This document shows, piece by piece, positions 1 to 64,000 of a stretch of 64,000 bases of DNA. The stretch spans positions 13,288 through 77,287 of the forward strand of contig JBDHHV010000038.1 of assembly GCA_039589195.1 (NCBI GenBank), given 5' to 3'. The notes under the pieces were generated by a model, which did no database searches, had not been told where the DNA came from, and saw only the letters and a program-made list of their open reading frames with translations. The position numbers and the translations under genes were made by a program. Positions within the stretch are counted from its first letter, which is position 1, and each line of letters opens with the position of its first letter. The stretch is from Gemmatimonadota bacterium. Its GTDB lineage: Bacteria; Gemmatimonadota; Gemmatimonadetes; Palauibacterales; Palauibacteraceae.

Positions 1-1
1 G

Positions 2-736
2 GCCTGGACCCGCCTCTATTGGATTCCGCACGGACTCGGGAAGCACGAAGGGACCTACGTCTCGTACCCGCACGAGGAGCTGTTCGCCATCTTGACGTTG
101 GAATCGAATCGACACCGTTGCGAAGTGGTGGGAGAAAACCTGGGAACCGTCCCGCCTGAAATCGACGAGGCGCTACCGCGCCACCGCATCTGGGGGATGT
201 ATCTGGCGCAGTTCGAGGCCTGGCGAGCCACGAAACGTGAAGGGCGCGCAGCGAGTCCGAAGGTCGAGGCGCCGGGCGATGCGGACATGGCTCTCGTGGG
301 CACGCACGACACGCCCACCTTCGCGGGGTGGCTTGCCGGCACCGACATAGAAGAACGGGTTCGGCACGGATTGCTGGCCGAGGGAGCGGTCGCGAGCGTC
401 CGGGAGGAGCGATCGCTCGCCACACGACTGCTCGCCGGTCGGCTGGAAAGCTGCGTGGACGAGCCACGCACCTTTCTGACCGAGCTGTTGGAGTGGCTCG
501 GCCGGTCCGACAGTCCACTGGTCGTCCCCTGGTTGGAGGACCTGTGGCTCGAGGAGCAGGGGGTCAATCTCCCCGGGACGGGCTCTTCGGAGCGGTTGAA
601 CTGGCAGCGTCCCATGCGGAGGCTCCTCGAAGAGATCTTTACCGACCTCGAGGTGGACGAGCTGATCAGCCGCCTCGACCGGGCTCGCCAGGCCCGACGA
701 ACGAGCCGAGTGCCCGAGACACCCAGCATTCTCTAG
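2..736 (+). CDS. malQ: 4-alpha-glucanotransferase (amylomaltase, GH77), C-terminal part. The gene starts upstream of the window.
   Basis: The frame is open from nt 2. Translation shows GH77 C-terminal motifs (VGENLGTVP, GTHDTPT, LPGTG) and ends at TAG 734-736. Confidence 0.8.
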   Translation, partial: AWTRLYWIPHGLGKHEGTYVSYPHEELFAILTLESNRHRCEVVGENLGTVPPEIDEALPRHRIWGMYLAQFEAWRATKREGRAASPKVEAPGDADMALVGTHDTPTFAGWLAGTDIEERVRHGLLAEGAVASVREERSLATRLLAGRLESCVDEPRTFLTELLEWLGRSDSPLVVPWLEDLWLEEQGVNLPGTGSSERLNWQRPMRRLLEEIFTDLEVDELISRLDRARQARRTSRVPETPSIL

Positions 737-753
737 AGAGGCCCGAGTCCAGC

Positions 754-2316
754 ATGGAATCACCCGCTGCCACCGCGCCCGCCGCTGTCCGTCCGAAGCC
801 GCGCCTGTCGTTCTGGGAAATCTGGAACATGAGCTTCGGCTTTCTGGGCATTCAGTTCGGCTTCGCGCTCCAGAACGCGAACGTGAGCCGCATCTTCGAG
901 ACGCTGGGCGCCAGCGTGGAAAACATCCCCATTCTGTGGATCGCCGCGCCGGTCACCGGGCTCCTGGTTCAGCCGATCGTCGGTTACTTCAGCGACCGCA
1001 CCTGGAACCGGCTCGGCCGCCGCCGTCCGTATTTCCTGGGGGGAGCGATCCTGGCCTCTCTGGCCCTGGTCGCCATGCCGAACTCGCCCGCGCTATGGGT
1101 GGCGGCCGGCATGCTCTGGATCATGGACGCCTCGATCAACATCTCGATGGAGCCCTTCCGTGCGTTCGTGGGGGACAACCTGCCCTCGGAGCAGCGAACC
1201 ACCGGGTTCGCCATGCAGAGCTTCTTCATCGGCACCGGTGCGGTGGTGGCGTCCATGCTCCCCTGGCTTCTCACGGGGCAGTTCGGGGTGAGCAACGAGG
1301 CACCCGAGGGCGTGATCCCCGACTCGGTGCGCCTCTCCTTCTACCTGGGCGCCGCGGTGTTCTTCATCGCGGTGCTGTGGACGGTCATCAAGTCGAAGGA
1401 GTACTCGCCCGAGGAGATGGCATCCTTCGAGGAGAACCAGGAGCGGGAGGGCTTCGCCAAGGCGATACGGACGGCGGAGGAGTACGCGCTCAACGGCGGC
1501 CGGCAGATCCGGCTGGGCTGGATTCTCCTCGCAGTGGGTACGTTGTCCAGCGTCTGGCTGGCCAACGAGGAGCTCTATCAGGTCATGGTCCTGTCGGCCG
1601 GGGTCGGGTTCGTGGGCGTGCTCCTCATCGTGAGCGGGCGCATGCAGCGCGGCGGCCGGTACGACAACGGCTTCGTGACGATCCTGAACGACTTTCAGGA
1701 CATGCCCCACACCATGCGGCAGCTGGCCTCGGTGCAGTTCTTCTCGTGGTTCGCGCTCTTCGCCATGTGGATCTATACGACCGCCGCGGTGACCAGCCAC
1801 ATCTACGGCACCACCGACACTACCTCGGCGCTCTACAACGAGGGGGCGAACTGGGTGGGGGTCGCCTTCGGCGCCTACAACGGCGTCGCCGCCCTGGTAG
1901 CCTTTGCCATTCCGGTATTGGCGAAGAGGACCAGCCGGAAGATCGCCCACGCCATCTGCCTCGTGTGCGGCGCGCTGGGGCTCCTCTCCATCTTGGTCAT
2001 CTCGGACCCCCGCTTCCTGCTGGGCTCCATGGTGGGGGTCGGGATCGCCTGGGCGAGCATCCTCTCCATGCCCTACGCGATCTTGACCGGATCCCTGCCT
2101 CCCTCGAAGCTGGGCTACTACATGGGCGTCTTCAACTTCTTCATCGTGATCCCGCAGATCGTCGCGGCGGCCATCCTGGGCTTCTTCGTTGGACGCTTCT
2201 TCGGCGGAGAGGCGATCTACGCCCTTCTCGTCGGCGGTGTGTCCCTCGTGCTCGCCGCGGCGCTGACGCTTCGCGTGGAGGACCGGGACGACATAGCGGC
2301 GGCGGTTTCGGGCTGA
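754..2316 (+). CDS. MFS transporter, GPH/SLC45-like sugar:H+ symporter (maltose/sucrose type)
   Basis: ATG at 754 lies inside the longer 328..2316 ORF. The product has about 12 hydrophobic helices and the conserved GYFSDR..GRRRPY loop typical of sucrose/maltose-type MFS. It sits within a glucan locus. Confidence 0.8.
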   Translation: MESPAATAPAAVRPKPRLSFWEIWNMSFGFLGIQFGFALQNANVSRIFETLGASVENIPILWIAAPVTGLLVQPIVGYFSDRTWNRLGRRRPYFLGGAILASLALVAMPNSPALWVAAGMLWIMDASINISMEPFRAFVGDNLPSEQRTTGFAMQSFFIGTGAVVASMLPWLLTGQFGVSNEAPEGVIPDSVRLSFYLGAAVFFIAVLWTVIKSKEYSPEEMASFEENQEREGFAKAIRTAEEYALNGGRQIRLGWILLAVGTLSSVWLANEELYQVMVLSAGVGFVGVLLIVSGRMQRGGRYDNGFVTILNDFQDMPHTMRQLASVQFFSWFALFAMWIYTTAAVTSHIYGTTDTTSALYNEGANWVGVAFGAYNGVAALVAFAIPVLAKRTSRKIAHAICLVCGALGLLSILVISDPRFLLGSMVGVGIAWASILSMPYAILTGSLPPSKLGYYMGVFNFFIVIPQIVAAAILGFFVGRFFGGEAIYALLVGGVSLVLAAALTLRVEDRDDIAAAVSG

Positions 2317-2347
2317 TGCGGACGCCGTAGAGGGAACGAGTGGACCG

Positions 2348-4075
2348 ATGAAGATCGTGATTCGTGCCGCCGCGCTCATGGGCCTCGGCGCCCTCTTCCT
2401 CTCGGGGTGCAGCGCCCGAGCTGCCGGCCCGAGGGCCCCCGACGCCGGAGCCCCCGACCCCGGAGCTCCCGGTCGAGACATCGAGTCAGCCACGGTCACG
2501 GACCCATCGGTGTTCTGGAACGGCGCCACGGTCTACTTCCTCCTCACCGACCGCTTCCGGAACGGCGACCCCACCAACGACCTGGCTTTGGGCCGTGCGC
2601 AGGACGGCGCGGTGCTGCGCAGCTTCCAGGGTGGTGATCTGGCCGGGCTGCTCCGAACGCTGGAGGAGGGGTACTTCGATGCCCTGGGGATCAACGCCAT
2701 CTGGATGACCCCGTTCGTGGAGCAGATCCACGGGAGCGTCGACGAGGGGACCGGGAAGACCTACGGATTCCACGGGTACTGGACCCGGGACTGGACGGCT
2801 GTCGAGCCGGCGTTGGGGACCGAGGACGACCTGCGAGCAGTGGTCGACGCGGCCCACCGGCGTGGCATCCGCGTCCTCATGGATGCCGTGATCAACCACA
2901 CCGGGCCGGTCACGCCCCGGGATCCGCAGTGGCCCGACGATTGGGTTCGCACCGGCCCCCGGTGCGTCTACCGGGACTACCGCACTACGGTGGACTGCAC
3001 CCTGGTGGACAACCTCCCGGATATCCTCACAGACCGGGATGATCCCGTGGAGCTCCCCCGGCCGCTGATCGAGAAGTGGGAGCGGGAAGGGCGCCTGGAC
3101 CGGGAGCTGGCCGAGCTCGACGCTTTCTTCACGCGCACGGGTTACCCGCGGGCGCCCCGGTACTACATCATGAAGTGGCTCACCGACTGGGTGCGCGAGC
3201 TCGGCTTCGACGGTTACCGGGTGGATACCGCCAAGCATTTCGAAGAGGCGGTCAGCGCGGAGCTGAAGGAGGAAGCCGGGCACGCCTTCGCCGACTGGAA
3301 GGAGACTCATCCGGACCGGGCTCTGGACGCTCTCCCGTTCTACATGATGGGCGAGGTCTACAACTACGAGCTGAGCCACGGGCGTGACTTCGATTTCGGG
3401 GACCGGACCGTGGACTTCTTCGACTACGGTTACGACGGCCTCATCAACTTCGGACTCAAGCGGGAGACCACCGGATCTCTGGACGATCTTTTCACGCGCT
3501 ACTCGGCAGCGCTTCGTGAGGGGGAGCTTCGGGGGGTCGCGATCCTCAACTACGTCAGCTCTCATGACGACGGATCGCCGTACGACCCGGAGCGAAGGGA
3601 CCCGTTCGGCGCAGGAACCCGTCTCCTCCTCGCCCCGGGGGGCGCCCAGATCTACTACGGGGACGAGCTGGCGCGGCCCCTCAGGGTGGAGGGCGCCGAA
3701 GGCGACGCTAACCTCCGCTCCGTCATGAACTGGGATGCCCTGGAACGCGCGGGCTCCACGCCCGAGATCCTGGAACATTGGCGGAAGCTGGGCCGGTTCC
3801 GTCGGGCCCACCCGGCCGTCGGGGCGGGGGAGCATCGCCGGCTCCAGGCAGAGCCGTACATCTTCAGCCGCACCCTCGAGACGGACGGGCTGTACGATCG
3901 CGTGCTCGTGGCGATGGGCCAGGGTGAGGGCTCGGTCACCATCCCTGTCTTCGGAGTGTTTCCCGATGGCGCCGAGCTCCTGGACGCCTACTCGGGGGAG
4001 ACAGGCACGGTCGCTCACGGGGAGATCTCGCTGGTGACCGAGTCCGGTCTGGTTCTCCTGAGCGAGCGGCGGTGA
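2348..4075 (+). CDS. Alpha-amylase family (GH13) lipoprotein
   Basis: Lipoprotein signal LFLSGC. GH13 conserved regions are present: VDAVINHTG, GFDGYRVDTAKH, and YVSSHDD near the C-terminus. Confidence 0.85.
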   Translation: MKIVIRAAALMGLGALFLSGCSARAAGPRAPDAGAPDPGAPGRDIESATVTDPSVFWNGATVYFLLTDRFRNGDPTNDLALGRAQDGAVLRSFQGGDLAGLLRTLEEGYFDALGINAIWMTPFVEQIHGSVDEGTGKTYGFHGYWTRDWTAVEPALGTEDDLRAVVDAAHRRGIRVLMDAVINHTGPVTPRDPQWPDDWVRTGPRCVYRDYRTTVDCTLVDNLPDILTDRDDPVELPRPLIEKWEREGRLDRELAELDAFFTRTGYPRAPRYYIMKWLTDWVRELGFDGYRVDTAKHFEEAVSAELKEEAGHAFADWKETHPDRALDALPFYMMGEVYNYELSHGRDFDFGDRTVDFFDYGYDGLINFGLKRETTGSLDDLFTRYSAALREGELRGVAILNYVSSHDDGSPYDPERRDPFGAGTRLLLAPGGAQIYYGDELARPLRVEGAEGDANLRSVMNWDALERAGSTPEILEHWRKLGRFRRAHPAVGAGEHRRLQAEPYIFSRTLETDGLYDRVLVAMGQGEGSVTIPVFGVFPDGAELLDAYSGETGTVAHGEISLVTESGLVLLSERR

Positions 4076-6471
4076 GTGCCCGGATCATGACGGCGCTTCC
4101 CGGGATGTTCCCCGACGCGGCCCTGGTCGTCGTGGGCCTACTGGTGGGTTGCGGCGGGAGCGCGGTGGAGAGAGACGACGAGAGCCCTCAGGGGAGTGCA
4201 CAGGAGGAAGAGTTGGAGAGACGTCTCCGGGCCGAGATCCAGGGTCCCACCGCGATCCGATTCACCCTCGCCGGCGTCGAACGGCCGTCCGGACCATCGG
4301 CCTATCGCCTGACAGACGGCCACGGCCGGGAGATTCCCATCGCGGAGGTGCTGCCCAACACCGCGTCCGAGTCCCTTGTGGTCCCGGAGGTCGCGCTGGA
4401 TCCCATGCGGGTCCACTACCTGGAGGTCCCCGAGCTGGGTCTCCGGGCCCTGGTCCAGCGGGTCCCCATCTTCCGCAACCTCTACTCCTCCAAGCCCCTG
4501 GGCGCGGTTGTCTCGGACGACGGGGGCGAGACCGCCTTCCGCATCTTTTCCCCCCGGGCGCAAGCCGTGCGGCTCCATCTCTATCACGCCAAAGACGACG
4601 CACCTGCCGAGGTCTGGCGCGTCGTGGAGATGGAGAAGGACGAGGACGGAGTGTGGGAGGCCACGGAGATCGGGGATCTCCACGGCACCTGGTACGACTT
4701 CACGGTTCACGGTCCGGCCGATCCCGGGAACTGGTTCTACGAGACCCACCCCGTCCACGTCTCGGATCCCTACGCGTTGGTCAACGATGACGCCCTGGGG
4801 AAGTCGCGGGTGTGGCGGGACGGTCCTCCTCCGCCTCCCGTGTCGGGTGGCCGGCCGCGCATGGAGGACGTAGTGGCGTACGAGGTGCACGTTCAGGACT
4901 TCACCGACCTCCTTCCCGTGGGCGAAGCGGAGACCGGGACGCTCCCCGCTATGGCCCGGGCGGGGCTGGTGAACGCGCACGGCGAGCCCATCGGCTTCGA
5001 CCACCTGGCGGGTCTCGGCGTCAACGTGGTCCATCTCATGCCGGTGCAGGAGTACCTCCACTACCCCGACGCCGACTGGCAGGCCGCTTTCGCGGATGAT
5101 CCCTTCGCGCAGGCCATGGGGATCGATCGGGAGAACTACCAGTGGGGGTATCGCACGACCCACGCGTTCGCCGTGGAGAGCCGCTTCCGTTCGCGGGACG
5201 CCGAGCCCGGAGCGGAACGGGAGCAGTTCAAGGCGCTCGTCCGGGCGTTCCACGAGCGGGGCATCGCGGTGATCATCGATGTGGTGCCGAACCACACCGG
5301 CGAGAACATGGACGGGCGGCACCTGCTCCTGAACTTCAACGTCCTGGATCTCCCCTACTACTACCGCACCAACGAGGACCTCGAGCACATAGGCCCGTTC
5401 GGGAACGAGGTGAAGTCGGAGGAGCGGCCCATGGTGCAGCGCTGGATCGTCGACCAGCTGAGGCATTGGGTGGAGGGGCTGGGCGTGGACGGCTTCCGCA
5501 TCGACCTGGCCGGGCAGCTGGACGAGCAGACGCTCCTCCGGGTCAAGCAGGAGCTCCCGCAGGATCTGATCATCTACGGGGAAGCGTGGATTCCCCCCAG
5601 CGACCCCGATGTCCGCTCGAACCCCGATTGGAGTTGGTACAAGGCCGATGCGCCGATCACCTTCTTCCAGGACGACGCCCGCGACGCCTTCAAAGGCACC
5701 CCTTTCGACGTGGACAAGCGGGGGTGGGCCGGCGGAGACGGCGTCGCCCGGGACGCCACCATGCGCGGGCTCGCCAACCAACATGCCGAAGAGTCGCACG
5801 CTACGAAGGGGATCGCCTACCTGGATATCCATGACAACTGGGCCCTGGCCGATCGATACGCGCTCAGCGACGATCACAACGGGCTCGAGGGCGTGGACCT
5901 GGGCGCCATGCGGATCGCCGCCGGACTCCTCTTCACCGCGGCGGGACCGGTCGTGATCCACGGGGGGACCGAGATGCTCCGCTCCAAGGGGCTGGCGCCG
6001 CTCGAGGAATTCCGGGTGGAAGCGGCCGGCGGCACGATTTGGTTCAAGGGCCGGGACGACACCTACAACCTGCGGGCCCCGAACCGGTTCCTGTGGAACA
6101 GCCTCGTCCCCGGCTCCGATCACGCGGCCATGCGGGACTACTGGCGGGGTCTCCTGGCGCTGCGCATGTCGGAGCACGGCCGGGTCTTCCGCGTCGCCGA
6201 GGTGCCCGACGGGCACTACCGCTGGATCACCCCGGACGAAGGCACGTTACTGGGATACGTGGTCGGTGAGCGAGTCCTGGTCCTGGCCAACAGCGGCGCA
6301 GACGAGGGTGTCTTCCGGTTCGATCTGCCGGAGGGCGATTGGCGGCAGGTGGGCGGCCGCGAACGAGTGAACCTGGACGGCGTGGAGGGCGAATTCGCGC
6401 GGCTCGGCCGTGGGAGGCAGGAGGTGCCGGTGCCGGCTGGCGCGTTCCTGGTGTGGGTGGCCGACCGCTGA
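4072..6471 (+). CDS. Pullulanase-type debranching enzyme (CBM48 + GH13), lipoprotein
   Basis: GTG 4072 overlaps the amylase stop (GTGA); in-frame ATGs at 4087 and 4105 are alternative starts. Lipobox LLVGC. A CBM48-like N-domain is followed by GH13 motifs IIDVVPNHTG and GVDGFRIDLAGQ. Confidence 0.8.
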   Translation: MSARIMTALPGMFPDAALVVVGLLVGCGGSAVERDDESPQGSAQEEELERRLRAEIQGPTAIRFTLAGVERPSGPSAYRLTDGHGREIPIAEVLPNTASESLVVPEVALDPMRVHYLEVPELGLRALVQRVPIFRNLYSSKPLGAVVSDDGGETAFRIFSPRAQAVRLHLYHAKDDAPAEVWRVVEMEKDEDGVWEATEIGDLHGTWYDFTVHGPADPGNWFYETHPVHVSDPYALVNDDALGKSRVWRDGPPPPPVSGGRPRMEDVVAYEVHVQDFTDLLPVGEAETGTLPAMARAGLVNAHGEPIGFDHLAGLGVNVVHLMPVQEYLHYPDADWQAAFADDPFAQAMGIDRENYQWGYRTTHAFAVESRFRSRDAEPGAEREQFKALVRAFHERGIAVIIDVVPNHTGENMDGRHLLLNFNVLDLPYYYRTNEDLEHIGPFGNEVKSEERPMVQRWIVDQLRHWVEGLGVDGFRIDLAGQLDEQTLLRVKQELPQDLIIYGEAWIPPSDPDVRSNPDWSWYKADAPITFFQDDARDAFKGTPFDVDKRGWAGGDGVARDATMRGLANQHAEESHATKGIAYLDIHDNWALADRYALSDDHNGLEGVDLGAMRIAAGLLFTAAGPVVIHGGTEMLRSKGLAPLEEFRVEAAGGTIWFKGRDDTYNLRAPNRFLWNSLVPGSDHAAMRDYWRGLLALRMSEHGRVFRVAEVPDGHYRWITPDEGTLLGYVVGERVLVLANSGADEGVFRFDLPEGDWRQVGGRERVNLDGVEGEFARLGRGRQEVPVPAGAFLVWVADR

Positions 6472-6476
6472 TCCTG

Positions 6477-7367
6477 CTAGGTGCCGCCCGAGATCTTGCG
6501 ATACATCCCGCGCACGTTGAGCTCTCGCCAATCCTCGTAGCGGTCCCAGTCGCGGTACTCCTCGAGCAGGACCTCCGCCGCCGCCTCATCCTCGCTCATT
6601 CCCGCCTCGACGGCCGCCCGGACGGCCTCGTCCAGGTCGCGATAGTACTGGAGTTGCCGCTCGATCGCCGGGCGGTCCCCGGGCGGACCATGGCCGAACA
6701 CGATACGGTCGAAGGGGATCTCGAGCAGACCCTCGATCGCCCCGAACATGTCCGGGAAGTGGAAGCTCGCGAGGTCCCGGTACCCGAACCGATCCCGCGA
6801 TACGAAGTCGACGGCGAACGCGATGCGGTGCGCGGGCAGGTAACCGACGGCGATGTCGTCGCTGTGGCTCCGACCGAGGTAGTGGAGCTCGACCTCGCCT
6901 CCCGCCAGCGAGGCACGGTCGGAGAACGTGGAATCGGGTGGGGGCAGGTCCGGATTCGCGGCCTCACGGAGCGGAGCGTCCGCATTCTCGTGCGCGAAGA
7001 TGGGGGCACCCGACTCGAACGCCTCGCGCAGGACGGTGGCGCCGGTCGCGTGGTCGGCATCGCGATGACTGTACACGATTGCGGTCAGCTCGGTGTCCGG
7101 CACATGCCTGCGAATCTCCTCGGCGTACAGTGCCGCCGCTTCGACGGAGATCGGGTCGAACGCGACGATGCCGGCGGCGGTGCGCACGAACAGGGTATTG
7201 TGAGCCTGGAAACGGAACTGATACACCCCGTCCGCCACCTCGGTCGTCTCGTAGGGCGGCGGCTCATCGGGTTCGCTTCCCCTTTCGGCCACCGGGGGTG
7301 GGGGCCCTTCCGAGCAGCCGGCGGCTACCAGGATGAACATCCAGGGCAAGATACGCTCACGGATCAT
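6477..7367 (-). CDS. MBL-fold metallo-hydrolase lipoprotein
   Basis: Signal/lipobox LVAAGCS. Metal-binding motif YSHRDADH (HxHxDH class) and later His/Asp residues. Strong RBS AAGGAGGAG upstream. The ATG overlaps the stop of the upstream GT4 gene (ATGA). Confidence 0.75.
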   Translation of the reverse strand: MIRERILPWMFILVAAGCSEGPPPPVAERGSEPDEPPPYETTEVADGVYQFRFQAHNTLFVRTAAGIVAFDPISVEAAALYAEEIRRHVPDTELTAIVYSHRDADHATGATVLREAFESGAPIFAHENADAPLREAANPDLPPPDSTFSDRASLAGGEVELHYLGRSHSDDIAVGYLPAHRIAFAVDFVSRDRFGYRDLASFHFPDMFGAIEGLLEIPFDRIVFGHGPPGDRPAIERQLQYYRDLDEAVRAAVEAGMSEDEAAAEVLLEEYRDWDRYEDWRELNVRGMYRKISGGT

Positions 7368-8473
7368 CGGTGCTCCTCCTTGAGTTCGTGCAGCCAGCTC
7401 TCCAACGCTGCGCCGAGTTGCACGGTGTCGAAGTGCTCCTCGGCACGGCGGCGGGCTTGCGCGGCCATGCTGCTGCGCCTCGGCTCATCCTCGAGAATCT
7501 GGCGTACAGCCCGGCCCAGATCGGCAGGATCGCGCGGAGTCAGGATCCCCACGTCCCGCGTCACGATGGAGTCGACACCGCCGCCCTCATAGGCCACGCA
7601 CGGAGTGCCTCCGGCCAGCGCCTCCGCGTAGATGATCCCAAAGTGCTCCTTCTTCTCCGGACCCGCCACGAGCAACGTCGCTCCGTTGATCAACTCCGCC
7701 TTGTCGTCCGCGGAAACGAAACCCAGGAAGCGACCACGACCCTCCAGGTCACGCTCCAGCTGGGACCGAAGCTCCCCGGACCCGATGAAGAACGTCGGGG
7801 CGAGGTCCGCGTACTCCCTGGACGCCGTGACCACGTTCTGCGGTCCCTTCGAACGCGTCAGCGCCCCAGGGCAGATGACATATCGATCGGGGAGATCAAA
7901 CCGCTTGGTCGCTCCACCATTCCGCTCCGGATGGAACTCCCGCAGGTCGATTCCGCAGGGAAGCACCAGGAACCGTTCGGGTCCCACATCGACCAGCGGG
8001 CGCACGAGCGCGTCGCGGACGTAGTCCGTTGTCACCAACAGCCCGTCGGCGGCCTGAATGGCTTGCGCGATCTCCCCCCATAGCCGGTCGTCGTATCCCC
8101 CGCCGTGACGTGGTTCGATGCCGGTCCCGTGCAAGAACAGAGCGTACGGCTTGGAGGCTCGACGGCAAACCTCGAAGGTCGCGACGGCAACGAGGTTGGC
8201 ATGGTGGCCGATGACGATATCCACCCCGGCGACATACTGCTCGAGCGTCTGCTCGTAGGTATGAACGAGCTCGAGCGCTTCGCCATAAGTCATTGTGGAT
8301 ACGGTCTTTTGCGCATCCCCGGCCGAGGGCAGGTACTCGTGCACCGGCAGGGTCGCCCCCGGAAGCGGGATATCCACGTTGACCGCACCCGGGACACCTT
8401 CGCCGACCCCCGGGTGCATGAACACGACCTCGTTTCCACGAGCGAGGAGTTGGCTTGCCTGCTGCCGAGCCAC
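7364..8473 (-). CDS. Glycosyltransferase family 4 (GT-B fold, retaining)
   Basis: EX7E-type motif EHFGIIYAEALAGGTPCVAYEGGG. The conserved GT4 N-terminus (KIAIALLNAGRGSGEV) is encoded in-frame upstream of the annotated GTG 8473, but no ATG/GTG/TTG is available there (only ATC at about 8521), so the true start is uncertain. Confidence 0.75.
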   Translation of the reverse strand: MARQQASQLLARGNEVVFMHPGVGEGVPGAVNVDIPLPGATLPVHEYLPSAGDAQKTVSTMTYGEALELVHTYEQTLEQYVAGVDIVIGHHANLVAVATFEVCRRASKPYALFLHGTGIEPRHGGGYDDRLWGEIAQAIQAADGLLVTTDYVRDALVRPLVDVGPERFLVLPCGIDLREFHPERNGGATKRFDLPDRYVICPGALTRSKGPQNVVTASREYADLAPTFFIGSGELRSQLERDLEGRGRFLGFVSADDKAELINGATLLVAGPEKKEHFGIIYAEALAGGTPCVAYEGGGVDSIVTRDVGILTPRDPADLGRAVRQILEDEPRRSSMAAQARRRAEEHFDTVQLGAALESWLHELKEEHR

Positions 8474-8588
8474 TTCACCGCTCCCCCGTCCCGCATTCAG
8501 TAGCGCGATCGCGATCTTGATGGGTGAGTTCTCCTTCGAGCTTCAGGCTGGACCGGCACGGCACGGTGCACGGCTTCGGACCATCCGA

Positions 8589-9047
8589 TTAGACAATCCC
8601 TCGCTCCAATAGTCGCTTGCGGTAGGCATGCTGGGTCTTGGCGCGGGTGTACCCGAGCTGCTCGTAGAAAGGGTGCGCCTCGGCCCGCAGCACGTTGCTC
8701 CGCACCGACATCTGCTCGAGACCTCTACCGGCAGCCCACACCTCCACTGCCTCCAGGAGCTCGCGTCCGATCCCCAGCCCTCGGTGCTCCGAATCCACGA
8801 TCAACCCCAGGATCTCGCAGCGCCGCTCCGATTCCAGAAACTCCTGCTCGGAGCCGTGTATCCACCCCACCACCTGCCCGCGGCCCGACTCGGCGACAAA
8901 CACGATGTCCTCTGAGCCCCCGAGCAGACGCTCGAGCCGTCAGGCGACCGCGTCCTCGACCACGGGGTAGCCCAGAGCCGCGCCGAGCTCCGCGATGCGA
9001 GCTGCATCCTCGGGGACAGCCGAGCGGATACCTCGCGACCGCTTCAA
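8589..9047 (-). pseudogene. GNAT family N-acetyltransferase interrupted by an in-frame TGA
   Basis: The C-terminal 104 aa (8589..8903) carry the acetyl-CoA motif HRGLGIGRELL. The GNAT N-terminus (GIRSAVPEDAARIAELGAALGYP) is in the same frame upstream. The two parts are separated by TGA at 8940-8942. The only possible start is TTG 9047. Confidence 0.6.
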
Positions 9048-9083
9048 GTCGGGCGCGAGGAGATGGTCATGCCCAGGGACGTT

Positions 9084-10034
9084 TCATTCGAGCGGAATAC
9101 GGTCCTTGTTCTGCTCGAGCCATCGTTCGAACGTCAGGAGCGATGGGTTGAGCGATCGCGCGAACTCGGGGTCACGGGCGCCGCTGTAATCATCCTCGAA
9201 ATCGCGCTTGAACTGGAACATGTTCCCGATATCCTCCGCTCCCGGAAACCCGAATCCGCGGTACGCCTCGGCGGACACCTCGTTGTAGCGGACCTTCTCC
9301 CTGAGCGCCTCGCTCAACGCCGCCGCCATCTGCGTGCCCGTCAACTGCTCACCGGACACCCCGATGGTCTTCCCGATGAACTCGGGCCCCCGCTTGAAGA
9401 TTCCGTACGCACACTTCCCGATGTCCTCGGCCGCGATCCCCGGCAGCCTCGCCCCGCCCATCGGGAACGTGATGGCCAAGGTACCGTCCGGACCTCGCGT
9501 CGGCCCCGACCCGAAGAAGATGAGGTTGTCCCAGTAAAAGGACGTCAGGAGAAACGTCGTCGGCACCCCCAGGTCGGTGAATGCCGCGTTGGCCTCCGCC
9601 TTGGCGTCGAAGTGCGGGACTTTGTACCTCTCCATCAAGGTCGGCATGCGGTCGTCATCGAGCGGGACCCAGCGGCGCGTGTCCTCGAACGTGGACCAGA
9701 TGACGTGCTGGAGACCGGCGTCCGCCGCGGCCTCGGCCATGGCCCGCCCCTGCGCGCTCTCCTTCTCCGGGGAGAGGTGCTCCCAAAAGAACGTCACGCA
9801 GAACGCCCCGTACGCGCCCGCGAACGCTCGCTTCAGACTCTCGGCGTCATCCACGTCGGCCGCGACGACTTCCGCGCCAAGCTCCGCCAGCGCCCGAGCC
9901 TTGTCCGAGCTCACATCGCGCGTGAGGGCCCGGACCTGAAAGGGACTGTCGTCATCGTTCAAGATGGCTCGGGCCAACCCGCCGCCCTGCGCGCCGGTCG
10001 CCCCTACCACCGCAATGATCTTCTTATCGCTCAT
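9084..10034 (-). CDS. NmrA-like family NAD(P)-binding protein
   Basis: ATG 10034 preceded by AAAGGGAG. Rossmann motif VVGATGAQGG and NmrA/isoflavone-reductase-like length and layout. Confidence 0.75.
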   Translation of the reverse strand: MSDKKIIAVVGATGAQGGGLARAILNDDDSPFQVRALTRDVSSDKARALAELGAEVVAADVDDAESLKRAFAGAYGAFCVTFFWEHLSPEKESAQGRAMAEAAADAGLQHVIWSTFEDTRRWVPLDDDRMPTLMERYKVPHFDAKAEANAAFTDLGVPTTFLLTSFYWDNLIFFGSGPTRGPDGTLAITFPMGGARLPGIAAEDIGKCAYGIFKRGPEFIGKTIGVSGEQLTGTQMAAALSEALREKVRYNEVSAEAYRGFGFPGAEDIGNMFQFKRDFEDDYSGARDPEFARSLNPSLLTFERWLEQNKDRIPLE

Positions 10035-10233
10035 CGGTGCTCCCTTTGGAGGAGGATGCGTGCTTCCGGAGCACACTCGTACGCGCCTCTCGAGCTCATG
10101 TGCCATTATGATGGCACTCGACGAGCGCCCTCAGGAGAGGTCGACGGTGACCTCTAGCAGGCTGCCAATCCCGGTCGTGTCCGGCCAACCGCCGGCTCCG
10201 AGCCAGGGCGAGCCCTGATATGCGGTCCTTCCG

Positions 10234-11791
10234 TCACACGATGCGTCGGTCCACCGGATCCCACTCCACCTGGCGGCCGAGCTGATACGCCCGGGTAGCC
10301 ATGTGGCACGTGATGGCCTCCTGGAGCCCCTGCTCGATGTCGCAACTGGTGTTTCCGCCGTTGCGGATCACGTCCACCCATTCCGCGATGTGAAGGTTGT
10401 AGGCGTTCACCCGGCGACCACCGCGATAGGTGTACAGGAGTCCTCGACTGGCGAAATACTGGGCCGTGGCCGACGTGATCGCGTCGACTCCCCTGAACCC
10501 GGGCTGGTACGTGAACAGGGGACTGGCCGGATCGATGAGTCCTTCCTCGATCTTCTCCTTGAATCGGGTGGAGGAGCCGTCGGCGTTGATACGGAGGCCG
10601 GCGTCCACCTCCATCGTGGCATCGTGCCCCATAAAGATCCGACCTCGCCAATTCCCGTTCGCCAGGGTGGCGCTGTAGACGAGAGTCAGGTCCCGGTCCG
10701 GGTACTCCATCACGGCCTGGAAGACATCGGGTACATCCCGGCCGTCCTTGAAGTAATAGATGCCTCCCGACGCCACACAGGTCTTTGGAATCCCAAGCTC
10801 CAGGATCTGGTTCACCGAGTCGAACTCGTGGCTGAACAGATCCCCCGAGAGGCCCGTCCCGTAATCGAACCAGCAGCGCCAGCGGAAGAAGCGCTCCGGG
10901 GTGAACGGATACTTGTTCGGCGCCGGTCCCTGGAACTCATCCCAATCGATGGTCTCGGGGGTCCCCCGCTCGTCGATCTCCCACACCCAGGCCCCCCAGG
11001 GGTCGTTCCGGTTGGTGGTCGTCTCCACCAGCGTGAGGGGTCCCAGAAGTCCGGCATCAAGGACTTCCTTGGCCTTGATGTGGCTCTCGGTCTGCCGTTG
11101 TTGATGCCCGAGTTGGAACACGATGTCCGAGCCCTTGACGGCCTCGTACATCCGGTACGTCTCTTCCTCCTCCCGGGTCATGGCCTTTTCCACGTAGATG
11201 TGCTTTCCGGCCGCCACCGCGTCGATGCACATCTGTGAATGCCAGTGGTCCGGTGTGGCGATCATGACCGCGTCCACGTCGTTGCTTTCCAGCAGGTCCG
11301 TGTAGCGGCGGAAGCGGGTGGCCGGCGGTGATCTCTACGTTCAGATGATCCTGCTGCATGAACGTCTCGAGACCCTTGTGACGCGGATCCTCTTCGGCGG
11401 CCTCCCGCGCGCTCTCGATCCACTCGGGGTGGGCGAAGCCGGCGCTCCGGACGAGGTTCTCTCCCTCCCCCCCAAAGCCGATGATCCCGATCCGTATCAA
11501 CTGCGATGGGGGCCGTGATATGGCATCGGGGATGATGGCCGGAGCACCGTCCGAGATCCCCAGCTCGGCCATGATGGCCTCGCGCTTGGCGTCCTGGCCC
11601 AGCTTCTTCTGATACCAGCCCCCGAAGAACAATCCCAGGACCGGCACCGACGCCAGGGCCTTCAAGACGTCACGGCGCGGGATTCCGGCCGCCGGGGTCG
11701 AGGCCGGCGCGTCGCTCTCAGACGCCGGTTGCAGGGAGGGCGCCGTCTGCGGGGCGGGCTCCGTCGGGTCGTTCTTGTTCTCGTCGCTCAT
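10234..11791 (-). pseudogene. Gfo/Idh/MocA family oxidoreductase with TAT signal, reading frame broken by an apparent frameshift
   Basis: N-terminal ORF 11057..11791 carries RRDVLK plus IRIGIIGFGG, then runs into nonsense. C-terminal ORF 10234..11277 carries DAVMIATPDHWH and the rest of the family fold. The frames switch within about 11305-11335 at a GC homopolymer-rich stretch (accgccggccacccgc). Confidence 0.65.
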
Positions 11792-11817
11792 TCTTCGTTC
11801 TCCGCTCGCACGGGCCT

Positions 11818-12339
11818 CTATCCGACGCTCTGAGCGTACCGCTTCCGGAAGATCAATCGGTCCAACCCCACCTGGTTAGAGGTGGGGAAGCCGAAGATGA
11901 CCAGAAGAGCGGCCAGCTCGACCAGGATCTTGTTCACGATCAGGTAGCTCCCCTCGGTGGGAATCGAGTACTCGAGACCCGGGAAGGGGGGAGCCGCCAG
12001 GTAGTACAGGAGAAGCATGGCGACTCCGGCGAGGGCTGCGGGCCGGGCGAAGGCTCCGACCAACAGTGCCAGGCCGACGAGCAGGAGACCCCACTGATTC
12101 AGGTAGTCCACGACTGTGAGGGCACCCGGGTTCGTGGCGAGAGAGAGAAACTGCTTCTCGAACCAACCCTGGGACTGCTCCAGGTATCCCGCTGACGTCC
12201 AGAACGAGTTGGTGATCTTGGCCAGCCCTTCGTACATGAAGTGCCAGCCCACGAGCATTCTGAGACCCACGAGGGCCGTGAGCTGAAACCTCCCGTACTC
12301 ACGCATCCCAGTCGGGTCTCCCGTGGTTGCGGTCGGCAT
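11818..12339 (-). CDS. DoxX family membrane protein
   Basis: Four predicted TM helices. DoxX-like sequence (MLVGWHFMYEGLAKI...). RBS AGGAGAGG. Confidence 0.7.
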   Translation of the reverse strand: MPTATTGDPTGMREYGRFQLTALVGLRMLVGWHFMYEGLAKITNSFWTSAGYLEQSQGWFEKQFLSLATNPGALTVVDYLNQWGLLLVGLALLVGAFARPAALAGVAMLLLYYLAAPPFPGLEYSIPTEGSYLIVNKILVELAALLVIFGFPTSNQVGLDRLIFRKRYAQSVG

Positions 12340-12354
12340 AGAGCCCTGCCTCTC

Positions 12355-13446
12355 CTATTGGACTTCAGCGGCGCTCCGCCAGCCACGCGATCTGAGCTGC
12401 CGGTTCGCCTCGTCGATGATCAGACACGCACAATCGGGAAGGGAATCGATGAAGGTCAGCCCTCGCTCCGGGCCCATGACGAACACGGCCGTGGCCAGTG
12501 CATCCGCGGCGACGGCGGTGGGAGCCACGACGGTGACGCTCTGCCAGGGTCGGGGTGACATGCCGGTCATGCTGCTGACGATGTGATGACAGGTGCGCTC
12601 ACCGTCGAAGTAGATCTCGTAGCTGCCGGAAGTCGCCACGGCACCCGCCGGTACGGTGAGCACGTCCGGGTATGTGCCGTCCTTGAGCGGACTCTGGACC
12701 GCCACCCTCCACGCCTCCCCGTCCTCCCGCTTTCCGCCGGCACGGATGTCACCACCGCCGTTGATCAGGTAATCGCGGATCCCATCGGCCTGAAGACACT
12801 TCGCCATGACATCCACCACGTAACCCTTCGCGATGCCATCGAGAGTGAGTCCCATGCCGCCTTTGCCGAGGGTGATGGAGCGGGAGCCGACCCGCACGGC
12901 GTTCCCGTCCACCAGCTCCAGGGCCTCGCGAATCTCGGGTCGGGAAGGGGGACGGGGGGCGGCGGGCCCCGGCCCGCCGTTCTCCGCGGAGCGGACAGGC
13001 TCGCCGTTGCCGGCCGAGCGAACCGGCGCACTCCTCCGGCAGAGGTCCACGAGGGGTTGAACGGTGATGTCGAACGCGCCCAGGCTCAGGTCGTGATACT
13101 CGCGAGCGAGCGAAACCACGGTGGATAGTTCCGGCGGGGGAAGCTCGATGCGCCCCTCGGCGCTCAGGCAGGTGACGGCCGAGCCGGGGTCGTAACGGTT
13201 CAGGAGGCCGACCACCCGGTCCATTTCCGCGAACGCCCGGCCCATGGCCTCCTGGGCCTGGTGTACGGAGGCGTGAATAGCCGTGACGGAAACCAGGGTC
13301 CCCATGGACGGGCGGACCGCGGAGATCCGGTATCGCCCGCCGCTCACGGGGAAGGACTCGGTCGTCACCGGTGGGGATTCGACACGCTCGAAGCCCAGGG
13401 CCGTCAGGGCAGCCATCTTCTCGGCTAGACGTGTAGCTTCGTCCAC
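12355..13446 (-). CDS. apbE: FAD:protein FMN transferase (ApbE family)
   Basis: ApbE signature region GGMGLTLDGIAKGYVVD and C-terminal TSGSYE. GTG start with no signal peptide (ATG 13416 is an alternative start). Internal imperfect 27-nt tandem duplication around 12968-13030 (SAGNGEPVRSAENGGP). Confidence 0.75.
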   Translation of the reverse strand: MDEATRLAEKMAALTALGFERVESPPVTTESFPVSGGRYRISAVRPSMGTLVSVTAIHASVHQAQEAMGRAFAEMDRVVGLLNRYDPGSAVTCLSAEGRIELPPPELSTVVSLAREYHDLSLGAFDITVQPLVDLCRRSAPVRSAGNGEPVRSAENGGPGPAAPRPPSRPEIREALELVDGNAVRVGSRSITLGKGGMGLTLDGIAKGYVVDVMAKCLQADGIRDYLINGGGDIRAGGKREDGEAWRVAVQSPLKDGTYPDVLTVPAGAVATSGSYEIYFDGERTCHHIVSSMTGMSPRPWQSVTVVAPTAVAADALATAVFVMGPERGLTFIDSLPDCACLIIDEANRQLRSRGWRSAAEVQ

Positions 13447-13652
13447 GTTGTGCCTCGACTCCTGTGGGGGATCGCTCTCGGACGCCGGAGTCCCACACCA
13501 CGAATCTCTCGCAAAAGAGCGGCTGCCGCGAGGGTCTCCAACCGTCCGGATCCTCAGCGGCTTATTATCGTGAGGTCCCGGAACCGGAACGCCGAAGGGT
13601 CGGTTATTCAGGCAACCAGGCCCAATCGCGACCCGAGTACGGGAGCGCCCAA

Positions 13653-14654
13653 ATGCCGGAGATCCATAAGGCTGACCCGGGAGCGCGGCGGAAGACGATC
13701 ATGCTCCTGGCCGTCATCGTGCCGATCGGGCTCATCGCGCTCGGTCTTCTGATGCGATTCAGTCCTGGCATCGTGAACGGGCTCCAGGATTGGATACTCG
13801 GCGACCCGGCGCGCACGCTCGTCCGGGTCAAGCTCGTAGTGGCTGGAGGGTTGGTCATATTCGTCACCCCGTTGCTGGCCGTGGGGTGGTACTTCTGGCG
13901 CCTGGGCTCCCGCGTCATCCGGACGGAGCGTCACCCCCCGCCCGAGTCGAAGCTCGTTCGAGATGCCGTCATACGTCGCGGCGCGGCTGCCGTTCGGGTG
14001 GGCTGGTTCTTCAGGGTCGTGGGTGTGCTACTCCTCCTGCTCCTGATCGGGATAGTACGTATCACCTGGAGTCTGGCTTCCCGGATGGATGCATTGCAGG
14101 CGGCGTGCTTTGACCAGGTGGGCGTCCGGTACGCGGACGCGCAGCGCGCCTGGCAGAACACGTTGCAGGATGTGGTCATCGAGAGCCGCCCCGAATACGC
14201 GGAGGCGGCACGAGTGGCGGTCGGGCTCCAGCTCAGCCTGATCGATCGCAAGGAAGCTCGGCTCGCCCACCTGCTACGTGCCCACCCGGAACGGGTGCCT
14301 CGGCACGAGGGACTTGCCGCCTTCGTGGATGCAGCCGCCGAGTGGTCGGATGAGGATGAAGCGGCGCTGCGCTCCGAGAGCTCATCCGCCGAGGCCCTGA
14401 GCGCGAGGGTGGACTCGCTCCGGGCCCTGAACGATGCGTACTCCGACTGGCCGGCGCTCAGAGAGGCCATGCGCGGAGAGCTGACGCAGACCGATGAGTA
14501 TCGTGCGGCGCTGGACTCCCTCGTCGCTCGCCAGACTGAGCTCGAGGAAATGCTCGCGGGCTGCGCGCTCGAGAACCTGCGTGAGCGCATCGAAGACCAG
14601 GCGCCGCAGCAGCCTGCCGGACGAGGTCGGCGCGAGTCCGGAGGCGCAGCCTGA
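13653..14654 (+). CDS. Hypothetical membrane protein (3 TM helices + helical C-terminal domain)
   Basis: ATG 13653 with GGGAG 7 nt upstream, inside the longer 13464..14654 ORF. No recognisable family motifs. Confidence 0.55.
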   Translation: MPEIHKADPGARRKTIMLLAVIVPIGLIALGLLMRFSPGIVNGLQDWILGDPARTLVRVKLVVAGGLVIFVTPLLAVGWYFWRLGSRVIRTERHPPPESKLVRDAVIRRGAAAVRVGWFFRVVGVLLLLLLIGIVRITWSLASRMDALQAACFDQVGVRYADAQRAWQNTLQDVVIESRPEYAEAARVAVGLQLSLIDRKEARLAHLLRAHPERVPRHEGLAAFVDAAAEWSDEDEAALRSESSSAEALSARVDSLRALNDAYSDWPALREAMRGELTQTDEYRAALDSLVARQTELEEMLAGCALENLRERIEDQAPQQPAGRGRRESGGAA

Positions 14655-14821
14655 GAAAGCAGCTTCACGCGGCCGACCGCGGACTCCGAAGGCCGTCCGT
14701 GTGCACACACCTGCGCCAGGGGCCGATTTGCCGCCCGGGAGCTGGTTTGCCGCCCACCGAGGCTTCGCCTAATCTTTAATGCTTCCGAATCTGGTCCGAC
14801 CCGAGACCACGAGGCCCGACG

Positions 14822-16336
14822 ATGAAGCGACGCACGTTCCTCCGTTCCTCCCTCGCCGCTGCCGCCGCCGCCACCGTTACCCTCCCTCGCCCTCGATCGC
14901 TGGCGGGACTGTATCAAGAGGCGCCGCAGGTTCCACCCGACGTGAACGCAGTCACGGGCGACGGTGCGGAGATCACGCTCAGGGGAAGCGAAATCGCGGA
15001 CCTGAGCGGGCGGCTGAAGGGGCGTCTGCTGCTGTCCGGTGACGAGGGCTACGACGCCGCACGGCGTATCCTCAACCCGTCCTTCGACAAGCACCCCGCC
15101 CTCGTCGCTCAGGTGACCGGCGTCGCCGACATCCGGACCGCGGTGGACTTCGCGCGCGATCACGAGCTACTGGTCGCGGTCAAATGCGGCGGACACAGCG
15201 CCTCGGGGAAGTCGACCTGCGACGGCGGCATGCAGATCGACCTGTCCCCCTTCCGGGGTACGCGCATCGATCCCGACGCCCGCAAGGCCTGGGTGACAGG
15301 GGGGAGCCTCCTGGGCCAGCTGGATCACGAGGCCATGGCTTTCGGGCTCGTGACACCCATGGGGACTGTCTCGCATACGGGTGTGGGCGGGCTCGTCACC
15401 GGGGGTGGGTTCGGGCGGCTCGCTCGCCGATTCGGCCTCGCCGTCGACAACCTCACCAGCGTGCACGTGGTGACGGCCGACGGCCAGTTCCACCGCGCGA
15501 ACGCGGAGGAGAACTCCGACCTGTTCTGGGGTGTGCGCGGGGGCGGCGGGAACTTCGGGATCGTGACGGACTTCGAGTTCGACCTTCACCCGATGCAACG
15601 CGAGGTCGTCGGAGGTGCCATCGTGTTTCCGATCGACCGGGCCGCAGAGGTCCTGAGTCTCTTCTCGGAGTACAGCCTCGAAGCCCCTGATGAGCTTAGC
15701 ATGGGCTTCTTCGTGTCCCATCCGCCCGGAGGCGAACAGCCCGCGGCCGGTATCGGCGTGTGTTACTCGGGGCCCCAGAACGACGCAGACGGCGTCCTGG
15801 CACCCATCCGCAAATTGGGCAACCCGCTGCACGACGGGTTCGAGACCATGGACTACGTCGCCCTCCAGAAATCCGGCGACGTCGACGACCCGAGAGCCCG
15901 CGCCGGCTACCTGAAGAGCGGCTTCCTCACGGAGATGCCCGAGGGTCTGATCTCGGCGATCGTGGAGGGCTTGGAGGGGCACCCGGACCGCGCCACCGCC
16001 GTCTTCTACCAGCAAAGCGGCGGCGCGATCGGTCGGGTCGCGAACGACGCCATGGCGTTCTCGCACCGCGATGCCATCGGCAACCTCCTCAGCGCGGTCG
16101 ACTGGGAGCATGGGTGGAGGGACCCGACCGAGCACATCGCCTGGGAAAGGCGGTTCTGGTCGACGCTGGAGCCGTTCACGAAGGGTTTCTACACGAACGA
16201 TCTGGAGGTCGAAGAGACGTCTGCCGGGGTCAACGCTAATTTCCGGGAGAACTACCCCCGGCTGGTGGAGCTCAAGAACAAGTACGACCCGGGCAACCTG
16301 TTCCGCCTGAACGCGAACATCCAGCCGACGGTCTGA
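14822..16336 (+). CDS. FAD-linked oxidase, berberine-bridge-enzyme-like (VAO/PCMH family), TAT-exported
   Basis: TAT motif RRTFLRSSLAAAAAA. FAD-binding PCMH-type region with VKCGGHS (His for covalent FAD). BBE-like C-terminal region. Confidence 0.8.
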   Translation: MKRRTFLRSSLAAAAAATVTLPRPRSLAGLYQEAPQVPPDVNAVTGDGAEITLRGSEIADLSGRLKGRLLLSGDEGYDAARRILNPSFDKHPALVAQVTGVADIRTAVDFARDHELLVAVKCGGHSASGKSTCDGGMQIDLSPFRGTRIDPDARKAWVTGGSLLGQLDHEAMAFGLVTPMGTVSHTGVGGLVTGGGFGRLARRFGLAVDNLTSVHVVTADGQFHRANAEENSDLFWGVRGGGGNFGIVTDFEFDLHPMQREVVGGAIVFPIDRAAEVLSLFSEYSLEAPDELSMGFFVSHPPGGEQPAAGIGVCYSGPQNDADGVLAPIRKLGNPLHDGFETMDYVALQKSGDVDDPRARAGYLKSGFLTEMPEGLISAIVEGLEGHPDRATAVFYQQSGGAIGRVANDAMAFSHRDAIGNLLSAVDWEHGWRDPTEHIAWERRFWSTLEPFTKGFYTNDLEVEETSAGVNANFRENYPRLVELKNKYDPGNLFRLNANIQPTV

Positions 16337-16400
16337 GCCGGTCCGCCCGGCCCGGATGATTCGGCCGCCGGATCCGAGGCGCCCGGACCGTCGTTGCCAC

Positions 16401-17567
16401 GTGAAGCGCGTATCCCAGGCCGTTGTGGCGCTGGTACCGGCGCTCCTGCCCGGGGCGCTGACGGGGCAAGCGCGCACCTTCGGGCCGGAGCCCGACTTCA
16501 TCCTCGGACTCGGAACCGAACGCTCCGCCTCGGTCTTCCTCGCGGATATCGACGGAGACGGGGATCTGGATGTTCTGTTCGCCAACGGGCGCCACTGGCC
16601 GCAGCAGAACCTGGTCTTCCTGAACCACGGAGCCCCGCGGGATGCGGAGCACATCCCCGCCGGCTCGGGTTACGGCCGGTTCATGGAGGCGTATCCGCTG
16701 GGTCCTGAGCGGAGCACCAGCTACGCGGTGCCTGCGGGGGACCTCGACGGGGATGGTGACCTGGACATCGTCGTGGCCAACGACCGGGCGCCGAACCACG
16801 TCTACCTGAACGACGGGCGCGGTCACTTCCAACTGGCGGGGTACCTGTCCCCGGATCCCGATGTCTCGCGTGATGCGTTGCTGGCCGACCTCGACGGGGA
16901 TGGCGATCTGGACGTCGCGGTCGCCAACCGCCGGGACCGGAACGCCGTGCACCTCAACGATGGACGGGGTGGTTTCAGCGACGTCCCACGTCCCTTCGGT
17001 CCCGGCGACGATTCGACGATCAAGCTCGCCGCCGCCGATCTGGATGCCGACGGAGATATGGACCTCGTCCTCGCCAATCGAGACGGGCAGCCCAACGCCG
17101 TCTATCTGAACGATGGCCGGGCGGGGTTCGGTGAGTCGCGCCCTTTCGGGACGGGCTCGGATGAGACGCTTGCCACGGCCGTCTCAGACATGGACGGTGA
17201 TGACAACCTCGACATCGTGGCCGTCAACGTAGGGCAGCCCAACGCCGTCCACTTCGGTGACGGGGCCGGGAACTTCCCGCGCTCGGTCTCGTTCGGCGCT
17301 CCGGAGGACGCGAGCTTCTCGGTCTCGGTCGCCGACCTCGACGGCGACGGGGACCAGGACATCGTGGTAGGGAACGCCGACGGCCGGAACGCCGCGTATT
17401 TCAACCACGGGGAGGGCACGGCGTATCAGGAGGTCCGCTTCGGCCACGCGGACGACGTCACCTATTGGCTGGTCACCGGCGATGTGGACGGGGACGGATT
17501 CGCCGACGTCGCCGTGGCCAACTCCGACGGCGTGAACCAGGTCTTCCTGAACAAGCCCGGACGCTGA
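16401..17567 (+). CDS. FG-GAP/VCBS repeat-containing secreted protein
   Basis: At least seven repeats of the DxDGDGDxDxxxAN...N..LNDG type. GTG 16401 gives a clean signal peptide (MKRVSQAVVALVPALLPGALTGQA). The upstream ATG 16356 is the alternative start. Confidence 0.7.
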   Translation: MKRVSQAVVALVPALLPGALTGQARTFGPEPDFILGLGTERSASVFLADIDGDGDLDVLFANGRHWPQQNLVFLNHGAPRDAEHIPAGSGYGRFMEAYPLGPERSTSYAVPAGDLDGDGDLDIVVANDRAPNHVYLNDGRGHFQLAGYLSPDPDVSRDALLADLDGDGDLDVAVANRRDRNAVHLNDGRGGFSDVPRPFGPGDDSTIKLAAADLDADGDMDLVLANRDGQPNAVYLNDGRAGFGESRPFGTGSDETLATAVSDMDGDDNLDIVAVNVGQPNAVHFGDGAGNFPRSVSFGAPEDASFSVSVADLDGDGDQDIVVGNADGRNAAYFNHGEGTAYQEVRFGHADDVTYWLVTGDVDGDGFADVAVANSDGVNQVFLNKPGR

Positions 17568-17579
17568 CCCGGCCGCGCC

Positions 17580-18977
17580 TCACGCCCCAAGGGTTCCGAT
17601 CAGATCGGAGCGCGTCAGGATAGACAGCGTGCCGTCTGCCTGCCGCACGAGCACGGCGGGGCTGTCTCCTCCAAGCCGACGGGCGAAATCCTGCACGGGG
17701 GTCGCCGCATCCACAATGGGGAACGGTGGTCCCATCACGTCGCGGACCAGGTGCGCGCGTGCGTCCGGATCCTCGATCAGGCACCGCAGGATCTCCTGCT
17801 CGATCAGGCTCCCGACCACCTCCCCGTCCGCGCCGTCTTCGGTGACCGGCATCTGCGAGATGTCGTGCTCCCGCATGACATCGATCGCGTCGGAGAGCGT
17901 GGTGTCGGAGGGTACCGACACGAGCTGGGGCCCGGTGGCCCGTGCGGGACGCTGGGCGATCAGCGTCGCCGCAGTCAGCGTGTCCCCCTCGTCGAGGAAA
18001 CCGTGCTCCCGCATCCAGATGTCGTTGAAGGTCTTGCCGAGCGACCGATAGCCGCCGTCGGGCATGATCACGACCATCACGTCGGACGCCGTTAGCTCCT
18101 CCGCGTGAGCTTCCACCCACTGGAGCGCCCCGGCCATGGCCATGCCGCACGAGCCGCCCAGGAACATGCCCTCCTCCTCGGACAGCCGCCGGGTCATGAG
18201 CATGGACTCCTTGTCGGTCACGCGCACGTAGTCGTCGACCAGCTTGAAGTTCATGTTCCCGGCCAGGATGTCCTCACCCACACCCTCGGTCACGTACGGG
18301 TAGATCTCGTCCTCATGGAACTCTCCAGTATGGAAGTACTTCCAGTAGACGGAGCCGTACGGATCGACGCCGATGATCTTGACGTCGGGGTTCCGGCCCT
18401 TGAGGTAGGTGGAGATTCCGGAAATCGTGCCGCCGGTGCCTGCGCCCGCGATGACGTGCGTCACGCGGCCGTCCGTTTGCTCCCAGATCTCCGGCCCGGT
18501 CGTCTCGATGTGCGCCTTGGTGTTCGCGGGATTGTCGTACTGGTTCACGTATGCCGAATTGGGGATCTCCTCGGCCAAGCGGCGGGCCACCGAATAATAC
18601 GAGCGCGGATCGTCGGGCGGTACGGCGGTGGGACACACGATGACCTCCGCTCCCAGCGCTCTCAGGATCGCGATCTTCTCCGGACTCTGCTTGTCAGTGG
18701 TCGTGAAGACGCACTTGTATCCGCGAGCGACCGCCGCCAGCGCGAGACCGACGCCCGTATTGCCGCTGGTCCCCTCGATGATCGTGCCACCGGGCTTCAG
18801 GTCCCCGGCCTCGACGGCCGCGTCTACCATGGACACCCCGATCCGGTCCTTGACCGAGCCGCCGGGGTTGAAGAACTCGAGCTTGGCCAGCACCGTGCAC
18901 GGCAGATGGGCCGCCAGCCGATTCACGCGAACCAACGGGGTGTTCCCGATCGTGCCGAGAATGTCCTCGTGCCACAT
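17580..18977 (-). CDS. Cystathionine beta-synthase family (PLP CysK-fold + tandem CBS domains)
   Basis: PLP lysine motif GSVKDRIG and glycine loop GAGTGGTISG. The C-terminal ~120 aa form a CBS pair. ATG 18977 has GGAGG 10 nt upstream (the track ORF starts at TTG 18995). Confidence 0.8.
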   Translation of the reverse strand: MWHEDILGTIGNTPLVRVNRLAAHLPCTVLAKLEFFNPGGSVKDRIGVSMVDAAVEAGDLKPGGTIIEGTSGNTGVGLALAAVARGYKCVFTTTDKQSPEKIAILRALGAEVIVCPTAVPPDDPRSYYSVARRLAEEIPNSAYVNQYDNPANTKAHIETTGPEIWEQTDGRVTHVIAGAGTGGTISGISTYLKGRNPDVKIIGVDPYGSVYWKYFHTGEFHEDEIYPYVTEGVGEDILAGNMNFKLVDDYVRVTDKESMLMTRRLSEEEGMFLGGSCGMAMAGALQWVEAHAEELTASDVMVVIMPDGGYRSLGKTFNDIWMREHGFLDEGDTLTAATLIAQRPARATGPQLVSVPSDTTLSDAIDVMREHDISQMPVTEDGADGEVVGSLIEQEILRCLIEDPDARAHLVRDVMGPPFPIVDAATPVQDFARRLGGDSPAVLVRQADGTLSILTRSDLIGTLGA

Positions 18978-19008
18978 ATGTCGGGTTTCCTCCAAATCCC
19001 TCTCCCGG

Positions 19009-20847
19009 TCAGGGGAGCGCTGTACGGCTCCCTCCCTTCACCCGCTCCCAAGCTGCGGAGCGCACCCGCTCCATCTCCCGCCGGAACTCGGGGCTCGTCC
19101 GGACACGCGCGAACAGCGCGGACTCTAGCACTCGGGGCTCCACGCCGCTCGGGGAGAGCTCGAACGCGATGTCCATCCACGTGACGGCTTGATCCACGTC
19201 ACGGGTCCAGGCGTAGTAACACGCAAGGTCCTCGGCGCGTATCACGTGCGAGTAGATGGAGTCGAGAACGGCCCCCGAGCTCAGCTCCCGGGAGATCGAA
19301 TCAGCGATCACCGTGGCTTCCACGCTCCGCCCCAGCTCGTACAGGCACATGGCTCGAATGCCATCGTGGGGGCCGAGGTCCAGCCCCAGACACTCGCTCG
19401 CTCGCCCGCTGAGCAGTAAGGCCCGGGCCTCGATGGCGCGAGGCAACATCAGCTCCGGCTGCAGCGACCGCGCCGCTCGTGCCTCTTCGAGCGCCCTCTC
19501 GTACCGCCCCAGGGACAGCGCCTCGTAGGCCAGGGCGAGACGGCGACCCGCGTTCTGCGGGTCGAGCGCGATCGCCTGGGCGGCGGCGTCGAAAGCTGCA
19601 TCGACCTCGCCCTGCTGGTTGATGACCCGAGCACACCATGAGAGGGCGTCCGCCGCACCGGGCGCCAACTCGATCGCCCGCCGACAGTCCTCGTCGACAT
19701 CCTCGGGAGGCGCATGAGAACGGGTGGCGATGTATCCGCGGGCCGAATAACCGGACGACCCCTCGGGCTCGAGCTCCACCGCCCGGTTGGCCAACGCGAG
19801 GGCCAGCCCGGCAGCGCCATACCCGTCCAGGTCCCAGCGATAGCGATACGCCAAAGAGAGGGCGTGGGCCTTCGAGAGCGCCGCGTACGCCTCCGCGTGT
19901 CCCTCTTCGAGCTCGATCGCTTCCTCGAACTTCGCCCGAGCCTGGGAGAGTCCCTCCTTGGTACGCCGTCCGAGCCAGCTCTTGCCCAGCAGATAGGCCT
20001 GTTGACCCGTCGTACCGTGCGTGGGGCGATCGAAGCTGACGCTGGTCGTGAGCGCGGGTGTGTTCGCCACGTAGTCGTTCCCGAACGCGCGCGCGATCTC
20101 GCCGGCCGCCGCGAGCCCCTCGGGGACTTCCGCATCGTAACGCTGTGTCCAGACGACGCTTCCCGTCACGCTCTCGGTGGTGCGCACGTTCACCCACATC
20201 CGCCCCGTGTCACGGTAAAGCGAAGCCTGGACGAGCTTGCTGACGCCCAGGGAATCGGCGAGCTGTCGCGGCGTGAACTGCAGGTCGAGGAATCGCTGCA
20301 CCGAAAACGGGTCGATCACCTTGACCCGTCCGATCCTCTTCAACGCGCCGATCATCTCGTCGGTGAGCCCCGCGCTCAGGTTCAAAAGGGCGGAGTCTCC
20401 GGTGCGGTTCTCGACGGGCAGGATCGCTACGGAATCGAGAAAATCGGCCCCCGTGAGCGCCGCGAGCGATTCGCCGCCGGGCGAGCGCCAGGGGCGCCAC
20501 ACCAACAGAAGCGCTGCGAAAAGAGCCAGGGTCGCAGCGGCCGCGACACGGGACCGCCTGGACGGAGGCGGTACCGGTTGGGCCTCGTCGGCAGGCAACT
20601 CGCGCTGGACCCCCTCCGGCGTGAGCTCGAACACCCACGCGAGCGCGACGATGACCGGGAATCCGGCGATCGCGAGGATGACAACGAGTTGATAAGCACC
20701 GTCGGGCAGATAAAGCGCCGGGAAGGTCAGGTCCGCCGCCTCGATGACGCCGAGCGCGACCACCGCGTACACCAGAGCGACACGGAAGACCTTCCTCCGT
20801 TGCAACTCACTCAGAAAAACGCGGATACGAGACGTTGGCTGTTCCAT
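19009..20847 (-). CDS. Membrane-anchored TolB_N-like + TPR repeat protein (sensor/regulatory family)
   Basis: N-terminal RKVFRVALVYAVVALGVIE anchor motif, a TM helix, a TolB_N-like segment (AILPVENRTGD...) and C-terminal TPR-like repeats. Confidence 0.65.
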   Translation of the reverse strand: MEQPTSRIRVFLSELQRRKVFRVALVYAVVALGVIEAADLTFPALYLPDGAYQLVVILAIAGFPVIVALAWVFELTPEGVQRELPADEAQPVPPPSRRSRVAAAATLALFAALLLVWRPWRSPGGESLAALTGADFLDSVAILPVENRTGDSALLNLSAGLTDEMIGALKRIGRVKVIDPFSVQRFLDLQFTPRQLADSLGVSKLVQASLYRDTGRMWVNVRTTESVTGSVVWTQRYDAEVPEGLAAAGEIARAFGNDYVANTPALTTSVSFDRPTHGTTGQQAYLLGKSWLGRRTKEGLSQARAKFEEAIELEEGHAEAYAALSKAHALSLAYRYRWDLDGYGAAGLALALANRAVELEPEGSSGYSARGYIATRSHAPPEDVDEDCRRAIELAPGAADALSWCARVINQQGEVDAAFDAAAQAIALDPQNAGRRLALAYEALSLGRYERALEEARAARSLQPELMLPRAIEARALLLSGRASECLGLDLGPHDGIRAMCLYELGRSVEATVIADSISRELSSGAVLDSIYSHVIRAEDLACYYAWTRDVDQAVTWMDIAFELSPSGVEPRVLESALFARVRTSPEFRREMERVRSAAWERVKGGSRTALP

Positions 20848-21019
20848 GCCGGCCCGGTTGATGGGTGACCATAAAGGATATGGGGAAGGCTGTGGACTCT
20901 ACAAGCCGCCTTCCAGAGCTCCGGAGCTCTCGAACCGGGCAGCGAGGTTGATGGGACTGCTGGGTGCATGCGGGTGTGGTAGGTTCACGCGACATCCCAC
21001 CCTTCGACCCGAGGTGATC

Positions 21020-22228
21020 ATGGACAGGCGCGACTTCGTGAAGACTTCGGCCGTCGGCGTTGCTGCGGCGGCGACCCCGGGCGCTCTGGCGGCGGCGATA
21101 CCGGACGCTCCGGCTGCCCCCACCCCGAGGCGAGCCCCGACGATGCTCAAACCCCGCGCCGTGCGGCCCGTCGTGATCTCGGACCTGAGCGGGATCCGCT
21201 TCAAGAACGGCGGCCCGGAGAGCGCGATCGAGCGGGCGTTCCGCGGCATCACCGAAGGAGAGGACGTGCTCGACGCCCTGATCGGGGGTGTGAACATCCC
21301 GGAGAGCGATCCGGCCGAGATGGGGATCGGCTATGGCGGTCTTCCGAACGCCGATGGAGTCGTCCAGCTCGACTCGTGCTGTATGCACGGGCCCCGCAAG
21401 TGGGCGGGTGGCGTGGCCGCGCTCGAAGGGATTCGCACGCCGTCCCTCGTCGCGCAGGCCGTCGCCGAGCTCACCGACCATCACCTCCTCGTCGGACACG
21501 GCGCGCAGGCCTTCGCACGCGCGCTCGGGTTCGAGATCGAGGACGACCTCAATACCGACGAGTCGAGGGCGTTGTGGCTCGAGTGGCGTCGACGGGCAGA
21601 CCCCGGCCATTGGCTCGATCCGGAGGAGCGGCTCCAGGACCAGGGCCTTCAGGGCGAGGACACCGATCCAGAGGGGATCCGCGAGTTCGCCGACGCGGCG
21701 CTCGAAGCGGGCCTCTCGATGGTCGACGACGGCCTGATCCCGGCGCACTCGTTCTGGGGCACGGTCAACTGCGACGGGATCGGTCCCGACGGCGATATCT
21801 GCGGCGTGACGACTACGAGCGGGCTGTCGTGGAAGATCCCGGGACGTACGGGCGACTCGCCCATCCTGGGAGCCGGGCTGTACGTGGACAACGAAGTCGG
21901 TGCCGCCGGCTCGACCGGACGCGGCGAAGCGAACCTCTACAACCTGTCCTCGTTCCTGATCGTCGAGTTCATGCGCCAGGGGATGAGCCCGAAAGATGCA
22001 GGCATGGCGGCGCTACGGCGGATCCAGTCCAACACGGTCGAGCCCCGGCTGCTGAACTCGCGCGGGCTCCCGAACTTCGATGTGCGCTTCTTCATCTTGA
22101 ACAAGCAAGGGGAATACGCCGGCGTCGCGATGTACGGCTCGAGCGAGACGCATTACGCCGTTTGCACGGAGAACGGCGCCGAGGAGCTGCCGTTCGAGCG
22201 GGTGCTGGAGGGGTCACCTCGAGACTGA
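21020..22228 (+). CDS. N-terminal nucleophile hydrolase, asparaginase-2 / isoaspartyl peptidase / glycosylasparaginase family, TAT-exported
   Basis: ATG 21020 with GAGGTG upstream. TAT motif RRDFVKTSAVGVAAAA. Family regions HSFWGTVNCDGIG and ILGAGLYVDNEVGAAGSTGRGE. Confidence 0.75.
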   Translation: MDRRDFVKTSAVGVAAAATPGALAAAIPDAPAAPTPRRAPTMLKPRAVRPVVISDLSGIRFKNGGPESAIERAFRGITEGEDVLDALIGGVNIPESDPAEMGIGYGGLPNADGVVQLDSCCMHGPRKWAGGVAALEGIRTPSLVAQAVAELTDHHLLVGHGAQAFARALGFEIEDDLNTDESRALWLEWRRRADPGHWLDPEERLQDQGLQGEDTDPEGIREFADAALEAGLSMVDDGLIPAHSFWGTVNCDGIGPDGDICGVTTTSGLSWKIPGRTGDSPILGAGLYVDNEVGAAGSTGRGEANLYNLSSFLIVEFMRQGMSPKDAGMAALRRIQSNTVEPRLLNSRGLPNFDVRFFILNKQGEYAGVAMYGSSETHYAVCTENGAEELPFERVLEGSPRD

Positions 22229-22342
22229 TCGGGGGGAGGGGCTCGCGACTCACGCCGCGAGGTTCCCACGGTTGCGCGAGCGAAGCCGGTCCGGCTGTCC
22301 CCGCGCTCCCGCACCCCGAGGACGTGCAACCCGGACTGCGGT

Positions 22343-22368
22343 GTAACCTCCGGCGTCCAGCCACAGTC
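22343..22368 (+). promoter_or_regulatory. Putative ECF-type promoter GTAACC-N17-GTC upstream of the sigma/anti-sigma operon
   Basis: tgGTAACCtccggcgtccagccacaGTCa lies 86 nt upstream of ATG 22454. The same motif and spacing recur at 23697. Confidence 0.4.
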
Positions 22369-22453
22369 ACATCAGAGACTGGGACCGCGGAGGGAGCCCC
22401 TGCTCGTGTTCGGTGTGCATCGTTCCTTCCAGGACAGCGGAATGGTGGGGTGA

Positions 22454-23014
22454 ATGCGCGCGGATAGGACCGACCCTGAGTTGATGGCGGCCGTGGCCCG
22501 TGGTGACCTGAACGCGCTCGGGGTGTTGTTCGAACGTCATCACGCGCTGGTACACTCGCTCTGCTACCGGATGACCGGGAGCTCCTCCGTCGCCGACGAC
22601 CTCGCGCAGGAGTCCTTCCTGCGAGTCCTCAGATACAGCGTTGGATTCGAGGCCCGGGCCGCCTTCACGACGTGGTTGTACAGGCTGGTCAGGAACGTCT
22701 GCGTCGATCATCTGGACGCCGAGTCCAGGTCCCTGGCACGAGCGACGAGAATGGCGTCAGAGCAGGAACACTTGCGGGAATCGGCGATCGTGGAGGCCTC
22801 CGAGACCGATCCCCGGCTCGAGACCTTGGCGAAAGCCCTGTACGCGCTGCCGGCCGAGCGCCGGGAAGTGCTGGTATTGAGCCGCTACATGGGCTTGAGC
22901 TACGCGGAGATCGCCGAAGTGTGCGACACCACGGTCGGTGCCATCAAAGTGCGAGCGCACCGGGCGATGCGAGAGCTGCGTTCCAGATTCGAGGAGTTGG
23001 AGCAAGCGCTATGA
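22454..23014 (+). CDS. RNA polymerase ECF sigma factor (sigma-70 group 4)
   Basis: Sigma region 2 (LVHSLCYRMTG...DLAQESFLRV) and region 4 (LSYAEIAEVCDTTVGAIKVRAHRA). The stop overlaps the next gene's start (ATGA). Confidence 0.85.
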   Translation: MRADRTDPELMAAVARGDLNALGVLFERHHALVHSLCYRMTGSSSVADDLAQESFLRVLRYSVGFEARAAFTTWLYRLVRNVCVDHLDAESRSLARATRMASEQEHLRESAIVEASETDPRLETLAKALYALPAERREVLVLSRYMGLSYAEIAEVCDTTVGAIKVRAHRAMRELRSRFEELEQAL

Positions 23015-23676
23015 TGTGCGAAACTGCGGTCGATCTGATCATCGACTCCCTCATGAGCCCGCGGGACGAGGGGCCGGACGAGGACCTGTCCGCCCACCTG
23101 CGCTCATGTCCCTCGTGTGCTGCCGAAGCCGAGAGAATCCGGCGAATCTGGCAGGATCTCGGCAAGCTGAGCGCGCCGGACGCCACGCCGCGCGCGGCGG
23201 TGGAGTTCGGTCGGCGCCTACACGCCTCGCGACGCGGCTCTCGCATCCGACCGCTGCTGCGGGCGGCGGCCGCGATCGCTCTCCTCTCCCTCGGCGCTGC
23301 CGCCGGATACGCGGCGCGAGGGGGCGGATCCGATGGTGTGACGGCTTCCGTTTCCGGACAGCTTGAGTTCCTGCTGCTGGTAAGAGGGGGGCCGCAGGGC
23401 CCCGTCGAGGCCGCAGGCGTGGTGCTGGAATACCAGCAGTGGGCATTGGCGCTGGCGAGCGAAGGCCGTCTGGTGGGCGGGAACAAGCTGATGGATGAGC
23501 CCGGCCGCTGGCTTTCAGCACCGCGGGCGGAAGATCCACGCACCAGCTCCGATATCTCGGGCTACTTTCTGGTGAGCGCGTCCGACTACGAGGAGGCGAT
23601 CGAGATCGCCCGGACATCGCCCCACATCGGCTATGGCGGGACGTTCGAGATTCGGCAGGTAGACCCGGTGAACTGA
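23011..23676 (+). CDS. Anti-sigma factor: zinc-finger (HxxxCxxC) N-domain + TM helix + C-terminal YciI/DGPF-like domain
   Basis: Translationally coupled to the sigma gene. HLRSCPSC motif. TM segment AAAIALLSLGAAAGYA. C-terminal GYFLVSASDYEEAIEIARTSPHIGYGGTFEIRQV resembles YCII-related domains. Confidence 0.7.
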   Translation: MMCETAVDLIIDSLMSPRDEGPDEDLSAHLRSCPSCAAEAERIRRIWQDLGKLSAPDATPRAAVEFGRRLHASRRGSRIRPLLRAAAAIALLSLGAAAGYAARGGGSDGVTASVSGQLEFLLLVRGGPQGPVEAAGVVLEYQQWALALASEGRLVGGNKLMDEPGRWLSAPRAEDPRTSSDISGYFLVSASDYEEAIEIARTSPHIGYGGTFEIRQVDPVN

Positions 23677-23696
23677 CGCGCCCACCGACTCGGGTT

Positions 23697-23722
23697 GTAA
23701 CCTCTCCGGTCGAGTTCCGGTC
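23697..23722 (+). promoter_or_regulatory. Second copy of the GTAACC-N17-GTC motif, upstream of gene 23755
   Basis: ttGTAACCtctccggtcgagttccgGTCc lies 33 nt upstream of ATG 23755. It shares the extended TGTAACCTC(T)CCGG -35 context with the site at 22343. Confidence 0.4.
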
Positions 23723-23754
23723 CAACGGCTGTACCCCAACACGCCGGAGGACAC

Positions 23755-24414
23755 ATGAACAGACTGATTCAAGTGGCTCTCGTTCTGCTACTGACCGCGC
23801 CGGGCATCGCCCCAACCGGGGCCGTAGCGCAGAGCGCCGAGACCGAGCCCCCTATGTTGTCGGAAGCCGAAGAGATCGTTCTGGCGCGAAGCGCGGCGCC
23901 CTCGAACGTGTCGGGTGAGGCGGCGATCCTGGTGCTTCGCGATGGGCGGTATGAAACAGCGGTACCGGGGTCGAACGACGTCACGTGCATGGTGTCGCGC
24001 AGCCAGCCGTTGTCCCTCGAGCCCATCTGCTACGATCCGGAAGCATCCAGGACGATGCTGCGCATGGAGATACGCCGGGTCGAGATGCGTCTGGCCGGCG
24101 TATCCGAAGAGGAGCGCGAGAGACACATCGCGGAATCGATCGGTAGCGGGGAGCTGACCCTCCCGCGGCGGCCGGCCCTCGCCTACATGCTTTCAGCCGG
24201 TCAGATCCTGTACGCGGACGCCGAAACGAGGGTCGGCGCGTGGAATCCGCACATGCATCTGTACATGCCCTACGCGACGGCCGAGCAGTTCGGCGGTCTG
24301 ATTCCCGGCGGGACCTCGACCGGTACCGCGTTCGTTTTCGACGCCGGGAAACCGACCGCGAATCTCGTCGTGATCGTGAGGGAGTTCGTAGAGCCCGAGG
24401 TGGCTGGAAGATAG
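23755..24414 (+). CDS. Hypothetical secreted protein
   Basis: Sec signal (ALVLLLTAPGIAPTGAVA). No recognisable motifs. Located immediately downstream of the ECF operon and the promoter-like motif. Confidence 0.55.
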   Translation: MNRLIQVALVLLLTAPGIAPTGAVAQSAETEPPMLSEAEEIVLARSAAPSNVSGEAAILVLRDGRYETAVPGSNDVTCMVSRSQPLSLEPICYDPEASRTMLRMEIRRVEMRLAGVSEEERERHIAESIGSGELTLPRRPALAYMLSAGQILYADAETRVGAWNPHMHLYMPYATAEQFGGLIPGGTSTGTAFVFDAGKPTANLVVIVREFVEPEVAGR

Positions 24415-24438
24415 TCCGGAAGGGACGTCGGGCTCATT

Positions 24439-24888
24439 TTACTCCGGAAGATCCGGGAGAGGTTCACCCTGGGGGACGAAGCGGAGCGCCGCGCCGTTGT
24501 TGCAGTACCGCTTACCGGTCGGCGGCGGCCCGTCTCCGAACACGTGGCCCTGGTGTCCCCCGCACCGGGCACAGTGATACTCGGTGCGCGGTAGCAGAAG
24601 CTTGAAGTCACGCTTCGTCTCCACATGCCCCGGCAGGTGGTCGAAGAAGCTCGGCCAGCCCGTGCCGCTGTCGAACTTGGCGTCCGCGCGGAACAGTGGG
24701 AGAAAGCACGCGGCGCACACGAACGTGCCGGGGCGCTTCTCCCCGTCCAGCTCGCTGGACCCCGCAGGCTCAGTCGCTTCTTCGAACAAGATGCGATAGG
24801 AGTCTGCGGGGAGCAGCTCGCGCCATTCCACCCTCGTCTTCTCGAGCGGAGTGTACTCCGGTCCGGCTTCGCCTGTCTCGCCCGTCAC
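24439..24888 (-). CDS. msrB: Peptide-methionine (R)-S-oxide reductase
   Basis: MsrB signatures GWPSF and RTEYHCARCGGHQGHVF...RYCNN. GTG start. Confidence 0.85.
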   Translation of the reverse strand: MTGETGEAGPEYTPLEKTRVEWRELLPADSYRILFEEATEPAGSSELDGEKRPGTFVCAACFLPLFRADAKFDSGTGWPSFFDHLPGHVETKRDFKLLLPRTEYHCARCGGHQGHVFGDGPPPTGKRYCNNGAALRFVPQGEPLPDLPE

Positions 24889-25077
24889 CGTGTCTCGCTT
24901 TTCTCTTCGTGGTCGCGGGTCCGCCCCGAGGACCGAGCTCAGCCGGATGGGTAGCTACCGAGGCCGGAAGAGAAGGGGACGCACGCCTTGGCCGATAGTA
25001 TAGTCATGGCAAGAGCCCGGCGCCGAGGTTTCGAGGGATTGGCTCTTCGGCCGTGACCACGGGATGCACTGATGGCT

Positions 25078-25111
25078 GAAGGGGGCGGCGCTACCACGCG
25101 CCGCCCCCTTC
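25078..25111 (-). terminator. GC-rich hairpin (14-bp stem, 6-nt loop) downstream of gene 25158..25667
   Basis: gaagggggcggcgc-taccac-gcgccgcccccttc is a perfect inverted repeat. No U-tract follows on either strand. Confidence 0.4.
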
Positions 25112-25157
25112 GATCGGTCAAGAGCCGACTCGAACCTGGAGGCCCAAGGAGACTCCT

Positions 25158-25667
25158 TCACGAGCGCCTCGAAGCGTCAGAGCCGCAGGCGGGACGGCTA
25201 CCCACCGCTCGCTCTTGATGAACAACCCGACGAGCGCTCCCCACGCCGCGCCCGCCCTCCCCCTCGCAGAAGTCGAACCAGAAGCTTCCGTGGCCCATCG
25301 TGCAGTCGTCCAACGCCGCGACGGCGAGTACTCCCAAGCCCAGCCCGACGCCCGCGCCCCAAAGCGCTCCCTTTCCGGGGTTCCTCTTTCGACCATCGCT
25401 GATCTCCAGCTCGTGGATATTGGCGCGATCGATCGACACGAGAGGTCCGTCGGTGGACCCCACCTGGATCCACAGTGAGTCACCGGCAATCCTTGCCAGA
25501 TGTCCCACGAAGCGTGTGCCCGACCCCGTCGAGCCGGCGAACGCTCCAGCATCCACCGCTCGCACCCTGACGCGGGCACCAGCTTCGAATAACGCGTCCT
25601 GACCGCGAGCCCGTTGTGTCGGCAACAGGGCAAGAGTCGCCACCAATATGAGACCGAACCGTTTCAT
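25158..25667 (-). CDS. Hypothetical secreted protein with glycine-zipper segment
   Basis: ATG 25667 with GGAGAG upstream. Signal peptide MKRFGLILVATLALLP. GALWGAGVGLGLGVLAVAAL glycine zipper. The C-terminal tail looks low-quality (possible frame problem). Confidence 0.5.
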   Translation of the reverse strand: MKRFGLILVATLALLPTQRARGQDALFEAGARVRVRAVDAGAFAGSTGSGTRFVGHLARIAGDSLWIQVGSTDGPLVSIDRANIHELEISDGRKRNPGKGALWGAGVGLGLGVLAVAALDDCTMGHGSFWFDFCEGEGGRGVGSARRVVHQERAVGSRPACGSDASRRS

Positions 25668-25694
25668 GATCGTCTCTCCATTGTGCATGTATGT

Positions 25695-25943
25695 CTAAAG
25701 GAGGACGGCGCCCAACCCCACACCCAGCAGGAAAGCCATGGCGAGGGCGAACGCCCTCCGCGTACGGCGATCTGCTCCGCAAGCATCTCGTCCCACGACC
25801 CGCATGGCCCGTCGGATCTGCTCCGGGTTCGTTCGCGGGTGACGTTCCAGGAACTCCCGGATCGCGACGTCTATGTCCTCACTGAGCTCATCGACTCGCT
25901 CCGATGATCTCATCGTGCCGCGATCATTCGATGCACCGGACAT
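25695..25943 (-). CDS. Small membrane protein (about 82 aa, C-terminal TM anchor)
   Basis: ATG 25943 preceded by AAGGGGG (alternative ATG 25913). The soluble N-part is followed by the AFALAMAFLLGVGLGAVLL helix. It lies between the DUF4097 gene and the glycine-zipper gene on the same strand. Confidence 0.5.
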   Translation of the reverse strand: MSGASNDRGTMRSSERVDELSEDIDVAIREFLERHPRTNPEQIRRAMRVVGRDACGADRRTRRAFALAMAFLLGVGLGAVLL

Positions 25944-26025
25944 CCCCCTTCTCTCCACTCGACTCTCGAGGGGCGCCGGGGCCAACCCGCGGCCCCCAGT
26001 GCACCGCGCCTCCACTCCAGCGGCG

Positions 26026-26835
26026 CTAATTGGAGCGGAGGGCGATGTTCCCATCGAGCGTCGTGAGTCTGAGAGCGCGCCCGCCGCTTCCCAGCGTCCC
26101 ACGCAGCTGCCGACTGGAGCCCAGGCGCGTGATGCTGAGCGGGAAATCGGTCGAGATCGATCCACTTCCCGTGCTGCCCCAGATTTCGGCGTTCGTGCTC
26201 GTCGGGACCCGCACGGTGACGTTCCCATTCAACGCGACAAACAGGAGATCTCGATCCAACACAGCCTTCCCGATGGAGGCCGTGACGTCTCCGTAGAAGG
26301 TGTTCCCTTCGGCAAGCCCGGAAGTCGAGATGTCGATGTCTCCGTAAAGACTGCCGGCGACGACATCACCGTCGAGACCGGTCGCTTCGATGGACCCGGC
26401 GATAGTCCCTGCGACGAAATCACACCCCGCCGGCACCTCGACGTCGAAGGTCACCTGGACATCGTTCGCCCAAGTCGATTGCTGACCGTCGAGGCCCGGC
26501 AGACACTCATTTGGCTCCCGTCCCGACACATCGGGGTAAATCGCGCAAAGCGTCACGCCCTGCTCGGTTTCCACCACATCAATCCGCACGGTGGACGGAT
26601 CGTCTCTCTCTCCTCGCTTACGAGCCACGACGCGGACCATTCCATCCGCGCTCCGGGAGGCCCGCACGTCTCCGCCGATGTTTCTGATCTCGACGGTCTG
26701 ACCCGGAGCGATCTGTCCGCTCCAGTCGAAGCGCTCTGTCCTACCCGGTTCGTTTCCGTCGGGACCGGTGGCATCCGAGCACGCGGCCAACAGCGCAACG
26801 ATCGCCGATATCGTGAAAGCTCTTCGGAATCGCAT
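26026..26835 (-). CDS. DUF4097-family lipoprotein (putative beta-helical adhesin-like, YvlB/LiaG-type)
   Basis: Lipobox LLAACS. Repetitive G-D/N-V/I beta-strand repeats characteristic of DUF4097. RBS GAGGAGGAG. Confidence 0.7.
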   Translation of the reverse strand: MRFRRAFTISAIVALLAACSDATGPDGNEPGRTERFDWSGQIAPGQTVEIRNIGGDVRASRSADGMVRVVARKRGERDDPSTVRIDVVETEQGVTLCAIYPDVSGREPNECLPGLDGQQSTWANDVQVTFDVEVPAGCDFVAGTIAGSIEATGLDGDVVAGSLYGDIDISTSGLAEGNTFYGDVTASIGKAVLDRDLLFVALNGNVTVRVPTSTNAEIWGSTGSGSISTDFPLSITRLGSSRQLRGTLGSGGRALRLTTLDGNIALRSN

Positions 26836-27055
26836 CTTTCTCCTCCTCTATTCGCTTCCTCGGCCGTCTTCTGATCGTCCTGACGAACCGGGAATCCTCG
26901 GTGTCTGGCCACCGCGGGTGATCTGCCGGCGCCGCTATCGCTACTTTGCCCGCCCCTGCACCCGCGACTACGTTTCGAGTGAATGGTAGAGGGCACGCGT
27001 CTCACCGCTGTCTCCCTCAACGTCATGTCGGGGGTTACGCCTTCATGGTCGTCTG

Positions 27056-29611
27056 ATGACCAGCCCTGTGATCACTTTTCGGGCTCTCGGCACACCCGAG
27101 TTGAGAGATCCCGACGGCGCCGAGTTGCAGTCGATCCTCGCGCGGCCCAAGCTCCTCGGGTTGCTTTCCTTCCTGGCCTGTTCATCAACGCGGGGCTTCC
27201 ACCGCCGAGACACTCTTCTGGGACTCTTCTGGGCGGAGACCGACCAGAAGCGAGCCCGCAGCGCGCTCCGGCAGTCGCTCTACTACCTGAGGCAGTCGCT
27301 GGGGGCAGGAGTCCTGGTCAGCCGGGGCGAGGAGGAGATCGGGCTCGACCCGGAGCTGTTGTGGTGTGACGTGTCCGCCTTTGCTGCTGGTCTCGAAGAG
27401 GGCCGGCCTGAAGAGGCGCTCGAGCTGTTTGTGGGCGATCTGCTAGCCGGGTTCTTCGTTTCGGGAGCGCCGGAATATGAGCGCTGGCTGGGAGAACGGC
27501 GAGAGGAGCTTCGGCGGCAGGCGTGCAGGGCCGCGTGGGAACTGGCGGAGCGGGCCGGGGCCGAGAACAACGCTGCCGCGGCCGGGCACTGGGCTCACCG
27601 AGCCACGAAGATGGCGCCGCTCGACGAGAACCTCGTGACGCAGGCGATCGAGCTCCTGGATCGGATGGGAGATCGATCCGGGGCCGTGCGGCTGTACGAG
27701 GCCTTCGCCAGGCGGCTCGAGGAGGAGCTGGAGCTTCAGCCGTCCCCCGAGATTCGAACGCTGGTCGAGCGGATTCGCTCACGCACGGAGGTCCAAGGAG
27801 AAGGTGCCGCCGCCGCGTCCCCGGCTGCCGCTGCCCCGCCAATGGACCCCCCTTCCGCAGACGCAAGCCGTGCGGTAGAGCTACCGCGGGAGGTCATCCC
27901 GGTATCGCCGGACGCGCGGCCGCCGGCGCGCGGCAACAGGCTCCGACGCGGCGTTCTCACCGGAGCCGGTCTCATGATCGTGCTCGGCGTAGGCTGGGCG
28001 CTGAGCTCAGGCGGGCCCTCACTGGACCCGCGGCGGGTGGTCGTCACCGTCTTCGGCAACGAGACGGGCGACCCCGATCTCGATCCGTTGGGCCGCATGG
28101 CGGCGGACTGGGTCACGCACGGGATCGATGAGTCCGGAGTGGCGGATGTGGTGCCGAGCACCATCGGTTTGGCGCCCCGTCCGGACCTGACCGACCGACA
28201 GATGGCGAGGGAGGGTGGAGCGACCGCCCTGGCCGAAGCGACGGGAGCCGGGCTCATCGTCGCCGGAGCCTACTACCGCCGTGGCGACTCCGTCGAATTC
28301 CAGACGCAAGTCATCGACGCACGAGATGGACGGCTGCTGAGCGCGATGGCTCCGGTCGGTGCGCCGCTGGCGGCTTCTGCCGAAGCCGTCGACTCGTTGC
28401 GCCACCGCGTGGTTAGAACCCTCGCCGTGGTACTCGATCCCATCCTCGCCGAGACGGACGCCGCGACACGGCCACCCTCGCTGGAAGCCTACCGGGAGTA
28501 CCTGGAAGGGCTTCGGACCTTCAACCGCGCGCCGCAGCGGATGCGCGAGGCGCTGGGTTATCTGTATCGCGCGATCGAGCTGGACTCCGCGTTCCTCGCG
28601 CCTCGCTTCTACATCATCATGGCGCACATCAACGTGGGCGAGCCGATGTTGGCCGATTCCAACGCCCAGTTGCTCGCCGGCGAACGCCCTCGACTGACGG
28701 AGTCTCAACGCAATACGCTCGATTGGTTCGTGGCGGGGCTTCGCGGGGATCACATGGCCGCGCTCGAGGCGGCGCGGGCCAGGGGAGGGCCCGATGTCGG
28801 GGTGCAGGCGCTCAGGGCGAACCGTCCCGCGGAAGCGGTCGAAGCGCTGACGACCGGGGGAGACGTCTTGGGGTTGTATTTTCAATGGCTCGCGCTCACC
28901 GAAGCCTACCACGTGCTCGGGGACTTCCGTCGAGAGCTGGGGGAGGCGCGGCGCGGGCGCGAGAAGTATCCGGAGCGACTCCGGGTGCTGGATGTCGAGC
29001 TGCGGGCGCTGGCAGCCTTGGGCCGACTTCGCGACGTAGAACGCGGCTTGGATGCGGGCGTTTCGCTGCCGATCGAAGAGGTCATCACACCGGCCCACGT
29101 GATGGAGACCACGGCGGCTGAGCTTCGGGCACACGGGTCCCCTCAGGCGTCCCGGGATGTCGCGGAGCGTACGATACGATGGCTCAGATCCCAGCCTGCC
29201 GCGGAGGAGGCGAACTGGCCACACCGTTACCGCCTTGCTGTCGCCCACTACCAAGCGGAGCGTTGGGAATATGCCCGCGCTCTGTTCGGGGAGCTTGCCT
29301 CGGAGACCCCGGAGAACGTCGAGGTGCAAGGATTCCTGGGCTCCCTCGCAGCGCGGTTGGGCGACCGCGTGGAGGCGCAGCGGGTCAGCGAGCAGCTCCG
29401 AGATTTCATGAGGCCGTTCGACTTCGGGGTGGCGTCCTGGCGGCGGGCCCGCATCGCATCGCTCCTCGGCGAGCCGGAACAGGCGGTCGCGCTCCTTAGA
29501 GAAGCGTTCGCGCGAGGACTTCCGTTTACGGTGTTCCTGCACAGCGACATGGATCTCGAGCCCCTGCGTGGCTACGAGCCGTTCGAGGAGCTGGTACGAC
29601 CCAAGGGGTGA
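27056..29611 (+). CDS. SARP-type transcriptional regulator: OmpR-like winged helix + BTAD + TM + TolB_N-like + TPR
   Basis: N-terminal ITFRALGTPELRDPDG...LARPKLLGLLSFLA...RQSLYYLRQSLG is the SARP DNA-binding layout. BTAD region ELLWCDVSAF...YERWL. TM helix LTGAGLMIVLGVGWALS. Periplasmic TolB_N-like and TPR-like C-terminal half. Confidence 0.75.
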   Translation: MTSPVITFRALGTPELRDPDGAELQSILARPKLLGLLSFLACSSTRGFHRRDTLLGLFWAETDQKRARSALRQSLYYLRQSLGAGVLVSRGEEEIGLDPELLWCDVSAFAAGLEEGRPEEALELFVGDLLAGFFVSGAPEYERWLGERREELRRQACRAAWELAERAGAENNAAAAGHWAHRATKMAPLDENLVTQAIELLDRMGDRSGAVRLYEAFARRLEEELELQPSPEIRTLVERIRSRTEVQGEGAAAASPAAAAPPMDPPSADASRAVELPREVIPVSPDARPPARGNRLRRGVLTGAGLMIVLGVGWALSSGGPSLDPRRVVVTVFGNETGDPDLDPLGRMAADWVTHGIDESGVADVVPSTIGLAPRPDLTDRQMAREGGATALAEATGAGLIVAGAYYRRGDSVEFQTQVIDARDGRLLSAMAPVGAPLAASAEAVDSLRHRVVRTLAVVLDPILAETDAATRPPSLEAYREYLEGLRTFNRAPQRMREALGYLYRAIELDSAFLAPRFYIIMAHINVGEPMLADSNAQLLAGERPRLTESQRNTLDWFVAGLRGDHMAALEAARARGGPDVGVQALRANRPAEAVEALTTGGDVLGLYFQWLALTEAYHVLGDFRRELGEARRGREKYPERLRVLDVELRALAALGRLRDVERGLDAGVSLPIEEVITPAHVMETTAAELRAHGSPQASRDVAERTIRWLRSQPAAEEANWPHRYRLAVAHYQAERWEYARALFGELASETPENVEVQGFLGSLAARLGDRVEAQRVSEQLRDFMRPFDFGVASWRRARIASLLGEPEQAVALLREAFARGLPFTVFLHSDMDLEPLRGYEPFEELVRPKG

Positions 29612-29761
29612 GCGCTCGGGACGTAGAGAGCGTGGACACAACAGGGCCGCGTCGAACGTAGATACCAGGGGGGAAAAGCCTCAATACAGGAAGACCTCAT
29701 TGGGGCGGACCTCGACCTCCGCAGCGGTGTCATCGACCCTGTACCCCGGCCGGAGTCGACC

Positions 29762-30400
29762 ATGAGGCGTTGGAGGCTCAGACGACTGATGCTCCGCACG
29801 CTGGTGGCCCTCGTCGCGCTCATCGCGCTCTATCTGCTGGTGATCCGGCCCTGGCACCTGCGGTGGGGTGCCACCGACGAGGAGGTCGCTCGTCCCATGC
29901 CCGGTGACGAGACCCACGCACACCCATCGTTCAGCGGCACTCGCGCCGTGACCGTCCGCGCGCGCCCGGAGCATATCTGGCCTTGGCTCGTTCAGATGGG
30001 ATACCGGCGCGCGGGATTCTACAGCTACGACCGGCTCGACAACGCCGGCATCCCGAGCTCCGACAGCATCATCCCCGAGTATCAGGATCTGAAGGTGGGG
30101 GACCGCGTGCCGATGTCTCCCGACGCCTACGTGGAAGTGGAGGAGATGGACCCGGGGCGATCAATGCTGTGGGTGTTCCGGGGGGAGGGTCAATGGGAGA
30201 ACGCCACCTGGGCCTGGGGGCTGTACGAGGAGGACGAGGGCCAGACGCGCCTGGTCAGCCGGCTGCGAATGACCTACAAGTGGACCCGCCCGAGCATCGT
30301 CCCGATGCTGTTCGTCGATGCCGTCGAGCTCGTGATGATGCGGAAGTGTCTGCTCGGCATCAGAGACCGTGCGGAGCGACTCGCGCGTGAGGCTGCCTAG
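29762..30400 (+). CDS. SRPBCC (START/Bet v1-like) family protein with N-terminal TM helix
   Basis: TM segment [18 protein letters not shown] followed by a ~160-aa SRPBCC-like fold (polyketide cyclase / DUF1857-like). Confidence 0.55.
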
Positions 30401-30404
30401 TGCC

Positions 30405-31034
30405 ATGTGGCTGACCACGAGGCTGGATCACATCGTCAACTGGGCTCGGCGCAACTCGCTGTGGATGATGCCGTTCAACACGGCGTGCTGCGGGATCGAG
30501 TTCATGGCCGCGTGTGCCTCCAAGTACGACCTCGCGCGGTTCGGGATGGAGAAGCTCGCATTCACGCCCCGTCAGGCGGATCTGATGATCGTCGGCGGAC
30601 GCGTGACCTACAAGCTCGCGCCCGTCGTACGGCGCATCTGGGACCAGATGCCGCAGCCCAAGTGGTGCATCGCGATGGGTGCGTGCGCGTCGTCGGGCGG
30701 GATGTTCGATAACTACACGATCGTCCAGGGGGTCGATTCCATCATTCCGGTGGATGTCTACGTACCCGGCTGCCCGCCACGACCCGAGGGGCTCATCTAC
30801 GCCATCCTGATGATCCAGGAGAAGATCAAGGGCGAGTCCCTCCTTGACCCACGGCCGCGCGCCGAGAGCCCGGAAGCCGCGGGCCGACCGAACCTGCCTC
30901 CCGAGACGATCGAGCTGATCGCCCAGCCGTTCGGGAACTCCACCCGACAGAACCGACCGAGCGGGTTGGTGCCGACCACCGCGGTCCAGCGGCCCCGCGA
31001 CCGGCGTGACAAGCGCTTGGAGCTCGACGACTGA
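30405..31034 (+). CDS. nuoB: NADH:quinone oxidoreductase subunit B (NuoB/PSST 20-kDa) homolog, orphan, with a ~60-aa disordered C-terminal extension
   Basis: Fe-S cluster N2 ligand motifs [20 protein letters not shown] and VPGCPPRPE. No other nuo genes are in the window. ATG 30405 is 5 nt after the SRPBCC stop. Confidence 0.8.
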
Positions 31035-31062
31035 GCGGCCGCATCAAAACACCTGTTCATTG

Positions 31063-32295
31063 TCAGCCGCCCAAGTCCCCCGACCCGTGACTCCAGTCCG
31101 CGTGCCACTGGGCTCCACCCACACCAGCGGTCACGGGCACGGTCCCCGTGCCATCGAGGGCCACATGGTGGGTCCACCCTGTGTCCCAATTCAGGTAGAG
31201 GATCCTGGTCCCGTCCGGCGACCAGGCGGTGGGCTCGTTGTACGTCCGGCTGTCGGTAACTCTCGTCACCGAGCTGCCGTCCACGTTCATGAGGTAGATT
31301 TCCGGGTTCCCGTCGCGAGAGGACGCGAAGGCGATGCGGCTCCCGTCCGGTGAGCACGAGCTACCGGCCGTCCAGTCGTCTTCTGCGTTTCCTGACAGGT
31401 TGACCTGACCACTCCCGTCGGCATTCATCGCGTATACTTGATACCTGCCGTCTCGCTCCGACCAGAACACGATCTTAGAGCCATCGGGGTGCCACGCCGG
31501 GTTGCCGCTATCTGCCGGATCGTCCGTCAGCTGTACCTGGTCTGTGCCGTCCGCATTCATCACGTAGATATCGAGGTCGCCGTCTCGGTCGCTTGCGAAG
31601 GCGATCTTGGAGCCGTCGGGCGACCAGGCCGGCCACCGGTCACGCCGGCCGCCCGAGGTGAGCCGAGTCTGACCCGTCCCGTCGGCGTTCATCACATAGA
31701 TGTCTTCGTCACCCCCTACATAGGTGTAGGCGATCTTCCAGCCGTCGGGCGACCAGGCAGGCCACAGGTTGCCCACCCCAAAGGGCTCTCCAGTGGCCAG
31801 ATGGGTCAACTGACGCAGATCTGTCCCGTTCGGATTGATCGTGTAGATGTCCATGCCCTCTTCCGGGCTCGCACTGAAGGCGATCCGACCCGTGGTGGGG
31901 GCTAGGCACGTCAGTTCGAACGACGCCTGGGCCGTTGCACCTCCGACGACCGTGACGCTGATCGGATTGTCCGGCGTCGTGCAGTTGACCTGCAGCCCCC
32001 GGATCGCGACATGGTGGTCTCCCACGGCAATGTTGGTGAACGTCACGGACCCACTCAGCCCGATGTCGTGCGGATCGAGGCCGTCCACGGTGACCGTGTA
32101 GCCATCGGGGTCCAGCACGGCCTCGCCAGCCTCCGCGCTGGTCAGGGTGGATACTGCGATTGAGCCCGTCGAGGGCCCGGGCGGCGGTGGGGGAGGTTCG
32201 ACCGTTCCATCGCCGCACGCCAGTGCGGCGGCGAGAGCCGCGGTCAGCGTCGTGCAAGCCGCTAGAGCGTGGGTGAGCTGTGGTCGGCGTATCAT
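31063..32295 (-). CDS. TolB-like beta-propeller (PD40/WD40-like repeats) lipoprotein
   Basis: Lipobox ALACG. Repeated PAWSPDGSKIAF...DIYVMNADG units. Confidence 0.75.
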   Translation of the reverse strand: MIRRPQLTHALAACTTLTAALAAALACGDGTVEPPPPPPGPSTGSIAVSTLTSAEAGEAVLDPDGYTVTVDGLDPHDIGLSGSVTFTNIAVGDHHVAIRGLQVNCTTPDNPISVTVVGGATAQASFELTCLAPTTGRIAFSASPEEGMDIYTINPNGTDLRQLTHLATGEPFGVGNLWPAWSPDGWKIAYTYVGGDEDIYVMNADGTGQTRLTSGGRRDRWPAWSPDGSKIAFASDRDGDLDIYVMNADGTDQVQLTDDPADSGNPAWHPDGSKIVFWSERDGRYQVYAMNADGSGQVNLSGNAEDDWTAGSSCSPDGSRIAFASSRDGNPEIYLMNVDGSSVTRVTDSRTYNEPTAWSPDGTRILYLNWDTGWTHHVALDGTGTVPVTAGVGGAQWHADWSHGSGDLGG

Positions 32296-32628
32296 GCCTT
32301 CACGCCCTCCTAGCCGATGAGAACCTCTTTGCGCCTGCCACGGTCCGTCTGCGGTAGGGGGCAGACTCGAAGTCGTGGCGTGCCATCGGCCGTAACACGT
32401 CGCGGCTCGTGGGCGGAATGCCTACCACCATGGGCGAGTGTGACCCGCCCGCAAGTCGGGAGAAGGTCTACAAGAACTGTGGGGAGAACCCCTGGTCCGA
32501 TGACCGGAGGCGTCTGCCGGTTACGATTTGAAAACCTGCGACCACGGTATTACGCCTAGGGTCCGTGCTCCCTAGGTTGCTCGGTCGTTGCGCGATTCGG
32601 ACTCCAATGCAATAGCGGGACCCAAGAC

Positions 32629-33627
32629 ATGGCACCGATAATCCCGGTAATCGACGTATCCTCTCTAAGCCGTCCCGGGGCGGACGCCGAGCTGTCGGAT
32701 GTGGTGGAGCGGATTTCCGCCGCGTGCCGGGACTGGGGCTTCTTTCAGGTGGTCGACCATGGAATCCCCGATGAGCTCATCGAGAGGGTGTGGACGGAGG
32801 CCCGGTCGTTCTTCTCCCTCCCACGCGAAGAGAAGGTCGCGATCGCGCGCACGGCCGAGAATCCGCGCGGCTACTACGATCGCGAGTTGACCAAGAACGT
32901 TCGCGATCTGAAGGAGGTTTTCGACTTCGGGTACCTCGCTCACCCGGACCTCCCCGACGATCACCTGGAGAATCGTGCCGCCGTCGACGGATCGAACCAG
33001 TGGCCAGCGTCGTTGAAGACCTTCAAGCCAACGATGATGGAGTACTTCCAGGCCTGCAAGGGACTGGGAACACGGATCTTCGAAGGGTTCTGTATGGGGC
33101 TGGGGCTGCGTCGCGATCGTCTCCACCGCTATTTCGAGCGACACACGAGCTTCGTCCGCTTGAACTACTATCCGCTCGAGGATCCGCTCGACCCGGAGGA
33201 GTCGGAGGGCGTGACGGACCTCGGGGATCTGGCGCTGGGCCACCACACGGACGCCGGTGCGCTCACGATCCTACTCCAAGATGACGTGGGCGGGCTCCAG
33301 GTGTTCGACGGCGAGGATTGGCTGGACGTGGTCCCGGTCGAAGGCGCGTTCGTGATCAACATCGGTGACATGACCCAGGTGTGGTCGAACGACCGGTATC
33401 GGGCCGCGCTCCACAGGGTTCGACCGATGACCGCCCGCGCCCGGCTGAGCGTGCCATTCTTCTTCAATCCTTCGTACGAGACCGACTGCGCGCCTCTGCC
33501 TGCGGACGGTGGGGAAGAGCCACGCTACCGTCCCGTGAACTGGGGGGAGTTTCGCCGGGCTCGCACGGCGGGCGACTACGCTGACTACGGGAAGGAGATC
33601 CAGATCGAGGACTTCCGGCTGCGGTGA
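32629..33627 (+). CDS. 2-oxoglutarate/Fe(II)-dependent dioxygenase (isopenicillin-N-synthase-like)
   Basis: DIOX_N-like N-terminus (IPVIDVS...CRDWGFFQVVDHGIP) and the HxD...H facial triad (HTDAGALTIL ... RVRPMTARARLSVPFF). Confidence 0.8.
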   Translation: MAPIIPVIDVSSLSRPGADAELSDVVERISAACRDWGFFQVVDHGIPDELIERVWTEARSFFSLPREEKVAIARTAENPRGYYDRELTKNVRDLKEVFDFGYLAHPDLPDDHLENRAAVDGSNQWPASLKTFKPTMMEYFQACKGLGTRIFEGFCMGLGLRRDRLHRYFERHTSFVRLNYYPLEDPLDPEESEGVTDLGDLALGHHTDAGALTILLQDDVGGLQVFDGEDWLDVVPVEGAFVINIGDMTQVWSNDRYRAALHRVRPMTARARLSVPFFFNPSYETDCAPLPADGGEEPRYRPVNWGEFRRARTAGDYADYGKEIQIEDFRLR

Positions 33628-34838
33628 TGGGACCTGGTCGCTCCGCCGCTGAGCCTGGGAGGCTTCTCGCAGGCTCCACGCTCACCCGGTCCCCGGCTCT
33701 GTGGGTCGGGATCGCGGTCCTCACTGCCTGTGGCTCGCCACCCGACTCCGGGTCCTCCGCCTCCAGCCGCTCCATCGACCCTGGCGCCTCCCAGGCCGCC
33801 GAGCTCTACGTGCCTGGGTCGGGCGATGCCTGGGAGCGACGCGAGCCGGCCGAGATGGGGTTTGACGCACTGGCTCTGGCGGAGGCCGTCGCCTGGGCAC
33901 AAGCGCACGAGACCTCCATGCCCGAGGATCCGGGGCAATACCTACGCGATCGCTTCGAGGGACAACCTCATCAGGAGATCGTGGGTCCGACCAGGGAGCG
34001 CGGCGGCGTGAACGGCCTCCTCCTGCGCGACGGCTACATCGTGGCCGAATGGGGGGACACCGAGCGGGCCGACATGACGTTCAGCGTCACGAAGAGCTAT
34101 CTCTCGACGGTGGTGGGATTGGCGTGGGATCGAGGGCTGATCCCGGATCTGGATGAGCCCCAAGGGGCGCTGATCCGAGACGGGGGCTTCGACTCACCCC
34201 ACAACGCCCGGATCACGTGGCGCCACCATCTGCAACAGCTCTCGGAGTGGGAGGGCACGCTGTTCGGCAAGCCGGACCGGGCCGATCGCCGACGCGGGGT
34301 AGATCGTCAGCTCCAGGCCCCCGGGACGTTCTGGGAATACAACGACGTACGGGTCAATCGGCTCGCGCTCTCGCTGAAGCGCGAGATCATGGATCCGATC
34401 GGAGCCTCGGATACGTGGGAATGGCACGGGTACGAGACCTCGTCGGTGGAGGTCGGCGGCGAACGGGTCCAGTCGGTGAGCGGCGGTGGTCACTGGGGTG
34501 GCGGGATGTTCATCTCCTCCCGCGATCACGCTCGCTTCGGGCTACTCCTGCTGCGGCGCGGCCGCTGGGGTGACCGGCAGCTGGTCTCCGAGGCGTGGAT
34601 CGACGAGGCTCTCACCCCATCTATCCAACCCAACTACGGCTTCATGTGGTGGTTGAACACGGACCGTGAGCAGTTCCCCAACGCGCCCGAGTCCAGCTTC
34701 TTCGCGCTCGGGGCCGCTTCGACATCGACCATCTGGGTCGACCCGGACCACGACATCGTGATGGTGTCCCGCTGGGTGGACGGCCCCGACGTGAACGAGC
34801 TGATCGGCAAGGTGGTGGCGGCCCTCGTGAACGACTGA
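33627..34838 (+). CDS. Serine hydrolase, beta-lactamase/transpeptidase-like fold, lipoprotein
   Basis: The start overlaps the oxygenase stop (TGATG; GTG 33624 is the alternative start). Lipobox LTACGS. SxxK motif FSVTKSY. Class-C beta-lactamase/esterase-like length. Confidence 0.7.
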   Translation: MGPGRSAAEPGRLLAGSTLTRSPALWVGIAVLTACGSPPDSGSSASSRSIDPGASQAAELYVPGSGDAWERREPAEMGFDALALAEAVAWAQAHETSMPEDPGQYLRDRFEGQPHQEIVGPTRERGGVNGLLLRDGYIVAEWGDTERADMTFSVTKSYLSTVVGLAWDRGLIPDLDEPQGALIRDGGFDSPHNARITWRHHLQQLSEWEGTLFGKPDRADRRRGVDRQLQAPGTFWEYNDVRVNRLALSLKREIMDPIGASDTWEWHGYETSSVEVGGERVQSVSGGGHWGGGMFISSRDHARFGLLLLRRGRWGDRQLVSEAWIDEALTPSIQPNYGFMWWLNTDREQFPNAPESSFFALGAASTSTIWVDPDHDIVMVSRWVDGPDVNELIGKVVAALVND

Positions 34839-35023
34839 GCGCGGGCTCCCACGAGCTGTACCCGGCGAGGAGCGCCCCGCTCGCGTAGGTGGCCCTCTAC
34901 CGCCGGCCGATCGCAACGCCTACTCTACGAAGAGAGGAACTTACGCCCCCGGATCGAGTTCGATCACGTAGTCCCATCTCAACCATGAAGTCTCCGGCCG
35001 CAGGTGCCGCAGGAGATCCTATC

Positions 35024-35437
35024 ATGCGCAGGTCATTACTCGCCTCGGTCGTCCTTTCGTTGGTGGTTGCCGGCGCCGCCCGGGCTCAAGATCCCGACGA
35101 ATGCCAGCGCTGGTCGGTAGAGGTCAGCAACTCCGAGACCATCGAGATTTCGGTGTACGCCTTCCGAGGCGACCGAGTGCCACCCAGGGTCTTTCAGCGG
35201 GAGCGCTCCAGGCTCCGCGGAGGATTCCTGAAGCGAATCAACGCTCGGGGCAGGGAAACCATAGAGCTGCGGCCAGGGCTGTCGATAATCTGGATTGAGC
35301 CCGTGGACGCGGAGCACGCACGCCAGGACCTCGGCTGGTCGGAGGCGGCCGTGATCGTCGCCTCACCCACACGCCGGACCCGCATCACGAATGTCCGGAT
35401 ACGAACCGAGTTCACCTGCCTGGACGACCCCAGGTAG
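35024..35437 (+). CDS. Hypothetical secreted protein (137 aa)
   Basis: ATG 35024 with AGGAG 9 nt upstream. Signal peptide MRRSLLASVVLSLVVAGAARA. Confidence 0.5.
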   Translation: MRRSLLASVVLSLVVAGAARAQDPDECQRWSVEVSNSETIEISVYAFRGDRVPPRVFQRERSRLRGGFLKRINARGRETIELRPGLSIIWIEPVDAEHARQDLGWSEAAVIVASPTRRTRITNVRIRTEFTCLDDPR

Positions 35438-35588
35438 CGGCGCCAGCCCGATGTCGATCGCCAAGGCTAGTGCCCGGGAGTGTTCACCCGGACACTGACG
35501 CACGAGCACGCCCTGATTCAAGAGTGGTCCGCCTTTTCCGCACCGCAGTCGGCGGTGCTATTGCTCCAACCAGCCACAGGAGGAAACC

Positions 35589-36044
35589 ATGCGCAAGCTC
35601 CCGCTCTACCTGGGTCTTTTGATCGTCTTCGGCCTGCCGGGCTCCGTCGCCGCGCAGGACGAGGACGGCGAGGTGCCCCCGACCCTCCGCCTCTCGTTTT
35701 ACCACTGCGACATGAACGAGCTCGGCCCCGCCATCGAGCAGATGGAGACCATGGAGATCCCGATCTGGGACGAGCTCGTGGATGAGGGGATGGTTGAAAG
35801 CTACGGACACTACTTCCACGCCTGGGCGAGCGAGTGGAACGTCGGGATCTACACGGTGGCCGAGAGCATCGAGGCCGTGCTCGCCGCGACCGTGGAGTTC
35901 GGCAATCGCATGCAGGAGCGGCACCCCGACGCCGCCAACGGGCTCAACCAGCTGTGCCCCGCGCACCGGGACGGCTTCTACGTCTTCGGCCCGAGGACGG
36001 GCGAGGATGACGACGAGGAGGGCGAAGAAGGCGGCGGAAGCTGA
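35589..36044 (+). CDS. Hypothetical secreted protein (151 aa) with acidic C-terminal tail
   Basis: ATG preceded by ACAGGAGGAAACC. Signal peptide MRKLPLYLGLLIVFGLPGSVAA. C-terminal DDDEEGEEGGGS. Confidence 0.55.
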   Translation: MRKLPLYLGLLIVFGLPGSVAAQDEDGEVPPTLRLSFYHCDMNELGPAIEQMETMEIPIWDELVDEGMVESYGHYFHAWASEWNVGIYTVAESIEAVLAATVEFGNRMQERHPDAANGLNQLCPAHRDGFYVFGPRTGEDDDEEGEEGGGS

Positions 36045-36076
36045 GCACCGGGCGCCGCGGCCCAGGTGACGAATGG

Positions 36077-36109
36077 CACGAAGAGCCCCGAGCACCGGGG
36101 CTCTTCGTG
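36077..36109 (+). terminator. Intrinsic terminator-like hairpin after gene 35589..36044
   Basis: cacgaagagcccc-gagcacc-ggggctcttcgtg is a 13-bp perfect stem, followed by tctcc. Confidence 0.5.
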
Positions 36110-36408
36110 TCTCCGGAACCGATCGGGCTTCGAAGCCCGCTGGGCCGCTCACCCGGGTTGAAGCGCCCCGCGTCGCGATCGCAGACTCGCCCCGGGCCCG
36201 AGGCCTTCTGTCTCGACCGAGACATCCCGCGTTACCACGAACGCGGCGCATAAGTCCAGCGCTCTTAAACGGGTAGCATCGCACGAAGCCAAACCGATGG
36301 TGGTGGCGCAATACCTGCCTCCAGTCCTCGCCCGTAGAGTTGTGGCCGCGAAGGGAGCCGCCCGCGACTCAGGTGCGGCCGCCACGACTCACCATCGAGG
36401 AGAGTCCC

Positions 36409-46214: not shown

Positions 46215-47039
46215 ATGCAATACCGAGCCATCGCGCGGGTTTGTGTCATGCTGGCGATCGTTCCCGCCGCTGCCATCGGTCAGGAGACGGAGGGCCGCCG
46301 CCCGGCGCCGATCTCCAAGCGAGACCTGACGCGGATGCTTGTCGGCGACACGTACGAGCGTGACGAGATCGCCGGCATGATCCGGCGCGCCTGTCTGAGC
46401 TTCGTCCCCACGGTCACCGAGCGAGAGCTGTTTCGCGGCCTTGGCGCCGAGGGATCCGTTTTATCCGCTATCGACGGCTGCCTCCCGCCCCCAGCGCCTG
46501 TGCGAGCACAGGAGTCCGAGCTGCCGGTGCCACCGTCGCAGTCGACGCCGGCTACGTTCGCCTCTCCCTCCGCGGAAGACGTGTCGGACCCGGCGCCGAT
46601 CGCCGAGGATGAGGTATCGGACCCGGCGCCGGCCGTCGAGGAACAGGTCCCGGACCCGGCGGCGCTCGCCGAGCCGAGTGTGGAGCCCGAAGCTCCTGCG
46701 CCCACTCCGATCATTGAAGTGCCCGCGGACACCATTTTGGCGGCTGATTCGACCGAGTCCCGCACCGAGAGCTCCCCTGTCGAGGCCTACACCGTCGGCC
46801 CCAGCGATGAGGTCAGCCGCCTGCGACGGATCGCGGCGGGAGCCGCGGCTCGGGGCGATGTCGAGACGGCCCTCCGCACCCTCAGGGACATCGTCTCGCT
46901 CGCCCCCGACGACCCGCTCACATGGTTCCAGTTGGGAGCGGCGCTCGCGTCCGTCGGAGACGCGGAAGGGGCTCGCGATGCCTTCATTCGCGCGGCCACC
47001 CTGGATCGGGCAAAGCGGCGCTCACCACCCAACGACTGA
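46215..47039 (+). CDS. Hypothetical secreted protein with Pro/Glu-rich tandem repeats and TPR-like C-terminus
   Basis: Signal peptide MLAIVPAAAIG. Three 33-nt repeats encode E(D/E)VSDPAPIAE. C-terminal helical hairpin ALRTLRDIVSLAPDDPLTWFQLGAALASVGDAEGARDAF. Confidence 0.55.
   Translation: MQYRAIARVCVMLAIVPAAAIGQETEGRRPAPISKRDLTRMLVGDTYERDEIAGMIRRACLSFVPTVTERELFRGLGAEGSVLSAIDGCLPPPAPVRAQESELPVPPSQSTPATFASPSAEDVSDPAPIAEDEVSDPAPAVEEQVPDPAALAEPSVEPEAPAPTPIIEVPADTILAADSTESRTESSPVEAYTVGPSDEVSRLRRIAAGAAARGDVETALRTLRDIVSLAPDDPLTWFQLGAALASVGDAEGARDAFIRAATLDRAKRRSPPND
46576..46674 (+). repeat. 3 x 33-nt imperfect in-frame tandem repeat
   Basis: The units gaagacgtgtcggacccggcgccgatcgccgag, gatgaggtatcggacccggcgccggccgtcgag and gaacaggtcccggacccggcggcgctcgccgag. 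Confidence 0.55.
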
Positions 47040-47164
47040 TCGCGCTCTCGCGAATTCCACGACATTAAACGTCCTGGAGAGATCGGCGGTTATTTGATCG
47101 GGAGATCCGATGCCCACATCTTCCGACACCCTCCTTGCCACAGGGTGCGACATCGAGGTGATCA

Positions 47165-47667
47165 ATGCGTTCTGCTCCGCTTATACACAGCGTTCTCTTC
47201 TCGCTGCTGCTGGTCGGCCCTGGAGCGCTCGCGGCGCAAAACCTGCCCGGGGGAAACCCACGAGATTATGGAGAGCGCCAGCGCCGTGCGGCGGAACAGT
47301 ACCGAAGAGAGTTGCTCCACGATGTGACCGGGACGTTTGGTCGGTGGAAACGCGCTTGGGCCGACGATGATGCGGGAGACACGGCCGATTTCTACACGGA
47401 TGATGCCGTCATTATCATTCCCACGCAGAGCGCGGCCTACCGGGGGAAGGACGATGTGGAGCAGTTCCTGGAGGACTTGCTACCGACGCTTGGCGAGCTC
47501 TCCACGGACATCATAGAGTTCGACGCCGGAGACAGGCTCGCCTATCTCATCGTGCGTTTCTCCAGCCCACCCTCATGCAGGGCACGTTCGTGTCGGTCTT
47601 CCGGCTGGAAGGCCGGAACTGGAAGATCCGGTCCCAGACTCTCTTCGAGCAGGGCTCCGAACGCTAA
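47165..47667 (+). pseudogene. SnoaL-like / DUF4440 (NTF2-fold) secreted protein with a frameshift
   Basis: The N-terminal frame (signal peptide plus DTADFYTDDAVIIIPTQSAAYRGKDDVEQFLEDLL...AYLIVRF) turns to nonsense after about 47560. A +1 frame carries the expected C-terminus QGTFVSVFRLEGRNWKIRSQTLFEQGSER ending at TAA 47665-67. The junction is at the ccagcccaccc homopolymer. Confidence 0.55.
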
Positions 47668-47884
47668 CCCGAAAGCGCCGCTCGAGCCGCGGTCGTCCTC
47701 CCACCTTCGGCTCGCGCTCGAGACTTCGTCATCGAACCGGCATCCACCGCGATGATCGGGGGCGTTCTCGCTAGGGACAACCCGGGTGGGCTCCTCTATA
47801 TTTGCCCTACCCGCAATCCAGATCGGGGGCTCAGCCAGCGGGTGCATGACGCGATCGAGCTCCAAGCGCCCCCACGGAGGAATC

Positions 47885-50800
47885 ATGAATAGAGCGCTCC
47901 CAGCGATTGGCCTCTTCGTTCTCGTCAGCCTCTCGGTTAGCCCTGCAGCGGCGCGAGCCCAGGGGGCCGCTCCCAACGGCGATCTCACCCTCATGCTCAG
48001 CGCGCCGGCGGTCAGCGACACGCATGTCGCGTTCACGTACGCCGGCGATCTCTGGATCGCCGAACACGATGGTACCGACGTTCTGAGACTGACCACGCAC
48101 CAGGGGCTCGAAACGAACCCGCGTTTCTCGCCGAACGGGCGCACCCTCGCGTTCAGCGGCCAGTACGACGGTAACACCGACGTCTACGTAGTGCCCGTCG
48201 AGGGCGGCGTGCCGACACGCCTGACCTGGCACCCGGGCAGCGACATCGTCCAGGGCTTCACCGTTGACGGGGCGGCCGTGCTGTTCACTTCGGCGCGCTC
48301 GGCCTACACGGGACGCCACCGGCAGCTTCACACGGTGTCGCTGGACGGTGGCCACCCCGAGCAGCTGCCCATTCCGCACGCCTTCAAGGCCGCCTATTCG
48401 CCGGACGGGTCCAAGATCGCGTACACGCCCCTGTACGAGCCCTTCAATCAGTGGAAGAACTACAGGGGCGGGACGGCGACGCGGATCTGGATCTACGACA
48501 CCGCCGACCACTCGGTGCAGGAGGTCCCGCAGCCGGCCGGTCGCTCGAACGACACCGACCCGATGTGGATCGGCGGGACCGTCTATTTCCGTTCGGACCG
48601 GAACGGAGAGTTCAACCTGTTCGCGTTCGATCCCGCCTCCGAGCAGGTGTCGCAGCTGACGCAGTACGCCGACTACCCGGTGCTCAACGCCTCCGCCGGC
48701 GGCGGAAAGATCGCCTACGAGCAGGCGGGCTACCTGCATCTGTTCGATCCGGCCGCGCTCGAGAGCGTGCCCGTTCCGATCCAGATCGCGACGGATCTGA
48801 TCGAGGTCCGGCCGCGCTACGCGGAGGGCGCGAGATTCATCCGCGACGCGGCCGTGTCGCCCTCGGGAGCCCGAGCCGTCTTCGAGTTCCGCGGCGAGAT
48901 CGTCACCGTCCCACAGAAGAAGGGCGATCACCGCAACCTCACCAACTCGACGGCCATCCACGAGCGCTCGCCAACCTGGTCGCCGGACGGGACGTCGATC
49001 GCGTTCTTCTCGGACGAATCGGGGGAGTACGCACTCCACGTCTCTCCTCAGGACGGGAAGGGGGACGTGCGTACGTACGCCCTGGATGGGGCCGGCTTCT
49101 ACGAGAACCCGCGGTGGTCCCCCGACGGAAACAAGATCAGCTACACGGACAACTCTCGGACCGTCTTCTGGATCGACCTCGAGACCGGGGCCACGCATCG
49201 GATCGGCGCCGACATGATCTACGGCCCGCTGCCGCCTCCGCATCACTCGTGGTCCCCCGACTCGCGCTGGATCGTCTACGCGAGCAACAACGAAACGAAC
49301 ATCCACACGGTCTACGTGCACTCGCTGGAGACAGGCGAGTCGCACGCCGTTACCGACGGCCTCAGCGAGGTGTCGGAGGCGGTGTTCGACGCGTCCGGAA
49401 AATACCTCTACCTGCTGGTCTCGACGGACGCCGGGCCCGTGATCCAGTGGTTCGCGCAGTCCAACAACGATTTGGAGATGACCAACACGATCTACCTGGC
49501 CGTGCTCGAAAAGGGGACTCCGTCGCCGCTGGCCAAGGAAAGCGATGAGGAGGAGGCCGCGGCCGAGGGGGAGCCCGGTGAGGGAGAGGACCCCGCCGAG
49601 GACGAGGAAGAGGTCGTAGTCCAGATCGATTTCGACGGCCTGGACCAGCGGATCCTTGCCCTGCCGTTGGATGAGGCCGGCTACAGCAGCTTGCAGCCGG
49701 GTACACCCGGACAACTCTTCTACCTCCGGGCCGACGAAGGCGGAGGTGCGTTCGCAGGGCCGGCCGACGAAACGAGCCTGAGGCGCTTCAGCCTGGAAGA
49801 CCGGGAGGAGACGACGTTGCTGACCGGCGTCCGCGCGTACGCGCTTTCGGGCGACAAGAAACAGGTCCTGTATGCTTCGTCACAGCGCGATTGGTTCATC
49901 GCCGCCGCGGGCGGTGCGGAAATCAAGCCTGGCGAAGGCCGGCTCTCGGCCGACCAGATCAAGGTCCGGATCGATCCGCGCTCGGAATGGACGCAGATCT
50001 ACAACGAGGCCTGGCGGATCAACCGCGACTATTTCTACGCCACCAACATGCACGGCACGGACTGGGTGGCGATGCGCGACAAGTACACCGCCTTTCTACC
50101 CCACGTCGCGACACGCGCGGACCTCAACCGTGTCATGCAGTGGCTGCACAGCGAGCTGGCCGTCGGCCACCATCGCGTCGGTGGTGGAGACTTCCTCGAG
50201 CGGGCGGAGACCGTACCGGGTGGGCTCCTGGGGGCGGACTTCGAGGTCGATCAGGGCCGGTATCGCTTCGCGAAGGTATACGGTGGCCTCAACTGGAACC
50301 CGGATCTCCGCTCACCCCTGACCGAGCCCGGCGTGGAAGTGCAGACCGGGGAGTACCTGCTCGCGGTCGAGGGGATCGATTTGCGGCCCCCCGATAACCT
50401 GTTCAGCCGCTTCGAGAATACGGCGGACAAGATCGTCGAGATCACGGTCGGGCCGAGCGCCGATGACGCCGGCGCCCGCACCGTGAAGGTGGTGCCGCTC
50501 CAGAACGAGGGGGCGCTCCGCAACCGCGACTGGGTGGAGGGGAATCTAAGGAGGGTCCACGAGGCCACCGATGGTCGTGTGGCCTACGTATACGTGCCGA
50601 ACACCGCGGGGGCCGGGCACGAATACTTCAAGCGCTACTTCTTCCCGCAGGCGAACAAGGAAGCGCTCATCATCGATGAGCGACACAACGGGGGCGGCCA
50701 GCTGGCGGACTACTACATCAACATCATGCGCCGGCCCTACGTGTCTCACTGGGCGATGCGCTACGGCGTGGATCTCGAGACCCCCCAGGGCGCCATTCAG

Positions 50801-51178
50801 GGTCCGAAGGTCATGTTGATCGACGAGACCGCCGGCTCGGGTGGCGATTTGCTGCCTTTCATGTTCCGCAAGTTCGAGATGGGCACGTTGATTGGCCGTC
50901 GCACCTGGGGTGGCCTCGTGGGGATCCTGGGCTTCCCGACGCTGATGGATGGTGGAGGCATCACCGCGCCCAACCTCGCGATCTGGACCGAAGACGGCTT
51001 CGTGGTCGAGAACGTAGGGGTGCCGCCGGACATCGAGATCGAGCAGCTGCCAGCGGACGTGATCGCCGGGCGCGACCCGCAGCTCGAGAAAGCGATCGAA
51101 GTCGTGCTGGAACAGTTGCAGGCCGCGGCGATGGCGGCGCCCACCCGCCCGCCGTACCCGGTGCGTGTGCGTCCATAG
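47885..51178 (+). CDS. Tricorn protease homolog (beta-propellers + PDZ + S41 peptidase domain)
   Basis: ATG 47885 with GGAGG 6 nt upstream. Signal peptide. N-terminal TolB-like propeller repeats (GDLWIAEHDGTDVLRLTTH...). Acidic linker. C-terminal S41 region with IDERHNGGGQ and ETAGSGGDLLPFMFRKFEMGTLIGRRTWGG. Confidence 0.8.
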   Translation: MNRALPAIGLFVLVSLSVSPAAARAQGAAPNGDLTLMLSAPAVSDTHVAFTYAGDLWIAEHDGTDVLRLTTHQGLETNPRFSPNGRTLAFSGQYDGNTDVYVVPVEGGVPTRLTWHPGSDIVQGFTVDGAAVLFTSARSAYTGRHRQLHTVSLDGGHPEQLPIPHAFKAAYSPDGSKIAYTPLYEPFNQWKNYRGGTATRIWIYDTADHSVQEVPQPAGRSNDTDPMWIGGTVYFRSDRNGEFNLFAFDPASEQVSQLTQYADYPVLNASAGGGKIAYEQAGYLHLFDPAALESVPVPIQIATDLIEVRPRYAEGARFIRDAAVSPSGARAVFEFRGEIVTVPQKKGDHRNLTNSTAIHERSPTWSPDGTSIAFFSDESGEYALHVSPQDGKGDVRTYALDGAGFYENPRWSPDGNKISYTDNSRTVFWIDLETGATHRIGADMIYGPLPPPHHSWSPDSRWIVYASNNETNIHTVYVHSLETGESHAVTDGLSEVSEAVFDASGKYLYLLVSTDAGPVIQWFAQSNNDLEMTNTIYLAVLEKGTPSPLAKESDEEEAAAEGEPGEGEDPAEDEEEVVVQIDFDGLDQRILALPLDEAGYSSLQPGTPGQLFYLRADEGGGAFAGPADETSLRRFSLEDREETTLLTGVRAYALSGDKKQVLYASSQRDWFIAAAGGAEIKPGEGRLSADQIKVRIDPRSEWTQIYNEAWRINRDYFYATNMHGTDWVAMRDKYTAFLPHVATRADLNRVMQWLHSELAVGHHRVGGGDFLERAETVPGGLLGADFEVDQGRYRFAKVYGGLNWNPDLRSPLTEPGVEVQTGEYLLAVEGIDLRPPDNLFSRFENTADKIVEITVGPSADDAGARTVKVVPLQNEGALRNRDWVEGNLRRVHEATDGRVAYVYVPNTAGAGHEYFKRYFFPQANKEALIIDERHNGGGQLADYYINIMRRPYVSHWAMRYGVDLETPQGAIQGPKVMLIDETAGSGGDLLPFMFRKFEMGTLIGRRTWGGLVGILGFPTLMDGGGITAPNLAIWTEDGFVVENVGVPPDIEIEQLPADVIAGRDPQLEKAIEVVLEQLQAAAMAAPTRPPYPVRVRP

Positions 51179-51329
51179 GCGTTCGCCGGACAGTCTCCGA
51201 CACGGGGTGGGTGCTCCGAGCTCCAACCACGGAGCGCGGGGCACCCCCCGGCCGCCGCGAGATGCCCAGCAACCATGACGAGGTGATCAGCCAGCGGCCC
51301 GAGGTGATCCACTAAAAGGGGAAGCCCTC

Positions 51330-52577
51330 ATGCGCGTCTCACGCCGTTCATTCCTCTCCGCCTCCGCGGCGGCGCTCGCGCTGCCTTTCGCGCGGTCGCG
51401 GCGTCACCGTGGGGAGGCTCGTGAGGCACACGAGGCGACTCCGATGAGTGAGCCGGTGCGACTTCCGCGCGTATCGTTTGACCCATGGCTCGAGGTCGAC
51501 GCGGCCGCCCTCGCGCGGAACGCGCGCGAGGTGGCCCGGATCGGTGGGGGCCGCCCCATCCTCGCCGTCGTCAAGAACAACGCGTACGGGCTTGGAATCC
51601 GTACTGCGGGCCCGGTCTTGGATGAGGTTGCAGAGGTCGTCGGTTGCGCGGTAGTCAAAGCGGAGGCGGCCATCGCCCTCAGGGACGCGGGCTTTCGCAA
51701 GCCGATCCTCCTGATGGGGCTGGTCGAGGATTCCGACGCGATCGAGCTGGTCGAGCGGGACATCCAATTGGCACCGTTTCATGACGGGGCGGCCGACCAG
51801 CTACGCCGGCTCGCGCAGCGCTTCCAACGGCAAATCCCGGTTCACCTGTACCTCGACACCGGTATGAGCAGGCTTGGAGTGCCCTTTCGCCGGGCCCTCC
51901 CGTGGATGCGGAGTATGGCCGAGGGTGGGCACGCCCACATCGAGGGGACGTTCATGGGCTTCACCGAGGAGGACGATTTCGACCCCGTCCAACTCGCGCG
52001 CTTCCTGGAGATCGCCGATGCGGCGCGTAGCGAGGGAATCCCGTTGGGTCGCCTGCACGCGTCGTCGTCTCACGGGCTGTTCTACCGACCGGACGCATTG
52101 CTCGACATGGTGCGGCCCGGTCTGGTGCTGTACGGTGCCTACCCGTCGGGCGCCCGCGAGCTGGAGCAGGCGGCGTTGCGGCCCGCGTTCCGGCTGCACG
52201 CCCGCGTCGTGCGCGTGGAGCGTCTCTCGGCCGGTGACAGCGTGAGCTACGGTCGCGACTACGTGGCCGAGAAACCGACCTGGATTGCGACGCTCCCGGT
52301 AGGGCACGCGGATGGGTACCCGCGGACCGCCGTCAACGGCTGCGCGGTCGTCATCGGAGGTGCCGTGTACCCCGTGATCGGTGCGGTGAGCGCGAGCCAC
52401 ACGATCGTGGAGCTGGGTGAGGAAAGGTCGGTCGAGGTGGCTGACGTCGCCACGCTGATCGGACCGGATCACGAAGCGATCCGCCCGAACACGATCTCCG
52501 AGCGCGCCGGCGTCTCCGTGTATGACGTCCTGATGCATCTGAGCGCGGCGCTGCCCCGCGCCAGGGTCTCCGGTTGA
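51330..52577 (+). CDS. Alanine racemase family PLP enzyme with TAT signal (periplasmic racemase)
   Basis: TAT motif RRSFLSASAAALALPFA. PLP-Lys motif AVVKNNAYGLG. Racemase C-terminal domain (GYPRTAVNGCAVVIGG...). RBS GGGGAAG. Confidence 0.8.
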   Translation: MRVSRRSFLSASAAALALPFARSRRHRGEAREAHEATPMSEPVRLPRVSFDPWLEVDAAALARNAREVARIGGGRPILAVVKNNAYGLGIRTAGPVLDEVAEVVGCAVVKAEAAIALRDAGFRKPILLMGLVEDSDAIELVERDIQLAPFHDGAADQLRRLAQRFQRQIPVHLYLDTGMSRLGVPFRRALPWMRSMAEGGHAHIEGTFMGFTEEDDFDPVQLARFLEIADAARSEGIPLGRLHASSSHGLFYRPDALLDMVRPGLVLYGAYPSGARELEQAALRPAFRLHARVVRVERLSAGDSVSYGRDYVAEKPTWIATLPVGHADGYPRTAVNGCAVVIGGAVYPVIGAVSASHTIVELGEERSVEVADVATLIGPDHEAIRPNTISERAGVSVYDVLMHLSAALPRARVSG

Positions 52578-54841
52578 GGGGACCCTTCCGTCACTCGACG
52601 AGCGGGCCCCGGGCATCGCGCGGCTCGTGGGGTCACCGAGACTGGATTCTCCTTATTGCAGGCCTCTCGGGCTGGCCAGGGCCGCTGGCCGCGCAGGAGG
52701 TCCCGCCCGCGGACCGGCCTTCGGTCAGCGCGGCGCGGCTGGGAGACCAGCCAACCGACCGGATCGAGCTCGACGGGATCCTGAGCGAGTCAGTTTGGGA
52801 AACCGCGCCGGCCGCGACGGACTTCCGCCAACGCGAACCGGACGTGGGCGCTCCCGCGACGGAGCCGACCGAGATCCGGATCCTGTACGACGACCACAGC
52901 CTCTATGTGGGTGTGCGGGCCGTGGACCGAGAGCCCGACCGGGTGATCGCGCGGATCCTGCAGCGAGATCGGCTCATGAGCCCGGGCTTCGGCTTCGGGG
53001 TGCAGTTCGCCGGGGACGACGGCGTCGCTCTCCTGTTCGACCCGTTTCACGACCATCGGAACGGCGTGATCTTCGCCACGAACCCGAACGGGGCGAAGTA
53101 CGACGCGCTGATCACCGACGAAGGGCGCGAGCTGAACAGCGACTGGCGCGGTGTCTGGCACGTCGCCGCCAGCCGCACTGACGAGGGGTGGAGTGCGGAA
53201 TTCGAGATCCCGTTCCGGACGCTGCGGTATCCCGCGGCGGCCGAGGCCCGTTCATGGGGCTTCAACGTCTTCCGCATCATCCGCCGAAAGAACGAGGAGA
53301 CGCTGTGGAGCTCCTGGTCCCGTGACAACGAGGGGTTCCACCGCGTCAGCCTAGCGGGACACCTGGAAGGCCTGGCCGATCTGCCCCGCCCGGGCCTGAA
53401 CCTCGAGGTAAAGCCCTACCTGCTGACGGGCGGTACGCAGGAGCCGGACGCGTCCGGCGACACGCAAACGGACGGTCGCCTCGATGCGGGGGTGGACGCG
53501 AAGTACCAGGTGCTCCCGGGCCTCGTGCTGGATGTCACGGTCAACCCCGACTTCGCCCAGGTCGAGGTCGACGACGAGCAGGTGAACCTCACGCGCTTCG
53601 ATCTCTTCTTCCCAGAGAAGCGCGACTTCTTCCTCGAGAACGCCGGGATATTCGAGTTCGGCGTGCGCGGGTTCGGAGAGCCGCCTCCGTTCCTCCTCTT
53701 TTTCTCCCGGCGGATCGGGATCTCGGAAGGCAGCGAGGTACCGGTGTACGGGGGCGTCCGCCTGACGGGCAGGGTGGGCGGGCAGACGATCGGGCTCCTG
53801 AACGTCGTGACCGATGTGGATGACGGGGGATCGGCCGCGAACCACGCGATCCTGCGATACAAGCGCGATCTGGGGAGCAGCGGGTACGTGGGTGCCATGC
53901 TCACCGACCTGAGGCGGCAGGACTTCTGGAATACCGCCGTCGGACTGGATGCCTCCCTCTGGCCCACCTCCACCCTCAACCTCCAGGGCTTCGCCGCTTC
54001 CACCTCGACGTCGGGTGAGGGCGGGGACGACGAAGCCTACCGTGTGATGGTCGATCACACGGGCGACTGGATCGGGTTCTTCGCACAGCATCTCTTCATC
54101 GGTCCGGAAGCGAATACCGACATGGGCTTCATCACCCGGCCGGACGTCCGTCGGTCGGACGTTTTTCTTCGCCTGACACCCCGCCCGCCGATCCTCGATC
54201 TCCGCAAGATCGACGTGAGGTTGCAGGGTGCACACGTTCTGACCGCCGACGGGAGGCTGCAGGATTGGACCGGAAGCGCCGAGGTGGCGCCGGAATGGAA
54301 CAGCGGGGAATCGCTGAGCCTCTCGTATTCTCGAGGCTTCGTCCGACTGGACGAGGCCTTCGACCTGGCCGACAGCGTGAGTGTGCCGATCGGCGACTAC
54401 GACAACTGGGAGCTCGACCTTGGCGGCCAGACGAGTACGAACCGCGCCGTGGCGCTGGGCGCAGGCGGCTCGTATCAGCGCTTCTTCGACGGCACGCTGA
54501 TCTCCTGGGGCGGCACGCTGTCGCTGGCTCCCGGCTCGCATCTGAGCGCGGTCCTCGGCTTCGCGCACAACGATGTGGAGATCCCCGGCGGTGAGTTCAC
54601 GGCTGATATCGTTTCGGTGCGCGTACGGTACGCCTTCACCACGACCCTGACCGCGAATGCCCTGCTCCAGTACAACAGCCTGGACCGGCGAGTATCGGCC
54701 AACGTCAGGCTGAACTTCATCCACCGGCCGGGCAGCGATCTGTTCATCGTCTTGAACGAAGAGCGTGGCTCCGACGACTCCACGTGGGATTTCCGCAGCC
54801 GCGGTCTGGTGGCCAAGCTCACCTACCTCCTGAGGCTGTGA
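52574..54841 (+). CDS. DUF5916-family protein (CBM9-like N-domain + predicted beta-barrel), start overlapping the racemase stop
   Basis: TTG 52574 (TTGA overlap) is the only start-like codon ahead of the signal peptide. N-domain IELDGILSESVWETAPAATDF...IRILYDDHSLYVGV. C-terminal alternating beta-strand pattern ending LVAKLTYLLRL. Confidence 0.6.
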   Translation: MRGPFRHSTSGPRASRGSWGHRDWILLIAGLSGWPGPLAAQEVPPADRPSVSAARLGDQPTDRIELDGILSESVWETAPAATDFRQREPDVGAPATEPTEIRILYDDHSLYVGVRAVDREPDRVIARILQRDRLMSPGFGFGVQFAGDDGVALLFDPFHDHRNGVIFATNPNGAKYDALITDEGRELNSDWRGVWHVAASRTDEGWSAEFEIPFRTLRYPAAAEARSWGFNVFRIIRRKNEETLWSSWSRDNEGFHRVSLAGHLEGLADLPRPGLNLEVKPYLLTGGTQEPDASGDTQTDGRLDAGVDAKYQVLPGLVLDVTVNPDFAQVEVDDEQVNLTRFDLFFPEKRDFFLENAGIFEFGVRGFGEPPPFLLFFSRRIGISEGSEVPVYGGVRLTGRVGGQTIGLLNVVTDVDDGGSAANHAILRYKRDLGSSGYVGAMLTDLRRQDFWNTAVGLDASLWPTSTLNLQGFAASTSTSGEGGDDEAYRVMVDHTGDWIGFFAQHLFIGPEANTDMGFITRPDVRRSDVFLRLTPRPPILDLRKIDVRLQGAHVLTADGRLQDWTGSAEVAPEWNSGESLSLSYSRGFVRLDEAFDLADSVSVPIGDYDNWELDLGGQTSTNRAVALGAGGSYQRFFDGTLISWGGTLSLAPGSHLSAVLGFAHNDVEIPGGEFTADIVSVRVRYAFTTTLTANALLQYNSLDRRVSANVRLNFIHRPGSDLFIVLNEERGSDDSTWDFRSRGLVAKLTYLLRL

Positions 54842-55066
54842 GGTGCGAACCGACCGCGTGACGCCGCCCATGGGCAGGCGAATGTGCCGGCCAGGGCAGG
54901 AGAGGGAGTGGCTCATGTGTGAGGAGTTGCGTATCCTCTACTCCTGAGTTGAGGCGTTTCGCCCCAAAGTCCAGGCGGGACTGGCCGGGGTTGGGAGTCG
55001 GGGTCGGGGAGGGGTCGCGGTGGGCGGGTCAGGACTGCGGCGCCTCGCCACGAAGGATGGCCGCCG

Positions 55067-64000: not shown

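Follow-up and report, generated by a model that had tools for sequence, protein, structure and literature searches.

A glycosyltransferase gene with a probable AUC start, a GNAT gene with a nonsense codon and an oxidoreductase gene with a private deletion at one Gemmatimonadota locus

Introduction

Do neighbouring genes that all look broken share one cause? The question is raised by a minus-strand locus within the window, a 64,000-nt stretch of DNA from a Gemmatimonadota bacterium, where the genes run in the order ApbE, DoxX, Gfo/Idh/MocA oxidoreductase (Gfo), NmrA, GNAT, GT4 and metallo-beta-lactamase fold (MBL). The initial annotation described a cluster of disrupted reading frames here and offered either a decaying operon or local assembly errors as its origin, with programmed readthrough as a weaker option. 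Our comparison with related sequences favors a different answer, namely that the locus probably combines three independent situations: an AUC start in GT4, a nonsense pseudogene in GNAT and a deletion in Gfo that occurs in this sequence alone.

Results

The locus was compared to four contigs of the same population (L081, L082, L083 and L085), which come from four separate JGI metagenome assemblies and are ~99.6-99.9% identical to the window, L085 representing a more divergent strain. The ATC at the head of GT4, the TGA within GNAT and the TGA that ends NmrA are the same bases in all four, the divergence of L085 notwithstanding, and because four separate assemblies are identical at these sites, a base-call error is excluded there. 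A syntenic relative (L087), whose locus contains neither GT4 nor NmrA, provided the orthologues of GNAT and Gfo. A scan of a genome collection with NmrA returned 80 loci from many phyla at 65-77% identity, none of which was syntenic and which were therefore of no use for orthology. The statement that TGA is the usual stop was borne out, as 27 of the 41 long ORFs with high GC3 in the window end in TGA, which makes it the commonest stop, and genome-wide reassignment of TGA was ruled out because it is the ordinary stop of the window genes. Promoter and terminator scans of the locus gave nothing informative, and an Rfam scan gave no match.

The GT4 glycosyltransferase gene (7364..8521, minus strand) comprises 385 codons from a proposed ATC start at 8521-8519 to a TGA at 7366-7364, which overlaps, as ATGA, the ATG that starts the metallo-beta-lactamase-fold gene downstream. 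It matches Pfam PF00534 (73.4 bits, above the Pfam gathering threshold) and PF13439, also above cut-off. We confirmed that its conserved N-terminus, IKIAIALLNAGRGSGEV, is encoded 5' of GTG 8473 and opens with the ATC. This GTG, at residue 17, is the first canonical start, with no ATG, GTG or TTG between it and an in-frame TGA (8543..8545) that closes the frame 7 codons 5' of the ATC. From this TGA onwards the frame reads AGC TCG AAG GAG AAC TCA CCC ATC and includes a Shine-Dalgarno sequence, AAGGAG (8531..8536), 9 nt 5' of the ATC. The ATC (8519..8521), a candidate near-cognate initiation codon, occupies the exact column of the family's start methionine: the N-terminal consensus of 580 GT4 homologues is M[KR][IV]AILLLNAGRGSGEV, and the I-K-I-A of the window aligns to it. 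An upstream canonical start or translational coupling was rejected, since the frame is shut by the TGA, and nothing supports readthrough of a 13-codon uORF (ATG 8584 to TGA 8543) that shares the GT4 frame.

The predicted structure bears on which start would yield a complete fold. In the AlphaFold model (pLDDT 93.3), beta1 is formed by residues 2-6 and helix 1 by residues 14-27; of the shorter starts that have been annotated, V17 (GTG 8473) would thus cost beta1 and the Gly-rich loop, and M35 would cost helix 1 and most of beta2 as well. The 385 codons are free of frameshifts and stops, and of the 168 highly conserved columns the window sequence departs from 2, compared to a median of 3 among the homologues. 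We therefore regard GT4 as probably intact, with translation starting at AUC, and not as a lesion, the AUC most likely being a tolerated or conserved near-cognate start. The initiator tRNA would pair with the AUC, placed there by the strong AAGGAG upstream. In E. coli, AUC initiates with fMet at roughly 0.02-3% of the AUG level (bioRxiv 10.1101/063800), and GT4 output would be low if these figures apply. The codon, the Shine-Dalgarno sequence and the homology are read directly from the sequence, and it is from these that we infer translation from the AUC.

Start-position codons in 62 metagenome GT4 loci were ATG (52), GTG (5), TTG (2), ATA (1) and CTA/CTG (2), so that 59 of the 62 carry ATG, GTG or TTG in this column; in the two CTA/CTG loci, an ATG lies upstream in frame. 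In the closest clade, L090 and L091 have ATC at this position while L089 and L167 have ATA, and ATH in this column was also found in unrelated projects. All five ATH members, the window included, have a Shine-Dalgarno sequence of 5-7 nt located 7-9 nt 5' of the ATH codon, and an ATG-start relative (L163) has the same arrangement as the window, AAGGAGAAC followed by 6 nt and then ATG. The codons 3' of ATH vary as coding sequence does (AAG, AGA and CGA for K/R; GCG, GCC and GCA for A). The frame is closed by a stop 5-10 codons 5' of the ATH in the window, L090 and L091, and no canonical start intervenes. The other ATH members could use canonical starts nearby: in three of the four, ATG ATG follows four codons 3' of the ATH, and L167 carries an ATG five codons 5' of it. 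If these are the starts in use, the window GT4 would be left as a start-less pseudogene. The grouping of four ATH members has a bootstrap support of only 41%, and AUH is retained in 5 of about 20 clade members, a patchy pattern. Had GT4 lost its function very recently, decay would not yet be visible.

The NmrA-like gene (9084..10034, minus strand) was found to be ordinary. Its true start is ATG 10034, 7 nt after GGGAG, and it encodes 316 aa with a match to PF05368 (176 bits, above the Pfam gathering threshold). The longer ORF is matched by homologues over residues 25-340; the 316-aa protein is an exact match to gene products on record, while an exact look-up did not find the 340-aa version. 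Its TGA at 9086-9084 does stand in the GNAT frame, as the initial annotation had noticed. Judged by the alignment, this TGA is a normal gene end at the family's usual C-terminus, and the common frame of the two genes is a coincidence, as adjacent gene pairs share a frame one third of the time by chance.

The GNAT acetyltransferase gene (8589..9047, minus strand; 152 codons) matches PF00583 (62.8 bits, above the Pfam gathering threshold) and runs from a TTG at 9047-9045 to a TAA at 8591-8589. This TTG had been overlooked when the gene was described as having no start between the NmrA stop and its N-terminus. In alignment A1 it falls in the column where homologues have their initial Met or Leu, and it corresponds to the GTG with which the L087 orthologue begins. 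Since GNAT has its own TTG and NmrA ends at its normal C-terminus, an NmrA-GNAT polypeptide of 500+ aa made by double readthrough is an unnecessary reading, which we discard.

The in-frame TGA at 8940..8942, codon 36 of 152 in the context GCC TGA C, indeed falls within the GNAT domain. The orthologue comparison proposed for this site gave a sense codon, Arg (CGC) in L087 and a sense codon in 118 homologues (including all 33 homologues aligned in A1), and no conserved residue: the position is occupied by R, E, Q, G, A, T or H, and never by Cys or Trp. RNA structure downstream of the TGA was no better than in shuffled sequences (z = -0.49) and had no Rfam match, and a search of the window found no tRNA-Sec. 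Selenocysteine at this codon was rejected on account of the absence of Cys/Sec in homologues, of a SECIS-like fold and of an Rfam match. Programmed readthrough would be expected to keep the stop among orthologues, and L087 has CGC. Upstream of the stop, GNAT carries S22G, a change at a serine that is invariant in 118 of 118 homologues; overall, it deviates at 5 of 65 conserved columns, the same number as the intact orthologue. On this sequence evidence, we regard GNAT as a normally delimited gene with a genuine nonsense mutation, present in every sampled assembly of the population and hence a young pseudogene. As C is the leakiest known +4 base for a UGA stop in bacteria (PMC5289835), some functional product may be made at a low level, and the weak UGA-C stop would allow at most traces of full-length enzyme. 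In the window, +4 C follows 3 of 23 genuine TGA stops.

The TAT-signal Gfo/Idh/MocA oxidoreductase gene (10234..11791, minus strand) matches PF01408, PF19051 and PF22725 on its C-terminal part (PF01408, 31.8 bits on this fragment, above the Pfam gathering threshold), and its best NCBIfam match is a sub-threshold one to a glycoside 3-dehydrogenase model. A switch of reading frame had been reported near a GC homopolymer. We confirmed that the frame changes, at 11325/11326, but the cause is an 89-nt deletion relative to the four assemblies and the orthologue, which rules out a homopolymer slip. L081, L082, L083 and L085 all have the extra 89 nt and an intact gene of 548 aa; the missing segment corresponds to L081:8622-8710 and encodes GVCDVFDVRAERGLVAASNAVGPGAGHSGR. 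The L087 orthologue (538 aa) matches 28 of 30 residues over this stretch. The deletion is out of frame: it shifts the reading frame and takes 30 conserved residues out of the NAD-binding domain. Neither Gfo fragment was on record in an exact look-up.

No direct repeats were found to flank the deletion and microhomology does not exceed 3 nt (CCG); a repeat-mediated collapse was rejected for lack of such repeats. The truncation is private to this sequence and is either a strain variant or an assembly artefact. The window also differs from the other assemblies by SNPs at 13939, 5946 and 10056-10061, so it may represent a distinct haplotype in which the deletion is real; L082 carries four private deletions of its own (37-134 nt), which would be just as consistent with an artefact of the assembler.

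Discussion

Because the three lesions are of different kinds and are differently distributed, the cluster cannot be put down to one event and does not stand as a single phenomenon. The proposal that they arose through errors of sequencing or assembly in this contig is possible, but we consider it less than probable for the locus as a whole. It fits the Gfo break, as the 89-nt deletion is not seen in the four other assemblies and the private deletions of L082 suggest that mid-size deletions in this data set may be artefactual. It does not fit the GT4 ATC, the GNAT TGA or the NmrA stop, which are base-identical in four JGI assemblies including the divergent L085, and the occurrence of ATH at the GT4 start in unrelated projects further argues against it. 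The other proposal, that the whole segment is an operon decaying under relaxed selection on a sugar-modification locus, with GT4 start-less and dead, GNAT ended by its nonsense codon and Gfo a deletion pseudogene, appears unlikely. It holds for GNAT only, whose nonsense codon is common to all sampled assemblies. It could also draw on the absence of GT4 and NmrA from L087, which makes both dispensable in the lineage, on the weakness of AUC as a start in E. coli and on the fact that, among the ATH members, the window GT4 is the only one with no canonical start 5 codons or fewer from the consensus position. However, Gfo is intact in 4 of 5 assemblies, so its loss is not population-wide, and GT4 is well conserved, being open throughout with fewer conserved-column deviations than the median homologue. 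In four other GT4 genes, moreover, the start position is taken by ATC or ATA, and the Shine-Dalgarno spacing is kept.

A further reading takes the GNAT UGA, and possibly also the one at 8545-8543 that precedes GT4, as a programmed or tolerated leaky stop. A near-cognate tRNA would then read UGA-C at a few percent and give low amounts of full-length GNAT by design. We consider this quite improbable. No termination context documented for bacteria is weaker than +4 C (PMC5289835), genuine TGA stops in the window seldom have it, the GNAT TGA is stable across strains and the 33 invariant family residues are all kept across the two halves of GNAT. On the other hand, base composition alone predicts a +4 C about one third of the time, the TGA is absent beyond this population, no structure or Rfam match was found downstream of it, and the invariant Ser 5' of the stop has been lost. 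Very doubtful, in our view, is the more ambitious idea that the GT4 AUC and the GNAT UGA-C are selected low-efficiency signals that hold adjacent sugar- or amine-modifying enzymes at trace levels, with AUH ancestral and conserved in a Gemmatimonadota GT4 subclade.

Three independent situations thus remain our preferred reading, in which the locus is mostly ordinary and the AUH start is a modest novelty; apart from that start, the biology amounts to one young pseudogene (GNAT) and one private deletion (Gfo). There are consequences for annotation. Gene callers shorten the GT4 product to 351 aa and that of GNAT to 104 aa, and the truncated GT4 would be without essential N-terminal elements of its fold. 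In E. coli, infC and pcnB alone are confirmed cases of AUH initiation, both with AUU (bioRxiv 10.1101/063800), and the GT4 clade offers several natural AUC/AUA initiation candidates outside this species. Surveys based on annotated starts find AUG-to-AUH switches to be extremely rare (1 in 61,358; PMC5622118), and annotation itself may hide them. More generally, an apparent cluster of lesions can split into unrelated causes when independent assemblies of the same population are set side by side.

Compared to known systems, the Gfo break resembles the assembly- or strain-specific mid-size deletions of metagenome-assembled genomes, as its 89 nt are private in an otherwise ~99.6-99.9% identical sequence and L082 behaves similarly, but it differs from them in having no flanking direct repeat or homopolymer to explain the loss. 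GNAT is similar to bacterial nonsense-mutation pseudogenes, with a single premature stop in a well-preserved ORF, presence across strains and an intact orthologue in a sister species, and is atypical in its weak UGA-C context and in showing almost no further decay. It shares an in-frame UGA and conserved coding sequence on both sides with genes that use programmed UGA readthrough or selenocysteine, yet its stop is not found in orthologues, its homologues have no Cys/Sec at that position, and no SECIS-like or stimulatory structure was found. GT4 differs from the AUU-started infC and pcnB of E. coli in having AUC/AUA, in being an uncharacterised glycosyltransferase of Gemmatimonadota-like genomes whose initiation we infer from sequence, and in the patchy retention of the codon; unlike infC, it has no apparent regulatory logic such as IF3 autoregulation. 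Similar to both genes, it combines a near-cognate AUH at the start position with a functional Shine-Dalgarno sequence upstream, the codon is retained among relatives, and low translation and sensitivity to IF3 proofreading would be expected.

Comparison of the gene string across assemblies

The 4.4 kb flagged in the initial annotation as a cluster of three lesions sits within a minus-strand gene string identified by Pfam as ApbE (12355-13446), DoxX (11818-12339), a TAT-signal Gfo/Idh/MocA oxidoreductase (Gfo; 10234-11791), an NmrA-like protein (9084-10034), a GNAT acetyltransferase (8589-9047), a GT4 glycosyltransferase (7364-8521) and a metallo-beta-lactamase-fold protein (MBL; 6477-7367). 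An NCBIfam search gave no specific function for these genes; the top match of the Gfo protein, a glycoside 3-dehydrogenase model, was sub-threshold. Overall, the reported cluster is heterogeneous, consisting of a probable non-lesion (GT4), an ordinary pseudogene (GNAT), an assembly-private deletion (Gfo) and a misread gene boundary (NmrA-GNAT).

Local base errors had been proposed as one cause. The 316-aa NmrA product and a 104-aa GNAT fragment are recorded on contigs of four separate JGI metagenome assemblies of the same population (3300041077, contigs L081 and L086; -79, L083; -80, L082 and L084; -85, L085), with an identity of ~99.6-99.9% to the window. Base-by-base comparison revealed zero differences at the GT4 ATC (8519-8521), the GNAT TGA (8940-8942) and the NmrA stop (9084-9086), also in the slightly more divergent strain L085, so base-call error is ruled out at these sites. 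Elsewhere, two substitutions and one extra T at 10056-10061, between Gfo and NmrA and ~25 nt ahead of the NmrA ATG, set the window apart from all four other assemblies, as do single-base differences at 13939 (versus all four) and 5946 (versus the three covering the site). Of the ~50 differences that separate L085 from the window, ~40 fall in the MFS transporter/GH77 region (438-1993), which resembles a recombination tract or a hypervariable segment; a 37-nt deletion of L082 also lies within this region.

The Gfo frame does change near the reported position, at 11325/11326, but the cause is the absence of 89 nt (L081:8622-8710) and not a homopolymer. Neither a homopolymer nor a flanking direct repeat was found at the junction, which has at most CCG microhomology. 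The segment and a 548-aa Gfo ORF are present in all four other assemblies, and the missing residues GVCDVFDVRAERGLVAASNAVGPGAGHSGR are identical at 28 of 30 positions in the 87%-identical orthologue of L087, a more distant syntenic relative. The deletion is private to the window assembly and may be a real haplotype or an assembly artefact; both are possible because the window also differs from the other assemblies at a few SNPs, and L082 carries four private deletions of its own (37-134 nt, without flanking repeats; window 1537-1573, 13393-13526, 14897-14938 and 15640-15720), a recurrence of this lesion type in the data set. Two of these split genes, encoding an MFS transporter and a FAD/BBE oxidase.

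The NmrA-GNAT boundary and the GNAT internal stop

NmrA (true start ATG 10034, GGGAG upstream) is aligned by its homologues through the extreme end of its ORF, and TGA 9086-9084 is therefore a normal stop. GNAT had been described as lacking a start after it, as ATG and GTG only were considered; TTG 9047-9045, 12 codons past the NmrA stop, shares an alignment column with residue 1 of GNAT homologues, of which some also have Leu as their called start, and with the GTG start of the L087 orthologue. The proposed NmrA-GNAT readthrough polypeptide was thus dropped, the shared frame being a one-in-three coincidence and this part of the cluster one misread gene boundary. The NmrA-like protein shares 65-77% identity with proteins of MAGs labelled Bacteroidota, Ignavibacteriota, Acidobacteriota, Nitrospirota, Gemmatimonadota and others, with no gene neighbourhood in common, which suggests frequent horizontal transfer.

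The TGA splitting GNAT at codon 36 (8942-8940) is real and common to every sampled assembly of the population. Genome-wide recoding remains excluded, since TGA is the most frequent ordinary stop in the window (27 of 41 long high-GC3 ORFs). Homologues have R/E/Q/G/A/T/H at this position, never Cys or Trp, and the L087 codon is CGC (Arg); this excludes selenocysteine and shows that the stop lacks conservation between species. The 86-nt stretch that includes the TGA (8945-8860, mostly downstream) had no folding advantage over shuffled sequences (z = -0.49). No Rfam match was found, nor any tRNA in the window. GNAT retains all 33 invariant family residues tabulated from its homologue alignment and departs from 5 of 65 highly conserved columns, as many as the intact orthologue; one of these changes, S22G upstream of the stop, replaces a Ser present in 118/118 homologues. 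The base after the TGA is C, which gives the weakest termination context (PMC5289835) and occurs at just 3 of 23 genuine TGA stops of the window. Trace readthrough is possible but unsupported, and from its sequence GNAT would best be read as a young, ordinary nonsense pseudogene common to the sampled population. Public gene calls (L081, L082, L085) start GNAT at GTG 8903 (104 aa), which leaves out about 48 residues at the beginning of the domain.

In L087 (GCA_039588275.1; ~84% identity to the window in the flanks) the order is ApbE, DoxX, Gfo, GNAT, MBL, without NmrA and GT4, and Gfo, GNAT and MBL are contiguous (L087:8323-11385 compared with window 6477-11791). Its GNAT ends ...ERGHNQQKEEHR*, reading through the MBL ribosome-binding site; in the window it is GT4 (...LHELKEEHR*) that stops at the same ATGA overlap, and GNAT keeps the family-typical ...ERGIV* end. 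Together these ends suggest that GT4 was deleted in L087 rather than inserted in the window.

The GT4 start codon

As annotated initially, the conserved GT4 N-terminus IKIAIALLNAGRGSGEV is encoded upstream of GTG 8473, the first ATG/GTG/TTG in a frame that opens past TGA 8545-8543. Among 580 homologue matches (best 75% identity; N-terminus M[KR][IV]AILLLNAGRGSGEV), the start Met coincides exactly with ATC 8521-8519, 9 nt downstream of AAGGAG (8536-8531). Of 168 highly conserved columns, the protein departs from 2 (homologue median 3). In an AlphaFold model (pLDDT 93.3), beta1 spans residues 2-6 and helix 1 residues 14-27, and a protein begun at either annotated start, V17 or M35, would lack core parts of the N-terminal Rossmann domain. 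Public calls (L081, L082, L085) start at ATG 8419 (residue 35; 351 aa). A 13-codon ORF in the GT4 frame lies between GNAT and GT4 (8543-8584, minus; ATG 8584, MVRSRAPCRAGPA, TGA 8545-8543); GCC precedes its TGA, as it does the GNAT internal stop, and no support for a function was found.

The start-column codon at 62 metagenome loci was ATG (52), GTG (5), TTG (2), ATA (1) or CTA/CTG (2, both with an upstream in-frame ATG). In the nearest clade, gene calls beginning inside the conserved block have an Ile codon (ATH) at the start position: CCG ATC AGA ATC GCC ATG ATG (L090), CCC ATC AAG ATC GGC ATG ATG (L091), CCG ATA CGA ATC GCA ATG ATG ATG (L089) and GTC ATA AGA GTC GCC ATC ATA (L167). Gene callers also shortened the ATH relatives P0006, P0009 and P0012, to MMLLN.... 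All five ATH members, window included, have a Shine-Dalgarno sequence of 5-7 nt located 7-9 nt upstream, and the ATG-start relative L163 has an identical AAGGAGAAC followed by 6 nt and ATG. The three codons after ATH vary in a coding manner (K/R via AAG/AGA/CGA, Ala via GCG/GCC/GCA), and three of the five have their frame closed by an in-frame stop 5-10 codons upstream. Grouping of the four ATH genes had only 41% bootstrap support.

In three of the ATH relatives a Met-Met pair follows four codons later, and in L167 an ATG precedes the ATH by five codons; the window copy alone would depend entirely on its AUC. There, both downstream ATGs are lost (ATG ATG to ATC GCG, at least three changes) with a pristine 385-codon ORF, which would argue that they were not the functional start. 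Translation most likely begins at AUC in the window, and at AUA in relatives, as a near-cognate start, and GT4 is probably not a lesion. Such E. coli codons initiate with fMet at ~0.02-3% of AUG, infC and pcnB (AUU) being the only confirmed natural E. coli cases (10.1101/063800), and AUG-to-AUH switches are reported at about 1 in 61,358 in annotated genomes (PMC5622118); judged by sequence, the GT4 start would be a new instance of this known, rare phenomenon.

Follow-up and report, generated by a model that had tools for sequence, protein, structure and literature searches.

ECF sigma factors are usually autoregulated, and their genes are grouped with those of their regulators and targets (PMC7826278). 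In E. coli, the sigma factor RpoE, its single-pass anti-sigma factor RseA and the periplasmic protein RseB are co-encoded under an autoregulated ECF promoter, and RseB is known to bind the periplasmic domain of RseA. Another well-described example is SigW-RsiW of Bacillus subtilis, where the zinc-binding, single-pass anti-sigma factor RsiW has a cytoplasmic zinc anti-sigma domain, one transmembrane (TM) helix and an extracytoplasmic domain; SigW is released by regulated intramembrane proteolysis and acts on dozens of genes, with the promoter consensus TGAAAC-N16-CGTATA. A cysteine followed by an HxxxCxxC motif, in an anti-sigma factor whose gene is translationally coupled to the sigma gene, is also seen in RsrA (the partner of SigR in Streptomyces), RslA and ChrR. 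RsrA is soluble and is itself a redox sensor, while many zinc-binding anti-sigma factors, including RsiW and ChrR, are not. In Caulobacter crescentus, the SigF motif is GTAACC-N16-CGAA (PMC3511200), and the SigF-NrsF system (ECF16) has a small regulon of envelope proteins and a six-TM anti-sigma factor, NrsF (DUF1109). In the ECF42 systems of Streptomyces venezuelae and Pseudomonas putida (ECF-10), a YCII/DGPF-type protein is genetically tied to a sigma factor that has a C-terminal extension of ~200 aa (DUF6596/TPR) and no anti-sigma factor; this YCII protein is conserved beside ECF42 and is suspected of a role in its regulation (PMC8999054).

Here we describe a locus in a 64-kb stretch of Gemmatimonadota DNA, the whole of which was analysed and is referred to as the window. 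The analysis provides good support for a three-gene stress-signalling unit made up of an ECF sigma factor, a membrane anti-sigma factor that carries a YCII domain, and a secreted protein, and we place the probability of the whole reading, a dedicated three-gene ECF signalling module, at about three in four. The layout is that of SigW-RsiW, and the putative promoters are similar in their AAC-containing -35, GT-containing -10 and spacer of ~17 nt; in contrast, the extracytoplasmic domain is a YCII domain unrelated to that of RsiW, and the apparent regulon in the 64 kb scanned is one secreted protein. The genetic link between a YCII/DGPF-type domain and an ECF sigma factor recalls the ECF42 systems, but here the domain is fused to an anti-sigma factor, beyond the TM helix. 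Membership of ECF42 was rejected, since the sigma factor is a minimal protein of 186 aa that lacks the extension and is accompanied by an anti-sigma factor. The cysteine motif and the translational coupling are shared with RsrA, RslA and ChrR, although unlike RsrA the anti-sigma factor is predicted to be membrane-anchored, carries an extra domain and has a sister sub-family entirely without the ZAS cysteines. With SigF-NrsF the locus has in common the identical -35 hexamer GTAACC and the small envelope regulon, but the regulon members are unrelated, and NrsF has neither ZAS nor YCII; the one-TM ZAS-YCII anti-sigma factor and a -10 of GTC rather than CGAA argue against membership of ECF16. The likeness to RpoE-RseA-RseB lies in the co-encoding of three such components under a putative autoregulated promoter; the secreted protein might contact the YCII domain as RseB contacts RseA, but it has no sequence or fold similarity to RseB.

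Gene content and domain architecture of the locus

The identities of the genes and the domain architecture of their products (Table 1) were established in silico, and no further copies of the three genes were found elsewhere in the 64-kb window.

Table 1. Features of the locus, with positions given in the window and the evidence for each.
Feature	Positions	Strand	Evidence
Putative promoter P1 of the sigma/anti-sigma operon: -35 TGTAACCT 22342-22349, -10 core GTC 22366-22368, conserved A 22371	22342..22371	+	Pattern match, matrix 29.4 bits, footprinting
ECF (group 4) sigma factor, 186 aa	22454..23014	+	Pfam, NCBIfam
Anti-sigma factor, 221 aa	23011..23676	+	ATGA overlap, invariant C/H residues, family profiles, AlphaFold, hydropathy
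Zinc-binding anti-sigma domain (predicted), residues 1-75	23011-23235	+	
TM helix (predicted), residues 80-102	23248-23316	+	
Extracytoplasmic (predicted) YCII/DGPF-type domain, residues ~115-219	23353-23667	+	
Putative promoter P2 of the target gene: -35 TGTAACCT 23696-23703, GTC 23720-23722, conserved A 23725	23696..23725	+	Pattern match, matrix 32.4 bits, footprinting
Target gene, secreted (predicted) 219-aa protein of an uncharacterised family	23755..24414	+	Synteny, signal peptide, alignment
Terminator-like hairpin with T-rich tail, located between the target gene and convergent msrB	24413..24434	+	Consensus scan, pattern match only
msrB, SelR domain 6.6e-41	24439..24888	-	Pfam

The sigma factor has the composition of ECF group 4, with sigma-2 and sigma-4 domains only (Pfam Sigma70_r2, 6.4e-18, residues 25-92; Sigma70_r4_2, 6.8e-16, residues 124-175) and a length within the range of ~160-200 aa. 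It passes the cut-off of NCBIfam TIGR02937 (93.4 bits, cut-off 42.9), while its matches to NCBIfam equivalogs, that of SigW included, are all sub-threshold; among relatives of solved structure, B. subtilis SigW is the closest (9.7e-20). The main text of two papers on ECF sigma factors (PMC7826278; PMC7406223) contains no mention of YCII anti-sigma factors or of a group from Gemmatimonadota.

A sequence-only reading of this DNA had proposed overlapping sigma and anti-sigma genes, an anti-sigma factor composed of an HxxxCxxC zinc-finger N-domain, one TM helix and a YciI/DGPF-like C-terminal domain, and a secreted hypothetical protein as the product of the following gene, and each of these proposals was borne out. 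The ATG of the anti-sigma gene and the TGA of the sigma gene share ATGA at 23011-23014. H29-x3-C33-x2-C36 is present together with C3, and all four residues (C-x25-H-x3-C-x2-C) are invariant across 28 anti-sigma homologues. With these residues, the helical N-terminal domain is that of class I (ZAS) anti-sigma factors; the AlphaFold model has four N-terminal helices at 3-74 followed by the TM helix, and the family profile gives a weak match to RsiW over the HxxxCxxC helices. The domain is predicted to bind zinc and the sigma factor. As a separate observation, the translational coupling and strict co-occurrence of the sigma and anti-sigma genes lend indirect support to sequestration.

Both terminal domains are recognised by Pfam across the family, as zf-HC2 is matched by 26 of the 28 members (best E 4.4e-8) and YCII (PF03795) by all 28 (best E 5.6e-9). 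The protein from the window alone scores 18.9 bits against zf-HC2 (gathering cut-off 22.2) and 18.3 bits against YCII (gathering cut-off 24), so that both assignments rest on the family. Between the two domains lies a single hydrophobic segment, modelled by AlphaFold as one continuous helix of 23 residues followed by a low-confidence linker, with a positive-inside bias of seven K/R before it and one after. It is rich in Ala/Gly, and its Kyte-Doolittle 19-residue maximum (1.61, centred on residue 91) is barely at the classical threshold; its position is kept across both sub-families described below, and the segment of the second is more hydrophobic.

The C-terminal domain, predicted to be periplasmic, is linked to YciI-like proteins by the match of the family profile to PDB 1s7i (PA1349; 3.5e-4) and by a Foldseek search with the model, where the best matches were 1s7i, 1mwq (HI0828 YciI), ClcF and TftG. 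Its modelled elements (E118-125, H134-150, E154-159, E182-190, H193-201, E211-217) follow the beta-alpha-beta-beta-alpha-beta order of a ferredoxin-like fold, in keeping with its place in the YCII/DGPF superfamily of dimeric alpha+beta barrels. Characterised proteins of this superfamily have catalytic or ligand-binding residues such as the His-Asp dyad of TftG. The present family has an invariant motif of its own, PH-x3-GG (P204, H205, G209/G210), which PA1349 lacks in the profile alignment. PA1349 is the best PDB match, and the best relatives of this domain outside the family are found in ECF42-DGPF pairs of Acidobacteria (L018 and L021), where the sigma factor of L018 has 425 aa and carries DUF6596, and the stand-alone YCII proteins of these two examples have no TM segment.

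The target gene has a GGAGG 6 nt 5' of its ATG, and its product has a predicted signal peptide (~residues 1-26, AVA/QS) and no Pfam or NCBIfam match. It carries a LARSAAP motif, and C78, R82, C92, M145, S147, Q150, P165 and H166 are invariant in the alignment. The protein is modelled with a confident fold (AlphaFold pLDDT 87.6), for which a comparison with the PDB returned no fold match and no solved structural relative. Its family comprises ~3000 sequence clusters, and members elsewhere are fused to VOC, DinB_2, DUF4440 (SnoaL) or DUF6265, partners that point to periplasmic small-molecule chemistry. Distant homologues (P0146, P0148) have no ECF or YCII neighbour, and the link to ECF sigma factors is therefore specific to one clade of the family. 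Conservation of the target protein is ~70%, as compared to ~57% for the anti-sigma factor.

Downstream of the target gene, at a distance of 24 nt, lies the convergent msrB. It was considered as a member of the unit and rejected, since none of the 17 related loci contains it and no motif precedes it; the hairpin between the two genes is likely the 3' end of the unit.

Conservation of the gene trio and its promoter motif

The sigma factor, the anti-sigma factor and the 219-aa protein occur together in 16 of 17 related Gemmatimonadota genome loci. A second sub-family was found in 35 metagenome loci, where the target, an ECF sigma factor and a TM-YCII anti-sigma factor are arranged in a different gene order, with the target leading the putatively autoregulated operon. 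In this sub-family, the anti-sigma factor has no HxxxCxxC or zinc finger cysteines, and a related putative promoter, GCAACC-N17-CACT, lies ahead of the target with the same 17-nt spacing. The trio thus persists where the zinc finger is absent and the promoter has shifted, which leaves the YCII domain and its secreted partner as the constant core.

The sequence-only reading had also suggested that a repeated GTAACC-N17-GTC motif, read as an ECF promoter (AAC -35, GTC -10, 17-nt spacer), defines a mini-regulon of the sigma operon and the gene at 23755, with autoregulation of the sigma factor and with msrB outside it. The pattern does occur exactly twice in 64 kb (22343-22368 and 23697-23722), where 0.25 matches would be expected; two matches arose in 2 of 100 shuffled versions of the window. 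Its copies lie close to the distances then proposed, with 85 nt from the end of GTC to the sigma ATG and 32 nt to the ATG at 23755; P2 begins 20 nt past the anti-sigma stop codon, and the spacer from GTAACC to GTC is 17 nt at both sites. When a weight matrix built from orthologous loci of other genomes only, with the window left out, was run over both strands of the window, P2 scored 32.4 bits, P1 29.4 bits and the next best site 4.6 bits. The matrix scan found no more regulon members in the 64-kb window and no site for msrB, in keeping with the earlier proposal.

The same two motif positions recur across the 17 related loci, where the consensus is tGTAACCT-N13-C[G/A]GTCnnA. The 29 instances, taken from the window and 16 different loci, all conform to GTAAC[C/T/A]-N17-[G/A]TC; in their alignment the spacer is fixed in length and unconserved in sequence, and information is high in the -35 and -10 blocks only. 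All instances face the sigma gene or the gene for the 219-aa protein, with the start codon 12-151 nt away, and the motif tracks the target gene when this is inverted, giving back-to-back motifs at the divergent loci L011, L015 and L076. A scan over 508 kb of related loci placed sites of at least 16 bits at the expected positions only, with one exception (L016), a third promoter site ahead of a VOC lipoprotein gene. The VOC protein of L016 and a neighbouring ORF of L034, which has no Pfam match, had no further copies near other modules by tblastn. In silico, both sites are shown to be conserved and specific, and phylogenetic footprinting supports their reading as ECF promoters. A putative two-block promoter (AAC -35, GTC/CGT -10, 16-17 nt spacer) ahead of the sigma factor's own operon is the arrangement of ECF sigma factors, and its conservation in the window and in related loci suggests that the sigma factor is autoregulated. 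The mini-regulon likewise holds for the 64 kb and the neighbourhoods of the relatives, which is the scope of the scan.

In one related locus (L017), the target gene directly adjoins the anti-sigma gene and lacks a separate promoter. A consensus scan found no terminator between the anti-sigma and target genes of the window, so P2 may be just an auxiliary promoter inside one transcript. No sigma-70-type promoter for basal expression was found in 22100-25100, and Rfam searches of the 85-nt leader and the intergenic regions gave no meaningful match to known RNA elements. GCAACC at 22326, just 5' of P1, was considered as a second, type-B-like promoter and rejected, as it has no CAC at 17-nt spacing.

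Proposed mechanism and alternative explanations

In the resting state, the zinc-binding N-domain of the anti-sigma factor would hold the sigma factor at the inner membrane, and the protein would cross the membrane once, with the YCII/DGPF-type alpha+beta-barrel domain facing the periplasm. We infer that this domain is the input, and its ligand could be a small molecule or else the secreted protein conserved alongside it. A signal would then lead to inactivation of the anti-sigma factor, most likely through regulated proteolysis as for RsiW or RseA, and the freed sigma factor would steer RNA polymerase to the two tGTAACCT-N13-C[G/A]GTCnnA promoters. Action at P1 would result in positive autoregulation of the sigma/anti-sigma operon, while P2 would drive the single output gene at 23755-24414, whose secreted product has two invariant cysteines. 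In this scheme, the nature of the signal, the mode of release and the function of the target are proposals. We advance only tentatively that the YCII/DGPF domain is a genuine extracytoplasmic ECF input domain, which senses or processes a small molecule and/or docks the secreted partner and so controls the stability of the anti-sigma factor.

The secreted protein could also be a periplasmic co-regulator that binds the YCII domain and tunes the stability of the anti-sigma factor, as RseB does for RseA, with the real regulon elsewhere in the genome. It accompanies the YCII anti-sigma factor through two gene orders and two N-terminal types, opens the autoregulated operon of the second sub-family and is better conserved than the anti-sigma factor; however, distant members of its family lack any ECF or YCII neighbour, and fusions to enzyme-like VOC, DinB_2 and SnoaL/DUF4440 domains fit an effector better than a dedicated regulator. 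We consider this explanation rather unlikely as an account of the whole, although the roles of output and co-regulator are not mutually exclusive. A thiol/redox switch acting in the cytoplasm, like RsrA-SigR, is improbable; here oxidation of the ZAS cysteines would release zinc and the sigma factor to induce an oxidative-stress regulon, with msrB linked and the YCII domain an accessory. All four ZAS ligands are invariant, their C-to-H spacing is one that we take to equal that of RsrA, the target has two invariant cysteines and msrB is its near neighbour, but msrB occurs in none of the 17 related loci and lacks the motif, and the closest solved sigma factor is SigW rather than SigR. RsiW and ChrR bind zinc yet are not redox sensors. 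In the second sub-family, the YCII domain and the target are retained but HxxxCxxC is absent, so the element conserved for sensing is not the zinc finger.

The marginal hydropathy of the Ala/Gly-rich segment, together with the TM-less DGPF proteins that are the closest stand-alone relatives (two examples, beside ECF42-type sigma factors), could mean that the segment does not span the membrane and that the anti-sigma factor is wholly cytoplasmic with its YCII domain, like a fused form of the soluble ECF42-associated DGPF proteins. This is very unlikely given the conserved position of the segment in both sub-families, its greater hydrophobicity in the second, the 7 to 1 positive-inside bias, the continuous modelled helix before a low-confidence linker and the signal peptide of the co-conserved partner. 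It is hardly credible that the repeated sequence is something other than a promoter, such as a duplicate arisen by chance, a mobile or repeat element, or an operator bound by a different regulator; while the bare 9-base pattern also arises twice in an occasional shuffle, the 29 orthologous instances with their invariant spacer length and unconserved spacer sequence, the scores of 29-32 bits against 4.6, and the strand-specific placement always 5' of one of two genes all argue against it. In addition, the motif is not palindromic, Rfam finds nothing, and a corresponding motif of two blocks, also 17 nt apart, is present in the sister sub-family.

Significance of a YCII domain fused to an anti-sigma factor

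The logic of the proposed three-gene module is not new, as autoregulated ECF sigma/anti-sigma pairs are textbook systems. What is new is the predicted use of a YCII/DGPF domain as the outer portion of an anti-sigma factor, the uncharacterised output protein and the natural specificity pair formed by the two sub-families. A literature full-text search found no description of a YCII/DGPF domain in this position, and database entries label such anti-sigma proteins hypothetical. The GTAACC/GTC and GCAACC/CAC sub-families, with their common 17-nt spacing, possibly represent orthogonal sigma/promoter sets and offer a clean system for studies of ECF promoter recognition, in a module that is small, self-contained and simple to rebuild in a heterologous host.

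The fusion bears on the YCII proteins that accompany ECF42 sigma factors (PMC8999054), as the physical joining of YCII to an anti-sigma factor provides a concrete argument for placing the domain on the input side. If the reading of YCII as an input is true, the fused architecture would be a 'Rosetta stone' for the widespread DGPF-ECF42 link, and the secreted partner would found a structurally unprecedented periplasmic family that handles small molecules, with ~3000 clusters.

Gene order and the predicted two-block promoter motif

The three genes of this region, all in the same direction, encode a predicted ECF-type sigma factor, whose nearest solved sigma factor is SigW, an anti-sigma factor, and a secreted 219-aa protein (the target), with 78 nt between the anti-sigma and target genes. 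The sequence-only reading had proposed the ATGA overlap of the first two genes, a secreted hypothetical product of the third, and msrB directly downstream on the opposite strand, outside the unit. All of these were found, and searches of Pfam and NCBIfam gave no family for the target. In 17 related loci (Gemmatimonadota with the same anti-sigma factor, found by scanning one genome from each species), the target gene adjoins the sigma/anti-sigma pair in 16, and msrB is adjacent in none. Where the target gene and msrB converge, a terminator-like hairpin lies in the gap and could end both transcripts.

Coordinates of the module and of features in its vicinity and in compared loci
Feature	Location	Strand	Remarks
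Sigma factor, 186 aa	window 22454..23014	+	Sigma70_r2 + Sigma70_r4_2, no other domain
Anti-sigma factor, 221 aa	window 23011..23676	+	start overlaps sigma stop codon as ATGA
Target gene, 219 aa	window 23755..24414	+	GGAGG 6 nt before ATG; N-terminal signal peptide ending AVA/QS
msrB	window 24439..24888	-	SelR domain, 6.6e-41
Hairpin, T-rich tail	window 24413-24434		in 24-nt gap between target gene and msrB
P1, predicted sigma/anti-sigma promoter	window 22342..22371	+
P2, predicted target promoter	window 23696..23725	+
Asparaginase_2-family gene	window 20744-22228	+	TAT signal; mechanical ORF 494 aa
Membrane-anchored protein, 612 aa	window 19009-20847	-	faint TPR match; upstream of module
Relatives of the 612-aa protein	L002 2856-5132; L008 6879-8786		26-28% identical
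VOC/glyoxalase-family lipoprotein, 195 aa	L016 3579-4181	-
Type-B modules (examples among L029-L104)	L034 3170-4958; L082 3896-5693
YCII protein and ECF42-type sigma	L018 5196-6811; L021 4995-6589		acidobacterial
G-rich tandem repeats	L009 ~1895-1950; L067 ~2290-2340; L088 ~3800-3870; L029 ~480-540

As had been noted, the 64 kb contain exact matches to GTAACC-N17-GTC at two positions (22343 and 23697; 0.25 expected) and nowhere else. In the related loci, TGTAACCT-N16-GTC recurs at the same two sites, one ahead of the sigma gene and one some 20 nt past the anti-sigma stop codon. The spacer from GTAAC[C/T/A] to [G/A]TC is exactly 17 nt in 29/29 aligned instances; its sequence is unconserved, and the information content is concentrated in the blocks tGTAACCT and C[G/A]GTCnnA. 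When the window's two copies are left out of the matrix, they still score 32.4 and 29.4 bits, and the next best site in the window reaches 4.6. In L011, L015 and L075/L076, where the target and sigma genes are transcribed divergently, the motifs lie back to back in opposite orientation, either one directed toward its own gene. In 508 kb of loci, sites of at least 16 bits were confined to the expected positions, with the single exception of a third strong copy (28 bits) ahead of a VOC/glyoxalase-family lipoprotein gene in L016.

An AAC-containing -35, a GTC -10 and a 17-nt spacer fit general ECF promoter architecture. The conserved, directional behaviour of the motif at fixed spacing, always toward a sigma or target gene, bears out the earlier promoter reading and marks GTAACC-N17-GTC as a predicted promoter, so that a chance repeat or operator would be the wrong reading; that it is something other than a promoter is very unlikely. 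Autoregulation is typical of ECF sigma factors (PMC7826278).

As regards the surroundings, the true start of the Asparaginase_2-family gene is uncertain, since public annotations of identical contigs make the product 361 or 402 aa long. In two other loci, relatives of the 612-aa protein lie within a few kb of the module, which may reflect a common paralogous family rather than true linkage. G-rich short tandem repeats (GGTCAGGC, GGTCAGAG, GGGATAGG and similar) directly adjoin modules in several Gemmatimonadota loci.

The anti-sigma factor and a sister module

Taken alone, the anti-sigma factor matches Pfam below threshold (zf-HC2 18.9 bits, YCII 18.3 bits). The 56 homologues that a database search returned come without exception from Gemmatimonadota metagenomes or MAGs, and nearly all are annotated hypothetical; among 28 of them, scanned individually, YCII is matched by 28/28 and zf-HC2 by 26/28. 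In the alignment of these 28, C3, H29, C33 and C36 are invariant, by sequence the complete zinc-ligand set of a ZAS (zinc-binding anti-sigma) domain, as is a C-terminal SPH-x2-YGGTFEIR block. The family profile matches PDB 1s7i (PA1349, a DGPF-type YCII protein) at 3.5e-4; its match to RsiW, which covers the zinc-finger helices, is weak. The AlphaFold model has four N-terminal helices and a long helix (80-102) that a low-confidence linker joins to a beta-alpha-beta-beta-alpha-beta domain, and its top Foldseek matches are PA1349, YciI HI0828, ClcF and TftG. A hydropathy maximum of 1.61 at residue 91, with seven K/R before the segment and one after, predicts that the N-domain is intracellular and the YCII domain extracytoplasmic. 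These lines agree with the architecture first proposed, an HxxxCxxC N-domain, one TM helix and an external YciI/DGPF-like domain.

A metagenome search with the target family gave 313 relatives, from which 80 loci were retained, and 35 loci have a second arrangement (type B, as opposed to the window's type A). Here the order is secreted target, ECF sigma factor (~165 aa, 26-34% identical) and ~190-aa anti-sigma factor, again with ATGA-type coupling. The type-B anti-sigma factor starts with a short region that contains no HxxxCxxC, followed by a TM helix and the YCII domain known from type A, carrying a PH-x3-GG signature (CPHxxYGG). Of 64 non-redundant loci, 39 have GCAACC-N17-CAC(T) at 23-85 nt ahead of the type-B target gene, a motif that keeps the type-A spacing and departs from type A in the -10 triplet and at one position of the -35 hexamer. 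The association of the three genes predates their order, and the elements constant to both types are an ECF sigma factor, a YCII domain anchored by a TM helix, and a secreted protein under a predicted ECF promoter. With the zinc finger dispensable, as type B shows, and the YCII domain kept in both, the comparison speaks for the latter, not the ZAS motif, as the conserved sensory element.

Proposed mechanism and alternatives

In the proposed mechanism, the zinc-binding N-domain would keep the sigma factor sequestered at the membrane until an event in the periplasm at the YCII domain inactivates the anti-sigma factor, with release most likely through regulated proteolysis, by analogy with RsiW and RseA. 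The freed sigma factor would then transcribe from P1, giving positive feedback, and from P2, giving the secreted-protein output. No terminator was found between the anti-sigma gene and P2, and in L017, where the target gene abuts the anti-sigma gene, it has no separate promoter. Transcripts from P1 therefore probably continue into the target gene, with P2 adding target-specific output.

Two observations weaken the idea of a redox switch acting through the ZAS cysteines: type B lacks HxxxCxxC, and msrB is not conserved beside the module. A cytoplasmic YCII domain is unlikely, as both the K/R charge bias and the secretion of the partner protein speak against it. It is possible that the target is an RseB-like co-regulator, which is compatible with the sequestration and release proposed here.

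The target family and relation to known systems

An exhaustive profile search with the target gave 2955 clusters (50% identity) at E <=1e-3 and 349 at <=1e-30. Across an alignment taking in distant members, E40, A44, A47, A48, A56, G72, C78, V80, R82, C92, M145, S147, Q150, P165 and H166 are invariant. Some family members are fused to VOC/glyoxalase (P0098, P0103), DinB_2, DUF4440/SnoaL-like or DUF6265 domains, and the lipoprotein behind the third motif copy in L016 likewise belongs to the VOC family; one distant relative lies beside a GST and an SRPBCC protein without an ECF neighbour, and another has an unrelated gene context. Proteins of these kinds typically take part in the detoxification of small molecules or electrophiles, a contextual hint to function.

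Read from its genes, the system would work like SigW-RsiW and RpoE-RseA-RseB. Its -35 hexamer GTAACC is shared with Caulobacter SigF (PMC3511200), although the -10 and anti-sigma type differ. The nearest non-fused relatives of its YCII domain are stand-alone DGPF proteins translationally coupled to 425-aa ECF42-type sigma factors with a DUF6596 extension (L018, L021), and the role of YCII proteins next to ECF42 is unresolved according to the literature (PMC8999054). ECF42 identity was rejected for the window's sigma factor, which has no C-terminal extension and is accompanied by an anti-sigma factor. Full-text literature searches for YCII with anti-sigma factor found no description of such a fusion.

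Overall, genes, domains, conserved motif and trio confirm the original observation and support its interpretation. The system is a Gemmatimonadota-specific ECF module with an uncharacterised output protein and an equally uncharacterised proposed sensor domain; its predicted logic is ordinary and its in silico support good. It is valuable chiefly as a way into the YCII/DGPF-ECF connection and into a large protein family of unknown fold.
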